Positions 1 to 64,000 of a DNA stretch of 64,000 nt are shown piece by piece. The stretch is taken from sequence record PQ863255.1. One strand, given 5' to 3'. Within the stretch, counting starts at the first letter, position 1. Each line of letters begins with the position of its first letter. A program made the position numbers and the translations under genes. Below the pieces are notes generated by a model, which ran no database searches, had not been told where the DNA came from, and saw only the letters and a program-made list of their open reading frames with translations. This DNA is from Escherichia phage Ptacy1532.

Positions 1-572
1 AGAACGCTGCTCCGGGAACTGGAGATAAAGATGTTGTTACTAAAGGCCAGATGGAGGCTTTTATGAACAACTGGATGGAAAATAAAGTATTCCGTATTGG
101 GTCTTACTATATCACTGAAGAAGATGTTAATCCGGGTGATTCTATCTCTCTTGGGTTTGGCTCTTGGGCTAAAGTTACTGGCGTTATCATGGGTACTGGT
201 GTTGTCAACCCTGATGGTACAGTTCCTAATGCCTCTAGGGTTGAGTTTACTTCTGGGGCTACTGGTGGTAGGATTTTCAACACAGTTCAAACAGAGAACT
301 TACCGTTGATGACTATTAATGGTTCGAGCTTTTCTGTTTCCAGTAACACTCACGCACACAACATTAACTTTGGTCGTGGGGATGCTAGCGGTCACAATAG
401 TTCCCCTAACTGGTATAGTCCCGGTTCTGGATTTACCCACAGAACAGAGTCTGATACTCACACCCACACAATATCTGGTTCTGTTAGTTTTGGACGTGAC
501 GACATATCTCGTCAACCTATTAACACTTTGCCACCATTCAGAGCGGCTCACATCTGGAGACGTATTAGCTAA
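1..572 (+). CDS. tail fibre / tail-collar domain protein, C-terminal part (5' end lies before the window)
   Basis: Reading frame is open from the window edge into the track ORF 51..572; His-rich HxH-type C-terminus resembles phage tail-collar proteins; RBS of next gene follows immediately. Confidence 0.5.
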   Translation, partial: NAAPGTGDKDVVTKGQMEAFMNNWMENKVFRIGSYYITEEDVNPGDSISLGFGSWAKVTGVIMGTGVVNPDGTVPNASRVEFTSGATGGRIFNTVQTENLPLMTINGSSFSVSSNTHAHNINFGRGDASGHNSSPNWYSPGSGFTHRTESDTHTHTISGSVSFGRDDISRQPINTLPPFRAAHIWRRIS

Positions 573-581
573 GGAGGAATT

Positions 582-3500
582 ATGGCGTTGTATCCAATAA
601 AATCACTCGGTGCTGTCGGTGTTATTGCTGACCAAGCACCTACTGATTTAGCTCCTAATGCTTTCACTAACGCTATAAACGCTCGGTTTGTTGAGCAGAG
701 AGTTTTTAAGACGGGGGGCAACGCCCCTCTTTCTTACGTAGATGAAGATAAAGATTTAACTCCTCTGTCTTTCATATCTATGCCTTTCGATTACTATAGT
801 GCAGGTAATAGCTTTCTTATTGTAGGCACTGACAAGAAGCTATATAAACTGACAGATGAAAGCTTGACTGATATCAGCAGAAAAGTCGCTACGGTGACTA
901 AAAAAGCCTCTGCTACTATCAAAATATATCCTGTGGTCTCTAGGATTACCCCTAAAGAGTCTACTATTTCCATGAACTTCAATCAAACTAAATCTTTAGA
1001 AGTTACAATATCTCCAGAAGATGCTAATAATCCTGAACTTGTTTGGAGTGTTAGTAACCCTTCTTACGGTCAGATTACTGTAGACCCTACTGACTCTAAG
1101 AAAGCCTCTTTGACCTCTTTGAATAAAGAAGGCAATCTCGTAGTGACGGTCCAGACTAAAGATGAATCTGTATCAGCTCAGATTGCTGTCAATATTATTG
1201 ACGGAGACTCAGGTATCTTCTTGAGTCAAGATACTGTAACAGTTCGTAAAGGTGGTAATACCACAATAACTGCGGTGACTGGTAAAACTCCTGTAAGTTG
1301 GTCCACTACTAACGGTTCTATCGTTTCTGTGACTCCTAATGCTAACACACTCACGGCAGTGCTTGTTGCTAATGGAGAAGGAACAGCAACTATCACAGCG
1401 GATAACGGAACTAAAACTGCATCATGCGTTGTTAATGTAATACCACAGATTGACAGTATCACTCTGAGTCAAACAGATGTTACCATTAACAGAGGGACTC
1501 AATATATTCTTACAGCTACAGTATCTCCAACGAATGCTCCTAATAAAAACATAACATGGACTTCCTCTAACCCGAATATTGCTACAGTATCTGGTACAGG
1601 TACAGAGGCAACCATTACTGCGATTACAGCTGGCTTCACTGAGATTACCGCTACTACTCAAGAAGGCAGCAGAACCGCTGTCTGTACAGTTCGTGTAGAT
1701 TTGTCTGGAAGGATGATGAGAACCTCTCTTATGGCTATGTCTTCTACTGAACCAGATGCTCCAGAAGTGGTTGAGGATGTAGTAGTTCCTGAGTCAGAAG
1801 AGGTTTTGTATTTTGCATCACCTTCCTCTGGGATAGATACTACTGGAATGTCTGAAGGGAATAGCTTCTATGATTATTCAAACGTGGATGACATGGAGGG
1901 TTTTGCAAGAGCTTCTCTTTTTGCCACCCCTTTAGATTCTGTAACGTTAGATGTAGTTAGTGCTTCTCTGGATGTAGGAGAGGAGATTGTTATTACAGCT
2001 ACAGCTTCTCCAGAGGGTGATTATTCTTACTTGTGGTCTGTTGATAAGACTGGGTATGTATCGACTACTTCTGTAACTGGTAAGTCTATAAAACTTACAG
2101 CTCTTCGTAAAGGTGAGATTAACATAACATGTTCTGTCAGTCAAATGACACAGAGGGATTATGATGCGTTTGATGACTACCCTTGGTATCATGCTGTTAT
2201 ATCGAACTGTGTTGTTGCTACTACTCACTATGAAACCCCTCAAGTAAAAGAGTTCGAGTCTGAATACTTTACCGACCTTCCGGGATGGGGAGAACAAACA
2301 GTAGTAGATAACGATGGGAACCCCTCGGTTAAGAAGTTCAACTGGAAGTGTGAAAGGGTTCGCTCTTTTAATAACAGACTCTTTGCTCTGAACATGAGGG
2401 AGTCAAACGCTTCTGGCGTTACAACTAACTACCCGCTTCGTCTTCGTTGGTCTAATTTTGCTAATGAGAACAAAGCTCCTACATTGTGGGATGACTTTGC
2501 CTACGATCGTTTAGTAACGTCTGACTTAGCTTCGAATATAGTCGGGCAGACTGAAGCTCTGGAAAATGGTTATGCTGGTTACATTGATTTAGCAGACTCC
2601 AATGGCAGCTTGATTGATATCCTACCTCTTAAAGATTACTTGTTCGTTTACACGGAGTTTGAAACGTATATTGGTTCTCCAACTAATAACACATACCAAC
2701 CTCTAATGTTCAAGAAACTCTTTAACGATTCAGGTATCCTTGCCCCTGAGTGTGTAGTAGAAGTTGAAGGCAGCCATTTCGTTGTTACTCAGAATGATGT
2801 GATCTTGCATAATGGTGCAACTAAGAAGTCAATTGCTTCCAACCGTGTCAAGAATATGCTGATTAACGAGATATGTCTGGTCAACCCATTAGCTACCAGA
2901 GTTCACTTACATCAAGATAAAAAGGAGGTTTGGATTCTTTATGTAGGTCCGGGAGAGCCTAAGGAAAGTTATGCTTGTACTAAAGCTGCTGTATGGAATT
3001 ATGAGTTTGATACTTGGTCTTTCCGTACTATTCCTTATGCTCAATGTATCGGTTTGGTTGATCCTCCTGTTCTTGAAAGAGGTCCGATCTGGGCTGACTT
3101 CCAAGAGATTTCTTGGGATGACCCATCAATCAAAGAGCTTGTCTGGAGAAAAGATGCAACAAACTTCCGTCAGAGGATAACCATAGTAGGTTCTTTCTTA
3201 CGTGGATTCTATCAAGTGGATATAGGTTCTTTAGACTATTTCTATGACAGGCTTAATGATGTTGTTATAGAAAAACCTCTTGAGATGAGATTAGAGAGAA
3301 CAGGTATTGACTTTGATAACATCACAAATGAGTGGAATCAGAAGCATGTTAACAGGTTTAGACCTCAAACCACAGGCTCTGGGACTTACACATTCGAAGC
3401 AGGAGGTAGTCAATTCTCAAACGAATATGGTCATCCACACACATCTAAAACATACACAATCGGTGTTGATAGGCATGTCTCTGTGAGACTGAACCATCCA

Positions 3501-3593
3501 TACCTTTTCTATAATGTTATAGATAATGATGTTAACAGTAATGCTGCTATCAATGGTTTAACGATAGAGTTTGCTGTTGGCGGGCGGAGATAA
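582..3593 (+). CDS. tail fibre/structural protein with four Ig-like (Big_2-type) repeats
   Basis: 1003-aa ORF with AAGGAGG RBS; four ~75-aa repeats of the form T..A.VSP..A.N..V.W.S.N..IATV.. typical of bacterial Ig-like domains. Confidence 0.6.
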   Translation: MALYPIKSLGAVGVIADQAPTDLAPNAFTNAINARFVEQRVFKTGGNAPLSYVDEDKDLTPLSFISMPFDYYSAGNSFLIVGTDKKLYKLTDESLTDISRKVATVTKKASATIKIYPVVSRITPKESTISMNFNQTKSLEVTISPEDANNPELVWSVSNPSYGQITVDPTDSKKASLTSLNKEGNLVVTVQTKDESVSAQIAVNIIDGDSGIFLSQDTVTVRKGGNTTITAVTGKTPVSWSTTNGSIVSVTPNANTLTAVLVANGEGTATITADNGTKTASCVVNVIPQIDSITLSQTDVTINRGTQYILTATVSPTNAPNKNITWTSSNPNIATVSGTGTEATITAITAGFTEITATTQEGSRTAVCTVRVDLSGRMMRTSLMAMSSTEPDAPEVVEDVVVPESEEVLYFASPSSGIDTTGMSEGNSFYDYSNVDDMEGFARASLFATPLDSVTLDVVSASLDVGEEIVITATASPEGDYSYLWSVDKTGYVSTTSVTGKSIKLTALRKGEINITCSVSQMTQRDYDAFDDYPWYHAVISNCVVATTHYETPQVKEFESEYFTDLPGWGEQTVVDNDGNPSVKKFNWKCERVRSFNNRLFALNMRESNASGVTTNYPLRLRWSNFANENKAPTLWDDFAYDRLVTSDLASNIVGQTEALENGYAGYIDLADSNGSLIDILPLKDYLFVYTEFETYIGSPTNNTYQPLMFKKLFNDSGILAPECVVEVEGSHFVVTQNDVILHNGATKKSIASNRVKNMLINEICLVNPLATRVHLHQDKKEVWILYVGPGEPKESYACTKAAVWNYEFDTWSFRTIPYAQCIGLVDPPVLERGPIWADFQEISWDDPSIKELVWRKDATNFRQRITIVGSFLRGFYQVDIGSLDYFYDRLNDVVIEKPLEMRLERTGIDFDNITNEWNQKHVNRFRPQTTGSGTYTFEAGGSQFSNEYGHPHTSKTYTIGVDRHVSVRLNHPYLFYNVIDNDVNSNAAINGLTIEFAVGGRR

Positions 3594-3599
3594 CAACAA

Positions 3600-3626
3600 G
3601 GGGCTTCGTGCCCCTTTTATTGTTTT
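3600..3626 (+). terminator. Rho-independent terminator after the Ig-repeat fibre gene
   Basis: GGGGC-TTCGT-GCCCC hairpin followed by TTTTATTGTTTT immediately after the stop codon at 3591-3593. Confidence 0.55.
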
Positions 3627-3636
3627 GGAGGAACTT

Positions 3637-4647
3637 ATGGGTGCAGGTGGTTTTCGTAAGAACACAGGTCGCAACAACACCACACTCCCGTACAACGTTG
3701 GGTTTCTCAATAATGTACAGGATACAGAAAATTATAACGTGGCTGTGTATGATGAACTACAGAAAGTAAGCACAGCTACTAATCAGATGTTCCAAGCTAT
3801 AGATGAGATTCATGATGAAATTGATGTTCGTATCAAAGCTCTAAATGCGATGAATCTACAGTTTGATGAACTTGAGAATAGAATCACTACAGAGATTGAA
3901 ACTGCTATTGCAGATATTCAAACACAGATGGGTAATCTATCCACTGATGACATTTGGGATAACTCAGTACAACCACCTGTCAAACTTGAAAGTTCTATTT
4001 CAGGGATTAAGACGAGCATTGAAGGGAATGACTTAAAGATTCAAACTGTTCAAGGCATCGTCAATGATCAAGGGGAGGAGATAGCTCTAGTCCAAACAGA
4101 ACTGACTTCACAGGGGCAACAGATTACAGATGTTGATGGAAGAGTTACTACAGTACAAAACTCTCTTTCTCAATATATGAAGTTATCCGAATATGAAGCC
4201 ACTTGGGGTGTCAACTCTTCTGTAAACGGAAAATATGCTGGGGTTAAATTGACTAACAATGGAGTTAACAGCAAGTTCCAAGTAACAGCAGATAAGTTTG
4301 TTGTTGGTAATGGAACAACAGGGAACACTCCTTTTGTTTTTGAAAATGGTAGAGCAAAGATGGAGTTTGCTGATATAAAAAATGTCAACATAACTACTGC
4401 TCAGATCGCTAATGCTAGAATACAGTGGGCCCAAATTGATAATGTCAACATCACAAACGCACAAATTCAGAGTTTGTCCGCTGATAAAATTACAGCTGGT
4501 TCTATGAGTGGGTCTAATTGGAGACTAACTGTTGGTGGTGATTTTGTCTTGGGTGGTACGGGTGGTTCTCAATTATGGATGAATGGAAGCAGAATGGATT
4601 TTTATGATGGAAGTGGTGTTCTCAGAATAAGAATAGGGAGTTGGTAA
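3637..4647 (+). CDS. tail fibre-like protein (coiled-coil N-region, beta-rich C-terminus)
   Basis: Track ORF 3571..4647 trimmed to the ATG preceded by GGAGG (5 nt spacing) after the terminator; repeated NVNIT.AQI motifs typical of fibre proteins. Confidence 0.5.
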   Translation: MGAGGFRKNTGRNNTTLPYNVGFLNNVQDTENYNVAVYDELQKVSTATNQMFQAIDEIHDEIDVRIKALNAMNLQFDELENRITTEIETAIADIQTQMGNLSTDDIWDNSVQPPVKLESSISGIKTSIEGNDLKIQTVQGIVNDQGEEIALVQTELTSQGQQITDVDGRVTTVQNSLSQYMKLSEYEATWGVNSSVNGKYAGVKLTNNGVNSKFQVTADKFVVGNGTTGNTPFVFENGRAKMEFADIKNVNITTAQIANARIQWAQIDNVNITNAQIQSLSADKITAGSMSGSNWRLTVGGDFVLGGTGGSQLWMNGSRMDFYDGSGVLRIRIGSW

Positions 4648-4648
4648 C

Positions 4649-5683
4649 ATGGCTTATGGAATATGGACAAGACCTGTCGGTCCCGGACCTGCGGCAGCTT
4701 CTGATATTTACATTGACAGTAATTCTACTTTCCCTCAATTTAAGAACAGGGTTAGTGGTAATTATAACTTTAATGGGGGCAGTAGAGATTTCCCTATTTC
4801 TGGATGGGATGGCTCAGGCCAAATCGTTGTAGTCCCTACCGGCTCTTTGTGTTGGCAATGGGAAGTCCCTCCTAACCTCGTCCCTGATGTGTATGTTGTA
4901 AACAATATCAGTATTGTAAATAACTCAACTTTCAGGGTTAGCATAAACATGAATCCCGGAAGTAACCCGCTGTTTGACGTGGCTTTCAATGTATATCAAA
5001 TATGGCCTAGAGCCAATAGAAACTATGGTATAACCTTTTCAAACACAGCTGATTACTTCTCTATATCAGATGCTGGAGTTGTTGGTCAATGCATTTGGGC
5101 TTGGGAAGGAAATATTAATGGCTCTATGCAAGTTCCTGCCATTAGTGGTTTTGATATGTCAAGAGCTTCGGTATTTGCTAACTGGTCTGGAGGGCAAGGT
5201 TTACTATACGATGCAGGTAGTCGTAATATCAGAGTTTATCAAAATAGAACATACGACAATGGAAACAACAACCAAACAGGTACAATTAACAATGTTAGGG
5301 TTGCAGTATTCTGTGATGGGGCTGGAGTCCCTACGCACAACGGTGGATTGAATATCTACTCACCTAATGGTTCTCAATGCGTATTTTCTACCTACAGGAC
5401 GCCTTTTATAGTTGATCGTTTTATGGCTATGAGTGGAGGGGATACTGGATTATCATACCCTATGATTCCTCTGACAAATGGGGCTGGTTCGATTAGAGGT
5501 CAAGCTGGTAGTTGGTATTTCCAACACGCAAGATCCCATATAATGAACGGGTCTTCTTTTGGCACAGGGTATGGTCGATATATGTTCCAGTGGGATAGAA
5601 GTTACGATATGGGTGGTGGTGGAGCTATCTCCCTTCAGGTTCCAGTGCTAGATGCTAGGAAGATTTTTAGAAGCATACAATAA
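4649..5683 (+). CDS. hypothetical virion/tail protein (Gly/Asn-rich)
   Basis: 344-aa ORF tightly packed in the structural operon with RBS; no recognisable motif. Confidence 0.5.
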   Translation: MAYGIWTRPVGPGPAAASDIYIDSNSTFPQFKNRVSGNYNFNGGSRDFPISGWDGSGQIVVVPTGSLCWQWEVPPNLVPDVYVVNNISIVNNSTFRVSINMNPGSNPLFDVAFNVYQIWPRANRNYGITFSNTADYFSISDAGVVGQCIWAWEGNINGSMQVPAISGFDMSRASVFANWSGGQGLLYDAGSRNIRVYQNRTYDNGNNNQTGTINNVRVAVFCDGAGVPTHNGGLNIYSPNGSQCVFSTYRTPFIVDRFMAMSGGDTGLSYPMIPLTNGAGSIRGQAGSWYFQHARSHIMNGSSFGTGYGRYMFQWDRSYDMGGGGAISLQVPVLDARKIFRSIQ

Positions 5684-5692
5684 GGAGAACTT

Positions 5693-6475
5693 ATGGCAAT
5701 TAGAATGGGTATAGAAGAACTAGACCCGATGGTTCAACAGGCTTCAAAGAAGTATGGTATACCAGCTGCTTTGATTCATGCTGTAATTCAAAGGGAGTCT
5801 AGTGGTCATCCTAAGGTGGCTTCCGGAACTGGTCCTGTTGGTTTGATGCAGATCAGTAAAGGATTAGCCAAAGATTATGGTTACAAGCTAGAAGATAGGC
5901 TTGACCCAGCCAAGAATATCGATATGGGTGCTCGTTACATCAGAGATAACCTGAAAGCTTTTAATGGTGATGTTAGGAAGGCAATGGTTGGCTACTCAGA
6001 GGGAACTGGTGGTGCTAAGCAGATGTTCGCTGGTAAGAAAGGATTTACCCCTCAGGCTCTTGACTCAATGAACAACAAACACTTTCTTCCTTTCTATGGT
6101 GATGCAGCTTCTCAGATTGCTAACCCTATTGGGGCTTTACAAGCTGTTCAACCAGTTAATCAGTTTAATCCTGACTTGTTAGACAGAGAGAAGGCTGCAC
6201 AAGCTCCAACTCAGGCAGAGATTGCTGCTTCTAAGACAGGTGCTTTAGGAGGTAATCCTGTAGAGTTCTACTCTGATGAAGTGCAGGAAGGAGAAGATCA
6301 GAAGCCTCAACAGAACTTTGGTAATGCAGTATTAGAGGTAGCTGCTATGCTTGCTGGTAAACCTCCTACTTCTCAAACAGTTCAGAGGGCAAGTGCACCA
6401 CATGCAGCAGGTTCTCAGTACAGTCCACAAACACAAGCAGTGCTCAGACGTTTGGCTAGCATTGGTGTAAAGTAA
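5693..6475 (+). CDS. lytic transglycosylase (SLT domain), probably virion-associated
   Basis: AAGGAG RBS; motif QRESSGHPKVASGTGPVGLMQI matches the SLT catalytic E-S...GLMQ signature. Confidence 0.75.
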   Translation: MAIRMGIEELDPMVQQASKKYGIPAALIHAVIQRESSGHPKVASGTGPVGLMQISKGLAKDYGYKLEDRLDPAKNIDMGARYIRDNLKAFNGDVRKAMVGYSEGTGGAKQMFAGKKGFTPQALDSMNNKHFLPFYGDAASQIANPIGALQAVQPVNQFNPDLLDREKAAQAPTQAEIAASKTGALGGNPVEFYSDEVQEGEDQKPQQNFGNAVLEVAAMLAGKPPTSQTVQRASAPHAAGSQYSPQTQAVLRRLASIGVK

Positions 6476-6494
6476 TAATCTTTAAGGAGGACTT

Positions 6495-7547
6495 ATGTCT
6501 TTATTTGGAAAATCAGCTTCTAGCAAAACCACAGTGGCTCCTTCCTCTCAGGTTGATGCCCTGCTGAAGCAGATTGTTGCTAATGCTCAGAATATGCAGA
6601 ACAACGATCCGGGATTCATTTCCCAACAGCTGGCTGGGTTTAATGGCAACCAACAGGGTGCTCTGAATAATTTGGCAGCTTCTACAACTCAGAAGCAACT
6701 AGCTGATATGTACACGCCTCGTACTCAGCAAGGGTTGGACCAACTAAACTCTCTTGCCCAACAGTATCAGGATATCATAAACGGTGGCGGTATAACTGCT
6801 GATGGTGTTAATAACTTTAATAAAGGGTTGAATAATTCAGCTCTTGCTCAAGCCACTAGTAAAGCAGCTTCCAACGTATCTCTCGGGAATGGCTCTGATT
6901 CAGGTTCTCTTCGTAGAGCTGCTGCTCAGGGTGCTGCTTTGAATGGTGCTAATACAAACCTAGCTCGAACTATCAATGGAAAGAATATGGGAATTAATGC
7001 CCTTCAACAAGACCAAAACTTCCAGAGAGGATTACTTGGTGCTCAGTCGGGGTTAGCTGGACAGAATCTTAATCTTGGTGCACAAGGTGTTCAGGCAACC
7101 CAACAAGCTATCCAGAATCAACTCTTGGCTGGTAATTTACAACAGCGACAAGATCAAGCTCAAGCTGACATTAATTGGCAGAATGCTATTGGCTCTAGGC
7201 AGTATGGATGGAATCAGCTTAACAACCAGCTTAATGTATTAAACAGTGTAAGCCCAATGGCTGGATATACAATTAAGAATGCCGCTCCGGGTGTTAACAC
7301 AGGGCAGCAGATTCTTGGTGCTGGTATTACTGGATTAGGTATTGCAGGTCGTATGGGCGCTTTCTCTCCTAACCAACAGACTCAAAATGCTTGGAGTTCC
7401 TATAACAACTCAGGTGGGCAATCTGGAATGGCTGGTCCTATGATTGGAGGTTCTAATCTCTCTCAACAGAGAAGTCAGTCTAACTGGTTATCCACAGCAG
7501 GTAGTAATATCTTAGGTGGCGTCTTAGGGGCATTCGGAGCAAACTAA
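6495..7547 (+). CDS. Gln/Asn/Gly-rich virion protein (paralog of 7560..8528)
   Basis: AAGGAGG RBS; N-terminus MSLFG..S.KTT and GFN.NQ..ALNNLA shared with the next gene; Gly-rich C-terminus. Confidence 0.5.
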   Translation: MSLFGKSASSKTTVAPSSQVDALLKQIVANAQNMQNNDPGFISQQLAGFNGNQQGALNNLAASTTQKQLADMYTPRTQQGLDQLNSLAQQYQDIINGGGITADGVNNFNKGLNNSALAQATSKAASNVSLGNGSDSGSLRRAAAQGAALNGANTNLARTINGKNMGINALQQDQNFQRGLLGAQSGLAGQNLNLGAQGVQATQQAIQNQLLAGNLQQRQDQAQADINWQNAIGSRQYGWNQLNNQLNVLNSVSPMAGYTIKNAAPGVNTGQQILGAGITGLGIAGRMGAFSPNQQTQNAWSSYNNSGGQSGMAGPMIGGSNLSQQRSQSNWLSTAGSNILGGVLGAFGAN

Positions 7548-7559
7548 AGGAGATTTAAT

Positions 7560-8528
7560 ATGGCTTTATTTGGAGGAGGGAATAGTAAAACTACTTCCCA
7601 AATGATTCGCCCTGAATACATTCAACAGTATATTGACCAGCTTAATAAGCAGATTGGTAATACCAGTTCAGGGGATTATGTTTATCGAGACAATGTAGGG
7701 TTTAATAACAACCAGACGGAGGCACTTAATAACTTAGCACAATCTGGTGCTCTAGGAACTCTCTCACAGCAATATATGGATGCAGCAGGTCAAGGGTTAG
7801 GGTATCTGGATAATGCCTATAAAGGTTATCAGAGCCTCTCTGGACAAGGTGGGATTACTGGAGAGCAGATCGGTGCTCTCGCTGGTCAACTGTATGATGA
7901 CGATGCTGTGCAAGCAGCTATTACAGCTAATAACGAGCAGGTTCAACAGAACTTGGCACGTAACGCTCTTCCTCAGTTAGCTCAACAGTTTGCTGGTCAA
8001 CAAGGCTCAGGTGCTCGTATGGCTAAGTCTTTTGCCCAAGGTGATGCTCTAAATCAGATGCAAGGCCAAGCAACAGATATTACCAACAGTGCCTATAACT
8101 CGGCTATTAGCCAAGCTGAAAGTATTCTCTCTGGTAATAGACAGAATCAGGCAGCTGCTCTCTCAGGTCTTTCTAATATCGGTTCTAATCTTTCTAACCT
8201 AGGCCAGCAGGGTGCTAATTTGTCTCAACAGCAAATAATGAATCAATGGAATGCAGGATTGCAGCAACAACAGCAACAACAGAATGAATATGATAATGCC
8301 TACCAGAATGCTCAGAACGCAGCTAATTGGGGGTGGCAGGATATCAACAATCAACTCGGTGCAGCAGGTGTACTTAACGGCGCTCTTGGACAAACTACAA
8401 CTACTAAAACATCTGGTGGCAAAGGTGGTTTCCTTGGTGGAGCTATGAGTGGTGCAGCAGCTGGCTCTTCCTTTGGGCCTTGGGGCGCATTAGCGGGGGG
8501 TGTAATCGGTGGGTTGGCTAGTACTTAA
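7560..8528 (+). CDS. Gln/Asn/Gly-rich virion protein (paralog of 6495..7547), contains a poly-Q tract
   Basis: AAGGAG RBS; shares N- and C-terminal motifs with the preceding gene; internal QQQQQQQ run. Confidence 0.5.
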   Translation: MALFGGGNSKTTSQMIRPEYIQQYIDQLNKQIGNTSSGDYVYRDNVGFNNNQTEALNNLAQSGALGTLSQQYMDAAGQGLGYLDNAYKGYQSLSGQGGITGEQIGALAGQLYDDDAVQAAITANNEQVQQNLARNALPQLAQQFAGQQGSGARMAKSFAQGDALNQMQGQATDITNSAYNSAISQAESILSGNRQNQAAALSGLSNIGSNLSNLGQQGANLSQQQIMNQWNAGLQQQQQQQNEYDNAYQNAQNAANWGWQDINNQLGAAGVLNGALGQTTTTKTSGGKGGFLGGAMSGAAAGSSFGPWGALAGGVIGGLAST

Positions 8529-8541
8529 TTAGGAGATAAAT

Positions 8542-10197
8542 ATGCAACAGACAACTTACGCTCAGGTTAGAAGTCGTGACCCGAGAAATACTTTCTATGG
8601 TGTTAATCCGGGAGCGGCTTCGGCCTCTCCTTATATGGCTAGACCGACTCAGACAGCAGATATTTCTATGTACCAACGTCCTGCTGTACCTTCATCTCTT
8701 GCGGGTCTTGTCTCTCAAGCAGAAGAAGATCAGAATGCTATGATTAATCCGGGGTTCCAGCAGCGTCTTATGGAACAGCAGAATCAAGGAACCCCTACCA
8801 GTCTTCAGGGTATTGATATTGGAGCACCAGCCCCTGTAGCGGCTAATCCTAACCTATCCACTGATCAAGGTTTACAAGATGCAGGGCTTATGCCTAGTGA
8901 CCCTCTTCCGGTAACACCTCCTCCTAAACCATTAGAAGATGGTCCTATGGAGTTTACTCCTTCTCAGGTGGAACAGGCACAAGGTGTGATTAACACTCTT
9001 GCTCAAGGACAAGATACTGGTGATGGGATGGCTGCTGCTACTCGTGCTAAAGATCAGGAACGTGTTAACAACGATATCTTGCAAGTTGCGAAAGCTAAAG
9101 ACCCTTCGGAAGCTTGGAACAAACTACAGAAAGAACCATTCTACCAAAACTCCAGTTTCTATACAGGTTTGATGGGTGTAGGTCTTTCCATCATGTCAGG
9201 TAAATCTCCTATCGAAGCTTTCCAGATTGGTCAGGGAATGGCTAATCAAGATGAGACTAAGAAGCAACTGGAAGCTAACCGTGATGCTCTAATTGAACAA
9301 GGTTTCTCTCAAGATTCGATCGCAGCTGCTATTGCTAACGGAGATCCTTCTCTGCTGAAGATGAAAGCTGTGGACCCTGCTCAGAAAGAAGCGTTGTATG
9401 CTGCTCGTGAAGAACGACAGAATGCTGAATGGGACAGACGTCAACAGATTCAAGAGCAGACTATGCGTGAGCGTGCTGAGGAAACTCGTCGATCCGCTGA
9501 AGAAAGAGCTAATATGAACTTTGAACGTCAGAAAGAGTTGATTGGCTATCGTGATAAAGTTAAGGCTGAACGTGCTGAACAGGCTGCTCAGAGTTTTAAC
9601 TTCAACCCGAAAGAAGTCCGTCTTGCTCAGAATACAGCTGAAGGTACGGTTGCTAAGCAGTGGGCAGAGAAAGGTGGCTTGTTTAACCAGTCCAATAAAG
9701 ACTTGGACTTGGCTGATAAAGCTGTTAAGGACAAAGATTATCAGACGGCCCGTTCTGCTTACATGCAGGCTATCATGAACTCCGCAAGGGCTGAAATCGG
9801 TGCTACTCGTTCTCTTACCGAAGAAGACTTGGGACACTTTGCAGAAGACCCATCAATCTTCGTTCGTGTTGGTAACAAGTTTTCACTTAAATCTGGATGG
9901 CGTCCTACTGATTCTGCTCTTGCTTATGCTCGTAAGCAGGCTAACGTTGGTCACACCTCTGCAATGAAAGGTGTTGCTGATGCTAAGAGAGCTACGATTG
10001 AAGCTTATATCGGTTCTGGTATGGATAAGAAGAGAGCTACTGCATTGGTCAACCGTGCAATCCCTTCTGGTGGTTTCTATGACCCTCTAGGTGTTTTCTC
10101 TGAACAAGCGGAGGAAGCAGTTGGTGGTGCAGCAACCAATCCTAAGCTTAATGGTGCTTTATCGGCTGTAGAAGATACTAGCTGGTTCACGCAATAA
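8542..10197 (+). CDS. internal virion / structural protein
   Basis: 551-aa ORF with AGGAG RBS in the structural operon; charged coiled-coil-like C-terminal half. Confidence 0.5.
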   Translation: MQQTTYAQVRSRDPRNTFYGVNPGAASASPYMARPTQTADISMYQRPAVPSSLAGLVSQAEEDQNAMINPGFQQRLMEQQNQGTPTSLQGIDIGAPAPVAANPNLSTDQGLQDAGLMPSDPLPVTPPPKPLEDGPMEFTPSQVEQAQGVINTLAQGQDTGDGMAAATRAKDQERVNNDILQVAKAKDPSEAWNKLQKEPFYQNSSFYTGLMGVGLSIMSGKSPIEAFQIGQGMANQDETKKQLEANRDALIEQGFSQDSIAAAIANGDPSLLKMKAVDPAQKEALYAAREERQNAEWDRRQQIQEQTMRERAEETRRSAEERANMNFERQKELIGYRDKVKAERAEQAAQSFNFNPKEVRLAQNTAEGTVAKQWAEKGGLFNQSNKDLDLADKAVKDKDYQTARSAYMQAIMNSARAEIGATRSLTEEDLGHFAEDPSIFVRVGNKFSLKSGWRPTDSALAYARKQANVGHTSAMKGVADAKRATIEAYIGSGMDKKRATALVNRAIPSGGFYDPLGVFSEQAEEAVGGAATNPKLNGALSAVEDTSWFTQ

Positions 10198-10216
10198 GAC
10201 CTAAGTCCTGCCTTCT

Positions 10217-10225
10217 ATAATGTAT
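10217..10225 (+). promoter_or_regulatory. TAATGTATA motif about 40 nt upstream of the 1473-aa virion gene (candidate phage promoter element)
   Basis: CTATAATGTATATAGGGGG; same 9-mer recurs upstream of two minus-strand genes (20013-20023, 26428-26438). Confidence 0.35.
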
Positions 10226-10264
10226 ATAGGGGGTAGGACATTTTTATTTATAAAAGGAGACGTT

Positions 10265-13200
10265 ATGGCTAACATTAAACCGTGGGAAGAAGCTTCCAAA
10301 GCTCCTGCGTATCTGAATGCCTCTCCGGAGCAACAAGCTCAAATGAGAGAACAATATAAGGCAGCAGGTGGCTCTATTCCTGAGGAACAACCAGTAGCAC
10401 AACCACAACAAGAAGAACGTGGTGCTATAGGTGAGTTTGCTCAAGGTGTGTCAAATGCTCTTCAATCTGGTGGTGCAAATATTGCAGCTAGTGCTGCTAA
10501 AGGTATTGGTGGTTTAGTTGAGATTGGTGAGAATCTAGCTGGAACACAAACTAGTTATGGTAAGCGTATCCAAGAGAACTCTCAGAACCTTCTGAAAGAA
10601 CGTATGGATAAGATTGAGGATGGGGTTGGTAAAACTGTTGGTCAGTATGCTGGCGTTGCTGGTGATATTGGTATGACTGTTGCTAATCCATTGGCTGCTG
10701 CTGCTATCATCGCAGGTCGTGAGACAGGTCGTGCGTATGCAGACCAAACACCTGAAGAGGGAGAAGATAAATCTATTCTAGATGCGGCCTTAGTTGGTGG
10801 TGCTAACTATGCGGCTCAGAGAATCCTTCCGGGTGCTGTTGGTACAGCTGAGTCCACACTTGGACGTATCGGTCAGAACGTTGCTAGTAACGCAGTGGCT
10901 GGTGCTAAAGGTGGCGCTCTTGTAGGTGCTGCTGAAGCTCAGAACAAGCATGGAGATGATACAACCTTTGCTAATGTATTAGAGGGTGCTATCGAAGAAG
11001 GTGCTATGGGTGCTGCATTTGGTGGTGCAGTTGGTGGGGTTCATGGTTTGATTAGCCGTCCAGACTCTGCTGTCTTCAAGAATACTCCAGAGTATGCGAA
11101 GACTGATATTGCTGCTGATGACGAACTAATTCGCAGTGCTAAGAATATTGATGAATTGAAAGAAGCCTACTCTAAAGCTGAAACTGCTAACGCTGCTTCT
11201 GCTCTGAATCTTCTGGATGAGAATGGATTCCGTATTACAGATGCTGTTGCTGTAGATTCTCCTGCTGCTCAGCGTATTCTCAATACTGACCAAGCTCGCG
11301 CTGAGAAAGCTGCTTCCATTCAGAAAGAACATTCCAACATTCCGGGCCTTAACCCTTTAGCTTCTCCTGCTAAGACTCGTGGTAAAGCATTCGCTGATAA
11401 CGAGCACAACCAGAAGCAGGCTGTTGCTATGAAGGATGCAATGGCTGATTACACCAAAGACAACACGAAAGCTCTTACAGATGTTCTAGATAATCTAGAC
11501 CGTGAATTAACATCTCTCCGAGCTTCTGGTGATTTTACTGGTAGTCCGATTGATATTAAGAATCGTACACAAGCCGACCGTGACTTCATTGATGCTTACA
11601 AGACTTTCTACAACGAAGCAAATCGATTCAAAGCTCGTGATGGTGAAGACTTTAATAACTTTGTAGAGAAAGCTGCTGAACTACAGAAGATGGCTGATAA
11701 TGTTTCTCCAGAGATGAAGAAAGCTATTGGTGGGTTGAAGAAACTGAAAGGTATGCCTGAAGGTTTTAATCCTATCCAAGATGCTTACACTCTGAACAAT
11801 ACAGCTAAGTTCATGAGCAATCAAGATCGTGGTTGGACTTCCCTGACTGATGATGGATTCCGTGAGGCTTCTTCACCTAGTCTGGTAATGAATACTCTCG
11901 GTGCTGCTAAGTATGCTCTGAATCGCTTCTCTTCTCAGCGTGCTCGCTCTCAACGCGTTAAACAACAAGAGTCTAACAGTGAAGCTATCCGCTCTCTGGC
12001 TCGTGGTGATTTGGAAGTTGCTCGTGCTAAGTCTACTGCTGACGAAGCTCGTGCTAAGATGGAAGAAGAACCAGTTGTTGATGACATTAAATTTAAGACG
12101 CAAAATGACGTAGAAACCGAACCGGTTCGGGAGCCTTCTTCTAGTACTGTGACGGAAGAAAATCTTCCTTCTTCTACTCCTCAAGAAACCCCTCTTACAG
12201 CTCGTGATTTAGTTGCGCAAAGACGCGCTATCCGTCAGGCTGAACAGCGTCGCGCTGAAGAAGAGGCATTGGCTGCTCAAGAAGCTCCGGTCGAACAAGC
12301 TCCACAGGCTGAACCTCTCCCTGCTCGTAACCCTTTAGAGGAACGTCGTGCAATGGAACAGCAACGTGCTCAAGAAGAGGCCGCACAGGCTCCAGAACCC
12401 ACCGTAGAGGAACCAATAGTCAAAGCTGAGCCATTACCTGCCCGTGCTCCTAAAGCTCCTAAGGAGGCTGTACAGGACGTTAAACCGGCAAGTGGTGTAG
12501 AACGTTTAGCTGCTATGTCTAGTGCTGCTCGTCAGGCTACCAAAGATCGTGCAGAACGTTTTGCTCGTTCTCTGTACTCCAAGGCTGCTAAGGCTAAAGC
12601 TACTGCTGAAAACTTCTTGGCTTATAAAGGTGATCCTAAGGAATTGATGCGTCGTATTCGTCAGGAAGATAATGCTATCAACACTGAACGTCATGAAGAA
12701 ATGGCTCGTAACCAGCTGGCTTCTCAGCAAGGTATTGCTACTGCTAAGAACAACACTGTACGAACTAATTTTGCTGAATGGGTTAAAGAGCGTGGTCTGC
12801 CAGAAGACATTGCTACTAAGGCATTACGTGCTGAAGAGAAAGGTTTAGGTGGGAACGTAACTAACTTGGATAGTCTGAAACGTCGTGCTGAAAGGTTGTA
12901 TCAGAAGCAGCGTGAGGATGAGTTTGATAGACTGTACCAACAAGCTCTAGAAGAGAATAAAGCTTTCGATAACAAGAATGCTCCTAAGCTGGCTGACCAG
13001 AAGAAAGAGCTTCAGTCTGAGATTGATGCTTTGATTGATTCAGAACCTTTACGTCCTGCTCAGAAAGATGCTATGCGTAAGCTGATGAATGATTTTGTAG
13101 ATGGGAAGTTTAAATCTTCAGAGAAGGCTGGTAGGGAAGAGGCTTTGGAAGTTGGTCAGATGAAGGATATTTGGGATGGGTTTATTAATACCTATAACAG

Positions 13201-14686
13201 AGAGGTGAATGCCTTCAACAAAGCTAACAAGAACTCTCAGTACGAAGCTGCTGCTAAGCATTTACAGGCTCGTGAAGAACGTCTTGCTACACTCAGGAAA
13301 AAGGCTCAGGCTCGTTCGGATGCTAAAGCTGCTGTTGAGAATGAACGTAAAACTCTAGAGGCTATTGCAGCTCAGAAGAGTGAGATTGAGAAGATGATGG
13401 AGGGTTTACCTAAACCTGTTCGTGAGGCTCAGGAATCTCGTACACTGAAACAGTTGGCTGCTCACCACGATAAGAACTCTCCAGTTCCTCCAGAGAAGTT
13501 CCGTAGTTATATTGAACGTATTCACAACGCCGAGTCAGATTACCTTGATCGTCAGCGTCGTTTAACTGATGCAGAGGAAGATGCTCGTCAGGCTAAGTGG
13601 AATAAGATGTATGAGCAAGCGGAAGAGATGAACCGTAAGTTTGATGTGGACAAGAGAGTTAAGCGCAGTGAAGAGCTTAAAGCGGCCCAAGAACGTGAGA
13701 ATGACCTTATGGCAGTACAACGTCAACGTGATGACATTCATCGCCGCCTGATGCGTACTATGGAAGATAAGGGCATATCTAGAGAGGATGCTGAAGCGTT
13801 TGCTGGTTCCTACATGGATAACCGTTATGCACTTCTCGAGAAGCCTATGACTCCAACTGAACATCAGAATGCTCGCTCTCGTATTGAAGCTGATGTTGAG
13901 AAGTTCGCTAAGAAGTACGAATCAATGACTCCTATCGAGAAAGAGATTGTTAAGGTTACTGGAGATACTGAAGGTAAGCTTGATAACTTGGATGCGGATA
14001 CTAGGAAGGCTATTGAGGAGGCTCAGAAGGTTGACTCTGATATTAAGAAACTGCAAGAGGAAGAGTTGGAGATGGAGAAGATTCGTTCTGCTCTGCCTGA
14101 CGATGAAAGATCTCAAGCAAATTCTGATATCTTGGAAAGCATTAAACAACAGGAAGAGGTCTTTGCTGATAAAGTAGAGAAAGCTTTCTTGAGTGGGAAA
14201 AGCTTGGATGAGTTGGTTAGTGTGGCTGAAGTTTTAGACAGGGTTCATGGTGCAGATAAGGCTGGTAACAACCGTCGCTTTGTACGTGCATTGCAGACTG
14301 CTGCTGAAAACAAGAAGAAGTATGGTGATAATCCGGTAGCTTGGTTTAGTGCTGATGATTACTCTGCCATTGCTAAACTTGGTGCTTCTTCCGCAGGTGG
14401 TAACAAATCTAGAGCACTGGAGAAGATCTTTGGTTCTACAGCTGAACAGGCTAAGAGTAAGTTGCTTGGTAGGGATGATGTAGCGAAGATGAGACGTGTG
14501 ATTGAAGAAAACCCTGATATCAAGATTCCTTCTTACAAGACAACGAATCGTACTGAGTACTTGCAGTTCTTGGAGAAGTTTAATGACGAAGGGAAGCCGA
14601 AGATTAAACGTGGCTCATTGTCAGAGAAGCTTGAACGCAGTAAGCGTCAATCGAGACTCCGTGTAAGAGTTCGACCTAAGGAGTGA
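10265..14686 (+). CDS. large internal virion protein (1473 aa; Ala/Glu/Gln-rich, coiled-coil, tape-measure/ejection-protein-like)
   Basis: Track ORF 10220..14686 trimmed to the ATG with AAAAGGAGA RBS; very long low-complexity helical protein with internal AEPLPAR repeats. Confidence 0.6.
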   Translation: MANIKPWEEASKAPAYLNASPEQQAQMREQYKAAGGSIPEEQPVAQPQQEERGAIGEFAQGVSNALQSGGANIAASAAKGIGGLVEIGENLAGTQTSYGKRIQENSQNLLKERMDKIEDGVGKTVGQYAGVAGDIGMTVANPLAAAAIIAGRETGRAYADQTPEEGEDKSILDAALVGGANYAAQRILPGAVGTAESTLGRIGQNVASNAVAGAKGGALVGAAEAQNKHGDDTTFANVLEGAIEEGAMGAAFGGAVGGVHGLISRPDSAVFKNTPEYAKTDIAADDELIRSAKNIDELKEAYSKAETANAASALNLLDENGFRITDAVAVDSPAAQRILNTDQARAEKAASIQKEHSNIPGLNPLASPAKTRGKAFADNEHNQKQAVAMKDAMADYTKDNTKALTDVLDNLDRELTSLRASGDFTGSPIDIKNRTQADRDFIDAYKTFYNEANRFKARDGEDFNNFVEKAAELQKMADNVSPEMKKAIGGLKKLKGMPEGFNPIQDAYTLNNTAKFMSNQDRGWTSLTDDGFREASSPSLVMNTLGAAKYALNRFSSQRARSQRVKQQESNSEAIRSLARGDLEVARAKSTADEARAKMEEEPVVDDIKFKTQNDVETEPVREPSSSTVTEENLPSSTPQETPLTARDLVAQRRAIRQAEQRRAEEEALAAQEAPVEQAPQAEPLPARNPLEERRAMEQQRAQEEAAQAPEPTVEEPIVKAEPLPARAPKAPKEAVQDVKPASGVERLAAMSSAARQATKDRAERFARSLYSKAAKAKATAENFLAYKGDPKELMRRIRQEDNAINTERHEEMARNQLASQQGIATAKNNTVRTNFAEWVKERGLPEDIATKALRAEEKGLGGNVTNLDSLKRRAERLYQKQREDEFDRLYQQALEENKAFDNKNAPKLADQKKELQSEIDALIDSEPLRPAQKDAMRKLMNDFVDGKFKSSEKAGREEALEVGQMKDIWDGFINTYNREVNAFNKANKNSQYEAAAKHLQAREERLATLRKKAQARSDAKAAVENERKTLEAIAAQKSEIEKMMEGLPKPVREAQESRTLKQLAAHHDKNSPVPPEKFRSYIERIHNAESDYLDRQRRLTDAEEDARQAKWNKMYEQAEEMNRKFDVDKRVKRSEELKAAQERENDLMAVQRQRDDIHRRLMRTMEDKGISREDAEAFAGSYMDNRYALLEKPMTPTEHQNARSRIEADVEKFAKKYESMTPIEKEIVKVTGDTEGKLDNLDADTRKAIEEAQKVDSDIKKLQEEELEMEKIRSALPDDERSQANSDILESIKQQEEVFADKVEKAFLSGKSLDELVSVAEVLDRVHGADKAGNNRRFVRALQTAAENKKKYGDNPVAWFSADDYSAIAKLGASSAGGNKSRALEKIFGSTAEQAKSKLLGRDDVAKMRRVIEENPDIKIPSYKTTNRTEYLQFLEKFNDEGKPKIKRGSLSEKLERSKRQSRLRVRVRPKE

Positions 14687-14694
14687 TAAAAGAA

Positions 14695-14735
14695 AAGCCC
14701 TCAAGGAGAAATCCAAGAGGGCTTTATTTGTTTCT
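14695..14735. terminator. bidirectional Rho-independent terminator at the convergence point of the plus and minus gene blocks
   Basis: AAGCCCTC...GAGGGCTT stem with inner GGA-GAAA-TCC tetraloop, flanked by T-runs on both strands. Confidence 0.55.
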
Positions 14736-14880
14736 AAGTTTTAAAAACCATCAAATTCGTCATACATCCCAATTCTCTTCAGAGGTCTGGATGTTCATCT
14801 TCAAAGCACCCTGAGATGCCTCCATAGAACCAATCTGATTTACTACCAAGAATAACAACTTCTTCATTCATATAACCCCC

Positions 14881-15042
14881 CTAGATTGTGTTTATAAAAT
14901 TAATAAGCTTCTCTTCGCTTTCATCAAAAGCTTTTCCAGCTGCTTCCATCTCCCAAGTATCGGCATTGTCAATAAAGCTCTGAGCTTCTAATAGATCGTG
15001 GATTAAGTCGAAGAGTTTATTTTTATCTGCTTGTGTGATCAT
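14881..15042 (-). CDS. small hypothetical protein (53 aa, acidic)
   Basis: ATG preceded by AGGAA; below the 60-aa track threshold; tightly packed at the end of the minus-strand block. Confidence 0.3.
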   Translation of the reverse strand: MITQADKNKLFDLIHDLLEAQSFIDNADTWEMEAAGKAFDESEEKLINFINTI

Positions 15043-15050
15043 GTCAGTTC

Positions 15051-15278
15051 CTAGATTAAATCGTAATACTGAATAATGTCAGAGAGTTTGAACTCTCGAA
15101 TCTCATCTTTCTCTACATCTATCGCTGTCATAATCCAACAAGGTTTGCCACCATTATGAAAACGGGAGCTAGCAACGGAGGTTCGGAGTGGAATAACGGA
15201 CCGGTCAGCAACCTCGCCTCTCCAATTGCGATAGCGAAAGCGAAGCACTTGTTGCGTAGATTTTTGATCATCACTCAT
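15051..15278 (-). CDS. hypothetical protein (about 75 aa)
   Basis: Track ORF 15051..15419 trimmed to an internal ATG with AAGGAA that just overlaps the stop of the upstream HNH gene. Confidence 0.35.
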   Translation of the reverse strand: MSDDQKSTQQVLRFRYRNWRGEVADRSVIPLRTSVASSRFHNGGKPCWIMTAIDVEKDEIREFKLSDIIQYYDLI

Positions 15279-15672
15279 TTCCTTTTTTGAATTGTTTTCT
15301 TGCATCATTTTCCATCTTAGTTTTAATCTTGTGACAAGGGTCTTTACACAGAACCTGAAAACCTTCTTTCTCACATAGAGCACGAGAGATGATTTCATCC
15401 CAAGTTGCTTCATGGTCAAGAGGAACTATAGGCTCTATGTGGTCAATAGCCATATCCTTTACAGGGTGGTCAGAACCACATATGGCACACTTAAAGTGCA
15501 TTGCCAGTCTACCTGTCTTTGGATTAATCTTTTGCTCTGTCTTGGCGTCTGCTAGTGCATCGAACATGGGCTTCCACTTTCTAGTCAGAGAACGAATCCC
15601 TGACTTGATGAAAGAATTATAACGAGCTTCAGTCCACATTCCACTACAGCGAGTCTTCTCAGACTTCGCCAT
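15271..15672 (-). CDS. HNH endonuclease
   Basis: CxxC...IDHIEPI...LC..CHKIK arrangement (zinc-binding HNH motif). Confidence 0.6.
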   Translation of the reverse strand: MAKSEKTRCSGMWTEARYNSFIKSGIRSLTRKWKPMFDALADAKTEQKINPKTGRLAMHFKCAICGSDHPVKDMAIDHIEPIVPLDHEATWDEIISRALCEKEGFQVLCKDPCHKIKTKMENDARKQFKKGNE

Positions 15673-15838
15673 AATCAGCTTCTTCCCAAACTCGTTTGTT
15701 TACACGATGGCTCACTTTACCCTCACGAGGAATACGACCAGTTCTCTGATCAAACAGTTGATGCTTGATCTTTTGATCTTTACGAGATTCACGATTGGAG
15801 GAGTTTTCATCATATGAACGATAATCAAATTTACCCAT
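15659..15838 (-). CDS. small basic hypothetical protein (59 aa)
   Basis: ATG with AAGGAT RBS 13 nt after the exonuclease stop; ends overlapping the HNH start. Confidence 0.3.
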   Translation of the reverse strand: MGKFDYRSYDENSSNRESRKDQKIKHQLFDQRTGRIPREGKVSHRVNKRVWEEADYGEV

Positions 15839-15851
15839 TATAATATCCTTA

Positions 15852-16670
15852 TTACCAAGATTTATCTAACCATGTCCAGTCGAACAGGTCTTCCGGAGTC
15901 TGACCAACAAAGAGCAGACGAGCATTCTCAAGCATCTTCTCTTCATCTTCAGTATCGAACTTCTTATAATATTCCATTCGTACTATATGATACATGGTCC
16001 ACTTATCTGTAACACCAGCTAGTAATTTAGCTGCTGCCTTCTTCCCTATGCCTTGACGTCGAAGCTGAAGCTTACCGCCCCACATAACCTCTTTACGTTC
16101 CCCACATCCGGGGATATTATCCGTACCGTCTCCAATCAACATTTGATAGAAGAAATTTTGCCATGAAACTAAATCGGATACGTAGTGAGGGGGAACCTCT
16201 TTTTGCCTTTCTCCACAAGCCCAACGATAATGCCATCCGGGAGTTATCAACAAATCTTTGTCTCTAGTACAGATGATAGTGTTCTTATCCCTACGTTGCC
16301 TTTCAGCTAGTGCATCATCAGCCTCTCTCCCAAATACATCTATGTATTCATATTTACCTTTAATATAATCACCAACGTTTTGCCAGTGAAAAGGTCTTTC
16401 TCCGGGAGGTCTATTTGCTTTGTAGTCTTGCTGCTTAGCAACATCGAAACGGAAGTTACCACCTTCGCTGAAGTAGAACACGATCTTGCTACAACCCGAT
16501 CGAGCTATGATTGTATCAATCTTATACTGAAGTCGTTCAATCATGAAATTGTAATCAACTGGAACACGTCCTGTGTCAAGGAAGGGATGCTCCTGAGTAA
16601 GAGCACCCACTTCATATCGAAGAACGTCAGCATCCACTATAGCTACTTCAGGGAGCTTAACGTCTTCCAT
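15852..16670 (-). CDS. 5'-3' exonuclease / flap endonuclease (T7 gp6-like)
   Basis: Motifs YKANR, ICTRDKDLLITP and IGDGTDNIPG align with T7 gene 6 exonuclease / FEN-family signatures. Confidence 0.75.
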   Translation of the reverse strand: MEDVKLPEVAIVDADVLRYEVGALTQEHPFLDTGRVPVDYNFMIERLQYKIDTIIARSGCSKIVFYFSEGGNFRFDVAKQQDYKANRPPGERPFHWQNVGDYIKGKYEYIDVFGREADDALAERQRRDKNTIICTRDKDLLITPGWHYRWACGERQKEVPPHYVSDLVSWQNFFYQMLIGDGTDNIPGCGERKEVMWGGKLQLRRQGIGKKAAAKLLAGVTDKWTMYHIVRMEYYKKFDTEDEEKMLENARLLFVGQTPEDLFDWTWLDKSW

Positions 16671-16671
16671 A

Positions 16672-17198
16672 TTATTCTCCTAACAGCTTACGTATTCCAT
16701 TGCGGAAATTATCGTACTCTTCAGGGTATTCAAACCCACACTCAAGAAGAGCATAGTGAACAACCTTCAACAAATCCTGAACCTTATTCTTATCTTTGTG
16801 TCGATAAGCATATTTGATCATATTGGTTTGTTGGAAGTTCAACTGTGGGTTTGCATGATAAAACTCAACAGGTTGAATGATTTTAGATTCCGGGTTATAG
16901 TGTGCACCGCCAACCATAGTGTCTAAAGCTGGACTTCTTTTGCTGGTTTGTTTAGTTGTGGACTTAAAACTGACCACAGGAACAGAAGAGTAAACTATAT
17001 ACTCTTCCCCTACTGGTGGTTTTATTCTTAGTCCGCGCATGGCATATTCAATCTTCGTGTCAGTGGAACCTGAAGCAATCTCTTCAACAGACTTGCGATA
17101 GCTGTCAATAACTGCCCGTAGCATAGAGATTGTTTTGGTCATATCTTTTACTTTCTCATTAAGTACAACAACCTCTGATTCTTTGAAATCAAACAAAT

Positions 17199-17208
<10 letters not shown>
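16672..17208 (-). CDS. DUF3310-like phage protein
   Basis: VGGAHYN...IQPVEFYHAN...KYAYRHKDKNKVQDLLKVVHYA resembles the DUF3310 signature common in phages. Confidence 0.45.
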
Positions 17209-18492
<1,284 letters not shown>

Positions 18493-18737
18493 AATGCATC
18501 TCTTTATAAACAGTTTCCGTGTTCTTCTTCCAGTTAGATAAACCGGTAAGAACTCTCTGAGCAACTTCATCAGCTGCCCTACTTCTTTCAATCTCTAACT
18601 CTTGTTGATGCTTTTCTTTATCCAGATTGTTACTGTCTGTTCTGTACTCATTAAACTTCATGCCACCAAAGAATACAAGAGCTGAAAAGATAACAAATCC
18701 TAGATTATCACTTAAAGTGCTTTGCATATTGACTCCA

Positions 18738-18763
18738 ACGAAAAAAGCCACCCGGAGGTGGCT
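18738..18763 (-). terminator. Rho-independent terminator between the HNH gene and the spanin pair
   Basis: On the minus strand GCCACC-TCCG-GGTGGC followed by TTTTTT. Confidence 0.5.
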
Positions 18764-18785
18764 AAGCTATAACAAGGAGAGTTAT

Positions 18786-19199
18786 TTATATGAATTTCTG
18801 CATACCTTTGATACGAGGGTTATCATCACCAACTCTCGATTTACAGTAAGCGATAAAAGATTCAGTATTGAGGTTATCCTTTTGAGAACCCCACTGGAGA
18901 TTGTCTGCTCTATTGTTGCTCGGATTATCATCCAGATGCATAACAACAGCGTTAGGAAAAGGTTTCTCACCATGAAAAGTCTCACACACTAAGATATGAA
19001 TCCTTTTCTTAAACTTTCTTTTCCTGTTTACAAACACCATTCTTCCATCTTTCTCTCTATATCCGCTATATGGTTTTCCTACGAAAAGCCTAACTCCACC
19101 ATTATTCGTTATGGCTGTGAAAGGCTTAATCTTAACTCTACCAAAAGATGATACGGAAAGGAAATCATAATAGGGGTGATCTTTCCAGACTTCTTCCAC
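18786..19199 (-). CDS. HNH homing endonuclease
   Basis: HLDDNPSNNRADNLQW HNH motif; free-standing between a terminator and the next gene. Confidence 0.65.
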   Translation of the reverse strand: MEEVWKDHPYYDFLSVSSFGRVKIKPFTAITNNGGVRLFVGKPYSGYREKDGRMVFVNRKRKFKKRIHILVCETFHGEKPFPNAVVMHLDDNPSNNRADNLQWGSQKDNLNTESFIAYCKSRVGDDNPRIKGMQKFI

Positions 19200-19208
19200 T
19201 ATCTATCC

Positions 19209-19955
19209 TCAAAATGGGCTATCGTTGTCGTCTTCGTAAGTAGAAGCAGGCTCTTTATCAATCGTAGGGATTGAAGGAGTAGCTTCTTTCTGTTCTGTTT
19301 CAGAAGCACGAGTAATTTCACGACCAGCCAGAGGCATGTTCTTAGCGTCATTAGCTTGAGTAAGCAGGTTGCGCTGGAACGGGAACATCAGTTGATAGGA
19401 TGCTACGTTCTCATCGGTTTCAGCATACGGTTCGAAGAATACCAGAGGACTACGAGCTTCACCAACTGCTGCACGATATTTGGTTGGGATTGGAGAAATG
19501 GTCTTGATGGAGTTTTTAACTTCACCAGCTTTGTTAGTGTAAGAGTTAACCAGAATGTTAACAGGCTGGCCTAACAGAACATCCTTGAACCAAGACAGAT
19601 CACCTTTCAGTGCTTGAATACTTGGGTCAATCATCTTGCAAAGATCAAGAATACCAGAGTTCTTAGCTCGTGGGTTTACATCATAGCTCTTGAACTGGCA
19701 AGCCGGACGTGGTTCTAATGCCTTACCATCGGAATCTTTACCAGTAGCATCAACACCAATCAGCTCGAAAGCTAAATCCATACGGAAAGCTGGATTCTTA
19801 GGAGTTACTGCTTTGGTCTTCGGGTCAATCCAAGGGTCACGATTGTGAACACCCAAACCTACTACACGAACGATACGTGCTTCGTACTCACCATCAGGGA
19901 TTACATCGTAGTTGGATTTACGGGAAGCAGTTGCGATAGTTGGAATCATAGACAT
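19209..19955 (-). CDS. hypothetical protein with acidic C-terminal tail ending in Phe (T7 gp2.5-like ssDNA-binding protein candidate)
   Basis: C-terminus ...TYEDDNDSPF resembles the acidic, Phe-terminated tail of T7-type SSBs; body not recognisably similar. Confidence 0.35.
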   Translation of the reverse strand: MSMIPTIATASRKSNYDVIPDGEYEARIVRVVGLGVHNRDPWIDPKTKAVTPKNPAFRMDLAFELIGVDATGKDSDGKALEPRPACQFKSYDVNPRAKNSGILDLCKMIDPSIQALKGDLSWFKDVLLGQPVNILVNSYTNKAGEVKNSIKTISPIPTKYRAAVGEARSPLVFFEPYAETDENVASYQLMFPFQRNLLTQANDAKNMPLAGREITRASETEQKEATPSIPTIDKEPASTYEDDNDSPF

Positions 19956-20012
19956 ATTTTAATTTCCTTATTTAATTTGAAAGATTGTTGCTCTCTTTGA
20001 GCGGTTATGTAT

Positions 20013-20023
20013 AGTATACATTA
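20013..20023 (-). promoter_or_regulatory. TAATGTATACT motif about 58 nt upstream of gene 19209..19955 (candidate phage promoter element)
   Basis: Minus strand reads GCGTAATGTATACTATACAT; same core as 26428-26438 and 10217-10225. Confidence 0.35.
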
Positions 20024-20086
20024 CGCTTATACCGATAAGAGTACTATATAATATAAGTATCTTTGGTAGTAGATATAACACACTAG

Positions 20087-20095
20087 TAATGTATA
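20087..20095 (+). promoter_or_regulatory. TAATGTATA motif in plus orientation inside the 415-nt intergenic region (no plus-strand gene nearby)
   Basis: CTAGTAATGTATATATTG; orientation opposite to the flanking genes. Confidence 0.25.
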
Positions 20096-20371
20096 TATTG
20101 TATAGCTGATAAAGTTATTGCAGGCTTGTATATTGGGCAATTCACAGAATCCCTTGCAAGTACCGAAGGGCAGGAGCCACCTGCGAGATAAAAATAGAGA
20201 ATTAAGGAATCCTTGATTTAGGTTGTAGGGACTCCTAGGGACTTTGATTCTCTATTTAAAAGAATATTAATTACTTATTACCTAAATAATTAACTAACTT
20301 ACTTAAACCAAATTCAAGAATAATAGATAAAAAGATTATTCCTAAGAAAGCTAAAAAGTAAAGGATATAAG

Positions 20372-20536
20372 TTACCATTCAAGTAAACCTTTAAAGTTAG
20401 TTTGTTCTACTATCCTCTGATAACGAAGATTAGAATCAGCTTGTTTCTTTAACATCTCATTATATTGATCTCTGATAGAGTCTTTATATACTACAGGTTC
20501 TTTAAATAATGAGATCTTGTTCTTTTCTTCTTTCAT
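20372..20536 (-). CDS. small hypothetical protein
   Basis: Track ORF 20372..20620 trimmed to an internal ATG; start uncertain, overlaps the 3' end of the phosphoesterase gene. Confidence 0.25.
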   Translation of the reverse strand: MKEEKNKISLFKEPVVYKDSIRDQYNEMLKKQADSNLRYQRIVEQTNFKGLLEW

Positions 20537-21005
20537 CAAAGACCTTCCTAATCTCTTGCAGAGAAACAGCTTTATAGTTAATTTGCTCCATTGATGTACA
20601 GAAATATCTCCAATCATCAATTACATGGTTATGAGTATGAGCATAAATATTAAACTTCCCTCTCATCTCGTCAGTGTGAATAGGAATATGAGTTACCCAA
20701 AACTCTTTATATTTATAATCACCAGAGATTCTACGGAATACTTTCATCATATCGGGGAGAAGTTCTAACCTGTCATGGTTCCCCAAGACCAGATGCTTCT
20801 CTCCTTTTACTTCAGCGATGATATCAAGGGCATACTTTTCAAACACCCAATCACCGGTAAAGAAGATTTTATCACGCTTAGTTACATGATCAAATGCAGC
20901 TAGGATTGCTTTGTCATGCTCTTCAATGTTTTTAAATTGCTTACGAAAACTACAGATGTTGCGATGACCTAAGTGACCATCTCCTGCAAAATAAACTTCA
21001 GCCAT
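20502..21005 (-). CDS. calcineurin-like metallophosphoesterase
   Basis: Motifs GDGHLGH, FFTGDWV, LGNHD (D.H / GD / GNHD signature). Confidence 0.65.
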   Translation of the reverse strand: MAEVYFAGDGHLGHRNICSFRKQFKNIEEHDKAILAAFDHVTKRDKIFFTGDWVFEKYALDIIAEVKGEKHLVLGNHDRLELLPDMMKVFRRISGDYKYKEFWVTHIPIHTDEMRGKFNIYAHTHNHVIDDWRYFCTSMEQINYKAVSLQEIRKVFDERRKEQDLII

Positions 21006-21014
21006 AAAGACCTC

Positions 21015-21230
21015 TTAGATAGTGCACCCGTCACAAGTTAAATCGCCTAGAAGGGATAGAGAAAGTAATCTGGATTGCTCATCACTGTATAGTTGATCAA
21101 TCTCTTCTTTAAGTTTTGCCAACTCCATGAAATTGATAAGTTGACCATGTTCAAGACAGTCTGTTTTTAGTATAAACAAAACTTCAGCGTCTGTTGAATC
21201 TTCACTTGAATATTTATCAATGTATTCCAT
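21015..21230 (-). CDS. hypothetical protein
   Basis: 71-aa ORF with AGGAG RBS. Confidence 0.45.
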   Translation of the reverse strand: MEYIDKYSSEDSTDAEVLFILKTDCLEHGQLINFMELAKLKEEIDQLYSDEQSRLLSLSLLGDLTCDGCTI

Positions 21231-21245
21231 TTTTACTCCTATTAA

Positions 21246-21389
21246 TTATGACCAAGATTTAGCTTTCACTTCGACGTATGTTTTAACTTCACCTTTCAAA
21301 ACTTCCTGAGAAGCATTTGCACTTTCCTCAGAGTGATGTACAACGGTGATCTCTTTCTTTCCAATCTTATAAGTGTGAATCCAAATCAT
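21246..21389 (-). CDS. small hypothetical protein (47 aa)
   Basis: ATG overlaps the stop of the upstream gene (ATGA coupling); below track threshold. Confidence 0.25.
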   Translation of the reverse strand: MIWIHTYKIGKKEITVVHHSEESANASQEVLKGEVKTYVEVKAKSWS

Positions 21390-21553
21390 ACTTCTTCCTT
21401 ATATTCCCAATTTCTTTCATAATATCCAGAGTTATAGTTTAGGGCGCACTTCTCGGCCTCTTCTATGTCGTCAGTGTTTAGGATATTTACCCATCCTCCA
21501 ACTTCATCAAAACCTTCCTCTACTTCGTTAAACCATACACTATATTTCTTCAT
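21386..21553 (-). CDS. hypothetical protein
   Basis: Track ORF 21386..21586 trimmed to the internal ATG with GGGGAAG RBS. Confidence 0.4.
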   Translation of the reverse strand: MKKYSVWFNEVEEGFDEVGGWVNILNTDDIEEAEKCALNYNSGYYERNWEYKEEV

Positions 21554-21726
21554 CGAGAAGTTCTTCCCCAATCTTTTACATAGCATCGACCGTTAACCCA
21601 CTTCGTCTCTGACTTAAATTCTTGAGACAATCTCACTTCACAGTCTTCTCTACTGGCATCCCCTCCGATATCAATCAGATATAGGAACAGAGCTATACCT
21701 AAAGCCCAAAGAGTTATCTTCTTCAT
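21550..21726 (-). CDS. small secreted/membrane protein (58 aa, N-terminal hydrophobic segment)
   Basis: ATGA-coupled to both neighbours; N-terminus MKKITLWALGIALFLYLIDIG. Confidence 0.3.
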   Translation of the reverse strand: MKKITLWALGIALFLYLIDIGGDASREDCEVRLSQEFKSETKWVNGRCYVKDWGRTSR

Positions 21727-22133
21727 CGAATCACCAAAGGCTCCTCAGAGTACACAGGAGCGGCTATTTCTACAGGAGGTGCTGCCCTAAGGTCGTTAAG
21801 TCTTACACCCTTCAGCATCCCATCTAGGTGGTCCTTTTGGGGGATTCCAACAGGGAAGTCGTCAATCCAGATATCTACAAAGAAACCTAGCTGCCGACAT
21901 ACCTCATCCTTCTGTACACCATTGCAAAAGATGATAGGAATCTGCAAACACTCTGCATCAATCTTAATGTCGTGATTGTCATACCCATTAGGCTCTGCAA
22001 AGCGATAAGTTACAAAACGTACATCATAACCTTTAGCTTGCATTAATGCCACCACAGAGCGCCACAGCTTTTTATCTGAGGTGTAAGTGTCATCATAATC
22101 TAAACCAATATTCATGTCAAATCCTTTAGACAA
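21723..22133 (-). CDS. HAD-superfamily phosphatase-like protein (possible nucleotidase)
   Basis: N-terminal IGLDYDDTYT matches HAD motif I (DxDxT). Confidence 0.45.
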   Translation of the reverse strand: MSKGFDMNIGLDYDDTYTSDKKLWRSVVALMQAKGYDVRFVTYRFAEPNGYDNHDIKIDAECLQIPIIFCNGVQKDEVCRQLGFFVDIWIDDFPVGIPQKDHLDGMLKGVRLNDLRAAPPVEIAAPVYSEEPLVIR

Positions 22134-22155
22134 GAAAAGCCGCCCGAAGGCAGCT
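22131..22155 (-). terminator. Rho-independent terminator
   Basis: AGCTGCC-TTCG-GGCGGCT hairpin (one mismatch) followed by TTTTCTTG on the minus strand. Confidence 0.4.
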
Positions 22156-22161
22156 TCTTAT

Positions 22162-22338
22162 TTAACTGTTCACTTTAGCTTCAAGTGTTTCGTTTTCAAT
22201 ACTCAAGTCAATCACTACACCAGTAAGCTCAACGACTGCTTGGCGAAGGGCATCTTTACCCATAGAGTGTACTTGAGATAAGAAGAAAGCTTTACCTTCT
22301 TCAGTGGATAGGGTTTCTTTCAGTTCAGTTGCAGTCAT
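22162..22338 (-). CDS. small hypothetical protein (about 58 aa)
   Basis: ATG with GAGAGAGGAAAAGA RBS; followed by the terminator at 22131-22155. Confidence 0.3.
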   Translation of the reverse strand: MTATELKETLSTEEGKAFFLSQVHSMGKDALRQAVVELTGVVIDLSIENETLEAKVNS

Positions 22339-22517
22339 TCTTTTCCTCTCTCTCTTTCCATAGTTCAGCCAGTTCTAAATAATATTGTGCTTCATCAGCA
22401 CGTCCTTGTTCACTACAGATGGCGCTTTGACGATAACACCAATCCGATGGCATCTCTTCCACTTCAATCTCCTTGTTACGAACCAATCAATAAGAATAGT
22501 TCATTCGTCTTATTTGT

Positions 22518-22709
22518 TCACTCTGCCAATGCAGGTATCTCTAATCTCTTAATTGTGAATGCTTTGTCTGGAAACTTTCGAACTAGCTCCGCTGCTTTGC
22601 TAATTGCTAAGTTCTCTGTTTCAAAGATACAGAATTGACCATTCAGCGCGGTAATAGTGGAGCCACCACTGAAGATGGCCCAAGATTTATAATAACCACG
22701 AACGCTCAT
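22518..22709 (-). CDS. hypothetical protein (63 aa)
   Basis: Track ORF 22518..22754 trimmed to the ATG with AAGGTGG RBS just after the polymerase stop. Confidence 0.35.
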   Translation of the reverse strand: MSVRGYYKSWAIFSGGSTITALNGQFCIFETENLAISKAAELVRKFPDKAFTIKRLEIPALAE

Positions 22710-22717
22710 AACCCACC

Positions 22718-24562
22718 TTAGTGCGTATGCATCCAGTTTAGTCCAATCTGACAATCAGAAGCCAGAGGACATTCCATGTTCAAATATTCACCCGCTTTCT
22801 TAACACAAAGCTCAGTGTGTTCTTTGAGTTTCTGTACATCATTACGATTCACTGAGAATTGGCCCTCATCGTGCATATCAATTACCTTAGCACAACGAAC
22901 CCTATCCCTCTCAATCCACTTGTTTAGGAACATCATAGCATATTTCATAACAACAGCACCAGCACATTGCAGGAGAGTGTTAAGTGCTTTATGAACCATA
23001 ACCTTACCAGTGGCATCTCGTCTCATTGTAATCTTACGACCATCAACACCAATCAAGTATCCTTGAGCAGCTTTCTCTGTCATACGATCAATGAGGATTG
23101 CAATACATGGGTTCTCTGCCAAGAAACGTGCTCGCATCACTGAACCTTCGTCAGCCCCACCACCTACAATTGAACCAAGCTTAGCGTCTCCAGCACCGTA
23201 GTTGAATGCATAGATAAACGTTTTAGCATTGTCACGAGTAGGAAGACCAGCAAGTTTCTGGTTGTGGGAGTGGATATCGCCTTCAAGGAGGATATCACGA
23301 TACATAATAGCAGAAGCTAAACCACGTTCTGCCAGAGCTTTCTTAGCTGGATTGTTTTCTTCTATTGCTTCAGCAAGCATATCCCTACACTCTTTAATGA
23401 GGTAGTGAGCGAGCATACGAAGCTCAAGTCCAGAACCATCATACCCTAAGAATACTTCTTTACCAGCGGGTATGTAATATTTGTAAGCACCTACAGGTTT
23501 GTCTTTCTTCCCCGGCTTACCTTTCTCGTAAATTACGTTAGTACCTTTTCGTATATAACAACCATCAGGAACAACGTTAGTAATAACGAAAGGACGAGAA
23601 TGATCACTGTCTGAGTTATAGTCAGACTCAAACAGACTGCGACACTCGTGACCAAACAGACCACGGGAGGGAATATTAACCACGATACGATGTTTGAATC
23701 GAAAAGTCGGAGTAGCGCAGCTGTTAGCTTCTGCCGAAAGTTTACCATCTTCGCGTTCCTTTGCTATGAGTCCACTGATAAGACCTAGCCTGTGAGCCGC
23801 TACAACGCGTCTCTTAAGCAAACTTCCGACACTCCCTAGCTCACCCCCTAGCCCCTCTTCAAGAGTCTCCTCGAGGTTTGTAGGAGCTGTAGGCCACTTG
23901 TTTGATGTGGCTAGTGCTTTCTTAATCTCATCAAACGTTACAGGATTACGACGATTAGGGTTCAATCCCAAACCAAATACGTAAGCCTTCATATAGTTCT
24001 TAGTCTTAAACCTGAAATGCTTTTCTAAGAACTTCTTAATATCAGCGTCAACCATCTCGGCTGTCTGCTTCTGTTTAGTATTGCCTCGCATCCAAGCAGT
24101 GTACCATGCTTGATACGTTCCATACTTTCTCATATCTTTCTTAATTTCGAAAGTATTCCAAGGCTTCTTAGATACATTAAACTCTGGAGGAAGAAAGCCC
24201 TCATCCATAAGAGCTTCTTTAACTCGAGCATCTTTCGATGGGTCAAAGTCTACGTATTCAACACAGGTGAAAGCTCCACCAATATCTTCTCTTTTCAGCC
24301 CAACCCTATCACAATAGGCTTGAGGCCACTTCTGTAAAGCTCCAGACTTCTTAAACGGCTTCATATAAGTAGAGCCGTCTAATCTCATCTTAGGTAAGAG
24401 AGGAATCAACTCTCTGTCAATATTAACAATAATCTCTTTAAGGAGGTGAACATACCACCGAGCATTTCTTCGGTTGAAACTCACTCCGTGCTTTGCTTGC
24501 TTAGAGATTATATCAGCGACAGTCATCTCTGTCAAAAATGGAAGAGCGTCCGGGTTGCTCAC
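22718..24562 (-). CDS. DNA polymerase (family A, T7 gp5-like) polymerase domain
   Basis: SGLELRMLAHYL and GDIHSHNQKLAGLPTRDNAKTFIYAFNYGAGDAKLGSIVGG match T7 DNA polymerase motifs A/B; no 3'-5' exonuclease domain in this ORF. Confidence 0.9.
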   Translation of the reverse strand: MSNPDALPFLTEMTVADIISKQAKHGVSFNRRNARWYVHLLKEIIVNIDRELIPLLPKMRLDGSTYMKPFKKSGALQKWPQAYCDRVGLKREDIGGAFTCVEYVDFDPSKDARVKEALMDEGFLPPEFNVSKKPWNTFEIKKDMRKYGTYQAWYTAWMRGNTKQKQTAEMVDADIKKFLEKHFRFKTKNYMKAYVFGLGLNPNRRNPVTFDEIKKALATSNKWPTAPTNLEETLEEGLGGELGSVGSLLKRRVVAAHRLGLISGLIAKEREDGKLSAEANSCATPTFRFKHRIVVNIPSRGLFGHECRSLFESDYNSDSDHSRPFVITNVVPDGCYIRKGTNVIYEKGKPGKKDKPVGAYKYYIPAGKEVFLGYDGSGLELRMLAHYLIKECRDMLAEAIEENNPAKKALAERGLASAIMYRDILLEGDIHSHNQKLAGLPTRDNAKTFIYAFNYGAGDAKLGSIVGGGADEGSVMRARFLAENPCIAILIDRMTEKAAQGYLIGVDGRKITMRRDATGKVMVHKALNTLLQCAGAVVMKYAMMFLNKWIERDRVRCAKVIDMHDEGQFSVNRNDVQKLKEHTELCVKKAGEYLNMECPLASDCQIGLNWMHTH

Positions 24563-24578
24563 TTTATACTCCTTTAAA

Positions 24579-25001
24579 TTATTGGTAAAGTAAATCTGTA
24601 AATGCTTGGTTATCTTCTACCACACCTAACATGGTAGCTTCATCACTATAAGCTCTAACCGACCCATTGACAACTGTCCAAGGAGGGGGCGGAGGAGGTG
24701 TATGTGTAGCTCTGGCTTCACGAGGTTGTTCTCGTACCAGATGAGCCACAACTCTCTGATTAGCAACCTCTTCCCTTTCTCGAATAGCTCTTTGAATGTA
24801 AGCCAGCTTCATACCCCAAGCTTCTTCAAATTCTTGAGGGTGCTTATCGCTGATAACCACATACTGACGTTCAGGAATACCAGAGCGAATCTCTGATAAT
24901 AATTCATGGAACAGGTCCAGTTCGTGCTCAGTGAGATTCATTTCAATATCATCCCACTTGAGAACTAGGAAACGGTTTTGGTGTCTAGCTGGTAATGGCA
25001 T
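24579..25001 (-). CDS. hypothetical protein (contains PPPPPP tract)
   Basis: 140-aa ORF immediately upstream of the polymerase gene. Confidence 0.45.
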   Translation of the reverse strand: MPLPARHQNRFLVLKWDDIEMNLTEHELDLFHELLSEIRSGIPERQYVVISDKHPQEFEEAWGMKLAYIQRAIREREEVANQRVVAHLVREQPREARATHTPPPPPPWTVVNGSVRAYSDEATMLGVVEDNQAFTDLLYQ

Positions 25002-25002
25002 C

Positions 25003-25161
25003 CTACTCCACCTCTACTTCAATGTAAGTTCTCTCTCCAACATCGTCTTTTAAGACCCATGACTTGGCATCTTCTTCCGACTTAAAAGCTTTCACAACGC
25101 TGTATCCGCCTTCCCATTCATCACCGAACCAGCGCTGTCCTACGTAAATGTATTCTTTCAT
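25003..25161 (-). CDS. small hypothetical protein (about 52 aa)
   Basis: ATG 3 nt after the stop of 25165..25449; stop 1 nt before the next ATG. Confidence 0.3.
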   Translation of the reverse strand: MKEYIYVGQRWFGDEWEGGYSVVKAFKSEEDAKSWVLKDDVGERTYIEVEVE

Positions 25162-25164
25162 CAC

Positions 25165-25449
25165 TCAACCTTTCGGGAATGGCATTAAAAATTCTACAGC
25201 AGATTTGATTTCGTTATTGATTCGTGAATCACGGTAAGAGATAAACTTACCTTTGCTGTCACGTAACATCACATGGGTTCTGGCTGTTTTGTGAGGAAGC
25301 AAAGTGATACTGGTTGGTATAGTATCAATTCCTACAGAGCATGAATTGATAGTCTTACTCTCTACTAGCAGATAAGACCAAGTACGCGGTTTCTGCTCCG
25401 GACGGTTGGGGTATGTGTCTCGAATCTGTACCATAGCTAATTTATTCAT
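25165..25449 (-). CDS. hypothetical protein, tandem paralog of 25451..25705
   Basis: Shares TARTHVMLRDSKGKFISY...FLMPFPKG with the neighbour's TARTNVLLRGADGKFISY...NLIPFPKG. Confidence 0.5.
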   Translation of the reverse strand: MNKLAMVQIRDTYPNRPEQKPRTWSYLLVESKTINSCSVGIDTIPTSITLLPHKTARTHVMLRDSKGKFISYRDSRINNEIKSAVEFLMPFPKG

Positions 25450-25450
25450 A

Positions 25451-25705
25451 TTAAACCCCTTTAGGGAATGGGATGAGATTTTCTACTGCAACACGGAAAG
25501 ATTTTTCTACGTTCTTATTCTTATAAGAGATAAATTTTCCATCAGCCCCGCGAAGGAGCACGTTAGTGCGAGCTGTATTTGGGTTTTGTTGAATCATAGA
25601 ACGAATGATGTTCTCTGAACCTCTATGCTTATTGGTGAATTTCCAACTGATAGTTTTACCGGTACGAGTTACATCAATGATATTTACGATTTTTACAATA
25701 GACAT
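25451..25705 (-). CDS. hypothetical protein, tandem paralog of 25165..25449
   Basis: See paralog; genes are separated by 1 nt. Confidence 0.5.
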   Translation of the reverse strand: MSIVKIVNIIDVTRTGKTISWKFTNKHRGSENIIRSMIQQNPNTARTNVLLRGADGKFISYKNKNVEKSFRVAVENLIPFPKGV

Positions 25706-25734
25706 AGTTATTACCTAAGAAGTTTAGTTTGGTT

Positions 25735-25771
25735 TATATAAAAGAAAAGGCCACCTGATTAGGCAGCCTTT
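25735..25771 (-). terminator. candidate Rho-independent terminator
   Basis: AAAGGC...GCCTTT stem with inner CC/GG pairs followed by TTCTTTTATAT on the minus strand, directly after the stop of 25775..26068. Confidence 0.35.
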
Positions 25772-25774
25772 GTT

Positions 25775-26068
25775 CTAGAGACGAAGCCAAGTTTGATAGT
25801 CAGCTTCAGTGTAATGGTTGTTCCGAGAGTTGTTTTTCATCTCCTTGAGGGTAGCTCTTAGGTCGATGTTATGCTCTCTCCTTGTTCTATTCGGGTCTGT
25901 ATCTTCTAATAGATGGGAGTGATCACTACAAGAGTAGTGCTTATAGTGGTCCCTGTACCCCCTATTTGGAGAATACTTGGTCATTAAAGTTGCAACTCTT
26001 TTTACACCCTCTGCTTTACAGAATTTACAGTAAGTGTGAATTGTACATCTTTTTGTTTCTGCTGACAC
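25775..26068 (-). CDS. Cys/His-rich small protein (possible zinc-binding)
   Basis: CTIHTYCKFCK ... HYKHYSCSDHSH. Confidence 0.45.
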   Translation of the reverse strand: MSAETKRCTIHTYCKFCKAEGVKRVATLMTKYSPNRGYRDHYKHYSCSDHSHLLEDTDPNRTRREHNIDLRATLKEMKNNSRNNHYTEADYQTWLRL

Positions 26069-26078
26069 TATAACCTCT

Positions 26079-26393
26079 TTATGAGCTTAAAGCTCCTTTG
26101 CGTGCTCCAGCTGCTTTTCCAGCTCGATCACCACTTTTGCCGCCGTTTGAACGGTTTGAGCTGACTGATTCAACACGTAAATTGCTTGACGCATTAGAAC
26201 CTCCAGACTTGACAGCTCGTTTGTGTCCAACATCTTTACCTCTGACAGCAGCTTTTCCATCGCGCTTTTCAACGATGCGACGTGCACGGTGGCGCTGAGC
26301 ATCTCCGCTCTTGCTCCCAACGCCTGTCTCACCACGGGCAATTGCGGTACGTCTTTCTTGTGCATAATCTCTCTTTCCTACATGGTCTGCCAT
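26079..26393 (-). CDS. highly basic Gly/Lys/Arg-rich protein
   Basis: Strong AAGGAG RBS 7 nt from ATG; chosen over the overlapping frame 26087..26365. Confidence 0.5.
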   Translation of the reverse strand: MADHVGKRDYAQERRTAIARGETGVGSKSGDAQRHRARRIVEKRDGKAAVRGKDVGHKRAVKSGGSNASSNLRVESVSSNRSNGGKSGDRAGKAAGARKGALSS

Positions 26394-26427
26394 TTAGAAC
26401 TCCTTAATATATCAGTGTACACTAAGG

Positions 26428-26438
26428 AGTATACATTA
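26428..26438 (-). promoter_or_regulatory. TAATGTATACT motif about 35 nt upstream of gene 26079..26393 (candidate phage promoter element)
   Basis: Minus strand reads CTATAATGTATACTCCTTAG. Confidence 0.35.
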
Positions 26439-26447
26439 TAGATGATG

Positions 26448-26615
26448 TTAAAACTCTGCTAAGTACTTAATATCAGAGGCATATACCTCATCAAAGGAAA
26501 TAACTTCCCCGTTGTAAAGAAGCTCTATTTTCAGTATACCAGAGCATTTGGTGTCTTTAGAGTCAACTCTGATAGAGAGTTTATCAACTATATGAGCTTT
26601 AATCTCTTCTATCAT
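26448..26615 (-). CDS. hypothetical protein
   Basis: Track ORF 26448..26696 trimmed to an internal start; exact start uncertain. Confidence 0.35.
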   Translation of the reverse strand: MIEEIKAHIVDKLSIRVDSKDTKCSGILKIELLYNGEVISFDEVYASDIKYLAEF

Positions 26616-26628
26616 TAACTCTTGAGTA

Positions 26629-26814
26629 TTACTCACTCCACCCTCCCGGTGGTACAAAATCATCAGGAACGTCAATGATAGTAGGTTCTCCATCATTCAT
26701 GCAGGTGTCTTCATTGAACTCTTCACACTCAAAACATGCTCGTTCGATATTTTTGTAGAAGTCGATGGTTGCTGAACCATCACCACAATCTCGGATAACT
26801 AAAGCGACTTTCAT
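26629..26814 (-). CDS. Cys-containing acidic hypothetical protein
   Basis: ATG overlaps the phoH stop (ATGA). Confidence 0.4.
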   Translation of the reverse strand: MKVALVIRDCGDGSATIDFYKNIERACFECEEFNEDTCMNDGEPTIIDVPDDFVPPGGWSE

Positions 26815-27554
26815 TTATCTTGTTCCTTTTCCATAGCTTTAACAATGGCTTTACAGAAACCAGAACGAACAATGTCATCTGACTCACCGTCTACAATCTC
26901 AGCAAACTCATACAGATCATGTTCATCAATAAAGTTAGTAGCCCAAGTCAGGCCACTCTCACGACCACGCATATCATGCTGGTTTGTATCACCCATGCAA
27001 AACAGCTGAGAGGTTTCTCCCAATCGAGTCATGATGGAGAAGGCTTCATCCTTAGTTGTGTTCTGGAACTCATCTACGATAACAATAGCATCATTGAAAG
27101 AACGACCACGGAGGTATTCCAGAGGTACGAACTCGATGTTGCTATTACCAAGTTGGCATTCATAGAACCCCTTACCATATCGCTGAGTAATAACATCAAT
27201 GATAGGCATCAGGTAAGGTTCAAACTTCTCACGCATTCCTCCCGGAAGTAACCCAAGAGAATTGCCCATGCCAACCGAAGGACGACTCAGAATGATCTTC
27301 TGAATCTTACCACTCTTCAGTGCATCGATAACCGTGGAAGTGATTACAAAGGTCTTACCACAGCCCGCAGGAGCGTCTGTGAACACAACTTGTTTAGTCT
27401 TAATAGCATTGAGTAGCTCAGACTGAAACTGGTTCTGAGGGACTACAGGCTTTGCTAAAACCACCTCTTCATACTCTCGCTTACCTTTACGAGTAACAAG
27501 TGCTTCCCGACGAAGGTCTTTCCGTGATTCTTTCCGTGATTGACGACGACTCAT
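26811..27554 (-). CDS. phoH: PhoH-like ATPase
   Basis: Walker A DAPAGCGKT plus conserved PhoH core (IVDEFQN, LGETSQLFCMGD). Confidence 0.85.
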   Translation of the reverse strand: MSRRQSRKESRKDLRREALVTRKGKREYEEVVLAKPVVPQNQFQSELLNAIKTKQVVFTDAPAGCGKTFVITSTVIDALKSGKIQKIILSRPSVGMGNSLGLLPGGMREKFEPYLMPIIDVITQRYGKGFYECQLGNSNIEFVPLEYLRGRSFNDAIVIVDEFQNTTKDEAFSIMTRLGETSQLFCMGDTNQHDMRGRESGLTWATNFIDEHDLYEFAEIVDGESDDIVRSGFCKAIVKAMEKEQDK

Positions 27555-27748
27555 TTACGCTCTCCAATTTCTTCGTAATGACACTCAGTAGTTAAGCAGT
27601 CTTTACAGATTGCTGTATAAACCCTGACGTTAGTAAATCGTTTGTTCTTCCCTTTGGTTGGAGAGCCTTTGGCAAGCTCTCTGATAACCTTGTTACTTAA
27701 ATGAAGGTTTGTTCCTTCACATCTAGAGCACTTCACCACAATGTCCAT
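27551..27748 (-). CDS. small zinc-ribbon protein
   Basis: CSRCEG ... CKDCLTTECH; ATGA coupling to phoH. Confidence 0.45.
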   Translation of the reverse strand: MDIVVKCSRCEGTNLHLSNKVIRELAKGSPTKGKNKRFTNVRVYTAICKDCLTTECHYEEIGERK

Positions 27749-27933
27749 TCAGTAAGAGACCACAGGGAGTCACCTATGTGGGCATTGTCATTCCTGATGA
27801 GGTCTTTGATTTTATCAACATCAGTTAAGTGAGTCACATTCAAAATATCCTCAACATCCGGGGTATATTTAAATATGGCAATAATACTGTTGTGATCTTC
27901 AGCATATCTTTCTAGAACATAAACTACACTCAT
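27733..27933 (-). CDS. hypothetical protein
   Basis: 66-aa ORF in the co-directional array. Confidence 0.4.
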   Translation of the reverse strand: MSVVYVLERYAEDHNSIIAIFKYTPDVEDILNVTHLTDVDKIKDLIRNDNAHIGDSLWSLTEWTLW

Positions 27934-28136
27934 AAGGCATCAACCTCTCTCAGATACCACCATTTAAACTCAACACCTTTACGACCACCACCATTCATAA
28001 CCCAACGCATCATCTCATCAGGTATTCCAAAAGGTTTAAGTTTCGCATAGTTAGGTTTTTCTAAGAACACAGCTTCAAAATACTCACCATCTTGATCATA
28101 CTGGTTGATTGCTCTTGTTAGTACCCATACTTTCAT
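27930..28136 (-). CDS. hypothetical protein
   Basis: Track ORF 27930..28247 trimmed to an internal ATG to limit overlap with 28096..28452. Confidence 0.35.
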   Translation of the reverse strand: MKVWVLTRAINQYDQDGEYFEAVFLEKPNYAKLKPFGIPDEMMRWVMNGGGRKGVEFKWWYLREVDAL

Positions 28137-28452
28137 TACTCTTCTCTTTATGAAGTCTATAAACAGCTGTCGCCATGCAAGCAACAGCTTCATTATGCGG
28201 AAGGTGCATCCCTGTAGAACCATCCCAATCTTTGAACTCATTGTCAAAGACTCCGGTAGGTTCTGGATACAGAGCTTGCAGCTCCACTAGATCATTAGCA
28301 ACTTGTTGCCATTTATCATCAGACCAGATAGGGTCATCCAACCAGTAATACAAATAGGAATGGATGATCAATTGCCTTCTATGCCGATTGATTACTTCAG
28401 CGGGACTTATTTCACTTCCATTTGAAGTTCTAAATGTATTACCGTCGATCAT
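28096..28452 (-). CDS. hypothetical protein
   Basis: 118-aa ORF, protein-like composition. Confidence 0.45.
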   Translation of the reverse strand: MIDGNTFRTSNGSEISPAEVINRHRRQLIIHSYLYYWLDDPIWSDDKWQQVANDLVELQALYPEPTGVFDNEFKDWDGSTGMHLPHNEAVACMATAVYRLHKEKSNESMGTNKSNQPV

Positions 28453-28655
28453 TATGAAAATTTCCGTTCTGTTAAAAAGTATATAACTTCATTATCTGGA
28501 GACCGAACTTTCTCTCCATTTACTAATTTCTTAGCATCTTCATATGAAGCACAATCCAAAGCAGGGTTATCAGGTGTTGGCTTCCCTAGGAAATATTTCC
28601 AAGTCCAACGCTCTCTGTCATCATCTTGACAGTCAAGAGTCCACAATGTTTTCAT
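28452..28655 (-). CDS. hypothetical protein
   Basis: 67-aa ORF. Confidence 0.4.
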   Translation of the reverse strand: MKTLWTLDCQDDDRERWTWKYFLGKPTPDNPALDCASYEDAKKLVNGEKVRSPDNEVIYFLTERKFS

Positions 28656-28837
28656 TTAACAACCTTAAATTTGAATGTTGTTGGGTGATAATAGTGCAAC
28701 CTGTTGATAGTATGCTTTGTTTCAAGGTATGTCCTACAGGAGTGGCACATAACATGAGACAAACCAGTCACAGGATTGGGCTTAAAATTGATGATAAGCT
28801 TCTCTTTCTTACAGAAGCTACAGACTTTCTTTTCCAT
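28652..28837 (-). CDS. small zinc-ribbon protein
   Basis: Track ORF 28652..28906 trimmed; CSFCKK ... CHSC. Confidence 0.4.
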   Translation of the reverse strand: MEKKVCSFCKKEKLIINFKPNPVTGLSHVMCHSCRTYLETKHTINRLHYYHPTTFKFKVVK

Positions 28838-29051
28838 CTTTTCTCCAGTGGTCAACGAATTGCTGAAACACTTTATGGTCGAAGGTGAAACCACGAGCAA
28901 TCCCACACTCTACGAAAGTAGAAGGCATATAGTCTACATCACCTTTAGATGTATGACCATAAACTTGAATAAGCTTTTTAATCTTACCCTTCTCTCTTCG
29001 AGGAAGCATCCTAAATGCCTCCTGAATATCTGTAATATGTTTGACTTTCAT
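28818..29051 (-). CDS. hypothetical protein
   Basis: 77-aa ORF. Confidence 0.4.
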   Translation of the reverse strand: MKVKHITDIQEAFRMLPRREKGKIKKLIQVYGHTSKGDVDYMPSTFVECGIARGFTFDHKVFQQFVDHWRKDGKESL

Positions 29052-29197
29052 CAGAAATTCCTGCTAATCCTCTGGATTATGAGAACAGCAATACTCACAT
29101 ACTCCGCAATATGGACAAATTTCTACACTTGGGTCATATGCATCATCCACTGTCATTCCGCACTTGGTACAGAACACGTCGTCATCTTCTTCCAATA

Positions 29198-29854
29198 TTA
29201 AATCTCCAATGTTTTCTTCAGAGCTGCCCACGAGATTGGGTAGATCTTAGTCATCTCTTCGTCTACAGATTTAGCAAACACTCGAACTTCATATTGAGCG
29301 TGAGAGGAGAGTCGCTGACGACACAACTCAAACCATCCATACAAAGAACCAGTCCACACCCACTCAGTGATCATCCCCTGAGGAAGAACAAATCGAGCTT
29401 GCTCTGGTGCAATAAATTCAATCAACTTGTCATATGCTGCTAGAGAAGCTTCATATGCATCATTAATCAGCATTAATGCTTCAGCTCGTTCTCCGTCGAT
29501 GAGTTGAATCCCTGAACCTGCATGGAGGTCCGAAGGTCTCGCAAAAATCTCTTTAGGGATGAAGACTTCAACTGCTCCATCTTTATACCGCCGGGACATT
29601 TCGTTCCACGAGAATCCAACCTGATGCTTCTGTAGTTGACGAGCGATTGCAATTGGAGCCTTACAACGAAAGGACACTTGTGGGTGACGGAACGGAGTGC
29701 AGTGTTTCTCTCTAGCCAAGAAATTAATCAACCGAGTGTCACGATCGTTCAAATCACCCTCTCGTACAACACCAAAAGAAACTCTTGCAGCATTAACAAC
29801 AGTTTTATCACTGCCCATAGCCTCAATCAATGTTGCTTGCAATTGTTCATTCAT
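29198..29854 (-). CDS. thyX: flavin-dependent thymidylate synthase (ThyX-like)
   Basis: FRHPQVSFRCK ... NEMSRRY matches the ThyX RHR / S.R / SxRY signature. Confidence 0.7.
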   Translation of the reverse strand: MNEQLQATLIEAMGSDKTVVNAARVSFGVVREGDLNDRDTRLINFLAREKHCTPFRHPQVSFRCKAPIAIARQLQKHQVGFSWNEMSRRYKDGAVEVFIPKEIFARPSDLHAGSGIQLIDGERAEALMLINDAYEASLAAYDKLIEFIAPEQARFVLPQGMITEWVWTGSLYGWFELCRQRLSSHAQYEVRVFAKSVDEEMTKIYPISWAALKKTLEI

Positions 29855-30326
29855 ACTTCAACTTCTCCTTGTTATAAGCAATCTCTGCTTCCTCTGGAGT
29901 ATGGAAAGTTCCTAGATGCTTAGTCTTTCCATTAACTCCGATGATAGCTCTGAATTTTGTACCACTAGCCGTCTCTCTGATGTAAACACCCATTGGAAGT
30001 TTTCCAGCTTTTCCGGCTCTGTTGTATTGTTTTCTGTTATGACAGTTTGTAGATGGGTCAACATCTCTTAGATTTTTAAGAGAGTCATCCAGTTTAATCT
30101 GGTTGATATGATCAATCTCAAACTCAGGCATCTTTCCATAAGAGAAAAACCAAGCTAATCGACATGCTCTGTAAGATTTCCCTTCATAATAGATATACCT
30201 GTAACCTAATGTTGAGATACACCCAGCAATGTTCCCTGATATTCTCCGACCTTTAGTATTCTTCCACCTAAAGACCCCAGTATCAGGGTCATATGCTAGG
30301 TCATCTTTTATTTTATCAGTTAACAC
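29847..30326 (-). CDS. HNH homing endonuclease with C-terminal AP2-type DNA-binding domain
   Basis: EIDHINQIKLDDSLKNL ... CHNRKQ HNH motif; GVYIRETASGTKFRAIIGVNGKTKHLGTFHTPEEAEIAY AP2-like. Confidence 0.65.
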   Translation of the reverse strand: MLTDKIKDDLAYDPDTGVFRWKNTKGRRISGNIAGCISTLGYRYIYYEGKSYRACRLAWFFSYGKMPEFEIDHINQIKLDDSLKNLRDVDPSTNCHNRKQYNRAGKAGKLPMGVYIRETASGTKFRAIIGVNGKTKHLGTFHTPEEAEIAYNKEKLKYE

Positions 30327-30591
30327 CTAAAGCTGTGTCCAAAAATGCTTTCAGGTTTGCTTCAGTCTGCATACCAGAGAGGCTGTAATGTGCACCGCTG
30401 TTACGGTCAGGTACAACGAAAGCAGGGATGCTTCGTACACCATACTTAACAGCTTGCTCACGACCATCACCTTCAAGGATGTTAATCTCTTCCACTTCTA
30501 CATCAAACTCCTTAACAACCTTCTCAAAGGTAGGAGCCATTGCTTTACATGGAGCACATTGATCACTATAAAACTTAATTACTTTAGACAT
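30316..30591 (-). CDS. thioredoxin
   Basis: Track ORF trimmed to the ATG; active-site-like CAPC in FYSDQCAPCKAMAP. Confidence 0.65.
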   Translation of the reverse strand: MSKVIKFYSDQCAPCKAMAPTFEKVVKEFDVEVEEINILEGDGREQAVKYGVRSIPAFVVPDRNSGAHYSLSGMQTEANLKAFLDTALGVN

Positions 30592-39771: not shown

Positions 39772-41802
39772 TTAACCTCTATTCAATGAACATTTAGGAG
39801 AATTACAATAAACTTGATTCATAGAACCAAGCGTACAACTTTCAGCATCGCGCCACGGAATCTGCTTAAAACACTCTGAACAGTAACCGAGGGTTGACCA
39901 CATTGCTTTGGTGAAGTCAGTGCTTCGGTTTCCGTCGAAGCTGACAACAGTTTTGCGGAGAGCTGTTCGTGATTCAGGAAACACACCTGCTTTCTCAGCA
40001 GGTTCCTCCTTTTTTGGCTTAGTTGAGATTGCAAAAATACTGTTGCTACGTTTCTCAACATAAGCATCAACAACATCCTCCAGAGTGATGCCTGTCTGTT
40101 TCGCTGAGGAAGGTAATACAGTCATACGACCAATCATGTCTTCAGTTACACGTAAAGCAAATTCAGGACGACGGGCGTTTGTTGTATCTGTTGCTTTAAT
40201 CCAGACATAACCATCTTTGATCGTAGCATTAGACACTTTCTTCTTTACTTCTACAGCGCAGACTTTACAGATATCTTCACCACGAAGACGACTAAGTTCA
40301 TCATCGAACTCGTTCTCTGTTTTAACTTCACCGCAGATTTCACAAACACCAATAGGAGTTTCCTCCTCTTCTTCGTCTTTAGATTTAGTCAAACCTTCCA
40401 GACATTCAGGATGCCAGTAGCACTGATATGCGAAGACTGCTTTAGGTGCGTCCTTCCAATCAATGTGTTTGTCACAACCGCCACAGTCACCATGAGAGTG
40501 TGCTTCCCAGAATTTACGAGTGATAGTAACGCCATTCTTGTTGACGAAACTATCATTCATGTCAAAAGGGATATCATCATCAAAGTCAGCAGTAGTAGAC
40601 TCAGGCTCCTTTTTCTCCAGAGATGGGTCAACAAAACGACCTGCTGTGATCACTAAACGGACCATAGCATTGACTTCGGAGATGCAGGATACTGTCCCAC
40701 GGTAAACAATTTTAGGGTCTTTCAGGGCATCCTGATAAGCCTTAATGTCTACGTTATGAACATCACCTTCGATATACTCTTGAGACTTCTCATCGTAGAT
40801 ATAACCAATCATCTTACCACGAGAAGGAACAGCACCAGCAGTTGCATAAGGAATAAATTCATGTGGTGTAATCTCCACAGTCATGTCGCGGCGAATGTCA
40901 ATATTTCGATCGCTTGCGATTTTGTTTTGACTTACCACTGCGTTTCTTCGACGAACGTCTGCCGCTGTCACGCCCGGCTTCGTGTCGTAAGGATTGCTTG
41001 TATTGCTTTTTGAGGAACTTTGATAGTTGCTTTGGCTGTAGTTGTTCGAGTAATAACTGCCCCAACGATTGGCTACCGTAAAAACCGGAAGCTCGTGGGC
41101 GACCTCTTCAACCAGAGTCATGCCGTTGTTTGACATATCAAAGATATACTCTGTACCAACTTTACATTCAAAATGCTCGTCAATACGGTTCTTATGAGAC
41201 TTAGAACGCTTCAGAATCCACATCAACATATCTTCTTCAGAAGCACCAAACCAATCTCTGTTACAACGTGCGAGGTGGAATGGACGCTCTTCGTTACGGA
41301 TGATATGAAGGCGGTTATCAGAAGCATCATGCCAGATTAAAGTGAAAGCACCATCCAGCTTTTGAATAGTCTCTGCTGCACCAATGGTGTTAATAGAGTG
41401 GCAGATGTTCTCACTGTCTACCTCGAAGTTTTTGCTGTCAGGTAACAGATCTTGGTCCATCAAGGTTCCATTATGAACCAGAGTGATGTTACCATGTTGG
41501 AAAGGATGGGCGTTCTTGGCGTTAACTGCACCTTTCGTTGCATGACGACTGTGACCAACAATCCATGAAGGTGCTACAGTGTAAGCTGTTTCACCAGTGG
41601 TGTGCTTCTTGTACTCATCTTGTAAGATGAATGCGAAAGAAGGAAGAGCTTCTTTATAAGTGAAGACTTCCTTAGTGCTTTTACGCTGACCAAAGATACC
41701 AGAGGAATGTTGTCCTCGGAATACTCCAGCATAAAAGAGTTGGTTGAATACGTCTAAATCGGTGCTTGACAGATTACCGCCAGCTAATACGATGCCACAA
41801 AT
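39772..41802 (-). CDS. class-II glutamine-amidotransferase-like N-terminal-nucleophile (Cys1) protein with Cys-rich zinc-ribbon C-terminal region; apparent AUU start codon
   Basis: Track ORF begins at TTG 41463, but the frame stays open 113 codons upstream to a TAG; the upstream part reads (M)CGIVLAGG ... RHATKG ... NAHPF ... LVHNGT, a classic Ntn GATase-II N-terminus; only ATT precedes Cys, 8 nt after an AGGTGG RBS. Confidence 0.65.
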   Translation of the reverse strand: MCGIVLAGGNLSSTDLDVFNQLFYAGVFRGQHSSGIFGQRKSTKEVFTYKEALPSFAFILQDEYKKHTTGETAYTVAPSWIVGHSRHATKGAVNAKNAHPFQHGNITLVHNGTLMDQDLLPDSKNFEVDSENICHSINTIGAAETIQKLDGAFTLIWHDASDNRLHIIRNEERPFHLARCNRDWFGASEEDMLMWILKRSKSHKNRIDEHFECKVGTEYIFDMSNNGMTLVEEVAHELPVFTVANRWGSYYSNNYSQSNYQSSSKSNTSNPYDTKPGVTAADVRRRNAVVSQNKIASDRNIDIRRDMTVEITPHEFIPYATAGAVPSRGKMIGYIYDEKSQEYIEGDVHNVDIKAYQDALKDPKIVYRGTVSCISEVNAMVRLVITAGRFVDPSLEKKEPESTTADFDDDIPFDMNDSFVNKNGVTITRKFWEAHSHGDCGGCDKHIDWKDAPKAVFAYQCYWHPECLEGLTKSKDEEEEETPIGVCEICGEVKTENEFDDELSRLRGEDICKVCAVEVKKKVSNATIKDGYVWIKATDTTNARRPEFALRVTEDMIGRMTVLPSSAKQTGITLEDVVDAYVEKRSNSIFAISTKPKKEEPAEKAGVFPESRTALRKTVVSFDGNRSTDFTKAMWSTLGYCSECFKQIPWRDAESCTLGSMNQVYCNSPKCSLNRG

Positions 41803-41881
41803 TTTCTAATCCACCTGAAGGGTAAACCCTTTCATCTAATTAACCTTTAAATTGTGCCCCTTTATCAGAGGCACCCATTGA

Positions 41882-42985
41882 TTACAGCGCTTGCTCTAAC
41901 TGATTTTCCAGATGGTCTGGAATGTACCCTGTGATATTGTTATCACTATGACCTGACTCACGCAGTAAGTCAAAAATAGCACGGATACGTTGTTCTGGAG
42001 CGTGTCTTACTTGAGACAGGTCAGTTGTACGAAGCATAACCAGAATCTCTTGGTACAAGTTGTTAGCGTTCCCTCGGACATACCCAAGGAATCCGTAGAA
42101 GTCTGACATAAGACGCAAGTCAACAAGAACATCTCCGTTGGAGTTGGTTCGACGTAAACGAATACGACCAGACTGTTCTACTTCATGAGAACGACAATAC
42201 AAAACATCACGGGCCATACAATAGCCTGAATGCAAATCCGATTCATCCAGATTGTAATCCAGAGGAAGGTAAGGAAGCATTGGGGCAAATCGTACAGTAT
42301 TTAAGTGCTCAATAAACTGATCATTGCTCATATCTGCGTTATCTAGAGCCAGCTTCTTCAACATCAAGAAGCGGTTAACCAGATTGAGAAGTTGACCACG
42401 TTTCCACTTAGGCTCACTGATACGGAACTCAATTGAACCGTATTGGGCAAGTGGCAGAAGGTTCAGAGATGTATATTTATCCCATGAACGAACCAGACGG
42501 TTGAAGAATTCTTCACCATCGTAGTTAAATGCGTCAGAGGCATTCATTACCTGTGCTTGTACCACTGCAAACGCAGGGCAGAAATTGCTACGGTAACGAT
42601 GGTAGCCTGAACACTTGAACAACATCTTTTCGTAGAAGGTCCAAGCAAGGATGGTCTTCTTGAGGATATTACTATCAGCATCCCTCATATCCATATGAAC
42701 GTGAGTAGAGCAACGCCAAGTCCCCTCGGCGTGCGATTCAGCTACTGCTTCACTCAGGTTGTTGATAGCGTCTAACAACTCCTGTCCGTTGTAAGGTCGT
42801 GAACATACCATTTCACAACCATTACGCAGGGAACCATCCTCTGTGCAATCCCACATATCTGCTTCGATATGTTCAGAACCTTCGAGTTCAAGTTCAATAC
42901 CGACACCGCACTGAAGTGCAATTGAACTATGCGCCTCAGTTAAACGACCTTCTCGATATCCAAAAGTTTGCGCTACAGTTGTCAT
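41882..42985 (-). CDS. glutamine-synthetase/GCS2-like COOH-NH2 ligase (amidoligase) candidate
   Basis: N-terminal GVGIELELEG resembles the G.E.E metal-binding strand of GS-like amidoligases; weaker than the other cluster assignments. Confidence 0.5.
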   Translation of the reverse strand: MTTVAQTFGYREGRLTEAHSSIALQCGVGIELELEGSEHIEADMWDCTEDGSLRNGCEMVCSRPYNGQELLDAINNLSEAVAESHAEGTWRCSTHVHMDMRDADSNILKKTILAWTFYEKMLFKCSGYHRYRSNFCPAFAVVQAQVMNASDAFNYDGEEFFNRLVRSWDKYTSLNLLPLAQYGSIEFRISEPKWKRGQLLNLVNRFLMLKKLALDNADMSNDQFIEHLNTVRFAPMLPYLPLDYNLDESDLHSGYCMARDVLYCRSHEVEQSGRIRLRRTNSNGDVLVDLRLMSDFYGFLGYVRGNANNLYQEILVMLRTTDLSQVRHAPEQRIRAIFDLLRESGHSDNNITGYIPDHLENQLEQAL

Positions 42986-43599
42986 AACGAATCCACCAAC
43001 GTAATATTATAATTGCTAAGGTTTTCAGAGATGTGATGAAAATACTCCAGAAGTCGCATCGGTTGTTGACCGTAAGAGTCACGAGGCGCTTCCAGATCTA
43101 CCTGACCTACCAGTGCACCTTTATAATGCACTTTACCATCTGTAGGATTGATGTAAATATAACGAGTAACCAATCCATCAAATTCAGGATTGAACAGACT
43201 GTAAACCATTTCACCAGAGATAGAACGACCAATCCCCGGAGCGTTTCGAATCTTATTACCCATCAAACCCTTCGCTCTCTGACGAACAGGGTTGATATGA
43301 GTCCAGCTTACGGTATTACCGTTATGGAACAGATAACCAACATCAGGTGATTCAAGAATCAAGGTTGGGTCGAACACTGGAATATTCATCGTAGTGTTTC
43401 GGAGATTCCCATGCTCATTCTTGTACCACTGCTCTACAACAAAGTATAGAGCCTGTTCTGCTTCGTGTGAGAAGTCATCGCTGCGGAAGTTACCGCTCTG
43501 CTCAACACCAATCACAAAACACGGAAGGTTGATATTGCCTGCTCGTTTAGCAATCCATGTACCATTATAGTAATGAGAAAAATCAGCTACTAAGCTCAC
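42982..43599 (-). CDS. hypothetical protein (candidate component of the amidoligase cluster)
   Basis: 205-aa ORF ATGA-coupled to neighbours. Confidence 0.45.
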   Translation of the reverse strand: MSLVADFSHYYNGTWIAKRAGNINLPCFVIGVEQSGNFRSDDFSHEAEQALYFVVEQWYKNEHGNLRNTTMNIPVFDPTLILESPDVGYLFHNGNTVSWTHINPVRQRAKGLMGNKIRNAPGIGRSISGEMVYSLFNPEFDGLVTRYIYINPTDGKVHYKGALVGQVDLEAPRDSYGQQPMRLLEYFHHISENLSNYNITLVDSL

Positions 43600-43608
43600 G
43601 ATAACCTC

Positions 43609-44415
43609 TTATGCTACCTGAAGGAGTTTGATCTGCTGGTCCGCTTCTTTAACGTTGTTCCCGTTAATGATTTCATGAAGCTTCTCAATCGGAAGGCGAG
43701 AATGCAATGCCATCAGAGTGGACATATCACACTGTTGAACAACCTTGTCAACCTGATCGTAAACAAACTTACGGTTTTCACGATCACTAATCCAGAAGTT
43801 GGACAGCGAACGATATTCGATACCGTAGTCCTTATAACGGATTGCAGACGCTTTACCGTAGAGTTCTTTACGGCGAGTATCTTTGTCCATAATTACTGCT
43901 GGAAGTGACAGGAAGTAATCACACAGCACACCAAGCATCATCTGAGTTTGCAGAGTGATATCCAAAGCACCAACTACGCCAAGATGTACGTGACCACCGG
44001 CAGTACGAAGCCCCTTGTTCTGAGAAGTTGGGGATGGGTTTTTCTGACCAGTGAAAGCGTTGAAGTCAGGAGTGCATCCAAAGATGAACGCTGATTCATT
44101 AAAGGTCTTCATCTCTTCTTCGGTGAAGATGTGAGAGCTGACACCCGGAGCTGTTTCCATATCCAGCTTGTTCAGGACATTATTGGTGAGATCAATACCA
44201 CGTTGCATGTTATCGTTAAACGCTTCAAAACCGCTCTGTGGGTCGATATCAAACTCAGCCAATACGTTGTCCTCTTGAAGACGAACATCCTTAGCCAGAG
44301 CGATCTTATCGTCCTTAGAACAGCCTAATAGACCGGCTACAGAGGTGATGATACCGTTGCTGGTACGAACAAACATTTCCGGGTCCGACCCGATAAGGAA
44401 TTTGCGCTTAGTCAT
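43609..44415 (-). CDS. hypothetical protein (candidate component of the amidoligase cluster)
   Basis: 268-aa ORF; N-terminal IGSDPEMFV. Confidence 0.45.
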   Translation of the reverse strand: MTKRKFLIGSDPEMFVRTSNGIITSVAGLLGCSKDDKIALAKDVRLQEDNVLAEFDIDPQSGFEAFNDNMQRGIDLTNNVLNKLDMETAPGVSSHIFTEEEMKTFNESAFIFGCTPDFNAFTGQKNPSPTSQNKGLRTAGGHVHLGVVGALDITLQTQMMLGVLCDYFLSLPAVIMDKDTRRKELYGKASAIRYKDYGIEYRSLSNFWISDRENRKFVYDQVDKVVQQCDMSTLMALHSRLPIEKLHEIINGNNVKEADQQIKLLQVA

Positions 44416-45379
44416 TGTAATACTCCACTAGTTCAGAAAAGAGAGATGAGATTGTGTTACCAACTTCTTCAAGAGTAAGACCGGAATCTGCTCCAGTTCT
44501 CTGAATCAGTCGGGCTGTAAAGTTTTGTACTGTAATGTTTCCCAACTTGTCGTCTATTGCTTCACGTTTGTGACCATAACAGTTGGACCAGAGTCTTAAC
44601 CACTCTGACATTGTTTCATACTCGTCTGGGTCTTGATCTTTAGCACGAGCAAATCTTCGTAAGGCATCTTGGTTGTGGTTACGAACATAACCATTCTCAT
44701 TGTCGCCAACACCGAAGGGGTTTTGAACCCATACTTGCTTCGTATATTCATCAGAGTCTACAACCAAAGGAAGGAAAGCTGCTGCTGACATATTGTTGTT
44801 AATAACAATAGAGGTGCTCTCGCTACTCCCATTGGCTCTCCCTCGTTGAGACCACCCACCAAAGAAGTCACGACCCAACCCAGCTAACACTAGAGCGATG
44901 CCGATGCGTTTACGCTTCAGCCACTCTTCCCTGTCTTCAATTCCTTCTGCTAGGAAATCCATTCCACGATACTGTCCTTCCAGAATGCTACGGAAGAGCA
45001 TAAGTCCTGTGAAGATCTGATCTGCTGGATGCTCACGAAGGTTGACAGCAACACTATTCGCTGAAGTGATCGTAAATACGTCACGATAGCAAGACATGGA
45101 GTTCATAATGTCTGCTGTTTCAACCAAGTTCTTTTCAATATCAGATGCAACATGACCATGAAAAGAGTGAGTCCAGTAATTCAACATCTCCAGTTGCAAG
45201 TTGATATCGCGGTTGAAGCGACGATAGCGCCCTTCTTCCGTGATAACTTCACCATTAATGTCATTTACACACTGGCCTTGCATGTAGTTGTGGATACCGA
45301 AGCACCCACGACCTAAGAACTTCTGTTCCCCTAAATCTTGTTGAAGATTAAAAGGTACGATCGTTGTGGAGATTGACAT
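44408..45379 (-). CDS. hypothetical protein (candidate component of the amidoligase cluster)
   Basis: 323-aa ORF. Confidence 0.45.
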   Translation of the reverse strand: MSISTTIVPFNLQQDLGEQKFLGRGCFGIHNYMQGQCVNDINGEVITEEGRYRRFNRDINLQLEMLNYWTHSFHGHVASDIEKNLVETADIMNSMSCYRDVFTITSANSVAVNLREHPADQIFTGLMLFRSILEGQYRGMDFLAEGIEDREEWLKRKRIGIALVLAGLGRDFFGGWSQRGRANGSSESTSIVINNNMSAAAFLPLVVDSDEYTKQVWVQNPFGVGDNENGYVRNHNQDALRRFARAKDQDPDEYETMSEWLRLWSNCYGHKREAIDDKLGNITVQNFTARLIQRTGADSGLTLEEVGNTISSLFSELVEYYND

Positions 45380-45389
45380 AACTAACCTT

Positions 45390-46583
45390 TTATTTTCCTA
45401 AAAATAATCCGCTCATAACACCATCCCACTCAGAGGACGGAATCACTGAATACTCCGAACTTTGGTCCAGAGTTCCACTACTAAATCGCTGAACAATGTT
45501 GTAGATGTTGAACAGGTCTTTAGCCTCGGCACGAATGCCGTAGATTAACCTGTTAGCTGTTCTCTCATTTTTAGACACGCGACGGGTAAAGTTAACCAAA
45601 AGATTATCACCTTTAAGTATCTCTGACCCATCTTTTACTAGATCGGGGTGCATCACTGGCAAGAACATTGAGTTGTTAACTCGCAATTCTGCTGTTTCGT
45701 CGTTCTCATAATGAATCCACTTAAAGTCTTCATCACGAAAGTGACCGCATCCATCTCTGTATGACTGTTGACGCCAAGGCACTTGAAATGCTTCAGCGTA
45801 TTTATCAGCCATGCCAACCGTAAATAGTGACGCTGGGAAAATACAAGCATCCCAATCGTTACCAACCAGAGTTGCTTTCGTTTCTCCCAAGAGGTTGGTG
45901 TAAGTGCTAACCATTCGTGAGTAAACGTAAGCCTGAAGAATTGTCCAGCCTTCAACCAACCATTTATGAAGGAAGGTTTCAACTTGACTCTCTTCATCTT
46001 CACAATAGAAGGTTCGATCTAACATCAAATAGAACAGACAACGATCAGCAGGAACATTCTCAGTTGCTACCCCCATAAAACCTTTCTCGTGCCAGCGTAA
46101 ACAGGAGGGACGATCTTTGTCCACAAATGCTTCCATAGCTTCCAGTACAGCACGAGGTGTGGTTCGATGTTCAGGGTTTTTGTCGTTCCAACGTTCGATG
46201 TTATTTTTAAGCTCGCCTTCGTAATCAATAGCACCCCAACCTAAAGCTTCGGATACATGCTCTGCGTCACGCCAACGTCTAAAACCTAACATCTTCATGT
46301 GAGTTCCGGAGTTCCAGATATGCTTGATTTTACACATATCCATCTCTCGGCTTAACAGGAACTCTTCCCCATCAGCACTACGAACGTTAGCTTCTTCATG
46401 CCACACTCGAACGTGCATATTCCACCCATGAGTTGCCTCATACATGTTAGGGTCGAAGTATTCATCTTCGTCATCATCTTCATCAACGCCACCGTTATAG
46501 TTGCGAAGCTGAAGGAACCCATAACAAGGAGGGTTGACCGTTAAAACATTACCTTCAGTATCTTCTAATGTTACTGGAAACAT
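45390..46583 (-). CDS. hypothetical protein (candidate component of the amidoligase cluster)
   Basis: 397-aa ORF with acidic N-terminal stretch. Confidence 0.45.
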   Translation of the reverse strand: MFPVTLEDTEGNVLTVNPPCYGFLQLRNYNGGVDEDDDEDEYFDPNMYEATHGWNMHVRVWHEEANVRSADGEEFLLSREMDMCKIKHIWNSGTHMKMLGFRRWRDAEHVSEALGWGAIDYEGELKNNIERWNDKNPEHRTTPRAVLEAMEAFVDKDRPSCLRWHEKGFMGVATENVPADRCLFYLMLDRTFYCEDEESQVETFLHKWLVEGWTILQAYVYSRMVSTYTNLLGETKATLVGNDWDACIFPASLFTVGMADKYAEAFQVPWRQQSYRDGCGHFRDEDFKWIHYENDETAELRVNNSMFLPVMHPDLVKDGSEILKGDNLLVNFTRRVSKNERTANRLIYGIRAEAKDLFNIYNIVQRFSSGTLDQSSEYSVIPSSEWDGVMSGLFLGK

Positions 46584-46594
46584 TATACCAACCT

Positions 46595-46957
46595 CTATTG
46601 GTTTTTAATCAACTCAATCGACTTACGGATATAAAGGATATCTCGGAAATTTCGATAGTTGTTCATAAATTGATGCTTCTGGAAAGTAGCTTCTTCCAGA
46701 GCTTTCTTTGCTTCTGCGTAGTTTTTACGGGCAAGATGTACAACCCGCTCGGGTAACACATTTGCATGACGGATGACATACTTGTGAGCTTTCATGTTGC
46801 TTTGCTCACGAGCAATCTTACCTTTAGCAACTTTGATACCATTTGCAATCCAAGCAAGTTCTTGCTCAAGCTCATCGTTGGACATTCCACCGAGATTTGA
46901 TGCAACCTTGTTCAGAGTTTCAATATTAACGTTGCCCTTAATGGGACGTGTATTCAT
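46595..46957 (-). CDS. hypothetical protein
   Basis: 120-aa ORF. Confidence 0.45.
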   Translation of the reverse strand: MNTRPIKGNVNIETLNKVASNLGGMSNDELEQELAWIANGIKVAKGKIAREQSNMKAHKYVIRHANVLPERVVHLARKNYAEAKKALEEATFQKHQFMNNYRNFRDILYIRKSIELIKNQ

Positions 46958-46959
46958 AC

Positions 46960-47112
46960 TTACTCCTGTTGTTTACACTCGTCAATAACCCACTGATAAG
47001 TGGATTGCCCAGAAAAGAAACACTGAATAAATCCAGATGTTCTCTGCGTTACCAGTGCTAGTGCACAAATCACTACCGCTGCTGCTAGCAGTTTTAAATC
47101 TAATTTAGACAT
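46960..47112 (-). CDS. small membrane/secreted protein (about 50 aa)
   Basis: Track ORF trimmed to the ATG with GAGAGGAAA RBS; hydrophobic LLAAAVVICALALV. Confidence 0.3.
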   Translation of the reverse strand: MSKLDLKLLAAAVVICALALVTQRTSGFIQCFFSGQSTYQWVIDECKQQE

Positions 47113-47224
47113 ATTTCCTCTCATTGAATTTAAAAAAGGACTCTCCGAAAAGAGCCAAGCTTTAAATCCAAAAAAGATATTACCCAATATCTGTGGATAA
47201 CCTGCTCTTAAAATATCTATCCGA

Positions 47225-47345
47225 CGGATGTTCGAGGATTGTTCCTCTCCCTAGCATCGGCCCCATACGGGAAATATATTAAGATTAGGTTAGTTGAGTC
47301 AGAATAACTCACATAGCCCTCCGAAGAAGGCTATAGGCGTTACTA
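47225..47345 (-). promoter_or_regulatory. conserved intergenic element, copy A (hairpin TATAGCC..GGGCTATGTGAG, then GCTAGGGAGAG and CTCGAACATCCG boxes)
   Basis: About 120 nt sharing ordered blocks with 54055-54178; starts right at the stop of the upstream gene. Confidence 0.35.
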
Positions 47346-47348
47346 CAA

Positions 47349-47564
47349 CTAAAAATCACTTGATTTTACAAAATCATCACTAAGGATTTCGTCAATCTCT
47401 TTGCTAGTCAAATCTTTCCTGAACCAGCAACAAGGAACATCCACCCATTGACCAGAGTTGTTTTCTACAGAGCATCTATTGCCTGTCTTACTCTTGCACT
47501 TATAGGTTTTCCCTTTGTCTAGACGATAGTGTATTCTGTAAACGATCGACACAAGTGCTATCAT
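47349..47564 (-). CDS. hypothetical protein
   Basis: 71-aa ORF. Confidence 0.4.
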   Translation of the reverse strand: MIALVSIVYRIHYRLDKGKTYKCKSKTGNRCSVENNSGQWVDVPCCWFRKDLTSKEIDEILSDDFVKSSDF

Positions 47565-48028
47565 TACTCTATCCTAACTGAAGGGCAGTATTTCTCTTTC
47601 TTGCTGCGATACATCACAACAATCCAGTTTGAATCACGACGCTCTTTCTTACGTCGTTTCTTTTCAGCACGAGTTTCATATGTGCTAGTTCGGTGGTCAC
47701 GGTATATTCCACGAAGTTCATGAAATGCCCAACTACCACCAAACACTACACCAGCCAAAGCAGCCAAAGGTAAGGCACCAAGAGCAGGGGCAGTGAACCA
47801 TGTCCACCAATTGAATGACAAAAAATTCTCATGTCCAAGGAGAGAGCCACCAATCATGGATAGTGCAGCGTATACAATCCCTAACAGCAGCGTCAGTGCA
47901 ATGAAGTGCATCACTGTACGCCAGAAGTATTCGCAAAAGTTAGTCATATTATCCCAATGAGGGTTGGGTAAACCTGACATGGTTTTGTTTAACTTATGCA
48001 ACCATCCGTTCTTGTTAATCTTGATCAT
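47564..48028 (-). CDS. integral membrane protein (2-3 TM helices, basic C-terminal tail)
   Basis: Hydrophobic segments HFIALTLLLGIVYAALSMIGG and FTAPALGALPLAALAGVVFGG. Confidence 0.45.
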   Translation of the reverse strand: MIKINKNGWLHKLNKTMSGLPNPHWDNMTNFCEYFWRTVMHFIALTLLLGIVYAALSMIGGSLLGHENFLSFNWWTWFTAPALGALPLAALAGVVFGGSWAFHELRGIYRDHRTSTYETRAEKKRRKKERRDSNWIVVMYRSKKEKYCPSVRIE

Positions 48029-48261
48029 TACTCACCTTTCTTGGCACGATCTTTGGCAGTTTTACCAGTGCGGATGCGATGGGAAACGTTAACCAGAGTA
48101 CCACCATCAACTACGGTAACGCTCTTGTTTTTAGCCAGATCAAACACAGTCTTCTCTGTGCCACCCAAGCGAATTTGCTTAGGCTCACTGAAGGTTTGGG
48201 TTGATTTAGATTGGAACTGGAACGGTTGACGGATTGCATCGATTGCGCTTACTTTAGACAT
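48028..48261 (-). CDS. hypothetical protein
   Basis: 77-aa ORF directly downstream of conserved element C. Confidence 0.4.
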   Translation of the reverse strand: MSKVSAIDAIRQPFQFQSKSTQTFSEPKQIRLGGTEKTVFDLAKNKSVTVVDGGTLVNVSHRIRTGKTAKDRAKKGE

Positions 48262-48495
48262 AGGGGAAATTCCTTAAAAAGTTATGGCTGCGTAGAGGGA
48301 ATTCCCTACGCAAATTGGGACGCCCACAGAGAGGCGTCATAGTACTAAAAGGAGGAGAGAAGAGGGATTATTTAGCTACCTTTTTCTGTCCATTTACGAA
48401 CCAGATAATTGAACCGTCAGGCTGTCGTTGACCGAAGCCTTTTTGGTTAATCATATCGTCATAAGAATATGCTTTACGTCTCATTTGTTTTCCTA

Positions 48496-48708
48496 TTAAC
48501 AGGCGTAGTTACGTAGGTATACATGCCGATCTCTCAGCACCTCACCAAGAAAAGATTTGTAATCTTCTGTTATGCCAGAATAAAACTTCTCTTTAGCTTC
48601 TTCTTCGGACACTTTCCACAACTTAGAAAGTTGGTTGAACAAGATTTCCTCTGAGGAAAACAGTAGATAGGCATTCTGTATGAGTATGTCTTTCTCTTCT
48701 TGAGTCAT
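48496..48708 (-). CDS. hypothetical protein
   Basis: 70-aa ORF. Confidence 0.4.
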   Translation of the reverse strand: MTQEEKDILIQNAYLLFSSEEILFNQLSKLWKVSEEEAKEKFYSGITEDYKSFLGEVLRDRHVYLRNYAC

Positions 48709-48717
48709 AGACCACCC

Positions 48718-48963
48718 TTACATTAGAGTTAAGATGATCTCTGCTTTGGCAAACTTCTCACCAACTTCAAGAGTGTCAGAAACAGGACGAGGTTCGCCTG
48801 TGCCTAAATTAACTGCTCTGCGATATCCACCAGATAGAGGCATCATCAAATAAATGACCTGACTGTCATCATCTTTTAAAGTAAAGATGTCAGCGATCGC
48901 TAGATCTTTAACAAAGAGTTTCTTTTCTTCTTCATGATGAACTTTGATATGTATTGTGCTCAT
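48718..48963 (-). CDS. small protein of the tandem ~80-aa paralog family
   Basis: Shares the family pattern (N-terminal MK/basic, L..L..G..F, central Y, C-terminal NL.TG) with nine neighbours. Confidence 0.5.
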   Translation of the reverse strand: MSTIHIKVHHEEEKKLFVKDLAIADIFTLKDDDSQVIYLMMPLSGGYRRAVNLGTGEPRPVSDTLEVGEKFAKAEIILTLM

Positions 48964-48965
48964 GC

Positions 48966-49217
48966 CTACTCCTGAACCACTGACATACGAATCATTTCTA
49001 CCTGATCATCAAGACCTTTAACAGATAATACACCTGTGGAAAGGTTTATCACAGGAACCCAGCCACTGGCTATGCGAATGTTACCAGAAGCATTTTCAAC
49101 CCTCATGTAATACTGAGGAGAAGCACTTCCGTTCTGAACTACGAAGGGGTTTCCGGGAATGATTGTTTCCAATCGTACCGTATTATCCTTTTTCTTAGGG
49201 ATGATTTTCATTAGCAA
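48966..49217 (-). CDS. small protein of the tandem ~80-aa paralog family
   Basis: Family pattern; INLSTGVLS motif. Confidence 0.5.
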   Translation of the reverse strand: MLMKIIPKKKDNTVRLETIIPGNPFVVQNGSASPQYYMRVENASGNIRIASGWVPVINLSTGVLSVKGLDDQVEMIRMSVVQE

Positions 49218-49459
49218 TCACTCACTAAAAGTTCTGCCGACACAGGAATAACTTGGCACCAGCTAGACGGTGCTGTTACGTTACCATCAGATAGACGGAG
49301 AGAGAGTACTCGATCAGAGTTAACGGTTACATTAGGACTTTCAGATACAGTCCCTTTGACATAGAGAGTAGCACTCTCGGGGAATTTAAACACTGCTCCG
49401 CTGGGAAGGGTGTTGAGATCAACCTTGGTCACTTCTTCTTTCTTGTGAGTAATCTTCAT
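49211..49459 (-). CDS. small protein of the tandem ~80-aa paralog family
   Basis: Family pattern; LNTLPSGAVF. Confidence 0.5.
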   Translation of the reverse strand: MKITHKKEEVTKVDLNTLPSGAVFKFPESATLYVKGTVSESPNVTVNSDRVLSLRLSDGNVTAPSSWCQVIPVSAELLVSDC

Positions 49460-49710
49460 TTAGAATCCTTAATAACGTTAGCTTCAACCTTAACAGGAAT
49501 AACAGAGATGCCCTCAACGGGGCCACTTAAGTGTCCATCTTCCAGTCTGACACACACGACTCGATCTCGTGCAACTTCTACCCAATTAGTAGATGCCGCA
49601 GTACAGACCATATGAATTGGACCGTTCTCTTCCAGCCGGAAGGTATCGCCCTTCTTCAGAGTGTGGAGTTTCACAGTCTTGATAGTTTTGTTCAATTCGT
49701 TAACTTTCAT
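49456..49710 (-). CDS. small protein of the tandem ~80-aa paralog family
   Basis: Family pattern; LHTLKKGDTF. Confidence 0.5.
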   Translation of the reverse strand: MKVNELNKTIKTVKLHTLKKGDTFRLEENGPIHMVCTAASTNWVEVARDRVVCVRLEDGHLSGPVEGISVIPVKVEANVIKDSK

Positions 49711-49718
49711 ATTGATTC

Positions 49719-50030
49719 CTATTTAAGTTTCAGGCTAATATTAAGGTGCATACATGCCCTGTTCTGTACAGCAGCATAGCTTCTACCGAGCATGTCAGCC
49801 ATTCTCTGAATAGGCATGAACCCAGCATTACGGATAAGGAACTGATCTTCTTCTTCAGACCACTTAACTCGGATTGAAGCTCTTGATATTCCGAACTTAG
49901 TGCAAGCTGTGTTAACAGCATTCTCCGTTACATTCATAATCTGAGCAACTTCTTTAACCGAGTACTCTTTGATTAATCTCCGAAGATTTTCAATCTGCAT
50001 CGGAGTCCATATAGTTCTTCGCGCTTTCAT
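49719..50030 (-). CDS. DNA-binding protein with two helix-turn-helix-like segments
   Basis: SVKEVAQIMNVTENAVNTAC and IQRMADMLGRSYAAVQNRA resemble tandem HTH units. Confidence 0.45.
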   Translation of the reverse strand: MKARRTIWTPMQIENLRRLIKEYSVKEVAQIMNVTENAVNTACTKFGISRASIRVKWSEEEDQFLIRNAGFMPIQRMADMLGRSYAAVQNRACMHLNISLKLK

Positions 50031-50510
50031 ATACCCTCCAATTAAAAAGAAGAAAACTATCAGGGGAGTACACTAGCTCTGGGCCACGCTGTAGACATCG
50101 GCCTACCTTCCACAGCTAATCAGCTAATGTACTCTCCTAATAGTTTATGAATAGGGGGAGGGGACGAATCCTCCCATATCCTATTAATTAATATTGCATG
50201 TAAGATCTAACAATCGGTTGCCTTTGTAGGAATAAGCGTTATGCTAATCCAGCACTAAACTCCCGCCCCCTTAGTGGGCTGGGTTATTAAAGGGTAACGC
50301 CCTTATGGGCTAGTTACGTGAATGTTAGTTTGATAGGAGATCTGAAGTCCTATCTCAAAGGACTCTCGTAAGAATCCTTCACGATATTACTTATTCAACT
50401 CTCGTCGGCTATCTCTCCAAGCCAACCAAGTGTAGATTTTCAACTCTTCAAAATCTTCTGGAGAGAATAGATATTCTTTGAAGGTGTCACCAAACCACTC
50501 TAAAAATTCT

Positions 50511-50711
50511 TCAGTCACAAATACCTCTTGCTTTATAGGTGGTACAGATTAATGTTGCATGTCTTTGGTTATACAGTTCGAAGTAATGAGGCTTGCTCCA
50601 GTCTCTGTCTCTGGTAAAGGATTGAAGAATGAAGTGCCTGTCACATCCAAGCCATTCAGAAACATCCATCGCTAGACGTATAGGAGAACCTCTGAATTCC
50701 CTCCGCTCCAT
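50511..50711 (-). CDS. hypothetical protein
   Basis: 66-aa ORF. Confidence 0.4.
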   Translation of the reverse strand: MERREFRGSPIRLAMDVSEWLGCDRHFILQSFTRDRDWSKPHYFELYNQRHATLICTTYKARGICD

Positions 50712-50722
50712 TTAAACCTCTC

Positions 50723-50896
50723 TTAGCAAGACTGGTCACAAGGTTGATCTCCGCATGTTTTACAGATCACTGGTGAGTAACTACAGGCAGGATACACTGA
50801 CACACCATCCCATGTCTCACACCCACAGTCAGGACATGTGCCGTTAGATTCCATGTCATCATCGTCGTCTATTTCACCGCCACCAAAACAACTCAT
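50723..50896 (-). CDS. small Cys-rich protein (57 aa; probable zinc-binding)
   Basis: ATG with strong AAGGAG RBS; multiple CxxC pairs (CPDCGC, CKTCGD, CDQSC). Confidence 0.4.
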   Translation of the reverse strand: MSCFGGGEIDDDDDMESNGTCPDCGCETWDGVSVYPACSYSPVICKTCGDQPCDQSC

Positions 50897-50905
50897 ACAG
50901 GCTCC

Positions 50906-51127
50906 TTAGTAAACTAAACCTATAGCCTTTGCATCGGGCTGAGGGACTACCTTTGCGCTAGGGCGATAGCCATCCACTGAACCATTCCAAAGGTTGACAC
51001 AGGTAATATACCCATCGTCTATGATGTCTGTTTTAATCCAGAAGTGTTTATCATGACCAAAGATACTTCCGTTTGGCAGCGTGGACAGTTCAGCGGTTTT
51101 AAGTGACTGCTTAGAGTCTAGTTTCAT
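50906..51127 (-). CDS. small protein of the tandem ~80-aa paralog family
   Basis: LSTLPNGSIFGHDKHFW ... NLWNGSVDGY; closest to 54173..54391. Confidence 0.5.
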   Translation of the reverse strand: MKLDSKQSLKTAELSTLPNGSIFGHDKHFWIKTDIIDDGYITCVNLWNGSVDGYRPSAKVVPQPDAKAIGLVY

Positions 51128-51134
51128 AATAACC

Positions 51135-51383
51135 TCAATTATCGTAGCATGTATTCCAATACATGTAGTTAACGCACGTTCTCGGTTTGATTCCGTACAT
51201 AATGAAGTGAGTCTTTTTAATCCTTTCCTTCAGCGTGTAATAAAGGCCATCACTGAAGTTACCAATCTTTACTTGGAAGCGTAAAGAGCGAGCATCCATT
51301 CGAAGCATAGAGATTAGCTGTACTCTGCTACCCCCAGCCATCTCTTCAAGAAGCTTCTTTGTATTCCAATAATGAGCTGTCAT
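51135..51383 (-). CDS. hypothetical protein
   Basis: 82-aa ORF. Confidence 0.45.
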   Translation of the reverse strand: MTAHYWNTKKLLEEMAGGSRVQLISMLRMDARSLRFQVKIGNFSDGLYYTLKERIKKTHFIMYGIKPRTCVNYMYWNTCYDN

Positions 51384-51384
51384 A

Positions 51385-51666
51385 TTACCACTCCTTACCG
51401 GTTGTTGTTACAGAACCGCCACACCATTGAGCATTGGATAAGGTTTTAGTCTCCTCATCTACTGCTGCACCGTTAAGACATGAGATACCACTGTAACGCA
51501 TATCAATTTCACCAGAAGGAACCTTCTCACCTTTATGCCAGCGAGAAACACAAACACCTTCCACTGCTACTGCACACCATCCATCAGGACGGCTCTGTAC
51601 ACAGCCTGTAAGGGTTATGCAGACAAGGAAGATACAGATTAAGGATATTACACCACCCCAACTCAT
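51385..51666 (-). CDS. lipoprotein (candidate superinfection-exclusion/host-envelope protein)
   Basis: Signal peptide with lipobox LTGC (ICIFLVCITLTGC). Confidence 0.5.
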   Translation of the reverse strand: MSWGGVISLICIFLVCITLTGCVQSRPDGWCAVAVEGVCVSRWHKGEKVPSGEIDMRYSGISCLNGAAVDEETKTLSNAQWCGGSVTTTGKEW

Positions 51667-51686
51667 AACTACCTCCTATTTGATGT

Positions 51687-51763
51687 GGTGCGCCCTACAG
51701 GACTCGAACCTGTAACCAATAGCTTAGAAGTAAAGTTTCTATCCTTGTAATGAAGTTTTCATT
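51687..51763 (-). pseudogene. tRNA-like 3' fragment (intact T-arm, acceptor 3' strand and CCA; no matching 5' acceptor strand)
   Basis: Minus strand ends ...ACAGGTTCGAGTCCTGTAGGGCGCACCA; contains CTTCTAAGCT like the tRNA-Arg anticodon region, but no GCGCCCT-type 5' strand found. Confidence 0.3.
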
Positions 51764-51764
51764 G

Positions 51765-51839
51765 TGGCGTTCCCTCGTGGAATCGAACCACGAATAAGAG
51801 CTTAGAAGGCTCCAGTTATATCCGTTTAACTAAGGGAAC
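51765..51839 (-). tRNA. tRNA-Arg (anticodon UCU)
   Basis: Cloverleaf folded by hand: acceptor GTTCCCT/AGGGAAC, D-stem GTTA/TAAC, anticodon stem GGAGC/GCTCT with loop CTTCTAA, T-arm CGTGG-TTCGATT-CCACG, encoded CCA. Confidence 0.8.
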
Positions 51840-51845
51840 ATTACA

Positions 51846-52196
51846 ATGAAAACTTGCACAACCTGTCACACCCAAAAGGAAGATTCAGATTTTTACAAGA
51901 AAGGAGATCGACTTCATTCTATGTGTAAACAATGCTTCAATGCCTACTGTATTGAACGTTGGAGACAAAGAAAGACTCAAGCGGTTAAAGATTTCGGAGG
52001 TAAATGTCATGACTGCAATCAAGAGTACCCAGATGCAGTCTTTGATTTCCACCACCTAGACCCTTCTGAAAAAGATTTTGATTGGAATAAACTAAGACTC
52101 CGATCTATTGACTCTATCAGAGAGGAGTTAAGCAAGTGCGTAATGCTCTGTGCTAACTGTCACCGTATTCGTCACATCGATTGCTCTATCCATTGA
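51846..52196 (+). CDS. HNH endonuclease (opposite-strand, free-standing; likely homing endonuclease)
   Basis: CxxC ... FHHLDP ... LCANCHRIRH; the only credible plus-strand gene inside the minus block, 7 nt from the tRNA-Arg 5' end. Confidence 0.6.
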   Translation: MKTCTTCHTQKEDSDFYKKGDRLHSMCKQCFNAYCIERWRQRKTQAVKDFGGKCHDCNQEYPDAVFDFHHLDPSEKDFDWNKLRLRSIDSIREELSKCVMLCANCHRIRHIDCSIH

Positions 52197-52209
52197 GCTA
52201 AGAGCGCGG

Positions 52210-52380
52210 AATTATTTAGATCATATCTCGCTTAGTGATATGACCACATGTTTTACATCGAAGTATGTAACGAGTTCCGGTACTTTCCAGTTTACCAAAC
52301 TCATTGTATGTATTTAAACTAACCGCTTTGATTGTCTCCCACTCATGGAGATGGAAGAGATATTTAAACCACTTGAACAT
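52210..52380 (-). CDS. small hypothetical protein (56 aa, CxxC-containing)
   Basis: ATG with GAGGTGG RBS 2 nt after the upstream stop. Confidence 0.3.
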
Positions 52381-52382
52381 AA

Positions 52383-52616
52383 TTATACCACCTCAACGAG
52401 AGATGTTTTCCACCCAAACAGAGGTCCATTATCATTAAGATAAACAGCCCCTCCAGTCTCGAATGGAGTTCCATAAGGGAGTGCCCAAGCATGCCCACGA
52501 ATTTCTGGCTTATGAGTAAACCCATACACTTCGCCGTTGCTATCAGTTGCTAAATATCTTATAGAGTTACCTATTTTAATAACTTCACCAAAATATTTAA
52601 CCTCTTTAGTCTTCAT
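52383..52616 (-). CDS. hypothetical protein, paralog of 52624..52875
   Basis: Track ORF trimmed to the ATG with GAGGT RBS; shares VI.I ... RY.A.D..G.V ... KP pattern with the neighbour. Confidence 0.45.
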   Translation of the reverse strand: MKTKEVKYFGEVIKIGNSIRYLATDSNGEVYGFTHKPEIRGHAWALPYGTPFETGGAVYLNDNGPLFGWKTSLVEVV

Positions 52617-52623
52617 CAGAACC

Positions 52624-52875
52624 TCAAGCACAAGCAGGGAGAGTAATGATTTTATACTGACCTTCAAACTCTCCAAATAAGCCCAAGAATGTAGGACTGT
52701 AAGTACCAGTGCAAACAAACTCATCAAACAATGCGTTATAGCTAGGCTTAATCTTCCAAGCCCATACATAACCCATCTTGTCAATTGCAATGTAACGAGT
52801 GTTCAGAGGAACAGTCATCATTACACCATCAACTTCGATTACTTTAGTTATTGGTGCAGCTTGAAAGTTTTTCAT
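52624..52875 (-). CDS. hypothetical protein, paralog of 52383..52616
   Basis: See paralog. Confidence 0.45.
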   Translation of the reverse strand: MKNFQAAPITKVIEVDGVMMTVPLNTRYIAIDKMGYVWAWKIKPSYNALFDEFVCTGTYSPTFLGLFGEFEGQYKIITLPACA

Positions 52876-53057
52876 ACTTTACCTTTAATGAAAATATCAT
52901 TACCACAGACACAGCATGAACGAACAACAGTAGCGCCACGCTGAACGATACGAACCTCTTCCTTAACCAGACTAATACGAGCACCGCAGCAAGGAGAATT
53001 GACATAAGAGTAACCAGCTTGCGTATGTTTGATTGTTTGCTTAGACATTTTATTCAA
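52872..53057 (-). CDS. small zinc-ribbon protein
   Basis: CCGARI ... CCVCGN. Confidence 0.4.
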   Translation of the reverse strand: MNKMSKQTIKHTQAGYSYVNSPCCGARISLVKEEVRIVQRGATVVRSCCVCGNDIFIKGKV

Positions 53058-53397
53058 GATCTCTTAGTTGTTCAGCCAATTGTTCACATTCGTTGACGCA
53101 GAACTCTTCTGTTCTTGGTACCCCGTTAGGGTTGAACCGTGTCTTGTCACACGCATGGGCACAATCAAATCCGACTGTATTTAAACCACCCATCTCTTCA
53201 AGAGAGTCCTGCCATGTAACACCACCATGAACATCAACATCACAAACACGTTCTTCCTTTCCGTTGTATCCTGTGAAGTTTTTATTGCTTAAACTATCTG
53301 GCAACTCCACATACCCACAAAAGTGGGAGTCGTTCATGTGCATAATCACAGCACGAAGACCTGATTTAGTTACCCAATCTTTAACCATGCGTCTCAT
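53050..53397 (-). CDS. hypothetical protein (Cys/His-containing)
   Basis: 115-aa ORF. Confidence 0.45.
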   Translation of the reverse strand: MRRMVKDWVTKSGLRAVIMHMNDSHFCGYVELPDSLSNKNFTGYNGKEERVCDVDVHGGVTWQDSLEEMGGLNTVGFDCAHACDKTRFNPNGVPRTEEFCVNECEQLAEQLRDLE

Positions 53398-53440
53398 ATA
53401 AGCACCTCTTGTTAGTTTAAGTAAGAGTTGTCCCTTAATT

Positions 53441-53470
53441 AAAACAACAAAGGCCGCCCGAAGGCAGCCT
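53441..53470 (-). terminator. Rho-independent terminator
   Basis: AGGCTGCC-TTCG-GGCGGCCT hairpin followed by TTGTTGTTTT on the minus strand, right after the stop of 53475..53726. Confidence 0.45.
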
Positions 53471-53474
53471 CTCT

Positions 53475-53726
53475 TTATTGACTAACACCACGAATCAGAT
53501 GATTCTGTAGCATTTCATCTTCTGCATTATATAGGAATGCAAACATCAACTCCTTAGCCACATCTCTTGAGCAATTAAGACACTTAGAGATTTGCGTTAG
53601 TTGCATGTTGCGTTCAGTGTGTTCCATCAAGGCAATGCGAATGATCTCTCGCATACCTATCACATGGGTTGTCTTAACCGGCATAGGTCCAATTGCCTTG
53701 CTTGTTACGAATGGCTGACATTGCAT
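53475..53726 (-). CDS. hypothetical protein (possible small DNA-binding protein; start uncertain)
   Basis: Track ORF; a 46-aa alternative ORF with better RBS overlaps its 5' end, so the true start may be the internal MREII. Confidence 0.4.
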   Translation of the reverse strand: MQCQPFVTSKAIGPMPVKTTHVIGMREIIRIALMEHTERNMQLTQISKCLNCSRDVAKELMFAFLYNAEDEMLQNHLIRGVSQ

Positions 53727-54054
53727 GAAGCCAGAAGCCTTCCAGTTTCAGAGCACCATTAGCTACTACATCCATACGTTCAGGGCGGTTCATACGTTTG
53801 GTTGATACTTTCATACATATCTCTCTTTGTTAGTGGAGGCATTATTGCCAGTTGATATAAGGGATAGCCCTAGTCAGGAGGCTAATTCTGACCGCGTACT
53901 CATTGCCGACCTTCTCTGCCTAAGAGTTCAGGTTCTAGAGCTATCTCTTATTCCAACTGGTGAAGACTCCCTACCCCTAGGAAGTCTCCTGAATCCCAAA
54001 CCAATACGTACCCCTACATATCGGAAAGTCTTTCGAAAATTAACAGGTTTTAGT

Positions 54055-54178
54055 CTAACACCGGATGTTCGAGCAAGCTCTCCCTAGCGGTGTGGCATAT
54101 GCCTGAATTAATAAGTTAATGAGGAACACCCTCACATAGCCCTCTGATAAACACAAGGGCTATAAGTCGATGTTACTT
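54055..54178 (-). promoter_or_regulatory. conserved intergenic element, copy B
   Basis: Same ordered blocks as copy A; stem TAGCCCT/AGGGCTA conserved while the loop differs. Confidence 0.35.
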
Positions 54179-54391
54179 TTGGGATAAACACAGATCAGGA
54201 CGTGGCATAACAGTGGTTGATAGACCGAAGACTTCAACAGAACCGCTGTTCAGATCGGCGGCCTTACACAAACCGTCAGGAGTTTTATCTTCTAACATCA
54301 GCCAGAAACGTCTATCGTAAGAGAAAACATCACCACCTTTAACATCTTCTGCATTTGAATATTTAGGATAATCAACTACTTTAATTTCCAT
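54173..54391 (-). CDS. small protein of the tandem ~80-aa paralog family
   Basis: VKGGDVFSYDRRFW ... DLNSGSVEVF. Confidence 0.5.
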   Translation of the reverse strand: MEIKVVDYPKYSNAEDVKGGDVFSYDRRFWLMLEDKTPDGLCKAADLNSGSVEVFGLSTTVMPRPDLCLSQK

Positions 54392-54401
54392 TTACTTACC
54401 T

Positions 54402-54620
54402 TTACTGATAGATGGAGAGGTGGATAAGTTTATTCACATAAGTGAAGTTAGGTAGGGTTTTCATCTCATTGTTGAAGACATTAAAACAACGAACCCCGCC
54501 CTCTACAGCATAAGCAGATTTCTGAAACAGACTACCTCCCCACACAAATACATCATGTGTTTCAAGAGATCGTAACTGAACAGCCTCGTCAACAACCTTC
54601 TTTTCAATGTTCATATTCAC
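54402..54620 (-). CDS. small protein of the tandem ~80-aa paralog family (divergent member)
   Basis: LRSLETHDVF ... weaker match to the family pattern. Confidence 0.45.
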   Translation of the reverse strand: MNMNIEKKVVDEAVQLRSLETHDVFVWGGSLFQKSAYAVEGGVRCFNVFNNEMKTLPNFTYVNKLIHLSIYQ

Positions 54621-54871
54621 TTCCGATTGGTAATTACTGCATCTGGGATAAGGATTACAGGAAGATTTGAATTAAGCTTCATAACCTGATTAGTTCTTAA
54701 ACCAAGCACAACTGTTCCAGAATCTTTCTTGTTCGACTCGGTTACATGTGGAGTGAATAAACTAACAACCAAATAATGATCGACGCGTGTAGATTTAACT
54801 TGGAATACATCTCCAAGCTTTAAATCACCCACTGTAAGATCTGGGTCTTTTAGTTCAAGATCAATCTTCAT
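54617..54871 (-). CDS. small protein of the tandem ~80-aa paralog family
   Basis: MKIDLELKDPDLTVGDLKLGDVFQV. Confidence 0.5.
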   Translation of the reverse strand: MKIDLELKDPDLTVGDLKLGDVFQVKSTRVDHYLVVSLFTPHVTESNKKDSGTVVLGLRTNQVMKLNSNLPVILIPDAVITNRK

Positions 54872-55107
54872 TCTTCCGCCTTGTTCGTGAGTCGGGCGTT
54901 GTGAACTTTCTTAACAACTTCATGGGTGAAACCATCAGAAATCACACCAGTAGAAAGGTTAATACATTTTCTCTGATCTCCTGATTTGTTATAAACACTT
55001 GAGGACATATAATAATCACTTGTGTTCAGAGGGAATTGAAAAACCTCCCCCGACTCTAAATCACCAAGACAGACAACCTTAGGGGTGTTGTTCATGTCAA
55101 TCTTCAT
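54868..55107 (-). CDS. small protein of the tandem ~80-aa paralog family
   Basis: MKIDMNNTPKVVCLGDLESGEVFQF ... CINLSTGVIS. Confidence 0.5.
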   Translation of the reverse strand: MKIDMNNTPKVVCLGDLESGEVFQFPLNTSDYYMSSSVYNKSGDQRKCINLSTGVISDGFTHEVVKKVHNARLTNKAEE

Positions 55108-55333
55108 CTTTAGCCTCTATGTTAGTTATGTGGAGATCACCTCGTACTTGGCAAACTTCATCCCGTTTAAAAGGCATAAGCTTTCCAGTTACCACATCAA
55201 CACAGTTGATATAATTATCTGCGTACAGGGTGTCGGTTCTAATGTAAAGAGAGTCTTTACGCTCAAATAGAACGCCCGGCTTCATGTTGTTTAAGCTAAG
55301 CATTGTACGATCGGATTTAATATTAACTTTCAC
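55097..55333 (-). CDS. small protein of the tandem ~80-aa paralog family (probable GTG start)
   Basis: Track ORF trimmed to GTG preceded by AGGAGA (7 nt); VKVNIKSD ... MKPGVLF ... CVDVVTGKL. Confidence 0.45.
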   Translation of the reverse strand: MKVNIKSDRTMLSLNNMKPGVLFERKDSLYIRTDTLYADNYINCVDVVTGKLMPFKRDEVCQVRGDLHITNIEAKDED

Positions 55334-55619
55334 TGTTAATCTCCTGCTGCTTAGCAATAGCCACTCGCAAATCTTCATTAGCACGAGTGAGGCGCAATAC
55401 TTCATGATTGAGGCTCTGAAGACGCTTGTTTCTGTCTTCAACTTGCATAATAAGATCGTTAAGTGTTACTTTAACTTTCTCATTATACATCTCATCCACT
55501 CGGACTAGAGATTTATACATTCTTTCCCAGCTTGCTGCTTTGTTTCTGAGAACAATAAATCCTATAACGCTGATAGTTAAACAGCTTACAAAAAGGAATT
55601 TATATACTTCTAAAGTCAT
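55323..55619 (-). CDS. membrane-anchored coiled-coil protein
   Basis: N-terminal TM helix FLFVSCLTISVIGFIVL followed by heptad-like charged helix. Confidence 0.45.
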   Translation of the reverse strand: MTLEVYKFLFVSCLTISVIGFIVLRNKAASWERMYKSLVRVDEMYNEKVKVTLNDLIMQVEDRNKRLQSLNHEVLRLTRANEDLRVAIAKQQEINSES

Positions 55620-55819
55620 ATCATTTTACCCTTTATCAGAGATTAAAAGTAATATTATTTAAGTAAGTTAAATTTAGTAAACTTATTTTCTAAGAAATTT
55701 TCAAAGGGTCTATATACAGAGCATTACCCATAGTCCCAGAATACTACCATCTTTTTCAATAAATTTACTAAGTGGTTGGTTTATAAAGGAATTTAGTTTG
55801 TCAAATCTGGCACTAGTGA

Positions 55820-56209
55820 TTATTCCCTAGAGCTATTATCGAACACTAAATCACCACAATACATAGGATTGGCATACCATTTTGGCACCCCTTCGCTCTT
55901 ACTCTGAAAGTAAGTCCCACTATACAGCGGAACATAATTCTTCTTAAGGGCACGTTTAGCCAGCCGCTCGCTTTCTCCAATGGCTTGCTTAGTCATCGGA
56001 TTTTTATCACGAATCAGCTTTACATAACGTTTATAAGGTTTCTCCTGTTTTAATAGTACCGGAATCCACTCAAACTGGTTCTTTTGTCTTATCACCTGTT
56101 CAGCGGTCAGTTTTCGTTGAGCCATTCTATTTATTACGGTATCCGCAACTAAAGCCTTACATGCGGTTGGCTGATTCCCTGCCTCATAATAAATAGTCAA
56201 TGTCAACAT
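55820..56209 (-). CDS. cell-wall hydrolase (SleB / Hydrolase_2-like); endolysin candidate
   Basis: YYEAGNQP..CKALVADTVINRM ... QKNQFEW ... YCGDLVF follows the SleB-type consensus. Confidence 0.55.
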   Translation of the reverse strand: MLTLTIYYEAGNQPTACKALVADTVINRMAQRKLTAEQVIRQKNQFEWIPVLLKQEKPYKRYVKLIRDKNPMTKQAIGESERLAKRALKKNYVPLYSGTYFQSKSEGVPKWYANPMYCGDLVFDNSSRE

Positions 56210-56256
56210 TAGCTGGGCCGTTGTTATCAGAACTTGCTACCTCCTGTTTTACGGGC

Positions 56257-56284
56257 ATAAAAAAGCCCCAGCCGTAGCCGGGGC
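56257..56284 (-). terminator. Rho-independent terminator (second of a tandem pair)
   Basis: GCCCCGGC-TACG-GCTGGGGC hairpin followed by TTTTTT on the minus strand. Confidence 0.4.
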
Positions 56285-56342
56285 AAACCTGAAAGCAACA
56301 CATGACCGTTGCTATAAATACACTCGCAAATGCACTTACAGC

Positions 56343-56369
56343 AACGCAAAAAGCCGCCCAAAGGCGGCT
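56343..56369 (-). terminator. Rho-independent terminator (first of a tandem pair)
   Basis: AGCCGCC-TTTG-GGCGGCT hairpin followed by TTTTTGCG on the minus strand. Confidence 0.45.
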
Positions 56370-56423
56370 ATGCGGAAGCTTCAAATGGGGAGAGTACGAC
56401 GCGACAGAAAGAGCGTCATAGTA

Positions 56424-56606
56424 CTAAAAGAGGGGGGTAGTATTCCATAGAGATCTTCTCTCTCTTTCCCTATTTTCAGCCTCTAATTCTTTCTTTAGTA
56501 ATTCGTTTTCTTCTTGCAAGGATGCTACCAGATGAACCAGAACATCAACTACTGCATCACCTTGCCGCATCTCTCTGACTTTATTTAGAATCTCTGAATA
56601 AATCAT
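56424..56606 (-). CDS. hypothetical protein (charged, helical)
   Basis: 60-aa ORF. Confidence 0.4.
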   Translation of the reverse strand: MIYSEILNKVREMRQGDAVVDVLVHLVASLQEENELLKKELEAENRERERRSLWNTTPLF

Positions 56607-57046
56607 TTTACCCTCGCCTCTTTGATGGGGTCAATGTATTTCTCAACGCCCCATTTATGTTTACTATCTGCGTAGAAAACATCAGGCGCACACTGACTTG
56701 TCTTAGGGAATGCTTGCGGGTCTTTCGTGCTACCTTTAAACTTCTGCTTACCACGGGTGCGACCATTACAGAAGATTTCTAACTTCTTCTCTTCTTCTGT
56801 TTTAGCGCCCCCGCTCTGTAACAAAGAACGTTTATGATCAGCTAACAACAACGCATCAGCACGATGGACACGATGGCCTACACGTTTTGCCACACTAGAA
56901 GGAACATGGGATTCAGCTTCAGCCTTTGCAGCACGACGTTTTAAACTACGCTTACTAACGTGATTGGTTGCCTTTGGCTTCTCTTTCTCCAATTCAGAAA
57001 TAGAAAAACAACGACCACCCTTCATGCTGATTTTAGATTTAGCCAC
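56603..57046 (-). CDS. basic hypothetical protein
   Basis: 147-aa Lys/Arg-rich ORF. Confidence 0.45.
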   Translation of the reverse strand: MAKSKISMKGGRCFSISELEKEKPKATNHVSKRSLKRRAAKAEAESHVPSSVAKRVGHRVHRADALLLADHKRSLLQSGGAKTEEEKKLEIFCNGRTRGKQKFKGSTKDPQAFPKTSQCAPDVFYADSKHKWGVEKYIDPIKEARVK

Positions 57047-57115
57047 AATCTTATTCCTTTCAGTGATAAATTATATCGGGCAAGCCCATCGTAGGGATAG
57101 GCTTGAACAAATAAT

Positions 57116-57325
57116 TCAATCGAGTAAACTAAACGATTTCCAGCTACGTAACAAAACTGTTCCGTCATCCATCGCTACGCTAAATTGTAGTAGCTTCTTA
57201 TTAATACTACTCACTGTTAAAATCCGTCCAGTTGCAGCTTTACCTTTATTGCTATAAAGATATATAACACGACGACCTAACAGACGAGAAGGCGCTTTCT
57301 TAAACTCTGAAATATTAGTGATCAT
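57116..57325 (-). CDS. hypothetical protein
   Basis: 69-aa ORF. Confidence 0.4.
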   Translation of the reverse strand: MITNISEFKKAPSRLLGRRVIYLYSNKGKAATGRILTVSSINKKLLQFSVAMDDGTVLLRSWKSFSLLD

Positions 57326-57546
57326 AATGCTTGATACCTTTGGATGTGTTCAATACGGGTAGATTGAGCAAAGGACGCTTTAACAGCCATTTTTCTAACT
57401 TCTTCTTTACGCTGGTTAGCGTGTACAGTATCCCAATGATTATCATCACGTTGGCGCTGTAATATCTTACTACATTTGCGATGGTTTCCCGTGCTGCGAT
57501 GTTTCTCACAAATAGGACACTTGCCAAAATTACTACTGAATATCAT
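57322..57546 (-). CDS. small Cys/His-containing protein
   Basis: CPICEKH ... HRKC; preferred over overlapping 57315..57527. Confidence 0.4.
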   Translation of the reverse strand: MIFSSNFGKCPICEKHRSTGNHRKCSKILQRQRDDNHWDTVHANQRKEEVRKMAVKASFAQSTRIEHIQRYQAL

Positions 57547-57770
57547 TTTCTTAATCCCAGCTTTCTTAAGATACGGCCTAACGTTGTTTCTTGCGTGATA
57601 ATATAGCTGATCGCTTCACGTTCCAACGTTTCAATCTTCATTGGCGACGGATACCATTCACCGGTAATAACACATTTACATTCAACGCCATACTTTTTAG
57701 ATAGGCGGTAATGTTGACCGTTGACAAGATTTCTATAGATCGTGGTATGTGTAATTAACATGATAGTCAC
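57543..57770 (-). CDS. hypothetical protein
   Basis: 75-aa ORF. Confidence 0.4.
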   Translation of the reverse strand: MTIMLITHTTIYRNLVNGQHYRLSKKYGVECKCVITGEWYPSPMKIETLEREAISYIITQETTLGRILRKLGLRK

Positions 57771-57811
57771 CTTTGATTAGATTCTTTGATTAATGCACTG
57801 AATCAATGCAC

Positions 57812-57850
57812 TGATAAAAGAAAAGGCGCTACCCGTTAAGGTAGCGCCTT
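57812..57850 (-). terminator. Rho-independent terminator
   Basis: 11-bp stem AAGGCGCTACC/GGTAGCGCCTT with 6-nt loop, followed by TTTTCTTTTAT on the minus strand. Confidence 0.55.
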
Positions 57851-57872
57851 ATGTTTATTCGAATTGTCTTAC

Positions 57873-58772
57873 TTATGCCGCCTGACGTGCCGCCATAATC
57901 TCAGCCGCTTTACGCAACACTTCTTCCTCTTCTTCTTTCGCAGCTTGTTCGGTACGGGTAGCAACCGTTGAAGAGATACGACCGCGCAGTCCTTCTAACT
58001 TCTCCTGCATAGCTGCGATGGTCTTTTCCATTTCATCAGCGTATGAATCGAGGGATTCTAATTCCTTGCTTGATGCGTTCATCAGATAATCGTCAGAGAT
58101 CGCTACCGTCGAGGCCGTTACTTTCTTGATGAGCGAGTCAAAGGATTTTTTAACCTTGCCGACTTCTTCACTTAAGGCGATAGTGTTATCGCTAGTAGCG
58201 CCGTTGCGCTCATCAGCCAGCAATTTGGCTTCGATACGGATTACATTCAAGCGTTCAACTAAAGCGTAAATATCCTGATTAAAATCTTCCTTGTTTTTCG
58301 CCGGTATTTGCAGGTGTGCCGCCACGTTGTCATTGCAACCTTTGTAGAAGTTAGGATTATCCACTTCAATTGCACGACCTAAAGCAAAGTTTTCGAAAGC
58401 GTTTGACCAACGGGCGCGGTTTTGTTCCATTTTGGCCTTAATTTGCGCTTCTTTCGCGTCTTCTTTAGCTTTCGCCTCACCTTCCAGATTAATCCACTTT
58501 TTACGACCGTTCGCCGCATCAGTGTTAAACTTGATAGGAGTTAAGAAAGTAATTGCAGTGGCAATAACATCCATATCACGGAAACGTTCAGTTAACAAGA
58601 AGTCAACCGCCGCCTGCAATACGTCCAGCTTCTTACCATTACTGCGGAAGTGCTGTAAGTGTCCTAACAGGAAGTTAGAAACATCTTGTTTGATCGCCGC
58701 GTTATTACTGCGAATGTTGTTAGCCAGAGCATTAAAACCGGATTCGTTAACCAGAGTAAAGATTTTAGCCAT
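57873..58772 (-). CDS. hypothetical protein (299 aa, helical; first gene downstream of the ORF-free region)
   Basis: Track ORF trimmed to the ATG with AAAGGTGA RBS. Confidence 0.5.
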   Translation of the reverse strand: MAKIFTLVNESGFNALANNIRSNNAAIKQDVSNFLLGHLQHFRSNGKKLDVLQAAVDFLLTERFRDMDVIATAITFLTPIKFNTDAANGRKKWINLEGEAKAKEDAKEAQIKAKMEQNRARWSNAFENFALGRAIEVDNPNFYKGCNDNVAAHLQIPAKNKEDFNQDIYALVERLNVIRIEAKLLADERNGATSDNTIALSEEVGKVKKSFDSLIKKVTASTVAISDDYLMNASSKELESLDSYADEMEKTIAAMQEKLEGLRGRISSTVATRTEQAAKEEEEEVLRKAAEIMAARQAA

Positions 58773-58781
58773 GATATTCAC

Positions 58782-60751
58782 CTTTCAATTGTAAGGGCGC
58801 TATTGCCCCGCTCTCTATGAGCTTGTTTAAGTCACTATTAACTTAACTATAACCACTCGTTGTTAAGTAGTTATAGGTAAGCGGGGCGGTCTTATCAGGA
58901 GTTAACCTTGCCGCCCCCTTATCCGTGATGTTTCATCTGGTATCTTTAATTAGTCGCTATAAACGAAGCCGACCTGATAGCGATGATCAATCATCACAAT
59001 AAGGCTATGCGTCCGACTCTATTTAATTACATTACTGTAACCGTCGGCAATATCGTCCACTTTGTTTTCGCTCCCGCTTATCCTTTTATATCAGCTCTCT
59101 ATCGCTAGTCATCGCCCACTACGGGATACTATTGCGAAAGAGTCACTAACCGCCTATTATTCCGGCGTTTTATATCTTTCAGCAGGTTTACTACATAACC
59201 CGACTATGTACTTTCATCTTATAATGAATCTCAAGCCGTTCACATCGTAAACGTTCGCATTAAACCTTATTGTTAAATAGCAATTTGCCACTTTTTAACC
59301 ACTCACCGCCGCTCTCAATTGAGCGTTATTTCTTCGGGCTTGCCTACCCTGATTAACTTCTTTCACCGTAGCACCTTGTTAGCGATGACCGCCGCTACCC
59401 TTAACCGTGGGCGATTAGCTTAAGTCTTTGCGTATACTCGATGAATCCGTTTATCAGTGGTGACGTTTCCATCAAGGGATTGTAAGGCTGTTTTCTCTGA
59501 TAGTTTAGAGAGTCTTACATCGTTTTGTCTGGTATGTTATCCGATGGTTATTATCATCTAACATATTCAACCGATATAGGAGAATGTTTAAATTATTAAA
59601 GAGCGGTAAATCTATCAGTGTGCTTTCTCACACTATGCAACTGTTAGCCGTTGTTACGCTTTCCTTAAGCGGTGATTTGCTTAAGTGATGCTCATTATGA
59701 ATCATGTTGTTTTCGCTGTCAACCGCTTTTTAATCTTTTTCGTCGTTCCCGCTATTGGGAGGATATATCAATCAGCTTTATTTGATTGAAGATTAAGCGG
59801 TGATGCTTAACTTATGATTCATATTGTTAAAGAGCGTTAGCCTTTTAGAGTGTCTGCTAATCACTGTCACATTTAAGGCTTACTTATTCATTAACGGGCC
59901 GCCTACACCCGAACTACTCGCTGCACTATGTGCCACCTTTCCCGCGATACGTTGATTTGGGAACTAGTTAGCGATGTTTTGCTAACTTGTGGTTAGTATG
60001 GACTACTTTAACCACGTTTGCAAGCTCTTTTTATCATCTTCTTTTAATTCCTCTCCCTTATCTCGCGTGAATCTATGCGAAAGGGCAAGATGATAAGTCT
60101 GATTTGTCTTTTAGGAATCTAGCGCGCTTTCAAGCATTAATCTTTTGAAAGTATCGAACAAATAAGGCTTATTGATATTGCTTATTGTCCGCCTGCGTCA
60201 CGTATGAATCAGGAATCAATTCTACCGATTAACTGAGCGCCTTATAGTAATGACGTCGCCGCCACCCGTAAGACAAATCATATTTTTAAAGAGCGGGATT
60301 TTTCAAGTCATCGCTGACTATGCTCACTATATATCAGGCTTTTTCGGTGTCAATACTCTTTTCAAGTATTTTCACTTTCTAGCCTGATTTTTAAAGAGCG
60401 TAGCACTTTCATGTGCGTCCTGCTTTCGGTATTCCTACCGCTCCCCGTTGAAGCCTTTTACCGTGATGCTAATCACCTATCGAGGAGTTTTTTACTACTT
60501 GTTACTTACTGCTTACTACGGGATTCATATTACTATACAGGAAAACCCTGTCAATACCCTTTTTTCAAATTATTTTATATCTTACTGTTTTATAAAGGAA
60601 TTTATTTTAGGGAGGATAGGAACTACAAAGAAATCAGGGGGGATAGAGGAACGGGCGCGCGTGATACATCATAAGAAACGGCTTGTAAAGCAATAATAAG
60701 CGGCCTAGAACGCACTACAGCAAGCGAAAAGGGAGTAAGGCATACAATCAC
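58782..60751. repeat. ORF-poor region (~2 kb) with dispersed short direct repeats
   Basis: No ORF of 60 aa or more on the minus strand; ATATTnTTAAAGAGCG at about 59596, 59827, 60286, 60391; TAAGCGGTGAT(T)TGCTTAA at about 59666 and 59794. Confidence 0.5.
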
Positions 60752-60784
60752 CCTATAAAATAGAAAAGCCTCACTAGGAGGCTT
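60752..60784 (-). terminator. Rho-independent terminator
   Basis: AAGCCTC-CTAGT-GAGGCTT hairpin followed by TTTCTATTTTAT on the minus strand, about 75 nt after the stop of 60860..61225. Confidence 0.5.
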
Positions 60785-60859
60785 ACAGGAAGGATTAGAG
60801 AATCAGATAGATTATGACCATAGGCATGACTACAGCACAATACAGGAGAAAGATTAAGC

Positions 60860-61225
60860 CTATGGATTTACACATTGACCGTTACCGGATTCTACTTCGT
60901 TCATGGACTCATCAAAGAGTGTCAACGATGAGCGCATCAAGTGATCCACCGTGATTTGTTTACCAGTGGATTCGTTTACCAGTTGAATAGTTTTATCATA
61001 TGATTGAACATGATCGAAATCATTTACATGTAAAATAATAACTTTAGGTGACTTTTTACCAGTTTCATAATTCTCTACGAGATAGGTACACTGTAAACCG
61101 TCAACCGTATCAGGGGAGAATGTTGCAGCCTTAACGCTACCCATAGCCGATAGCAGGACACCTAACAGAAGAACGACCAGAAAGAAGCCTACAACCATCT
61201 TAACGACGAATTTAATAAACCACAT
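60860..61225 (-). CDS. membrane-anchored/secreted protein
   Basis: N-terminal hydrophobic segment FIKFVVKMVVGFFLVVLLLGVLLSA. Confidence 0.45.
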   Translation of the reverse strand: MWFIKFVVKMVVGFFLVVLLLGVLLSAMGSVKAATFSPDTVDGLQCTYLVENYETGKKSPKVIILHVNDFDHVQSYDKTIQLVNESTGKQITVDHLMRSSLTLFDESMNEVESGNGQCVNP

Positions 61226-61317
61226 AACAATAAACCTTTAGTTAGAGAATATAAGAATAGAGCATATCAGCGATGAATAACGCCACTGTAACAACGAACA
61301 AGCAACGCCAAAAATAA

Positions 61318-61581
61318 TCATTCTTCTTCATTGCTATCCTCGCCAAAAAATGCTACGCTAATCTGTTCCACTTCTTCCAGCGACAACAAAATCCCACGTT
61401 GGGCTAAATACTTCCCAACGGTTATATAATCTTGCACCAAACAAACAACGGGAAAGCGGATAGTTTGAATCTCACCCTTAGAAAGAAAAGACAAATAACC
61501 AGCGTCGACTGATTCATCAAAGGATAACGTAACGCCACCGTAATTATGCGTATCAATTAACGCAATAGTTTCATTCCCCAT
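61318..61581 (-). CDS. small protein, member of a 3-gene tandem paralog set
   Basis: Track ORF trimmed to an internal ATG; shares the PVV..C core (TIRFPVVCLV) with the two neighbours. Confidence 0.45.
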   Translation of the reverse strand: MGNETIALIDTHNYGGVTLSFDESVDAGYLSFLSKGEIQTIRFPVVCLVQDYITVGKYLAQRGILLSLEEVEQISVAFFGEDSNEEE

Positions 61582-61801
61582 AACGTTTCCAATCCTTATT
61601 GTATTTGAGAATAGACACATACTCAGGGCCGGACAAAGTGCCGCCTAAGTAAGTAACCGTCATTCGTGCGCTAAACTCTGAAAGGTTGCACAATACGGCA
61701 AGTGGTACACGACTTTCACCGCGACTACTTGCAACTAACACAACATTATCAAAGATAGTTACGCTATCATTAACAAGGATGTTATTTCCCATTGGTATCA
61801 T
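61571..61801 (-). CDS. small protein, member of a 3-gene tandem paralog set
   Basis: RVPLAVLCNL core; start uncertain. Confidence 0.4.
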   Translation of the reverse strand: MIPMGNNILVNDSVTIFDNVVLVASSRGESRVPLAVLCNLSEFSARMTVTYLGGTLSGPEYVSILKYNKDWKRYGE

Positions 61802-62048
61802 CCTTAATTAATCCTTCACTTAACAGATTAGTCAGTGACAAATCACCGTCAATATAGATTGACTTGAAATCATCGCGGTTAATATCAATACGCACCAATT
61901 GAAGCCATTTTTTGGCCTCATTAAAGCTCATGGAACAAAAAGCAACAACGGGAACTATAATCTGACCATCGCGCATATTAAACTCGATAGATTGCCCACC
62001 AACAAAACAAGAAAAGCCGTTAGATAATTTAACTTCTTTGATAGCCAT
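61782..62048 (-). CDS. small protein, member of a 3-gene tandem paralog set
   Basis: QIIVPVVAFCSM core. Confidence 0.45.
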   Translation of the reverse strand: MAIKEVKLSNGFSCFVGGQSIEFNMRDGQIIVPVVAFCSMSFNEAKKWLQLVRIDINRDDFKSIYIDGDLSLTNLLSEGLIKDDTNGK

Positions 62049-62084
62049 TATTTACACTCCCAAAAGATTGGCAAATTAATTTAT

Positions 62085-62957
62085 TCACTTACTAGCCTTA
62101 ATGCAGTTGGCTAAATTAACGTGAACGGTATAAACAGCGTTATCCGCGTTATTATAAACAGTAGTAGCGATCATCGACTCATTGATCGGGCCATAGCTAA
62201 CAAGGTTAGTAACGGCTTTAACGTCTTCATAACGTTGTACAGTGCCAAATGTCACCATATCCGCATCGTTATCGGTACGCTTGAGAACTAGATCACTGTT
62301 AGGCTGATTATCTAACGTTTTAGATTGAAAGAGAACGCCATCATTAGTAACGTTGCTAAATTTCATCTTTAGCACGATATTATTGCCGTCACTATCTGCA
62401 CCGTTGCAAATCATCCAACCTTTATTGATGGAACTAGAGAAGACACTAGCGGCATCAGTTGCAGGAGTAGTACTAGCAACAGCCTTATCAGAAAGAGATG
62501 TGACCAGTGCACTAACACCGATAGCTGCAACCAGTGCATAACTAGCCAGATTGACAGACTTCATTATCTTACTCGCAACAGTAGGCTTGATTGGCTGTTT
62601 CTTGTTTTTCTTATTCCATGCTTCAACCATGACAGACAAGCGGGATAATTCAGCTTTCACATCGCGGCAAGATTCAGGCCAATCTTTCTGATTCCAGCTA
62701 TCTAAATTTGCCTGAATATAACAATTAATAGCGTCCTGCATATCGGTAAAACCGTTTTCTTTGAACGTGCTTTCATCTTCACACTGTAAAGCGTTCGCAG
62801 TAGAGTTAATGATCAAGCAAGCCAGCATTACAGAGTTTTTGAATCCTTTACGTGCGCTTTCGTTTTCCATCCACGCAATAGGACTACCAACAGTTAAGTC
62901 TAAAGAGGAAAGGCTTTCGTTTGCTTTGTTCAAGTGGTTAATCGCTACTTTTGACAT
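62085..62957 (-). CDS. hypothetical protein with central TM segment (first gene of the minus-strand block)
   Basis: 290-aa ORF; hydrophobic LASYALVAAIGVSALVTSL. Confidence 0.5.
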   Translation of the reverse strand: MSKVAINHLNKANESLSSLDLTVGSPIAWMENESARKGFKNSVMLACLIINSTANALQCEDESTFKENGFTDMQDAINCYIQANLDSWNQKDWPESCRDVKAELSRLSVMVEAWNKKNKKQPIKPTVASKIMKSVNLASYALVAAIGVSALVTSLSDKAVASTTPATDAASVFSSSINKGWMICNGADSDGNNIVLKMKFSNVTNDGVLFQSKTLDNQPNSDLVLKRTDNDADMVTFGTVQRYEDVKAVTNLVSYGPINESMIATTVYNNADNAVYTVHVNLANCIKASK

Positions 62958-63003
62958 TTTGTTAATCCTTTTGGTTGATGAAAACTACAAACTACACTCG
63001 CAA

Positions 63004-63031
63004 CTATATAATAAAGGAAAAAGCTGTCAAC
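63004..63031 (-). promoter_or_regulatory. sigma70-like early promoter for the minus-strand block
   Basis: Minus strand reads TTGACA-16 nt-TATAGT about 45 nt upstream of the 62957 start codon. Confidence 0.4.
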
Positions 63032-63766
63032 CATTTATTTTCTAACTTTATTGCATCTTACTGAAAACTAAAGGAATTTAATTTACTAAACTTCCCCTAC
63101 TCAGAGAATCAGCTTACTGACTATTGTTACTTTATAACACTAATCCTACGGGTAGCAGACCAACATACCAGGACAAACGGGGATACAACAACCGCAGAAC
63201 AGACCACGGGGAAACATAGCCAGATAGTGCGGTAGTAATATACCACTTAAATAATTAGTTAACTATTAATGTAAACTCAAACATCAAAGACGTTCGTACT
63301 TCGTACTCACAAAGGCACGCTGAAAAAGAAAAGAATAAAAGAAATAATAAACATCAAACATAATCTTTCCACTTAATTAATACATACATCATTATTGCAC
63401 TCATAATCATTGCTATTGAAACTATTTACACTCAAACTATGGGGGATGTGGGCTATTACTTATGGGTATTATTAGACCTGTTATTATCACGCCTTTACTA
63501 GTTTATACAGTGCTGGCCTTTCTCTCACTCTTTAAAGGGGAACTAAATAAACGGGTAGCTAATGAATAGGATGGTATACACGGGGAAATAATTACGGGGA
63601 GTAGGCACGGGGAAAGGTGGAACATGTAAAGGGAAGGTAAAGGCATTGCCAATAACCCTTTTTTAAATGAGGACTCCCCCTTTTTAGGAAACGCGCGGGA
63701 AGCGGCTAGCCCCACTCGGTCAAATCAGAATTTTAAACTCTTATATATAAGGTTGAAAGAGAACTT

Positions 63767-63931
63767 ATGTGGAAAATTAAGTTAATCATTAAGCAATTCA
63801 AATGTGATCATGAGTACTATCGGATACGCAAAGCTTACGGGGATGAAAGAGTTCACACCCTTTATAAGTCCACTTGGAGATGTAGTAAATGTGGCAAGCT
63901 TAAACACAGCACATGGATGGACAGGCCTTAA
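63767..63931 (+). CDS. small Cys/His-containing protein (54 aa), first plus-strand gene after the divergent control region
   Basis: ATG with AAAGAGAA RBS; CDH ... CSKCGKLKH. Confidence 0.3.
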   Translation: MWKIKLIIKQFKCDHEYYRIRKAYGDERVHTLYKSTWRCSKCGKLKHSTWMDRP

Positions 63932-64000
63932 TGGAATGGATATTCTGGTTAGTAATAGTTTTCTGTTTATTCATCTGCTTCTCTATAGCGAGATGTATCA

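What the first reader, a model, noticed from the sequence alone, without database searches (positions are those of the whole stretch)
20013..20095. Recurrent TAATGTATA motif upstream of middle/late genes on both strands
The 9-mer TAATGTATA occurs in gene-proximal position upstream of three genes: 10217-10225 (plus, 40 nt before the 1473-aa virion gene), 20013-20023 (minus, before 19209..19955) and 26428-26438 (minus, before 26079..26393). A fourth copy in plus orientation at 20087-20095 has no plus-strand gene downstream. From memory, a TAATGTATA-like element has been reported as the promoter motif for the phiEco32 phage sigma factor; I could not check this here. The window encodes an ECF-like sigma factor (17588..18232) that could recognise it.
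Basis: partly seen in the sequence, partly recalled or inferred. Interest (0 to 1): 0.5.

Follow-up and report, generated by a model that had tools for sequence, protein, structure and literature searches.

The report
phiEco32-type gp36 promoters plus orphan copy
The repeated TAATGTATA is the already characterised promoter element read by the phage-encoded sigma factor gp36 of phiEco32-like coliphages, so most of the finding is known; the one copy that faces no gene looks like an undescribed seventh promoter that would make a small, structured, non-coding RNA.

Summary
The window is a Kuravirus (phiEco32-like coliphage; up to 99.8% identical to vB_EcoP_WFI101126). Three copies sit at the homologues of the published gp36-holoenzyme promoters P26, P40 and P58. 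The window's sigma factor is 213/214 identical to gp36, and the activator gp79 is 82/82 identical.

The plus-strand orphan copy is not among the six published promoters. It carries the same -35 block as P68 (TTGGTAGTAGATAT) at identical spacing, including the -37G and -34A that gp36 contacts in the cryo-EM structure. Both blocks are kept in 26 of 27 relatives from three genera, while the spacer and flanks vary. The predicted start, A20102, opens a 5' hairpin supported by compensatory changes. It is followed by about 155 nt of conserved, non-coding sequence that folds better on the plus strand. I read it as a seventh gp36 promoter for a non-coding RNA of unknown role. No transcript data exist.

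The parts
10218..10226 (+). P26 homologue: gp36 -10-like element TAATGTATA (-15..-7). Predicted +1 is G10233; the start codon of the 1473-aa late gene is at 10265.
   Evidence: Exact hit. The site and 35-nt upstream context are identical to phiEco32 26014-26022. It lies upstream of the phi32_26 homologue. P26 is listed as TAATGTATA in PMC8948821 Table S3.
20015..20023 (-). P40 homologue: TAATGTATA on the minus strand. Predicted +1 is A20008; the start codon of the phi32_40 homologue is at 19955.
   Evidence: phiEco32 36632-36640. The SU10 S2 table lists the same sequence between CDS37 and CDS38. Conserved in all 27 relatives.
20064..20076 (+). -35-region block TGGTAGTAGATAT (-38..-26) of the orphan plus-strand promoter, identical to the block of P68. 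G20065 is -37 and A20068 is -34.
   Evidence: The 12-mer TGGTAGTAGATA occurs only here and at P68 in the window. The spacing to the -10 element is the same in both. TGGTAGTA lies exactly 23 nt upstream of the motif in 27/27 relatives. gp36 CTD contacts -37G and -34A in the P68 open complex (PMC12276001).
20087..20095 (+). Orphan ('Pplus') gp36 -10-like element TAATGTATA. Predicted +1 is A20102. It is divergent from P40, with the two predicted starts 94 bp apart.
   Evidence: Present in phiEco32 itself at 36704-36712. Kept in 26/27 relatives that were anchored on an independent downstream 35-mer. Absent from the published lists of six promoters.
20102..20118 (+). 5'-terminal hairpin of the predicted plus-strand RNA (ATAGCT-GATAA-AGTTAT), beginning at the predicted +1.
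   Evidence: Six haplotypes, 97% of cells paired, 2 of 6 pairs with compensatory changes. Covariation score is 0.444 against 0.166 shuffled (2/500), and slid controls pair at 25-50%. The G.U pair in the commonest haplotype is valid only on the plus strand.
20102..20258 (+). Predicted non-coding transcript of about 157 nt (about 185 nt in relatives with the alternative central module): 5' hairpin, closing helix UUGCAGG/CCUGCGA around a swappable module, and a long 3' hairpin.
   Evidence: Plus-strand fold is -45.8 kcal/mol (z -2.1) against -35.3 (z -1.05) for the minus strand. Relatives with the other module give z -3.2 and -3.3. Consensus fold. The ORF is broken in relatives. No Rfam family matches. 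The intergenic region is at least 99% identical in 49/98 phage records, against 2/98 for the surrounding 4 kb.
20192..20257 (.). Long inverted repeat (AAATAGAGAAT...ATTCTCTATTT). On the minus strand it is followed by TTTTTAT, so it is an intrinsic-terminator-like end of the upstream operon. On the plus strand it is the 3' hairpin of the predicted RNA, without a U-tract.
   Evidence: Sequence, inverted repeat I1, folds. The stem is invariant in relatives.
26430..26438 (-). P58 homologue: TAATGTATA. Predicted +1 is A26423; the start codon of the phi32_58 homologue is at 26393.
   Evidence: (phiEco32 42937-42945).
31938..31946 (-). Predicted +1 is A31931; the start codon of the phi32_68 homologue is at 31897.
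   Evidence: One-mismatch hit. Context matches phiEco32 46862-46870. P68 is listed as aAATGTATA in PMC8948821 Table S3. P68 is the promoter in the cryo-EM open complex.
31957..31969 (-). -35-region block TGGTAGTAGATAT of P68.
   Evidence: The SU10 S2 table prints ttggtagtagatat...aaatgtata for this promoter.
17588..18232 (-). Gene for the phage sigma factor (gp36 orthologue) that reads the motif. It lies in the operon downstream of P40.
   Evidence: 213/214 identical to phiEco32 gp36. Residues E79, H80, Y83, R84, W90, S91, S94, N95, Y186 and R187, named in PMC12276001, are all present. PDB 9M7Y chain F matches at E 4e-145. Weak Pfam Sigma70_r2 match.
37877..38125 (-). gp79 orthologue: inhibitor of the sigma-70 holoenzyme and activator of the gp36 holoenzyme.
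   Evidence: 82/82 identical to phi32_79. Function from PMC12276001.

Best explanation
TAATGTATA is the -10-like element (-15 to -7) of promoters used by E. coli core RNA polymerase carrying the phage sigma factor gp36, assisted by gp79. The gp36 N-terminal domain reads -14A, -13A, -12T and -11G, and melting starts at -11. The C-terminal domain touches the -35 region, and RNA starts 7 nt after the last A.

In this window the sites at 10218(+), 20015(-), 26430(-) and 31938(-, AAATGTATA) are the orthologues of the published promoters P26 (late) and P40, P58 and P68 (middle). This part is shown by homology to experimentally mapped promoters (probability about 0.97).

The plus-strand copy at 20087 is inferred to be a seventh, undescribed gp36 promoter of the P68 type, back to back with P40 (probability that it is an active promoter about 0.8). 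From A20102 it would produce a non-coding, structured plus-strand RNA. That RNA has a 5'-terminal stabilising hairpin, a core with a swappable module, and a 3' hairpin that is the complement of the minus-strand terminator of the upstream operon (probability about 0.55).

Its role is not established. My preferred reading is a middle/late-phase regulatory or cis-antisense RNA. Its 3' half can pair with the 3' ends of, and with read-through from, the upstream minus-strand transcripts, and so insulate the P40 operon, which carries the sigma and spanin genes.
For: Identity of the phage: the window is up to 99.8% identical to Kuravirus WFI101126, and all 98 hits are phiEco32-like phages.

Published promoters: there are six gp36 promoters with consensus tAATGTAtA and starts 6-8 nt downstream. 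P6 is TAATGTAgA, P13, P26, P40 and P58 are TAATGTATA, and P68 is aAATGTATA. My scan of the phiEco32 genome recovers exactly these six, plus the plus-strand copy at 36704-36712.

Position: the window copies lie upstream of the phi32_26, _40, _58 and _68 homologues.

Factors: gp36 is 213/214 identical and gp79 is 82/82 identical. The contact residues and bases are given. With TAATGTATA registered at -15..-7, the published -37G and -34A fall on G and A of the P68 block.

Orphan copy: its 14-mer TTGGTAGTAGATAT at -39..-26 is identical to that of P68, while the spacer is unrelated. The 12-mer is unique to these two sites. Across 27 relatives (19 distinct sequences, three genera plus metagenomes) chosen by an anchor outside the promoter, the footprint is invariant for TGGTAGTA.AT and TAAT(G)TATA with invariant spacing. 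The -25..-16 and -53..-40 stretches vary, and the distance to P40 varies from 61 to 192 nt.

RNA: the 5' hairpin starts at the predicted +1 and shows covariation. G.U pairs and folding energy favour the plus strand. The region is non-coding and is more conserved than the flanking genes.
Against: There is no transcript evidence for the plus strand, and no kuravirus transcriptome was found. I could not read Pavlova et al. 2012, so an unlisted mention of this site cannot be excluded.

Outside the 5' hairpin the RNA region is invariant, so its structure is untested by covariation. The z-score of the window's own RNA is modest (-2.1).

No plus-strand intrinsic terminator follows, so the 3' end and length are guesses. 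One metagenomic relative carries -11G>A. The module is absent from the more distant relatives L007-L009.

No complementarity of 12 nt or more to other mRNAs in the window was found, so a trans target is unsupported. A weak sigma-70-like match (TAGATA-18-TATATT) overlaps the site.
Confidence: 0.85

Rival explanations
1. The orphan plus-strand promoter serves DNA replication rather than gene expression. Like the T7 promoters phiOL and phiOR and the phi1.1A/B primary origin (my own knowledge of T7, not tested here), a phage-specific promoter with no gene of its own would supply a primer RNA, or transcriptional activation, for an origin next to an AT-rich stretch.
For: The promoter has no downstream gene. 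It is followed, after the hairpin, by the most AT-rich part of the window: GC is 0.365-0.376 at 19-22 kb. It sits near the middle of the linear genome (phiEco32 36.7 of 77.6 kb). It is paired divergently with P40, which would underwind the DNA between them. The phage has a T7-like primase-helicase and DNA polymerase.
Against: Cumulative GC skew shows no extremum at 20 kb; it turns at the 14-16 kb gene-strand switch. There are no iterons or other repeats. The conserved, covarying 5' hairpin and the structured 155 nt are not needed for a primer. No origin has been mapped in this phage group in the papers I could search.
Confidence: 0.12
2. The plus-strand copy binds the gp36 holoenzyme, or is conserved for a DNA-level or minus-strand reason, without making a functional RNA. 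Examples are a polymerase sink or roadblock that reinforces termination in front of P40, or a relic duplication of P68 kept by linkage to P40.
For: Function is inferred from sequence only. The downstream region outside the hairpin is invariant, so it could be constrained as DNA. The site is next to the minus-strand terminator.
Against: A relic would not keep two separate blocks at fixed spacing while the spacer, the flanks and the distance to P40 all change, including a 140-nt insertion and a module swap nearby. The hairpin covaries and starts exactly at the predicted +1. G.U pairs favour a plus-strand RNA.
Confidence: 0.08
3. The orphan site is used by the host sigma-70 holoenzyme (an early promoter), not by gp36.
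For: A sigma-70-like match, TAGATA-18-TATATT (9 of 12), overlaps it. The SU10 authors read the equivalent P68 sequence as having sigma-70 -35 and -10 regions.
Against: Such 9/12 matches are no more frequent than in shuffles (7 found, 7.1 expected). The invariant bases are those of the gp36 element (AATG at -14..-11) and of the P68 -35 block, and P68 is experimentally gp36-dependent.
Confidence: 0.05
4. The recurrence of TAATGTATA is chance in an AT-rich phage genome.
For: One-mismatch variants are not enriched.
Against: Four exact copies against 0.73 expected, with 0/100 shuffles reaching 4. All are intergenic (p about 4e-4), lie at positions orthologous to mapped promoters, and are conserved across genera.
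Confidence: 0.01

Closest known systems
phiEco32 gp36-dependent middle and late promoters (P6, P13, P26, P40, P58, P68; Pavlova et al. 2012, Lavysh et al. 2022, cryo-EM open complex PDB 9M7Y)
   Same: Same 9-mer, same sigma factor (213/214) and same activator gp79 (82/82). Four window sites are at orthologous positions. The orphan copy has the same -10 element and the same -35 block and spacing as P68.
   Different: The orphan copy is on the opposite strand to all surrounding genes, has no ORF downstream, and is not in any published list of the six promoters. Guzina and Djordjevic searched only the gene-sense strand of intergenic regions, so they could not have found it.
T7 orphan promoters phiOL/phiOR and the phi1.1A/B origin promoters (own knowledge)
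   Same: A phage-specific promoter with no gene of its own, next to AT-rich DNA.
   Different: That system uses a single-subunit RNA polymerase. Here there is no origin mapping, and the transcribed region is a conserved structured RNA rather than merely AT-rich DNA.
Small phage antisense RNAs from promoters that face the flow of transcription: lambda oop, P22 sar (own knowledge)
   Same: A short non-coding transcript made against the direction of the neighbouring operon and overlapping its 3' end or terminator. The terminator hairpin is shared by both strands.
   Different: Those RNAs are made by the host sigma-70 holoenzyme in temperate phages and end at an intrinsic terminator. Here the promoter is specific to the phage sigma factor, the phage is virulent, no plus-strand terminator is evident, and about 90 nt of the RNA lies outside any minus-strand transcript.
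T4 late promoters read by gp55 (TATAAATA, a -10-type element only; own knowledge)
   Same: A phage-encoded divergent sigma factor redirects host core polymerase to a short AT-rich -10-like element upstream of late genes.
   Different: gp36 has a sigma-4-like C-terminal domain that contacts the -35 region. It is helped by gp79 rather than by a sliding clamp with gp33.

Membership tests
phiEco32 gp36-holoenzyme promoters | Consensus element tAATGTAtA (core AATGTA centred at -11.5) | tested here: met
   Exact TAATGTATA at 10218(+), 20015(-), 20087(+) and 26430(-), and AAATGTATA at 31938(-). Published sequences are in PMC8948821 Table S3.
phiEco32 gp36-holoenzyme promoters | Cognate sigma factor gp36, with its DNA-reading residues, encoded by the same genome | tested here: met
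   Window 17588..18232(-) is 213/214 identical to gp36. E79, H80, Y83, R84, W90, S91, S94, N95, Y186 and R187 are present.
phiEco32 gp36-holoenzyme promoters | Location shortly upstream of a middle or late gene, at positions orthologous to P26, P40, P58 and P68 | tested here: met
   Met for four sites: predicted 5' UTRs are 30-53 nt, upstream of the phi32_26/40/58/68 homologues. Not met for the orphan copy at 20087(+), which has no downstream gene.
phiEco32 gp36-holoenzyme promoters | -35-region contacts seen in the P68 open complex (-37G, -34A) | tested here: met
   P68 and the orphan copy share TGGTAGTAGATAT with G at -37 and A at -34. P26, P40 and P58 have A at -37 and A at -34, and all five have T at -38.
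phiEco32 gp36-holoenzyme promoters | Transcription initiates 6-8 nt downstream, dependent on the gp36 holoenzyme and stimulated by gp79 | not testable with these tools
   This needs in vitro transcription or 5'-end mapping. The gp79 orthologue is present. Purines lie at every predicted +1.
phiEco32 gp36-holoenzyme promoters | Conservation of the site across phiEco32-subgroup phages | tested here: met
   Orphan copy: 26/27 relatives with invariant spacing of the two blocks. P40 copy: 27/27. The six published sites are conserved in six phages.
Described RNA families (Rfam 15) | Covariance-model match at or near the gathering score | tested here: not met
   Only tRNA-Arg was found in the window. 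In 19950-20400 the best hits score 15-16 bits against thresholds of 39-50 bits, with E of 2.4-9.
Structured non-coding RNA (generic) | Compensatory base changes that support the helices | tested here: inconclusive
   The 5' hairpin is supported. All other helices are invariant in the 13-27 sequences available, so they are neither supported nor contradicted.
Transcription-primed replication origin (T7 type) | Mapped initiation of DNA synthesis downstream of a phage-specific promoter next to AT-rich DNA | not testable with these tools
   AT-rich DNA is present. There is no GC-skew extremum and there are no iterons. No mapping data exist.

The most novel reading that the evidence does not exclude
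Kuraviruses, Suseptimaviruses and Nieuwekanaalviruses, including the model phage phiEco32, carry a seventh gp36-dependent promoter that nobody has annotated. It makes a conserved, structured non-coding RNA of about 155-190 nt from the strand opposite to all neighbouring genes, with two alternative interchangeable central modules. This would be the first non-coding RNA of this phage group. It could act as an antisense insulator in front of the sigma-factor operon, or as a primer or activator of a mid-genome replication origin.
Probability: 0.5. Interest if true: 0.55.

Novelty: new member of a known kind. Interest (0 to 1): 0.38.

Why it matters
The main motif adds nothing new. It re-identifies a well-studied promoter class in another kuravirus isolate, which is useful only for annotation: it gives the temporal classes of the genes downstream of P26, P40, P58 and P68.

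The orphan copy matters more. phiEco32 is the structural and biochemical model for phage sigma appropriation (gp36 and gp79), and its promoter set has been taken as six. A seventh, strictly conserved promoter that shares the -35 block of P68 would give a second natural template for testing the newly seen -35 contacts. It would also point to an unrecognised non-coding RNA, or an origin element, in a group of phages now widely used in therapy collections. One in vitro transcription reaction and one Northern blot would test it.

Tried and rejected
1. Primary paper. I tried to read Pavlova 2012 and Savalia 2008, but they are not held. I relied on later papers from the same and other laboratories.

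2. Coding potential. The 32-aa plus-strand ORF 20118-20216 is rejected: phiEco32 has a stop after 9 codons, SU7-type phages are frameshifted, and type-B phages have unrelated sequence.

3. Known RNA family. None matches.

4. Trans target. No complementarity of 12 nt or more to other window transcripts.

5. Origin signatures. No skew extremum and no iterons.

6. Plus-strand terminator. None found up to 33 kb that is convincing.

7. Other plus-strand look-alikes. TTATGTATA at 20005 and TATTGTATA at 20096 are not conserved in relatives, so I rejected them as sites.

8. A joint hairpin between the two inverted copies (repeat I2). Rejected because their distance varies from 61 to 192 nt.

9. Wider sampling. 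IMG/VR gave only the same five contigs, and the metagenome scan gave six more.

10. Deeper relatives. L007-L009, whose phi32_40 homologue is 67-70% identical, lack the motif pair and the RNA region. This agrees with the different promoter specificity of 7-11-type sigma factors.

11. Host or plasmid origin of the RNA. No match in 5,426 E. coli genomes. The alternative module occurs only in 12 kuravirus records.

Full report
**Observation.** TAATGTATA occurs exactly four times in the window: 10218-10226 (+), 20015-20023 (-), 20087-20095 (+) and 26430-26438 (-). Shuffles expect 0.73, and none of 100 reaches four. Allowing one mismatch gives 21 hits against 19.5 expected, so only the exact copies stand out. 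All four lie between annotated genes of the near-identical GenBank record. With a conservative mask 14% of the window is non-coding, which gives p of about 4e-4 for four of four.

**What the window is.** Region 17000-21000 is 99.8% identical to Escherichia phage vB_EcoP_WFI101126 (Kuravirus, Gordonclarkvirinae). All 98 matching records are phiEco32-like coliphages. Other parts of the window are 96-97.6% identical to the same phage, so this is a close but distinct isolate. The ORF at 17588..18232 (-) is 213/214 identical to phiEco32 gp36, whose structure is PDB 9M7Y chain F. The ORF at 37877..38125 (-) is 82/82 identical to gp79.

**What the motif is.**
- The literature is explicit. The gp36 holoenzyme uses six phiEco32 promoters with the single consensus tAATGTAtA, 6-8 nt upstream of the start sites. 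P6, P13 and P26 are late; P40, P58 and P68 are middle (PMC8948821; PMC4331800; PMC4281155; PMC12276001).
- Table S3 of PMC8948821 gives P6 as TAATGTAgA, P13, P26, P40 and P58 as TAATGTATA, and P68 as aAATGTATA. All are conserved in NJ01, ECBP2, KBNP1711, SU10 and 172-1.
- My scan of the phiEco32 genome finds exactly these sites, at 1677, 9101, 26014, 36632(-), 42937(-) and 46862(-).
- The window copies at 10218, 20015 and 26430 lie upstream of the phi32_26, _40 and _58 homologues and share their flanks with the phiEco32 sites.
- P6 and P13 lie to the left of the window.

**Mechanism, from the 2025 cryo-EM open complex on P68.**
- The gp36 N-terminal domain reads -14A, -13A, -12T and -11G. The bubble opens at -11.
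- The C-terminal domain contacts -37G and -34A, and these contacts are essential.
- This puts TAATGTATA at -15..-7 and +1 seven nt after its last A.
- With that register the predicted starts are 10233, 20008(-), 26423(-) and 31931(-). All are purines, 30-53 nt before the start codons.
- The published -37G and -34A fall on G and A of the P68 upstream block.
- All five window sites have T at -38 and A at -34. Only 2 of the 16 other one-mismatch hits do.

**The orphan plus-strand copy (20087-20095).**
- This is the only part not already explained. It exists in phiEco32 itself (36704-36712) but is absent from every published list. Guzina and Djordjevic searched only the gene-sense strand of intergenic regions, which excludes it by design.
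- It is not a bare 9-mer. The 14-mer TTGGTAGTAGATAT at -39..-26 is identical to that of P68 at identical spacing, while the 10-nt spacer is unrelated. The 12-mer TGGTAGTAGATA occurs only at these two places in the window.
- I collected 27 relatives (19 distinct sequences) from Kuravirus, Suseptimavirus and Nieuwekanaalvirus, one IMG/VR contig and six metagenome contigs. I located them by a 35-mer anchor downstream of, and independent of, the promoter.
- In these relatives TGGTAGTA always lies exactly 23 nt upstream of the 9-mer. TAATGTATA is intact in 26 of 27; one metagenome contig has -11G>A.
- Meanwhile -25..-16 and -53..-40 vary freely. The distance to the P40 copy ranges from 61 to 192 nt because of an insertion in the myPSH2311 group.
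- This is the footprint expected of a two-block promoter. It is not the footprint of a relic or of a hairpin between the two inverted copies.

**What it would transcribe.**
- The predicted +1 is A20102. The first 17 nt (ATAGCT-GATAA-AGTTAT) form a hairpin that begins at +1.
- Among six haplotypes 97% of cells pair. Two of six pairs show compensatory changes (C-G, U-A and A-U at one pair; U-A and G-C at another). The covariation score is 0.444 against 0.166 in shuffles (2/500), and slid controls pair at 25-50%.
- The commonest haplotype has a G.U pair that would be a C.A mismatch on the minus strand.
- Downstream, a helix UUGCAGG/CCUGCGA encloses a central module that exists in two unrelated versions: 39 nt here, and about 65 nt in MN05, ECBP2 and myPSH2311-type phages.
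- The RNA then runs into a long hairpin (20192-20257). On the minus strand this hairpin is followed by a T-run and looks like the terminator of the upstream operon.
- The plus strand folds better than the minus strand: -45.8 kcal/mol (z -2.1) against -35.3 (z -1.05). Type-B versions give z -3.2 and -3.3.
- Apart from the 5' hairpin all helices are invariant, so covariation neither supports nor contradicts them.
- The only ORF (32 aa, TTG start) is stopped after 9 codons in phiEco32 and frameshifted in SU7-type phages.
- No Rfam family matches. No homologue exists in 5,426 E. coli genomes.
- The 315-nt spacer is at least 99% identical in 49 of 98 phage records. Only 2 of 98 reach that level for the surrounding 4 kb.

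**What it might do.** This is inference.
- The 3' third of the RNA is complementary to the terminator and 3' end of the upstream minus-strand transcripts and to any read-through. The promoter fires head-on into that operon, immediately upstream of P40, whose operon contains the sigma gene and spanin genes. A cis-antisense or insulating role in the middle phase is my preferred reading.
- About 90 nt of conserved structure lies outside any expected minus-strand transcript, so the RNA may have a function of its own.
- I found no candidate trans target in the window.
- The main rival is a T7-style origin promoter. The site is an orphan phage-specific promoter, next to the most AT-rich DNA of the window, near the middle of the linear genome. 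There is no skew extremum and there are no iterons.
- No plus-strand terminator is evident, so the length of the RNA is uncertain.
- The module is absent from relatives whose phi32_40 homologue is only 67-70% identical. This agrees with the different promoter specificity of 7-11-type phages.

**Limits.** There are no transcript data for any kuravirus in the searchable library. The primary 2012 paper could not be read, so "undescribed" rests on later papers from the same laboratory and others.

**Verdict.** The motif and its link to the phage sigma factor are real and already known. The orphan copy is very probably a seventh promoter of the same class (about 0.8) and plausibly the source of a new non-coding RNA (about 0.55). 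Interest is moderate: it is a testable addition to a model system, not a new kind of system.

Noticed in passing
window 20122-20160 (+), compared with L013 (MN05), L014 (ECBP2), L019 (myPSH2311): The central part of the conserved spacer exists in two unrelated versions: 39 nt here, and about 65 nt with its own UCUCUCA/UGAGAGA hairpin in 12 kuravirus records. The versions are exchanged precisely between the conserved TTGCA and ACCGRAAGG. This looks like a modular swap inside a structured RNA.
   Followed up: partly
L019 (myPSH2311) 601-1057, and metagenome loci L032-L036: In the myPSH2311 group about 140 nt are inserted between the P40 and orphan promoter elements. By my own reading of the sequence, not by a tool, the insert carries a roughly 46-codon minus-strand ORF whose ATG overlaps the orphan promoter's -38 region. 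There the -35 block is TGGTAGTATATC instead of TGGTAGTAGATA.
   Followed up: no
window 24507-24535 (-): A perfect sigma-70 consensus promoter (TTGACA, 17 nt, TATAAT, with an upstream TG; 12 of 12) lies inside the first 55 nt of the DNA-polymerase-like gene (22718..24562, minus strand). This suggests an internal or alternative start for downstream expression.
   Followed up: no
window 10215-10226 (+) and 26430-26441 (-): At P26 and P58 the gp36 element is preceded by TA, giving TATAATGTATA, which contains a perfect sigma-70 -10 hexamer. P58 also has TTAGCA 16 nt upstream (10 of 12 to the sigma-70 consensus). This fits published statements that middle genes can be read by both holoenzymes.
   Followed up: partly
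phiEco32 (L021) 34877-34885 (-), inside phi32_37: TAATGTTTA is directly preceded by TAAGACCTA, the block that sits at -38..-30 of the late promoters P13 and P26. It lies just upstream of the sigma gene. The window lacks this macro-domain gene (phi32_37), so the site is absent here.
   Followed up: no
window 18786-19199 (-): An HNH homing-endonuclease ORF sits between the phi32_40 homologue and the spanin gene, inside the P40 operon. It is absent at this position in phiEco32, so it is a mobile insertion.
   Followed up: no
window 51765-51839 (-): There is a single tRNA-Arg(TCT) gene in the early region, as in phiEco32.
   Followed up: yes
window 31915-31931 (-) and 26414-26423 (-): By eye, the transcripts predicted from P68 (ACAAUAAGAAUUUGU) and P58 (AGUGUACACU) also begin with a short self-complementary stretch at +1, like the orphan transcript. 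A 5'-terminal hairpin may be a common feature of gp36 transcripts. I did not test this statistically.
   Followed up: no
L032 (metagenome contig ERZ1034915 NODE-75), orphan promoter: This is the only relative with a changed core: TAATATATA, which is -11G>A, a base whose mutation compromises P68 activity in vitro. It may be a natural loss-of-function variant or an assembly error.
   Followed up: no

What the first reader, a model, noticed from the sequence alone, without database searches (positions are those of the whole stretch)
20191..20259. Perfect 11-bp inverted repeat in the 415-nt intergenic region between the phosphoesterase and SSB-like genes
AAATAGAGAAT ... ATTCTCTATTT flank about 45 nt that themselves contain a TAGGGACT direct repeat. 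The same region holds two oppositely oriented TAATGTATA motifs. A stable hairpin here could be a terminator or attenuator between transcription units, an RNase III site or a regulator-binding palindrome.
Basis: seen in the sequence. Interest (0 to 1): 0.4.

Follow-up and report, generated by a model that had tools for sequence, protein, structure and literature searches.

The report
Hairpin closing an unannotated phage RNA
The inverted repeat is real and is most likely the 3' stem-loop of a conserved, unannotated ~158-nt non-coding RNA of phiEco32-like coliphages, made from a seventh phage-sigma promoter that fires against the neighbouring genes; the same hairpin probably also stops or processes the oncoming gene transcript.

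Summary
The window is a Kuravirus (phiEco32-like coliphage). The 11-bp perfect inverted repeat exists at 20192-20202/20247-20257. A repeat this long arises in 2% of shuffles, and only two occur in 64 kb.

The "TAATGTATA motifs" are the published promoter element of the phage sigma factor gp36. The minus-strand copy is the known middle promoter P40. The plus-strand copy is not in the published list of six. It carries the same upstream element at the same spacing as the structurally characterised promoter P68, and it is conserved as a promoter footprint in all 27 relatives aligned.

It predicts a start at A20102 and a non-coding transcript with four parts:
- a 5' hairpin, with compensatory changes
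- a swappable middle domain, in two unrelated versions
- a GCAGG/CCUGC hairpin
- the finding's hairpin, where cross-phage homology stops

The 3' module is 91-100% identical in phages whose SSB-like gene is only 63-66% identical at third codon positions. No Rfam family matches, the E. coli host has nothing similar, and no record annotates it.

The hairpin is unlike this phage's canonical terminators, so termination is inferred rather than shown. The genome's most AT-rich stretch follows it, which leaves a replication-origin role open. RNA function is unknown and expression is untested.

The parts
20015..20023 (-). TAATGTATA element of the known gp36-dependent middle promoter P40. It drives the SSB-like gene (19955..19209). 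Predicted start is about A20008.
   Evidence: The sequence aagcgtaatgtatactatacataaccgctcaaagagagcaa is the SU10 'middle promoter between CDS37 and CDS38' (PMC4281155 Table S2). P40 is listed among the six experimentally identified phiEco32 promoters (PMC8948821).
20063..20097 (+). Candidate seventh gp36 promoter, P(+): TTGGTAGTAGATAT - 10 nt - TAATGTATATA. It fires opposite to the middle genes.
   Evidence: It has the same 14-nt upstream element and the same 10-nt spacer length as P68 (window 31970..31936). It carries the -37G, -34A and -14A..-11G positions that the P68 cryo-EM and mutagenesis study found essential (PMC12276001; mapping those positions onto this sequence is my inference). GGTAGTA and TAATGTATATA are conserved while the spacer varies freely in 27 phages. 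It is absent from the published promoter lists.
20102..20259 (+). Predicted non-coding RNA of about 158 nt (type A version). It contains no AUG or GUG.
   Evidence: The start is inferred from the published rule of 6-8 nt after the element, with -11G at 20091. Consensus fold energy is -40.7 kcal/mol on + versus -29.2 on -. Rfam gives no hit. No record annotates an RNA here.
20102..20118 (+). H1, the 5'-terminal hairpin AUAGCU-GAUAA-AGUUAU, beginning at the predicted +1.
   Evidence: Compensatory changes are seen among phages: U-A to G-C, and C-G to A-U or U-A. G-C also alternates with G.U, which would be an A.C mismatch on the - strand. Two pairs change on both sides, against 0.4 expected.
20119..20169 (+). 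H2, the variable middle domain. The window has type A, with helices 20124-20130/20155-20161 and 20135-37/20151-53. Other phages carry an unrelated type B that is about 26 nt longer.
   Evidence: Type B occurs in ECBP2, MN05, ES17, EcP-vB and five metagenome contigs. Type B folds into its own two-hairpin domain with one compensatory pair.
20170..20184 (+). H3, the hairpin GCAGG-AGCCA-CCUGC.
   Evidence: The stem is invariant and the loop is AGCCA or AGACA in all members.
20192..20257 (+). H4, the finding's hairpin. The perfect stem is 11 bp (16 bp with G.U on the + strand). The 44-nt interior holds AAGGAAUCCUU and the two UAGGGACU repeats.
   Evidence: It is 91-100% identical across Kuravirus and Suseptimavirus. 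There are two interior variants, and both repeat copies lose a G together: AGGGACU x2 versus AGGACU x2. The flanks are GAUAAAAAU on the 5' side and UUUAAAAG on the 3' side, so the - strand reads hairpin + UAUUUUUAUCUC.
20258..20400 (.). AT-rich tract directly after the hairpin. It overlaps the 35-aa hydrophobic ORF at 20271-20378 on the - strand.
   Evidence: This is the lowest-GC 100-nt window (17%, starting at 20241) and 150-nt window (20%, starting at 20254) in the 64 kb. The first 60 nt after the hairpin are 17-22% GC in every lineage, even where that sequence is not homologous.

Best explanation
The inverted repeat is the 3'-terminal stem-loop (H4) of a small, structured, non-coding RNA gene of Kuravirus and Suseptimavirus phages that has not been annotated.

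Proposed mechanism:
- In the middle phase of infection, host RNA polymerase carrying the phage sigma factor gp36 (helped by gp79) recognises a P68-type promoter at 20063-20097 on the + strand. It starts at about A20102.
- The resulting ~158-nt RNA begins with a protective 5' hairpin (H1). It then carries an exchangeable middle domain (H2), a short GC hairpin (H3), and ends in H4.
- H4, flanked by an A-run and a T-run, sets the 3' end of this RNA, either by weak intrinsic termination or by blocking 3' exonucleases. This keeps the backward-firing polymerase out of the middle genes.
- Read on the other strand, H4 stops or processes the converging gene 42-41 transcript ahead of promoter P40.
- The near-invariant sequence of H3-H4 implies a sequence-specific partner, which is still unknown.

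Shown here: the repeat, the promoter match, the conservation pattern, the covariation in H1, the lack of coding potential, and the absence of any known family.

Inferred: that the promoter fires, where the RNA ends, and what the RNA does.
For: 1. TAATGTATA is the published gp36 promoter element, with starts 6-8 nt downstream (PMC4281155, PMC8948821).
2. The + strand copy shares TTGGTAGTAGATAT-N10-(T/A)AATGTATATA with P68, including the positions that structural work showed to be contacted.
3. It shows a promoter footprint: both elements are invariant and the spacer is free in 27 phages.
4. In every variant, H1 begins exactly at the predicted +1 and carries compensatory substitutions.
5. The consensus fold is 8-11 kcal/mol better on the + strand, and H1 is lost on the - strand.
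6. The middle domain exists in two unrelated versions inside the same H1/H3/H4 frame.
7. In divergent phages, H3 is 96-100% and H4 91-100% identical, while third codon positions of the adjacent gene are 63-66% identical and the promoter regions 76-80%.
8. Cross-phage homology ends at about 20260 in many relatives, right after H4.
9. There is no AUG or GUG, and no conserved ORF on either strand.
10. No other terminator-like site exists on the + strand for more than 2 kb downstream.
11. Local GC skew is positive only over 20050-20260, inside a region of negative skew.
Against: - No expression data were available, and the key primary paper (Pavlova 2012) could not be read.
- H4 itself is invariant, so it offers no covariation for or against.
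- The two informative single substitutions in H4 point to opposite strands: L022 favours + and L024 favours -.
- The z-scores of single-sequence folds are equal on both strands, at -2.5.
- The + strand tail after H4 (UAUUUAAAAG, or UAUUAAAAUC in other phages) is a poor U-tract, whereas the - strand tail (UAUUUUUAUCUC) is invariant and better.
- The hairpin fails the terminator consensus scan.
- Some of the conservation could reflect recent recombination of a mosaic block. For example, 4E8 and SU7 are also near-identical across the adjacent gene 41.
- No target or partner was found.
Confidence: 0.5

Rival explanations
1. The hairpin is only the intrinsic terminator, or 3'-end stabiliser, of the upstream - strand middle operon (genes 42-41). 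The + strand promoter-like site is silent or incidental.
For: The hairpin begins 13 nt after the stop codon of the 35-aa gene, or about 30 nt after the phosphoesterase stop in phages that lack that gene. The - strand reads stem + UAUUUUUAUCUC, and this tail is invariant. The known promoter P40 follows, giving a terminator-then-promoter layout as at 22154-22092.
Against: The phage's real terminators are compact, GC-rich tetraloop or hexaloop hairpins followed by U5-6 (18763-18746, 22154-22139, 57850-57823). This one has an AU-rich base and a 44-nt interior, and it is not called by the scan. A terminator does not need an invariant 44-nt interior, nor the conserved H1-H3 and promoter footprint lying 90-190 nt downstream of it.
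Confidence: 0.2
2. The whole block is a transcription-activated origin of DNA replication. A middle promoter fires through a conserved structured region, with direct and inverted repeats, into a DNA-unwinding AT-rich tract. The transcript opens or primes the origin. The hairpin is then an origin element or the 3' end of the primer.
For: It is the only gp36-type promoter in the window that points against its gene cluster. It is followed by the most AT-rich 100-150 nt of the 64 kb, and that AT-richness is kept across non-homologous downstream sequences. It lies among replication genes: the SSB-like gene is adjacent and the DNA polymerase is 2.5 kb away. It contains 8-bp direct repeats 10 bp apart plus an 11-bp inverted repeat. 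From my own knowledge, precedents are the T7 primary origin (promoters 1.1A/B + AT-rich region), T4 oriF/oriG (middle promoter + unwinding element) and ColE1 RNA II.
Against: There is no shift in cumulative GC skew at 20 kb. The repeat spacing changes from 10 to 9 bp in one variant. The AT-rich tract is partly a small coding gene. H1 covariation argues for selection at the RNA level, although that is compatible with a primer RNA. No origin has been reported for this phage group in the searchable literature.
Confidence: 0.17
3. The hairpin is an RNase III processing site in the polycistronic middle transcript, or in the duplex formed by the converging + and - transcripts. This would resemble the intergenic RNase III hairpins of T7.
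For: On the - strand it folds as an 11-bp lower stem, an internal loop, an 8-bp upper stem and a loop. On the + strand it folds as a 16-bp stem plus 3-4 bp inner helices. It sits between cistrons. If both strands are transcribed, a perfect duplex would form.
Against: No sequence or structure test for RNase III sites is available here. This idea does not explain the conserved promoter, H1-H3, or the invariance of the interior sequence.
Confidence: 0.08
4. The repeat acts as a palindromic DNA operator for a phage or host regulator that controls the divergent promoters.
For: It has perfect symmetric 11-bp arms, is strictly conserved in sequence, and lies near two promoters.
Against: The arms are 44 bp apart, which is far for a dimeric operator. 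They lie 95-230 bp from the promoters. The conserved interior is not symmetric. No regulator gene is associated with it.
Confidence: 0.04

Closest known systems
phiEco32 gp36-dependent middle promoter P68
   Same: Both have TTGGTAGTAGATAT, a 10-nt spacer, and (T/A)AATGTATATA. They share the same -37G, -34A and -14..-11 AATG register.
   Different: This one points opposite to the middle and early genes, has no ORF downstream, and is not among the six published promoters. Its activity has not been tested.
Lambda OOP RNA and P22 sar RNA (short phage RNAs made against the flow of neighbouring genes and ending in a hairpin). This comparison is from my own knowledge.
   Same: Each is a small non-coding transcript with its own promoter, converging on a protein-coding transcript and ending at a stem-loop. 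OOP also lies beside the replication genes.
   Different: This RNA is about twice as long and has four helices. No sequence or Rfam relationship was found. If it ends at H4, it overlaps only the 3' untranslated end of the opposing mRNA. It depends on a phage sigma factor.
Bidirectional intrinsic terminators
   Same: A hairpin flanked by an A-run on one side and a T-run on the other, placed between converging transcription units.
   Different: It has a 44-nt structured interior and an AU-rich stem base. It fails the simple consensus scan, and its U-tract on the + strand is poor.
Transcription-dependent phage origins: the T7 primary origin and T4 oriF/oriG. This comparison is from my own knowledge.
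   Same: A phage-specific promoter is directed into an AT-rich unwinding region among replication genes.
   Different: About 158 nt of conserved, structured, GC-normal sequence lies between the promoter and the AT-rich tract. There is no evidence of initiation here.
T7 intergenic RNase III hairpins. This comparison is from my own knowledge.
   Same: An interrupted stem of about 19-20 bp lying between cistrons.
   Different: No cleavage data exist, and the flanking promoter and helices have no counterpart in T7.

Membership tests
gp36 (phiEco32 sigma) promoter | Element tAATGTAtA, with A-14 A-13 T-12 G-11 | tested here: met
   TAATGTATATA at 20087-20097 is an exact match. Consensus is taken from PMC8948821 and PMC12276001.
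gp36 (phiEco32 sigma) promoter | Upstream region contacted by the gp36 C-terminal domain (-37G, -34A in P68) | tested here: met
   TTGGTAGTAGATAT at 20063-20076 is in the same register as P68. Mapping the published positions onto this sequence is my inference.
gp36 (phiEco32 sigma) promoter | Conserved as a promoter footprint in relatives | tested here: met
   Both elements are invariant and the spacer is variable in 27 phages. One metagenome contig has TAATATATA instead.
gp36 (phiEco32 sigma) promoter | Transcription start 6-8 nt downstream, dependent on the gp36 holoenzyme | not testable with these tools
   This needs primer extension or in vitro transcription.
Intrinsic (Rho-independent) terminator | Compact GC-rich stem with a loop of 3-8 nt | tested here: not met
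   The stem base is AU-rich and the interior is 44 nt. The scan finds no site in 19000-21500. The phage's canonical terminators look different.
Intrinsic (Rho-independent) terminator | U-rich tract directly after the stem | tested here: inconclusive
   The - strand tail is UAUUUUUAUCUC and is invariant. The + strand tail is UAUUUAAAAG or UAUUAAAAUC, which is weak.
Intrinsic (Rho-independent) terminator | Located at the end of a transcription unit | tested here: met
   It lies 13 nt after the stop codon of the 35-aa gene on the - strand, and at the end of the predicted RNA on the + strand.
Any Rfam 15 RNA family | Covariance-model match | tested here: not met
   No hit in the region at E up to 10, in the window or in the type B and insertion variants.
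Structured non-coding RNA gene | Base pairs supported by compensatory substitutions | tested here: inconclusive
   H1 has 2 pairs changed on both sides, and type B H2 has 1. H2 type A, H3 and H4 never vary, so they say nothing either way.
Structured non-coding RNA gene | No conserved coding potential | tested here: met
   There is no AUG or GUG on the + strand. The short ORFs on either strand are not kept between type A and type B.
Structured non-coding RNA gene | Detected transcript | not testable with these tools
   No RNA-seq of a Kuravirus was found in the literature library.
Hfq-type trans-acting sRNA | 3' terminator hairpin followed by a poly-U tail | tested here: not met
   The + strand tail has at most three consecutive U.
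Transcription-activated phage replication origin | Promoter directed into an AT-rich unwinding region | tested here: met
   The lowest-GC 100- and 150-nt windows of the 64 kb start at 20241 and 20254. The property is conserved across lineages.
Transcription-activated phage replication origin | Replication initiates here | not testable with these tools
   This needs marker-frequency analysis or 2D gels. GC skew is uninformative.
RNase III processing hairpin | Cleavage by RNase III | not testable with these tools
   Only the general shape (an interrupted stem of about 19-20 bp) is compatible.

The most novel reading that the evidence does not exclude
The block from P(+) through H1-H4 to the AT-rich tract is the phage's origin of DNA replication. 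The gp36-dependent transcript, folded by its conserved helices and ending at the finding's hairpin on the edge of the genome's most AT-rich segment, would open or prime the origin. This would be a sigma-factor-gated, RNA-primed origin in a phage group whose origin is unknown.
Probability: 0.17. Interest if true: 0.7.

Novelty: new member of a known kind. Interest (0 to 1): 0.5.

Why it matters
phiEco32 is the model for a phage that brings its own sigma factor (gp36) and a co-factor (gp79), and its transcription map is taken to be six promoters, all serving protein genes.

A seventh promoter, of the best-characterised P68 type, firing backwards into a conserved structured RNA would change that picture:
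- It adds a non-coding product to the gp36 regulon.
- It provides a new candidate RNA family confined to Kuravirus and Suseptimavirus. These phages are used in therapy collections such as SU10, ES17 and the BASEL phages.
- It marks a compact, testable locus that may control how converging transcription ends, or where DNA replication starts.
- It flags about 160 nt that roughly 100 deposited genomes leave unannotated or cover with spurious small ORFs.

Tried and rejected
- Rfam scans of the window region and of variant loci found nothing in the element.
- tRNA/tmRNA scan found only an unrelated tRNA-Arg.
- blastn of the RNA against 5,426 E. coli genomes gave no match, so there is no host homologue or long antisense target.
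- Exact-pattern scans of IMG/VR, JGI metagenomes and GTDB genomes found only Kuravirus-like contigs plus chance hits.
- A covariance model of H3+H4 was searched against 20-40 kb around the SSB-like gene of GAP52, 7-11, LAh_8, Privateer, Vp_R1 and three intermediate metagenomic relatives. It found no homologue. One weak hit in the window (26566-26644) lies inside a coding ORF and was dismissed.
- The intermediate relatives (67-70% SSB identity) have a short, different upstream region and no TAATGTATA promoters.
- A search for targets within the phage, by reverse-complement k-mers and by duplex energies at 159 translation start regions, gave nothing above shuffled controls.
- The strand could not be decided from single-sequence folding z-scores, which are equal at -2.5. 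The large excess of G.U pairs on the + strand is partly built in, because the structure was predicted on that strand. I therefore relied on independent consensus folds of each strand instead.
- A small protein encoded in the region was rejected: there is no AUG or GUG, and the ORFs are not conserved between the domain types.
- A CsrA-sponge idea (4 GGA motifs in 95 nt, and the paired loss of a G in both repeats) was considered but could not be tested, and it is only weakly above chance.
- The Pavlova 2012 and Savalia 2008 papers could not be opened.
- Literature searches for Kuravirus RNA-seq, small RNAs or a replication origin returned nothing relevant.

Full report
**Identity of the window**

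The 2.5 kb around the finding is 99.8% identical to Escherichia phage vB_EcoP_WFI101126 and 96-98% identical to SU10, phiEco32 and NJ01. All are Kuravirus. Genes here run on the - strand. RefSeq annotation of the near-identical record places these features on the - strand:
- a conserved phi32_40 homologue at 19209-19955, annotated as a single-strand DNA-binding protein in some records
- a 35-aa hydrophobic ORF at 20271-20378
- a 54-aa ORF at 20372-20536
- the phosphoesterase at 20502-21005

The non-coding gap is therefore 315 nt (19956-20270), not 415 nt.

**The observation**

The perfect 11-bp inverted repeat is at 20192-20202 and 20247-20257. The TAGGGACT repeats are at 20226-33 and 20236-43. 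The opposed TAATGTATA copies are at 20015-23 (-) and 20087-95 (+).

A perfect repeat this long, with a loop of 60 nt or less, arises in 2% of dinucleotide shuffles of the region. It occurs only twice in 64 kb. As RNA the hairpin folds at -23.5 kcal/mol on the + strand, where G.U pairs extend the stem to 16 bp, and at -18.2 kcal/mol on the - strand.

**What the TAATGTATA motifs are**

The literature identifies tAATGTAtA as the single conserved element of promoters read by host RNA polymerase carrying the phage sigma factor gp36. Starts lie 6-8 nt downstream. Six such promoters (P6, P13, P26, P40, P58, P68) have been identified experimentally (PMC4281155, PMC8948821).

The - strand copy, with its flanks, is exactly the SU10 middle promoter 'between CDS37 and CDS38', which is P40.

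The + strand copy is not in those lists, yet it is the better match. TTGGTAGTAGATAT-N10-TAATGTATATA (20063-20097) repeats the 14-nt upstream element and the spacer length of P68 (window 31970..31936). The 2025 cryo-EM and mutagenesis study of P68 showed that gp36 contacts -14A to -11G, and that -37G and -34A are essential (PMC12276001). When I map that register onto the + strand site, all of these bases are present.

Across 27 Kuravirus and Suseptimavirus sequences, GGTAGTA and TAATGTATATA are invariant while the spacer differs at almost every position. That is the pattern expected of a working promoter.

**What lies downstream of that promoter**

With -11G at 20091, the start is A20102. From there to the end of the finding's hairpin is 158 nt with no AUG or GUG and no ORF conserved between variants.

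RNAalifold on 13 distinct type A sequences gives four helices:
- H1 (20102-07/20113-18) begins at +1 in every variant. It carries two pairs changed on both sides, plus a G-C/G.U alternation.
- H2 is a hairpin domain.
- H3 is GCAGG/CCUGC (20170-84).
- H4 is the finding's hairpin.

In ECBP2, MN05, ES17, EcP-vB and several metagenome contigs, H2 is replaced by an unrelated domain about 26 nt longer. That domain folds on its own and has one compensatory pair. H1, H3 and H4 stay in place.

Independent consensus folds of the two strands give these energies:

| Alignment | + strand (kcal/mol) | - strand (kcal/mol) |
|---|---|---|
| Type A, full length | -40.7 | -29.2 |
| Type B, full length | -48.4 | -40.3 |
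| H3+H4 only | -26.7 | -23.7 |

H1 disappears on the - strand. For H3+H4 alone the strands are nearly equal. Single-sequence z-scores do not separate the strands. So the 5' half argues for a + strand RNA, while the finding's hairpin itself is strand-symmetric.

**Conservation**

Compare the window with Suseptimavirus-type phages:

| Segment | Identity to the window |
|---|---|
| Third codon positions of the adjacent gene | 63-66% |
| The two promoter regions | 76-80% |
| H3 | 96-100% |
| H4 | 91-100% |

By my estimate, that level of identity over 93 nt is very unlikely under the neutral rate seen next door. Some recombination of mosaic blocks clearly also occurs: the H1, H2 and H4 variants and the downstream sequences are reassorted among phages.

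Cross-phage homology stops at about 20260 in many relatives, right after the hairpin. The two TAGGGACT copies change together to AGGACT in one variant. That points to a shared partner rather than to pairing with each other.

**Is the hairpin a terminator?**

Its position fits on both strands, and it is flanked by A5 and a T-run. But the consensus scan finds no terminator here. The phage's clear terminators are compact GC-rich hairpins followed by U5-6: 18763-18746, 22154-22139 and 57850-57823.

The - strand tail (UAUUUUUAUCUC) is invariant and reasonable. The + strand tail (UAUUUAAAAG or UAUUAAAAUC) is weak. No other terminator-like site exists on the + strand for more than 2 kb.

I therefore regard H4 as the structure that defines the RNA's 3' end, by weak termination or by blocking exonucleases. 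It probably also stops or processes the converging mRNA. Neither role is demonstrated.

**Distribution and known families**

- Rfam gives no hit.
- Complete E. coli genomes contain nothing similar.
- No deposited record annotates an RNA here. A few place small hypothetical ORFs over it.
- Pattern scans of IMG/VR, JGI metagenomes and GTDB recover only Kuravirus-like contigs.
- A covariance model of H3+H4 finds nothing around the homologous gene in more distant relatives. Those relatives also lack TAATGTATA promoters.
- No convincing base-pairing target was found in the phage.

**An unexpected neighbour**

The 100-nt and 150-nt windows with the lowest GC in the whole 64 kb (17% and 20%) begin at 20241 and 20254, directly after the hairpin. 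The first 60 nt after the hairpin are 17-22% GC in every lineage, including those where this sequence is unrelated.

A lone middle promoter firing against its gene cluster, through a conserved repeat-bearing region, into the genome's most AT-rich tract, among replication genes, resembles transcription-activated phage origins such as the T7 primary origin and T4 oriF/oriG (from my own knowledge). GC skew gives no support, and nothing in the searchable literature addresses an origin in this group. I keep this as the main alternative and the most novel reading.

**Verdict**

The most likely account (confidence about 0.5) is that the hairpin is the conserved 3' stem-loop of an unannotated, gp36-driven, ~158-nt non-coding RNA specific to Kuravirus and Suseptimavirus, and that it doubles as a two-way transcript boundary.

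In kind this is a new member of a known class: phage small RNAs with their own promoter and terminal hairpin, made against the flow of neighbouring genes. Its function is unknown, and expression has yet to be shown.

Noticed in passing
window 20241-20403: This is the lowest-GC 100-nt (17%) and 150-nt (20%) stretch of the whole 64-kb window, directly after the hairpin. The AT-richness is kept in relatives whose sequence here is not homologous.
   Followed up: partly
window 55600-55760 (- strand): This is the second most AT-rich stretch of the window. Just upstream on the - strand, ATGGTAGTAT-N..-TAATGCTCT has the same GGTAGTA-N15-TAATG spacing as the P68-type promoters, so it may be a further, weaker gp36-type promoter.
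   Followed up: no
window 57823-57850 (- strand): The only other perfect 11-bp inverted repeat in the window: AAGGCGCUACC-UUAACG-GGUAGCGCCUU followed by UUCUUUUAUC. This is a canonical intrinsic terminator in the early region.
   Followed up: partly
window 18786-19199 (- strand): An HNH homing-endonuclease ORF lies next to the SSB-like gene. It is absent from most relatives, whose blast coverage starts only after it, so it is a variable mobile insertion.
   Followed up: no
L021 (ES17) 620-770; also L004, L023, L076-L081: An insertion of about 146 nt lies between P40 and the + strand promoter in ES17-type phages, annotated with a 47-aa ORF. These phages also carry the type B middle domain of the RNA.
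   Followed up: partly
window 24507-24535 (- strand): A perfect sigma-70 consensus (TTGACA-17-TATAAT with a TG extension) lies inside the 5' end of the 614-aa DNA polymerase ORF as listed. Either this is an internal promoter or the true start codon is further downstream.
   Followed up: no
window 20004-20024: TTATGTATA on the + strand abuts P40's TAATGTATA on the - strand, forming a near-palindrome of the promoter element. It is not conserved in Suseptimavirus.
   Followed up: partly
window 51765-51839 (- strand): A tRNA-Arg (anticodon TCT) gene.
   Followed up: no
window 20226-20243 and relatives: The two TAGGGACT copies lose one G together in one lineage (AGGACT x2). With AAGGAA and CAGGAG nearby, the 3' module holds four GGA motifs in 95 nt. 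A GGA-binding protein such as CsrA is a speculative partner.
   Followed up: no

What the first reader, a model, noticed from the sequence alone, without database searches (positions are those of the whole stretch)
30316..30591. Phage encodes its own thioredoxin alongside a T7-type DNA polymerase
T7 DNA polymerase depends on host thioredoxin as its processivity factor. Here a thioredoxin-like gene (FYSDQCAPCKAMAP) lies inside the replication/nucleotide-metabolism block between the two polymerase genes. A phage-supplied processivity factor would free replication from host thioredoxin levels; alternatively it may serve a ribonucleotide reductase or redox role.
Basis: inference. Interest (0 to 1): 0.5.

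Follow-up and report, generated by a model that had tools for sequence, protein, structure and literature searches.

The report
Known small thioredoxin of phiEco32-like phages
The window is a phiEco32-like (Kuravirus) E. coli phage, and the flagged gene is a genuine small thioredoxin that is already annotated in this phage group; whether it clamps the T7-like DNA polymerase or feeds electrons to nucleotide synthesis is a published but untested question.

Summary
Window 30316..30591 (minus strand) encodes a 91-aa thioredoxin with a CAPC active site and a cis-proline loop. Its predicted fold matches E. coli TrxA. It lies between the separately encoded exonuclease and polymerase subunits of a T7 gp5-like DNA polymerase.

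It is not new. The window is a Kuravirus, about 97% identical to phage WFI101126. The ortholog is annotated as thioredoxin in phiEco32 and SU10, and SU10 gp65 was detected by mass spectrometry. The processivity-factor idea was published for the related phage Privateer in 2021.

I tested the suggested check. The polymerase has a conserved, ordered insertion of about 46 aa at the site of the T7 thioredoxin-binding domain. Its C-terminal arm is homologous to the T7 segment that contacts thioredoxin. The same insertion occurs in the LUZ24-like phage examined (NV1), which encodes no thioredoxin.

Three results point to redox work. The redox centre is invariant. In relatives the gene travels with Dcd, Dps, ThyX and ribonucleotide reductase. 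In 40 of 80 viral loci a relative sits within 0.5 kb of class I RNR genes.

A redox and dNTP-supply role is somewhat more likely than a processivity role. Neither is shown.

The parts
30316..30591 (-). Thioredoxin gene, 91 aa. Active site C12-A-P-C15, cis-Pro56, and G73 equivalent to E. coli G92. It lacks the N-terminal beta1-alpha1 of bacterial TrxA.
   Evidence: The ortholog is annotated as thioredoxin in WFI101126, SU10, phiEco32 and NJ01.
22718..24562 (-). DNA polymerase subunit, 614 aa, family A and T7 gp5-like, without an exonuclease domain.
   Evidence: Pfam PF00476. T7 gp5 is the best PDB sequence match at 1.4e-32. AF2 pLDDT is 92.4. The top 27 Foldseek hits are all T7 gp5.
24233..24394 (-). 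Codons 57-110 of the polymerase. This is a conserved thumb insertion of about 46 aa between helices H and H1, at the site of the T7 thioredoxin-binding domain. Its C-terminal arm E92..V104 is homologous to T7 319-333.
   Evidence: MAFFT alignment with T7 gp5. Family profile against T7 gp5, E=6e-8 for T7 319-363. Predicted ordered as beta59-66, alpha78-87 and beta98-104, pLDDT about 90.
34645..35202 (-). Separate 3'-5' exonuclease subunit of the polymerase, 185 aa.
   Evidence: PF01612 at E=2e-8. Annotated 'DNA polymerase exonuclease subunit' in SU10.
35196..36986 (-). T7 gp4-like primase-helicase.
   Evidence: DnaB_C and Toprim matches. Annotation in relatives.
31012..31575 (-). Dps-family ferritin-like protein. 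It is the usual neighbour of the thioredoxin in related phages.
   Evidence: PDB Dps matches at 2.6e-9. PHROG 3636. Adjacent or near-adjacent to the Trx in L090, L093, L095 and Privateer.
31568..31897 (-). Conserved 109-aa protein of unknown function (PHROG 10984). It travels with Trx and Dps in C3 podophages.
   Evidence: The SU10 paper lists CDS65 (Trx), CDS67 (Dps) and CDS68 as shared by all C3 phages. 7-11 gp078 is noted as similar to a phiEco32 conserved hypothetical protein.
32790..33323 (-). dCTP deaminase.
   Evidence: PF22769 at E=3.5e-34.
29198..29854 (-). Flavin-dependent thymidylate synthase ThyX.
   Evidence: PF02511 at E=6e-44.
30591..30761 (-). 56-aa ORF (PHROG 19504, function unknown, contains a CQC motif). 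Its stop codon overlaps the thioredoxin ATG as TAATG.
29847..30326 (-). HNH homing endonuclease inserted between trx and thyX. Its GTG start overlaps the last 11 nt of trx.
   Evidence: PF13392. Absent at this position in WFI101126 and SU10. Annotated 'homing endonuclease' under the match in ES17 and YW01.

Best explanation
The gene encodes a redox-active, minimal thioredoxin with the core Trx fold and without the bacterial N-terminal beta-alpha unit. It belongs to the phage's nucleotide-metabolism and redox module (dCTP deaminase, Trx, a 109-aa protein, Dps, ThyX). It does not belong to the polymerase core (primase-helicase, exonuclease, polymerase).

Most likely mechanism, inferred and not shown: the host thioredoxin reductase TrxB reduces it using NADPH, and it passes electrons through C12/C15 to ribonucleotide reductase, raising dNTP supply for a 77-kb genome. 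Kuraviruses have no RNR of their own, so the acceptor would be the host NrdAB. Relatives that kept a phage RNR point to an ancestral phage Trx-RNR pairing.

Shown: the fold, an intact and invariant redox centre, the genomic context, and the absence of a phage RNR.
Inferred: the electron donor and acceptor, and the effect on replication.
For: 1. Redox machinery is under purifying selection. C12, P14, C15, cis-Pro56, R53 and G73 are invariant down to 33-41% identity. The buried E. coli D26/K57 pair is replaced by a reciprocal K6/E34 pair. T7's use of TrxA does not need redox activity, according to the introduction of PMC5984650.

2. Among 80 IMG/VR loci encoding relatives of this Trx, 40 have a class I RNR gene within 0.5 kb, typically in the order RNR-alpha, Trx, RNR-beta. 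Four more have RNR elsewhere in the locus. Only 8 are C3-type PolA phages.

3. Within the clade that shares this polymerase, the redoxin tracks nucleotide metabolism. L095 (69% polymerase identity) has Dps-Trx-ThyX followed by NrdD and NrdG. L090 has Dcd-Trx-x-Dps-NrdD. L093 and Privateer have class I RNR plus Trx. L094 has a glutaredoxin directly upstream of nrdA-nrdB instead of a Trx. NV1 (LUZ24-like) has the same replication core but no Trx, Dcd, ThyX, Dps or RNR.

4. PHROG 22 classes it under nucleotide metabolism.

5. Precedent: the Syn5 cyanophage Trx is redox-active and raises genome replication. AlphaFold3 did not dock it on the Syn5 polymerase TBD, and the authors favour RNR reduction (10.1101/2025.10.05.680603).
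Against: Kuravirus itself has no RNR. None is annotated in the 77-kb relative. tblastn of the window with class I and class III RNR queries found nothing. Even so, the Trx is retained in all Kuraviruses listed, and in 7-11, where no RNR was seen in the 24-kb region examined. It therefore has some function that does not depend on a phage RNR.

E. coli already supplies TrxA and Grx1 for NrdAB, so the benefit of an extra reductant is unproven.

Two relatives have NrdD and NrdG without a Trx within the roughly 10 kb either side of the polymerase that was retrieved (L089, L092), so the Trx-RNR link is not obligatory. No enzymatic data exist for this protein.
Confidence: 0.5

Rival explanations
1. 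Processivity subunit. The phage thioredoxin binds the polymerase's thumb insertion (a 'mini-TBD') through its active-site surface and clamps the polymerase on DNA. Replication then becomes independent of host TrxA, and redox chemistry is not needed.
For: The polymerase is the closest known relative of T7 gp5. It has an insertion exactly at the TBD site.

Family positions 92-105 (E-D-I-G-G-A-F-T-C-V-E-Y-V in the window) align to T7 E319-V333 at E=6e-8. That segment includes equivalents of the thioredoxin contacts E319, P325 (Pro in about 90% of the family, Ala in the window), T327, V329 and E330 (contacts taken from PMC5984650).

The phage Trx keeps the TrxA residues named as contacts: R73=R53 (invariant), I75=I55, P76=P56, G92=G73.

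The Trx is retained in Kuraviruses, which have no RNR, and in 7-11, where none was seen in the region examined. It sits in the middle-gene replication block, and the SU10 ortholog is expressed.
Against: The insertion is as strongly conserved in LUZ24-like polymerases, and NV1, the one such genome checked, has no Trx gene. It is therefore not tied to a phage Trx. It could bind host Trx or nothing.

It is about 30 aa shorter than the T7 TBD. It lacks the 262-318 part, including the 272-290 loop whose basic residues K281, K285 and R288 contact DNA once Trx binds. It is predicted compact and ordered without a partner, pLDDT about 90, whereas the T7 TBD is flexible.

E. coli G74, where G74D abolishes T7 binding, is Ser here. 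K90 is Leu.

Invariant cysteines are not needed for a pure clamp role. The gene is never adjacent to the polymerase. In Syn5 the analogous idea was not supported by AlphaFold3. No complex prediction could be made here.
Confidence: 0.25
2. Oxidative-stress or host-redox takeover module. The Trx acts with the adjacent Dps-like ferritin and the conserved 109-aa protein. It would control iron and peroxide damage to replicating phage DNA, or re-set the host thiol redox state and thiol-regulated host enzymes. It would not serve RNR or the polymerase specifically.
For: Trx, Dps and the 109-aa protein are among the few middle genes shared by all C3 podophages. They are adjacent or near-adjacent in L090, L093, L095 and Privateer. 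The Dps protein is a genuine Dps-family member. Redox-active Syn5 Trx is toxic to its host, so it acts on host targets. The window also carries a gamma-glutamyl cyclotransferase (37206..37625); the ATP-grasp and amidoligase genes of the same group are annotated in the 97%-identical relative.
Against: L089 has Dps without a Trx within the stretch retrieved. No peroxiredoxin or other Trx-dependent antioxidant enzyme is annotated in the close relative's genome. The association is by neighbourhood only.
Confidence: 0.2
3. Dispensable accessory gene with no specific partner, carried along by linkage.
For: The gene is small and sits among variable small ORFs and a mobile HNH endonuclease.
Against: It is conserved with an intact active site across Kuravirus, Grimontviridae and metagenomic relatives down to about 40% identity. 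The SU10 protein was detected with 52.8% coverage.
Confidence: 0.05

Closest known systems
phiEco32, SU10 gp65 and NJ01 'thiol-disulfide isomerase and thioredoxin' (Kuravirus orthologs)
   Same: The same gene at the same locus, with 97-100% amino-acid identity. SU10 gp65 was detected by mass spectrometry and listed as conserved in all C3 phages.
   Different: Nothing of substance. In this window an HNH endonuclease gene and a 56-aa ORF flank it, in place of the small ORFs seen in SU10 and WFI101126.
E. coli thioredoxin 1 (TrxA), including its role as the T7 gp5 processivity factor (PDB 1T7P)
   Same: Same fold, TM 0.82 and about 30% identity. It has a CxPC active site, the cis-Pro loop, R73 and G92.
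   Different: It lacks about 20 N-terminal residues (beta1-alpha1). The active site is CAPC rather than CGPC. W28 is Tyr, W31 is Gln, G74 is Ser and K90 is Leu. D26/K57 is swapped to K/E. It is phage-encoded. No binding to a polymerase has been shown.
Syn5 cyanophage thioredoxin (Tahan, Shitrit & Lindell preprint 10.1101/2025.10.05.680603)
   Same: An N-terminally truncated phage Trx in the replication cluster of a podophage with a T7-type polymerase. The same two hypotheses were considered, RNR reductant or processivity factor.
   Different: Syn5 encodes its own RNR and Kuravirus does not. Syn5 Trx has CGPC. Experimental data exist for Syn5 only.
Proteus phage Privateer thioredoxin QIN94863 (PMC7881722)
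   Same: A homolog (39% in alignment A2) in the same gene order, Dcd-Trx-x-Dps, in a C3 podophage with the same polymerase family. The authors proposed that it couples with the polymerase to improve processivity.
   Different: Privateer also encodes class I NrdA and NrdB and a stand-alone ATP-cone protein.
Thioredoxin-binding domain of T7 gp5 (residues 258/262-333/338)
   Same: The insertion is at the same thumb position. Its C-terminal arm is homologous, and there is a basic KPFKK patch resembling T7 FKKPKNK.
   Different: It is about 46 aa against about 76 aa. There is no counterpart of T7 262-318. It is predicted ordered. It is also present in a phage without a Trx gene (NV1). Binding is untested.
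Phage T4 NrdC and other RNR-linked phage redoxins (established knowledge, not tested here)
   Same: A small phage-encoded redoxin supporting dNTP synthesis. Half of the viral relatives found here sit next to RNR genes.
   Different: T4 NrdC is glutaredoxin-like and pairs with T4's own NrdAB. Here no phage RNR exists.

Membership tests
Thioredoxin family (Pfam PF00085, thioredoxin fold) | Significant match to the family profile above the curated threshold | tested here: met
   PF00085 at E=2.2e-13, 50.6 bits against a cut-off of 23.5. PHROG 22.
Thioredoxin family (Pfam PF00085, thioredoxin fold) | Thioredoxin fold: a central beta-sheet flanked by helices, beta-alpha-beta-alpha-beta-beta-alpha core | tested here: met
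   AF2 model pLDDT 91.8 with E3-8, H13-28, E32-37, H43-49, E57-61, E68-72 and H77-88. TM 0.82 to E. coli TrxA.
Thioredoxin family (Pfam PF00085, thioredoxin fold) | CxxC (WCGPC-type) active site at the N-terminus of helix 1, and a cis-proline loop | tested here: met
   C12-A-P-C15 starts helix 13-28. R53-S-I-P56 aligns with the E. coli R73-G-I-P76 loop. All are invariant in homologs. The flanking Trp residues are not conserved (Y8, Q11).
Thioredoxin family (Pfam PF00085, thioredoxin fold) | Full-length bacterial Trx architecture with N-terminal beta1-alpha1 (about 105-110 aa) | tested here: not met
   The protein is 91 aa and matches TrxA residues 24-107 only. This truncation is typical of phage thioredoxins.
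Thioredoxin family (Pfam PF00085, thioredoxin fold) | Disulfide reductase activity with thioredoxin reductase and NADPH | not testable with these tools
   This needs an insulin or DTNB assay.
T7-type polymerase-thioredoxin processivity system | Family A polymerase of the T7 gp5 lineage | tested here: met
   (full-length profile E=2e-74 against T7 gp5).
T7-type polymerase-thioredoxin processivity system | Insertion between thumb helices H and H1 (the TBD site) | tested here: met
   Window polymerase residues about 57-105 occupy this site. Klenow- and Bst-type polymerases have only a short turn there; that comparison rests on my own knowledge of those sequences.
T7-type polymerase-thioredoxin processivity system | Full TBD of about 71-76 residues, flexible without Trx, including the 272-290 loop with basic DNA-contacting residues | tested here: not met
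   The insertion is about 46 aa. T7 262-318 has no counterpart. It is predicted ordered with pLDDT about 90.
T7-type polymerase-thioredoxin processivity system | Conservation of the Trx-contacting arm (T7 E319-E330) | tested here: met
   E92/D93, G95-G96, A97 (Pro in about 90% of the family), F98, T99, V101 and E102 align to E319, G323-A324, P325, Y326, T327, V329 and E330. E102 is not conserved across the whole family.
T7-type polymerase-thioredoxin processivity system | Co-occurrence of the insertion with a phage Trx, if the phage Trx is the dedicated partner | tested here: not met
   NV1 (LUZ24-like) has the insertion and no Trx anywhere in its genome. L089, L092 and L094 have the insertion and no Trx in the roughly 10 kb either side of the polymerase.
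T7-type polymerase-thioredoxin processivity system | 1:1 physical complex and an increase in processivity | not testable with these tools
   The structure tool returns no coordinates or inter-chain confidence and accepts only window or database sequences, so no complex model could be evaluated.
Kuravirus (Gordonclarkvirinae), phiEco32-like C3 podophages | Nucleotide identity and synteny with reference genomes | tested here: met
   96.9% identity over 93% of a 15-kb query to WFI101126. 53 records cover at least 80% of the query. Gene order is the same.

The most novel reading that the evidence does not exclude
The Kuravirus thioredoxin is a dedicated, virus-encoded processivity subunit. It docks through its cis-Pro loop on the beta-strand 98-104 of a shortened 'mini-TBD' in the split T7-like polymerase. 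That would make these phages independent of host trxA, with LUZ24-like relatives using host thioredoxin at the same site. It would be the first phage-encoded thioredoxin shown to act as a polymerase clamp, possibly alongside a redox role.
Probability: 0.2. Interest if true: 0.55.

Novelty: already known. Interest (0 to 1): 0.2.

Why it matters
If the processivity reading were right, it would show that the classic T7 trick of borrowing host thioredoxin can be internalised by a phage. It would also define a minimal thioredoxin-binding element usable in engineered polymerases. If the redox reading is right, the gene is one more example of a very common phage auxiliary gene that boosts dNTP supply. 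One twist would remain: Kuraviruses kept the reductant after losing their own ribonucleotide reductase. In either case the gene, its annotation and the hypothesis are already published, so the finding mainly points to an experiment that has not been done.

Tried and rejected
1. Phage RNR. I looked for a phage RNR that would settle the partner question. None is annotated in the 77-kb relative. tblastn of NrdA, NrdB, NrdD, NrdG and Grx queries against the window found nothing. A stand-alone ATP-cone like that of 7-11 and Privateer is also absent.

2. Second redoxin. An HMM of the Trx family finds only the one gene in the window.

3. Complex modelling. I considered modelling a polymerase-linker-Trx fusion. 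The structure tool returns neither coordinates nor inter-domain confidence, and it refuses sequences that are not in the window or database. I used the two jobs on the polymerase and the Trx separately.

4. Extra length of C3-phage polymerases. I asked whether the extra length (about 610 aa against about 545 aa) marks a Trx-specific insertion. In the thumb region inspected (residues 105-262) the extra residues are a helical segment around residues 140-175, with no evident link to Trx.

5. Literature. Searches for Kuravirus or Gordonclarkvirinae with trxA or thioredoxin found no experimental test. One hit (BME3) mentions only host thioredoxin in general terms.

6. Clustering artefact. The apparent 'RNR-beta' ORFs next to Dps in 7-11 and Privateer were a single-linkage artefact. 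They are about 100-aa ATP-cone proteins, and I excluded them from the RNR counts.
Full report
IDENTITY OF THE WINDOW

A 15-kb stretch around the finding matches Escherichia phage vB_EcoP_WFI101126 at 96.9% identity. It also matches dozens of other phiEco32-like phages of the genus Kuravirus, subfamily Gordonclarkvirinae; 53 records cover at least 80% of the query. Gene order is the same as in WFI101126 and SU10.

THE OBSERVATION

The ORF at 30316..30591 on the minus strand starts with ATG, preceded by GAGGA 7 nt upstream, and ends with TGA. It encodes a 91-aa protein containing the quoted FYSDQCAPCKAMAP.

- It matches Pfam Thioredoxin at E=2.2e-13 and PHROG 22 'thioredoxin domain'.
- It matches E. 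coli TrxA chains in the PDB at 2.5e-8 over TrxA residues 24-107.
- An AlphaFold2 model (pLDDT 91.8) shows the beta-alpha-beta-alpha-beta-beta-alpha thioredoxin core.
- The model superposes on E. coli TrxA at TM 0.82, including the TrxA chain of the T7 polymerase complex.

The protein lacks the N-terminal beta1-alpha1 of bacterial thioredoxins. According to a recent preprint this is the usual state of phage thioredoxins.

The flanking 'two polymerase genes' are a 185-aa exonuclease subunit (34645..35202) and a 614-aa polymerase subunit (22718..24562). The closest solved relative of the polymerase subunit is T7 gp5 by sequence (1.4e-32) and by predicted fold (top 27 Foldseek hits). A T7 gp4-like primase-helicase lies next to the exonuclease gene.

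IT IS ALREADY KNOWN

- The ortholog is annotated as 'thiol-disulfide isomerase and thioredoxin' or 'thioredoxin domain' in phiEco32, SU10, NJ01, WFI101126 and many others.
- The SU10 paper lists it among the few genes shared by all C3-morphotype podophages. It detected the protein by mass spectrometry at 52.8% coverage and described it as involved in DNA replication (PMC4281155).
[quoted passage not shown] AlphaFold3 did not place it on the polymerase's thioredoxin-binding domain, whereas host thioredoxins did dock there. The authors favoured reduction of RNR.
- I found no experimental work on the Kuravirus protein.

THE SUGGESTED CHECK: A THIOREDOXIN-BINDING LOOP IN THE POLYMERASE

I aligned the polymerase with 29 database homologs and T7 gp5. 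The whole clade carries a strongly conserved insertion between thumb helices H and H1, which is exactly the site of the T7 thioredoxin-binding domain. The clade includes Kuravirus, the Grimontviridae C3 phages, metagenomic relatives, and the LUZ24-like and Vicosavirus Pseudomonas phages. Window residues about 57-105 form the insertion, with consensus P.M...G..Y.KPF.K.G........GL...EVGGPFT.V.Y.PFD.SK.

A profile of the family aligns positions 92-135 to T7 residues 319-363 at E=6e-8. A molecular-dynamics study based on the crystal structure names the T7 residues that contact thioredoxin as E319, P325, T327, V329 and E330, plus Y265. It names the TrxA partners as I72, R73, I75, K90 and A93 (PMC5984650).

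- The window polymerase has E92/D93, A97, F98, T99, V101 and E102 at the positions of E319, P325, Y326, T327, V329 and E330. Position 97 is Pro in about 90% of the family.
- The phage Trx keeps R53 (=R73), I55 (=I75), P56 (=P76) and G73 (=G92).

So the element that touches thioredoxin in T7 has a recognisable homolog here.

There are also clear differences from T7.

- The insertion is about 46 aa rather than about 76.
- Nothing corresponds to T7 262-318. That part includes the 272-290 loop whose basic residues engage DNA after Trx binding.
- AlphaFold2 predicts the insertion as an ordered strand-helix-strand unit with pLDDT about 90 and no partner. The T7 domain is the most flexible part of that enzyme.
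- On the Trx side, G74 is Ser and K90 is Leu. G74D abolishes T7 binding.

DOES THE INSERTION GO WITH A PHAGE THIOREDOXIN?

It does not. Pseudomonas phage NV1 (LUZ24-like) has the same primase-helicase, exonuclease and polymerase core and the same insertion. It has no thioredoxin by annotation or by HMM search of all six frames.

I fetched seven metagenomic relatives through their polymerases; all have the insertion.

| Locus | Polymerase query | Relevant genes within about 10 kb of the polymerase |
|---|---|---|
| L095 | P0028, 69% identity | Dps-Trx-ThyX, then NrdD and NrdG |
| L090 | P0044 | Dcd-Trx-x-Dps-NrdD |
| L093 | P0056 | class I RNR, plus Dcd-Trx-x-Dps-ATP-cone |
| L089 | P0038 | NrdD and NrdG, no Trx |
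| L092 | P0054 | NrdD and NrdG, no Trx |
| L094 | P0069 | a glutaredoxin immediately upstream of nrdA-nrdB, no Trx |
| L091 | P0071 | a 70-aa CGPC mini-thioredoxin after Dcd, no RNR in view |

Privateer has class I NrdA and NrdB plus the Trx.

Within this lineage the redoxin therefore belongs to a variable nucleotide-metabolism and redox module with Dcd, ThyX, Dps and often an RNR. It does not belong to the invariant replisome core. Kuraviruses appear to have lost the RNR that a 69%-identical relative still has. No RNR, NrdG or ATP-cone is detectable in the window or annotated in the complete genome of the nearest relative.

THE WIDER FAMILY

I scanned IMG/VR with the Trx alignment and kept the best 80 of 506 confirmed loci. 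I clustered their ORFs and confirmed the main clusters with Pfam.

| Context of the Trx relative | Loci (of 80) |
|---|---|
| Class I RNR gene within 0.5 kb (mostly RNR-alpha, Trx, RNR-beta) | 40 |
| RNR elsewhere in the locus | 4 |
| Family B polymerase (PolB-Trx-UvsX-DnaB), no RNR in view | 10 |
| C3-type PolA phages | 8 |
| Neither | 18 |

The commonest partner by neighbourhood is RNR. The family is not specifically tied to T7-type polymerases.

STATE OF THE REDOX CENTRE

C12, P14, C15, R53, the cis-proline P56 and G73 are invariant from Kuravirus to Privateer, 7-11 and E. coli. The buried E. coli D26/K57 pair is replaced by a reciprocal K6/E34 pair. Selection is therefore maintaining a working active site. 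A purely structural clamp would not require this, because redox activity is dispensable for the T7 interaction.

WEIGHING

I give the redox and dNTP-supply explanation about 0.5. It rests on the invariant redox centre, the RNR-linked family, modular co-variation with nucleotide-metabolism genes, and the Syn5 precedent. The likely acceptor in Kuravirus is host NrdAB, because the phage has none.

I give the processivity explanation about 0.25. It is kept alive by the real homology of the Trx-contact arm, by the conserved contact residues on the Trx, and by the retention of the Trx in phages that lack an RNR. The two roles are not mutually exclusive.

A Dps-linked oxidative-stress or host-redox role gets about 0.2, supported only by the tight Trx-x-Dps neighbourhood. 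All three are inferences. No step after 'this is an intact thioredoxin expressed by the phage' has been shown for this protein.

VERDICT

The feature is real and correctly read, but ordinary for phages. PHROG 22 is a thioredoxin-domain family filed under DNA, RNA and nucleotide metabolism, and the preprint describes thioredoxin genes as widespread in diverse phages. The gene is annotated and its protein has been detected.

What this analysis adds is modest:
- a defined 'mini-TBD' in the polymerase family;
- evidence that it is independent of a phage Trx;
- evidence that Kuraviruses kept the Trx after losing an RNR.

Interest is low, at 0.2. The open question can be tested directly with a trx-deleted phage on a trxA-deleted host.

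Noticed in passing
window 29847-30326 (-): An HNH_3 homing endonuclease gene sits between trx and thyX. Its GTG start overlaps the last 11 nt of trx. WFI101126 has a 67-aa ORF there instead and SU10 has nothing. ES17 and YW01 carry a 'homing endonuclease' at the same place. It looks like a mobile insertion.
   Followed up: partly
window 30591-30761 (-): A 56-aa ORF (PHROG 19504, function unknown, CQC motif) has a stop codon that overlaps the trx start as TAATG, which suggests translational coupling. It is present in WFI101126 and absent from SU10. This recalls the gene overlapping trx in Syn5 (cve).
   Followed up: partly
window 31568-31897 (-) and 31012-31575 (-): Trx, a genuine Dps-family ferritin-like protein and a 109-aa protein of unknown function (PHROG 10984) travel together in the C3 podophage relatives that carry the Trx. 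The role of a phage Dps is unexplained.
   Followed up: partly
L008:14292-14591 (7-11), L007:13034-13330 (Privateer), L093:6220-6516, L089:5817-6080: Stand-alone ATP-cone proteins of about 90-110 aa lie directly after Dps. In L090 a full NrdD with an N-terminal ATP-cone occupies that position. The small proteins may be remnants of, or regulators derived from, a class III RNR. None is present in the window.
   Followed up: partly
L095:4801-6936 and 8540-9076: A metagenomic phage with a 69%-identical polymerase still has NrdD and NrdG between ThyX and the polymerase. This implies that Kuraviruses lost an anaerobic RNR fairly recently while keeping Trx and Dps.
   Followed up: partly
window 24233-24394 (-); L006:18725-20365 (NV1): The thumb insertion of the polymerase (KPF.K.G ... 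GGPFT) is nearly invariant across Kuravirus, Grimontviridae and LUZ24-like phages. I found no description of it as a TBD relative in the papers searched. In Trx-less phages it might bind host thioredoxin.
   Followed up: partly
L091:7523-7735: A 70-aa mini-thioredoxin (CGPC, AIPT cis-Pro loop) follows the Dcd/dUTPase gene in a phage with the same polymerase family. It is even smaller than the Kuravirus protein.
   Followed up: no
L094:5122-5361: In another phage with this polymerase family, a glutaredoxin (CSFC) sits immediately upstream of class I nrdA-nrdB and no Trx was found in the stretch retrieved. This is an apparent functional replacement.
   Followed up: no
L014, L016, L021, L022, L036, L037, L053, L072, L076: A recurrent arrangement, family B DNA polymerase - Trx - UvsX/RecA - DnaB, has no RNR within view. 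These are among the closest non-C3 relatives of the Trx (34-41% identity). The Trx sits in a replication module with a polymerase that is not T7-like.
   Followed up: no
window Trx residues K6 and E34: The buried E. coli D26/K57 pair is replaced by a reciprocal K/E pair that is nearly invariant in the phage family. It looks like a compensatory charge swap.
   Followed up: no
window 37206-37625 (-) and upstream genes: A gamma-glutamyl cyclotransferase (PHROG 2520) is encoded here. In the 97%-identical relative WFI101126 and in NV1, ATP-grasp, glutamine amidotransferase and COOH-NH2 ligase genes are annotated just upstream. The group is shared with LUZ24-like phages and I did not examine it in the window. 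It might affect gamma-glutamyl or glutathione chemistry.
   Followed up: no
window 33333-34700 (-): A 455-aa nucleotidyltransferase lies between the exonuclease subunit and Dcd. It has a CCA-adding or poly(A) polymerase head domain with a weak Pfam match, and belongs to PHROG 12715.
   Followed up: no

What the first reader, a model, noticed from the sequence alone, without database searches (positions are those of the whole stretch)
41797..41808. The Ntn/GATase-like gene appears to initiate at an AUU codon
The reading frame of the track ORF beginning at TTG 41463 remains open for 113 further codons upstream to a TAG at 41806-41808, and that stretch encodes a textbook class-II GATase N-terminus whose catalytic Cys must be residue 1 after Met removal. 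Between the TAG and that Cys there is only AAA ATT, with no ATG, GTG or TTG. An AGGTGG Shine-Dalgarno lies about 8 nt upstream of the ATT. AUU initiation is rare (E. coli infC is the classic case) and usually lowers or regulates expression.
Basis: seen in the sequence. Interest (0 to 1): 0.55.

Follow-up and report, generated by a model that had tools for sequence, protein, structure and literature searches.

The report
Phage amidotransferase gene starting at AUU
A phiEco32-like coliphage enzyme gene almost certainly begins translation at the rare start codon AUU instead of AUG, reference records already annotate it that way, and about three in ten of the relatives sampled here have AUU or AUC at the same position, which suggests deliberate tuning of expression.

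Summary
On the minus strand the frame reads TAG(41808-41806) AAA ATT(41802-41800) TGT(41799-41797, Cys) GGC ATC. There is no ATG, GTG or TTG between the stop and the Cys, and AGGTGG lies 8 nt upstream of the ATT.

The window is a Kuravirus, 100% identical here to phage Ptacy1479. The 113 codons from the ATT down to the previously called TTG start are under strong purifying selection (dN/dS 0.07-0.09). They carry the class-II amidotransferase N-terminus. Distant orthologues begin Met-Cys at exactly this Cys.

All 98 related phage records keep the junction, which rules out a sequencing error. The ATT start is not new as an annotation. The phiEco32 (2008), SU10 and at least one BASEL record (Bas87) already begin the CDS there, while other records truncate the gene.

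Three things go beyond the finding:
- About 55 nt of the leader are nearly invariant although synonymous sites nearby are saturated.
- The leader holds a stem-loop next to the SD and an in-frame 9-codon mini-ORF whose UAG lies 3 nt before the AUU, the same spacing as the thrS-infC junction.
- Of 122 dereplicated family members, 35 have ATT or ATC before the Cys.

AUU initiation is the best-supported reading, but no experiment has tested it. Interest is moderate.

The parts
39772..41802 (-). Full-length gene for the class-II (Ntn) glutamine-amidotransferase-like protein, orthologue of phiEco32 phi32_83. It encodes 676 codons from the ATT, 76.05 kDa with the initiator Met.
   Evidence: The phiEco32 and SU10 records annotate the same 2031-nt CDS.
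41800..41802 (-). ATT, the proposed initiation codon (AUU).
   Evidence: It is the only start-like codon between the in-frame TAG and Cys1. It is present in all six Gordonclarkvirinae sequences and in BUCT695 in the alignment. The junction around it is kept in all 98 related phage records.
41797..41799 (-). TGT, the catalytic Cys1 of the Ntn amidotransferase domain.
   Evidence: Distant orthologues read ATG-TGT/TGC here. Profile position 1 aligns to Cys2 of GFAT1.
41806..41808 (-). In-frame TAG. It closes the mini-ORF and lies 3 nt (AAA) upstream of the ATT.
   Evidence: TAG ends 14 phiEco32 genes.
41811..41816 (-). Shine-Dalgarno AGGTGG, 8 nt upstream of the ATT.
   Evidence: Duplex energy with the 16S tail is -5.9 kcal/mol.
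41818..41831 (-). Stem-loop AAGGG-TTTA-CCCTT, 1 nt upstream of the SD.
   Evidence: about -5 kcal/mol. The only change in BUCT695 is in the loop. Compensatory stems occur in the same register in L062 (CCGTA/TACGG) and L212 (GCCG/CGGGC).
41806..41835 (-). In-frame mini-ORF ATG AAA GGG TTT ACC CTT CAG GTG GAT TAG (MKGFTLQVD*). It runs through the hairpin and the SD.
   Evidence: It is kept in all aligned Gordonclarkvirinae and in BUCT695 (MKGLTLQAD*). Its own SD is weak, -3.4 kcal/mol.
41854..41874 (-). Terminator-like hairpin GTGCCTC-TGATAAA-GGGGCAC after the amidoligase gene, which ends at 41882. The U tract that follows is poor.
   Evidence: fold. The stem is GCGCTC...GGGCGC in SU7 and Bas87. 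WFI101126 (MK373770, NC_070991) has a 'terminator' feature under the match. The simple terminator scan did not call it.
39772..41463 (-). The truncated ORF (TTG start, 563 aa, 63.76 kDa) produced by mechanical ORF listing. Ptacy1479 annotates a CDS 3 nt shorter at its 5' end (start equivalent to window 41460), and other records use other internal starts.

Best explanation
The gene is translated from AUU(41802-41800).

Shown by sequence and comparison:
- The protein must begin one codon before Cys 41799-41797.
- That codon is ATT.
- A Shine-Dalgarno AGGUGG sits 8 nt upstream.
- The whole roughly 55-nt initiation region is under nucleotide-level constraint.

Inferred from established knowledge of bacterial initiation (infC and pcnB AUU starts, IF3 proofreading):
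- A 30S subunit docks on the SD and places fMet-tRNAfMet on AUU with a third-position mismatch.
- IF3 rejects most such complexes, so output is low and sensitive to IF3 level and physiological state.
- Deformylase and methionine aminopeptidase then remove fMet and expose the alpha-amine of Cys1. A class-II (Ntn) amidotransferase needs this for catalysis.

Two leader features probably compensate for or modulate the weak codon:
- A small stem-loop abuts the SD. It may keep the SD unpaired, give ribosomes a standby site or stack on the SD helix.
- An in-frame 9-codon mini-ORF has its UAG 3 nt before the AUU, the same geometry as the E. coli thrS stop/infC AUU junction. Ribosomes that terminate there could reinitiate at the AUU.

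Whether initiation is mostly de novo or by reinitiation remains open.
For: - Frame, TAG, ATT, Cys and SD read directly.
- The N-terminal 113 codons have dN/dS 0.07-0.09 at dS 1.6-2.5 against SU7, KBNP1711 and Bas87.
- Pfam GATase_6 and GATase_7 score above their cut-offs. The family profile hits GlmS, PurF and AsnB, and Cys1 aligns to Cys2 of GFAT1.
- Eight distant phage orthologues and 60 of 80 IMG/VR loci read ATG-TGY at the same position.
- The junction is kept in 98 phage records: 68 identical, 28 with 1-2 mismatches. In contrast, third codon positions in the next 300 nt are only 40-44% identical.
- phiEco32 has ATT as a start in 1 of 128 genes, and TAG ends 14 genes. There is no suppressor tRNA.
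- In 122 dereplicated family members the codon before the Cys is ATG 77, ATT 28, ATC 7, TTG 8, GTG 1. Of the 35 ATT/ATC loci, 26 have no in-frame canonical start after the upstream stop, and all those inspected have GGAG-type SDs 6-9 nt upstream.
- ATT/ATC leaders have stronger SDs, median -7.3 against -5.9 kcal/mol, p=0.002.
- A hairpin abuts the SD in 11 of 12 ATT/ATC leaders against 0-1 of 45 others in the first sample, and in 6 of 20 against 2 of 39 in an independent second sample.
- The infC junction is UAA GGU AUU. In reporters with that geometry, de novo initiation and reinitiation contributed about equally (PMC3592434).
- The protein is made during SU10 infection: 9 peptides were detected (PMC4281155).
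Against: - No experimental N-terminus, toeprint or ribosome-profiling data exist for any of these phages.
- The SU10 proteomics table lists the truncated 63.8-kDa model, so it says nothing about the first 113 residues.
- AUU is a weak start, and an overlapping out-of-frame UUG (41800-41798, spacing 10) could compete with it.
- The hairpin association is much weaker in the second sample.
- Loci in the comparisons are related to each other, so the Fisher p-values overstate independence.
- The mini-ORF has only a weak SD (-3.4 kcal/mol) and is absent from most other ATT/ATC leaders, so its role is uncertain.
Confidence: 0.85

Rival explanations
1. Translation starts at the mini-ORF AUG (41835). 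The UAG at 41808-41806 is read through, and the resulting 12-residue propeptide (MKGFTLQVD-X-KI) is removed autocatalytically to expose Cys1. This resembles the 11-residue propeptide of Bacillus subtilis PurF (my own knowledge).
For: The mini-ORF is exactly in frame and is kept in all Gordonclarkvirinae and in BUCT695. In the homologous leader of L062 the TAG position is GAG, and the frame is open from an ATG at codon -12, giving MTVFIRLGDEKI|C with the same length and register. In L212 an upstream HNH-like ORF is in frame and ends at the same TAG. B. subtilis PurF structures are among the profile hits.
Against: TAG ends 14 other genes of the phage, and no suppressor tRNA is encoded. From my own knowledge, basal UAG readthrough in E. 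coli is low. Of the 35 ATT/ATC homologues, 26 have no in-frame canonical start upstream at all. ATG-type orthologues have no propeptide. The ATG at -12 in L062 has no SD, whereas its ATC has AGGAG 8 nt upstream. The two BUCT695 substitutions inside the mini-ORF are both non-synonymous, so the peptide sequence is not what is conserved.
Confidence: 0.05
2. The upstream 113 codons are a decayed remnant. The functional protein starts at an internal canonical codon, TTG 41463 or another, as many GenBank records annotate.
For: Automated annotation in Ptacy1479, KBNP1711, EP335, SU7 and BUCT695 places the start at internal codons. The SU10 proteomics table lists the 63.8-kDa model.
Against: dN/dS is 0.07-0.09 across the 113 codons, with no stops or frameshifts in any relative. 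Those codons contain Cys1, R28, the GHxRxATxG motif and the NAHPF motif, all invariant across the family. A protein starting at 41463 would lack the nucleophile and about half of the GATase fold, since the Pfam match spans residues 75-175. Different records choose different internal starts, which is what gene callers that do not allow ATT would produce.
Confidence: 0.03
3. AUU is the start codon but is reached mainly by termination-reinitiation. Ribosomes translate the mini-ORF and melt the hairpin. They terminate at the UAG and then reposition 6 nt downstream onto the AUU with help from the SD. This is a mechanistic variant of the best explanation, not a competitor for the start codon.
For: The UAG-AAA-AUU spacing equals the thrS-infC UAA-GGU-AUU spacing. 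In reporters with that geometry, about half of downstream initiation was attributed to reinitiation (PMC3592434). The mini-ORF ATG and TAG are both kept in every aligned member of this leader family. In L212 and L078 a long upstream ORF ends 3-4 nt before the ATT, and in L301 a stop codon sits directly next to the ATT.
Against: The mini-ORF SD is weak (-3.4 kcal/mol). Most other ATT/ATC leaders have no ORF ending next to the start. Conservation of the ATG and TAG cannot be separated from the general invariance of the leader.
Confidence: 0.35
4. The invariant roughly 55-nt segment is conserved for a reason other than translation, and the ATT merely lies within it. Possible reasons are a promoter or transcription start, a protein-binding or processing site, or a recombination or homing target that spreads between phages.
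For: The segment is far more conserved than the neighbouring coding sequence. It is shared by BUCT695 and L212, whose proteins are only distantly related, while closer protein relatives (L026, L027, L029) have ATG and a different leader. In L212 an HNH-endonuclease-like ORF abuts it.
Against: There is no match to the gp36 promoter consensus tAATGTAtA. The mapped gp36 promoters lie upstream of genes 6, 13, 26, 40, 58 and 68, not gene 83 (PMC8948821). There is no sigma-70-like promoter on this strand in the spacer. The motif occurs once in the window, and no Rfam family matches it. The conserved parts are those a translation-initiation region needs: hairpin, SD, A-rich spacer, start and first codons. 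Even if true, this would not change where translation starts.
Confidence: 0.15

Closest known systems
E. coli infC (IF3) AUU start at the thrS-infC junction
   Same: Both have an AUU initiation codon with an SD. In both, the stop codon of an upstream reading frame lies exactly 3 nt before the AUU: UAA GGU AUU in infC (PMC3592434) and UAG AAA AUU here. Both are expected to show IF3-dependent discrimination.
   Different: infC autoregulation works because its product is IF3 itself, and nothing links this amidotransferase to IF3. Here the upstream frame is a 9-codon mini-ORF rather than a real gene, and a stem-loop abuts the SD. IF3 dependence has not been tested.
E. coli pcnB (poly(A) polymerase I) AUU start (my own knowledge)
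   Same: A rare AUU start is used to keep the level of an enzyme low.
   Different: The protein, organism and leader are unrelated. No family-wide recurrence of AUU or AUC starts is known to me for pcnB.
phi32_83 of phage phiEco32 (ABY52884.1 / YP_001671828.1), SU10_085 (AIF71837.1) and Bas87_0079
   Same: These are direct orthologues, 99% identical for phiEco32 over the first 240 residues. Their deposited CDS coordinates already begin at this ATT.
   Different: These are annotations only. I found no text discussing or testing the start codon. The 2008 and 2012 phiEco32 papers could not be read. Other records, including Ptacy1479 which is 100% identical to the window here, truncate the gene.
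Class-II (Ntn) glutamine amidotransferases: GlmS, PurF, AsnB
   Same: The fold family is the same, with Cys1 as nucleophile and the R...G, NAHP and D-S motifs. Cys1 must be exposed by removing what precedes it.
   Different: The phage protein has a long Cys-rich C-terminal part unrelated to the synthase domains of GlmS, PurF or AsnB, and its acceptor reaction is unknown. The cellular enzymes start with AUG. Some, such as B. subtilis PurF, use a propeptide (my own knowledge), which is not the case here.

Membership tests
Genes initiated at a non-canonical AUU codon (infC/pcnB type) | No ATG, GTG or TTG in frame between the nearest upstream stop and the conserved N-terminus of the protein | tested here: met
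   The sequence is TAG-AAA-ATT-TGT. The same holds in the six aligned relatives and BUCT695.
Genes initiated at a non-canonical AUU codon (infC/pcnB type) | Shine-Dalgarno sequence at functional spacing from the AUU | tested here: met
   AGGTGG with an 8-nt spacer, -5.9 kcal/mol.
Genes initiated at a non-canonical AUU codon (infC/pcnB type) | The AUU is conserved among orthologues rather than a strain-specific mutation or error | tested here: met
   The ATT is present in all six Gordonclarkvirinae sequences and BUCT695 in the alignment. The 71-nt junction is kept in 98 phage records, 68 of them identical. ATT or ATC occurs in 35 of 122 dereplicated family members.
Genes initiated at a non-canonical AUU codon (infC/pcnB type) | Experimentally determined N-terminus or initiation site; dependence on IF3 | not testable with these tools
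   The only proteomics found lists the truncated model.
Class-II (Ntn) glutamine amidotransferase domain | Significant match to the family profiles | tested here: met
   GATase_6 scores 55 bits (cut-off 27) and GATase_7 scores 27.4 (cut-off 25). The family profile hits GlmS, PurF and AsnB structures.
Class-II (Ntn) glutamine amidotransferase domain | Cysteine as the first residue after the initiator Met, plus the conserved Arg, Asn-Gly and Asp residues | tested here: met
   C1, R28, N96-x-H-P-F, D128 and S129 are invariant in alignment A2. Cys1 aligns to Cys2 of GFAT1. Orthologues read Met-Cys.
Class-II (Ntn) glutamine amidotransferase domain | Glutaminase or amide-transfer activity | not testable with these tools
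   No biochemical data were found.
Propeptide-processed Ntn amidotransferase (B. subtilis PurF type) | Uninterrupted ORF from a canonical start through a short propeptide into Cys1 | tested here: not met
   An in-frame TAG lies 2 codons before the Cys. TAG is a normal stop in this phage.
Programmed stop-codon readthrough or TAG recoding | A suppressor tRNA, or TAG avoided as a terminator elsewhere in the genome | tested here: not met
   The only tRNA is tRNA-Arg(TCT). 14 of 128 phiEco32 CDS end in TAG.
Termination-reinitiation coupling (thrS-infC-like junction) | An upstream reading frame ends within a few nt of the downstream start | tested here: met
   The mini-ORF UAG lies 3 nt before the AUU.
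Termination-reinitiation coupling (thrS-infC-like junction) | The upstream frame is actually translated | tested here: inconclusive
   The mini-ORF has an ATG but only a weak SD (-3.4 kcal/mol). No expression data exist.
phiEco32 gp36-dependent promoter | Match to the consensus tAATGTAtA 6-8 bp upstream of a transcription start | tested here: not met
   The consensus comes from PMC8948821. The spacer contains TAATTAGAT, which matches only 4 of 9 positions. Gene 83 is not among the mapped promoters.

The most novel reading that the evidence does not exclude
The AUU start here may be one instance of a family-wide translational control module that has not been described. In about 29% of sampled phage Ntn-amidotransferase genes, the codon before the catalytic Cys is AUU or AUC and never AUA (AUA-UGU would create an out-of-frame AUG). 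These starts come with stronger-than-average SDs and often with a small stem-loop abutting the SD. One version of the leader, hairpin-CAGGNGGAUUAGAAA-AUU-UGUGG, is shared almost base for base by Kuravirus coliphages, an Aeromonas phage of another family and a metagenomic contig. Closer protein relatives use AUG with other leaders. This suggests either exchange of the leader between phages or extreme constraint on it. The module would make synthesis of a glutamine-consuming enzyme depend on IF3 level or nutrient state, a phage counterpart of infC-type control.
Probability: 0.3. Interest if true: 0.65.

Novelty: new member of a known kind. Interest (0 to 1): 0.45.

Why it matters
**Annotation.** Several deposited genomes of this phage group, including the record identical to the window here, annotate a truncated protein. 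It lacks the catalytic Cys and about half of the amidotransferase fold, because gene callers do not allow ATT. The correct product has 676 residues.

**Biology.** Naturally conserved AUU starts are very rare. In phiEco32 only 1 of 128 genes has one. The textbook cases are regulatory. A phage enzyme family in which AUU or AUC recurs in about three of ten lineages would be a natural system to ask why a weak, IF3-proofread start codon is selected. The stronger SDs and the frequent SD-adjacent hairpin add to this. Possible reasons are keeping a glutaminase low, coupling it to host physiological state, or ensuring complete Met removal from an enzyme that is inactive until Cys1 is exposed.

**Limits.** The mechanism is a known one and the specific start is already in reference annotations, so the finding itself is only moderately surprising.

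Tried and rejected
- **Sequencing error:** rejected. The junction is kept in 98 records.
- **Suppressor tRNA or TAG recoding:** rejected.
- **Known RNA family in the leader:** an Rfam E-value scan gave only sub-threshold noise.
- **Repeated promoter-like motif:** the leader motif occurs once in the window. There is no sigma-70-like promoter on the gene strand in the spacer and no gp36 consensus.
- **Alternative SD-sequestering hairpin (GGUUUACC/GGUGGAUU) from the minimum-energy fold:** rejected. Both BUCT695 substitutions break it, whereas the AAGGG/CCCUU stem survives.
- **Frameshift or hop into the amidotransferase frame:** I examined the +1 and +2 frames by eye. Neither has an upstream ORF that could feed in. 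The nearest matching GAU or GUG landing sites would delete the Cys or run into stops.
- **Metagenome scan with GATNAGAAAATYTGTGG:** of the 120 matches held, 119 were chance hits. Only L212 carried an amidotransferase.
- **IMG/VR scan for the exact Kuravirus leader:** it returned only five contigs with phiEco32-like lengths.
- **Papers:** the 2008 and 2012 phiEco32 papers could not be opened. Text searches for any discussion of an ATT or AUU start in these phages found nothing.
- **SU10 proteomics:** the table lists the truncated model, so it is uninformative for the N-terminus.
- **The 'hairpin abuts SD' rule as universal for ATT/ATC leaders:** an independent sample weakened it to an enrichment, 6 of 20 against 2 of 39.
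Full report
**What is there.** The window matches phiEco32-like coliphages (genus Kuravirus). The 801 bases around the finding are 100% identical to Escherichia phage Ptacy1479 and 97-98% identical to phiEco32, SU10 and many others.

The gene lies on the minus strand. Read 5'->3' on that strand, the junction is ...TAG ATG AAA GGG TTT ACC CTT CAG GTG GAT TAG AAA ATT TGT GGC ATC GTA.... The relevant coordinates are:
- second TAG at 41808-41806
- ATT at 41802-41800
- Cys codon TGT at 41799-41797

The mechanically listed ORF starts far downstream at TTG 41463. Between the TAG and the Cys there are only AAA and ATT. AGGTGG (41816-41811) lies 8 nt upstream of the ATT.

**The upstream 113 codons are coding and define where the protein must begin.**
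- The full product matches Pfam GATase_6 (55 bits, cut-off 27) and GATase_7.
- A profile of the family's N-terminal domain hits GlmS, PurF and AsnB structures. Its first position, the Cys, aligns to Cys2 of human GFAT1, the residue exposed after Met removal.
- Against SU7, KBNP1711 and Bas87, the 113 codons from the ATT to the codon before TTG 41463 have dN/dS 0.07-0.09. Synonymous divergence is essentially saturated (dS 1.6-2.5).
- Distant orthologues all read ATG-TGT or ATG-TGC at exactly this position. This holds for Privateer, SE131, PKM.Hi.22.6, Aeromonas 4_4572, PJNS034, RIO-1, LUZ24 and KIT05, and for 60 of the first 80 IMG/VR loci.

A protein starting at TTG 41463 would lack the nucleophile and about half of the fold. 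That alternative is rejected.

**The ATT is real and conserved.**
- The ATT is present in all six Gordonclarkvirinae sequences I aligned and in BUCT695.
- The 71-nt junction is identical in 68 phage records and has 1-2 mismatches in 28 more, which are only about 82% identical over the flanking 251 nt. It is 90% identical in Aeromonas phage BUCT695 of another family.
- Over -58..+11 the Suseptimavirus and Nieuwekanaalvirus sequences match the window at 62-64 of 69 positions. Third codon positions in the next 300 nt match at only 40-44%.
- In the phiEco32 annotation, ATT is the start of 1 of 128 genes (this one), and TAG ends 14 genes.
- The window encodes a single tRNA, tRNA-Arg(TCT).

Sequencing error and TAG recoding are excluded.

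**Already annotated, but inconsistently.** The original phiEco32 record (EU330206, phi32_83), its RefSeq copy, SU10 (KM044272, SU10_085) and Bas87 all start the 2031-nt CDS at this ATT. Ptacy1479, KBNP1711, EP335, SU7 and BUCT695 use internal starts.

I found no paper that discusses the start codon. The two phiEco32 papers most likely to mention it could not be opened.

SU10 proteomics detected the protein with 9 peptides. Its table lists 63.8 kDa, the mass of the truncated 563-residue model. The full protein is 76.05 kDa. The N-terminus is therefore experimentally unknown.

**The leader.** Three features lie inside the invariant segment.
1. A stem-loop AAGGG-UUUA-CCCUU (41831-41818, about -5 kcal/mol) sits 1 nt upstream of the SD.
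   - BUCT695 changes only a loop base.
   - The homologous leaders of IMG/VR locus L062 and metagenome locus L212 have different stems in the same register (CCGUA/UACGG and GCCG/CGGGC). The structure is therefore what is kept.
   - The alternative SD-sequestering helix in the minimum-energy fold is broken by both BUCT695 substitutions.
2. The SD is AGGUGG.
3. The mini-ORF has its UAG 3 nt before the AUU.
   - This is the geometry of the thrS stop/infC AUU junction (UAA GGU AUU). In reporters with that geometry, initiation at the second cistron was about half de novo and half reinitiation (PMC3592434).
   - In L212 a long HNH-like ORF, in frame, ends at the same TAG.
   - The mini-ORF's own SD is weak (-3.4 kcal/mol), so I cannot say whether it is translated.

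No promoter explains the conservation. The gp36 consensus tAATGTAtA is absent, and gene 83 is not among the mapped gp36 promoters (PMC8948821). There is no sigma-70-like site on this strand in the spacer. The motif is unique in the window. Rfam gives nothing.

**A family-wide pattern.** Two samples of relatives from IMG/VR plus the phage records were dereplicated at 90% protein identity, giving 122 sequences. The codon before the Cys is:

| Codon | Count |
|---|---|
| ATG | 77 |
| ATT | 28 |
| ATC | 7 |
| TTG | 8 |
| GTG | 1 |

- Of the 35 ATT/ATC loci, 26 have no in-frame ATG, GTG or TTG after the upstream stop. All those inspected have GGAG-type SDs 6-9 nt upstream.
- ATA never occurs. ATA-TGT would create an out-of-frame ATG (inference).
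- On a rough neighbour-joining tree the ATT/ATC state is scattered, at 27 parsimony steps. This is surely inflated by tree error but is not a single clade.
- The closest non-Gordonclarkvirinae relatives (L026, L027, L029, 63-66% identity) use ATG with a different leader. The more distant BUCT695 and L212 share the Kuravirus leader.
- ATT/ATC leaders have stronger SDs, median -7.3 against -5.9 kcal/mol (Mann-Whitney p=0.002).
- In the first sample a compact hairpin ended 10-15 nt before the start in 11 of 12 ATT/ATC leaders, against 0-1 of 45 others. In phiEco32 as a whole it did so in 11 of 128 genes, gene 83 included.
- In the independent second sample the enrichment persisted but was much weaker, 6 of 20 against 2 of 39. 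I treat it as a tendency, not a rule. The loci are related to each other, so the p-values overstate independence.

**Most likely mechanism.**

Shown:
- The protein begins at the codon before Cys 41799-41797.
- That codon is AUU.
- A well-placed SD precedes it.
- The initiation region is under strong nucleotide-level selection.

Inferred from established knowledge of bacterial initiation:
- fMet-tRNA initiates on AUU with a wobble-position mismatch.
- IF3 proofreading keeps the yield low and sensitive to physiological state.
- Deformylase and Met-aminopeptidase expose Cys1, without which an Ntn amidotransferase is inactive.
- The hairpin and the strong or extended SD partly compensate for the weak codon.
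- The mini-ORF may add a reinitiation route.

I put 0.85 on AUU being the start. I give roughly even odds on how much reinitiation contributes. UAG readthrough with propeptide cleavage gets about 0.05, and an internal start about 0.03.

**Comparison with known systems and novelty.** It works like the infC and pcnB AUU starts. It meets the sequence-level criteria for that class: no canonical alternative, an SD, and conservation. The experimental criteria are untested. It is not a PurF-type propeptide gene, because an in-frame TAG intervenes. It is not a recoding case either.

The specific start is already in reference annotations and AUU initiation is a known mechanism. I therefore classify it as a new member of a known kind, not yet described in any text I could find.

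What may be new is the recurrence of AUU and AUC across this enzyme family, and the near-identical leader shared by distantly related phages.

**Verdict.** Interest is moderate (0.45). The finding has practical value for annotation, and the family-level pattern deserves an experiment.

Noticed in passing
window 41798-41800 (minus strand), with the short frame running to about 41774: The ATT-TGT junction creates an overlapping out-of-frame UUG (the last base of ATT plus TG of the Cys codon), 10 nt from the SD. It opens an 8-codon frame (LWHRISWR*). Similar 7-8-codon frames follow the ATT in BUCT695, L065, L070 and L078. Initiation there could compete with the AUU.
   Followed up: partly
window 41854-41874 (minus strand): A terminator-like hairpin lies between the amidoligase gene and the amidotransferase leader. 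Its stem sequence differs in SU7 and Bas87 (GTGCCTC/GGGGCAC against GCGCTC/GGGCGC). The U tract is poor, and the simple terminator scan did not call it. One GenBank record has a terminator feature under the match.
   Followed up: partly
L007 (Aeromonas phage BUCT695) 2990-3070; L212 about 540-600: The Kuravirus-type leader (hairpin, CAGGNGGATTAGAAA, ATT, TGTGG) is shared almost base for base by phages whose amidotransferases are only about 52% identical (BUCT695) or more distant (L212, not quantified). Closer protein relatives (L026, L027, L029) have ATG and a different leader. This suggests exchange of the leader or extreme constraint.
   Followed up: partly
L212 about 90-581: An ORF of at least 163 codons has an HNH-endonuclease-like C-terminus (...NCRWATRTEQNNN...). 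It lies directly upstream of, and in frame with, the amidotransferase gene and ends at the TAG 3 nt before the ATT. A free-standing homing endonuclease here could explain movement of the leader between phages.
   Followed up: no
window 41803-41840 (minus strand): The hexamer ATTAGA occurs twice as a direct repeat, 30 nt apart (ATTAGATGAAA at 41840-41830 and ATTAGAAAA at 41810-41802). The two copies bracket the hairpin and the SD. ATG-type relatives have a single ATTAGAGGA-like SD region after a shared TTTAAATG motif. The hairpin-SD block may have arisen by insertion or duplication.
   Followed up: no
window 39772-40560 (minus strand), C-terminal third of the protein: The C-terminal part has several CxxC-type clusters (HGDCGGCDKH...CYWHPEC; CEICGE...CKVCA; CSECFKQ...CNSPKC) that look like zinc ribbons. 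No Pfam family covers them at E<=0.01.
   Followed up: no
GenBank records of related phages (L002-L007): Different records start this gene at different internal codons, or label the neighbouring amidoligase as the aminotransferase (EP335 ORF87). Ptacy1479, 100% identical to the window over the stretches compared, annotates a truncated CDS that starts 3 nt inside the 563-aa ORF.
   Followed up: yes
L070, L082, L086 upstream of the amidotransferase gene: In several ATT/ATC-type metagenomic contigs the upstream gene (about 135-150 aa) ends ...YKRVEYI(V/I)(N/S)K(Y/F)... just before or inside the 5' arm of the SD-adjacent hairpin. This is a different gene order from the Kuravirus cluster.
   Followed up: no
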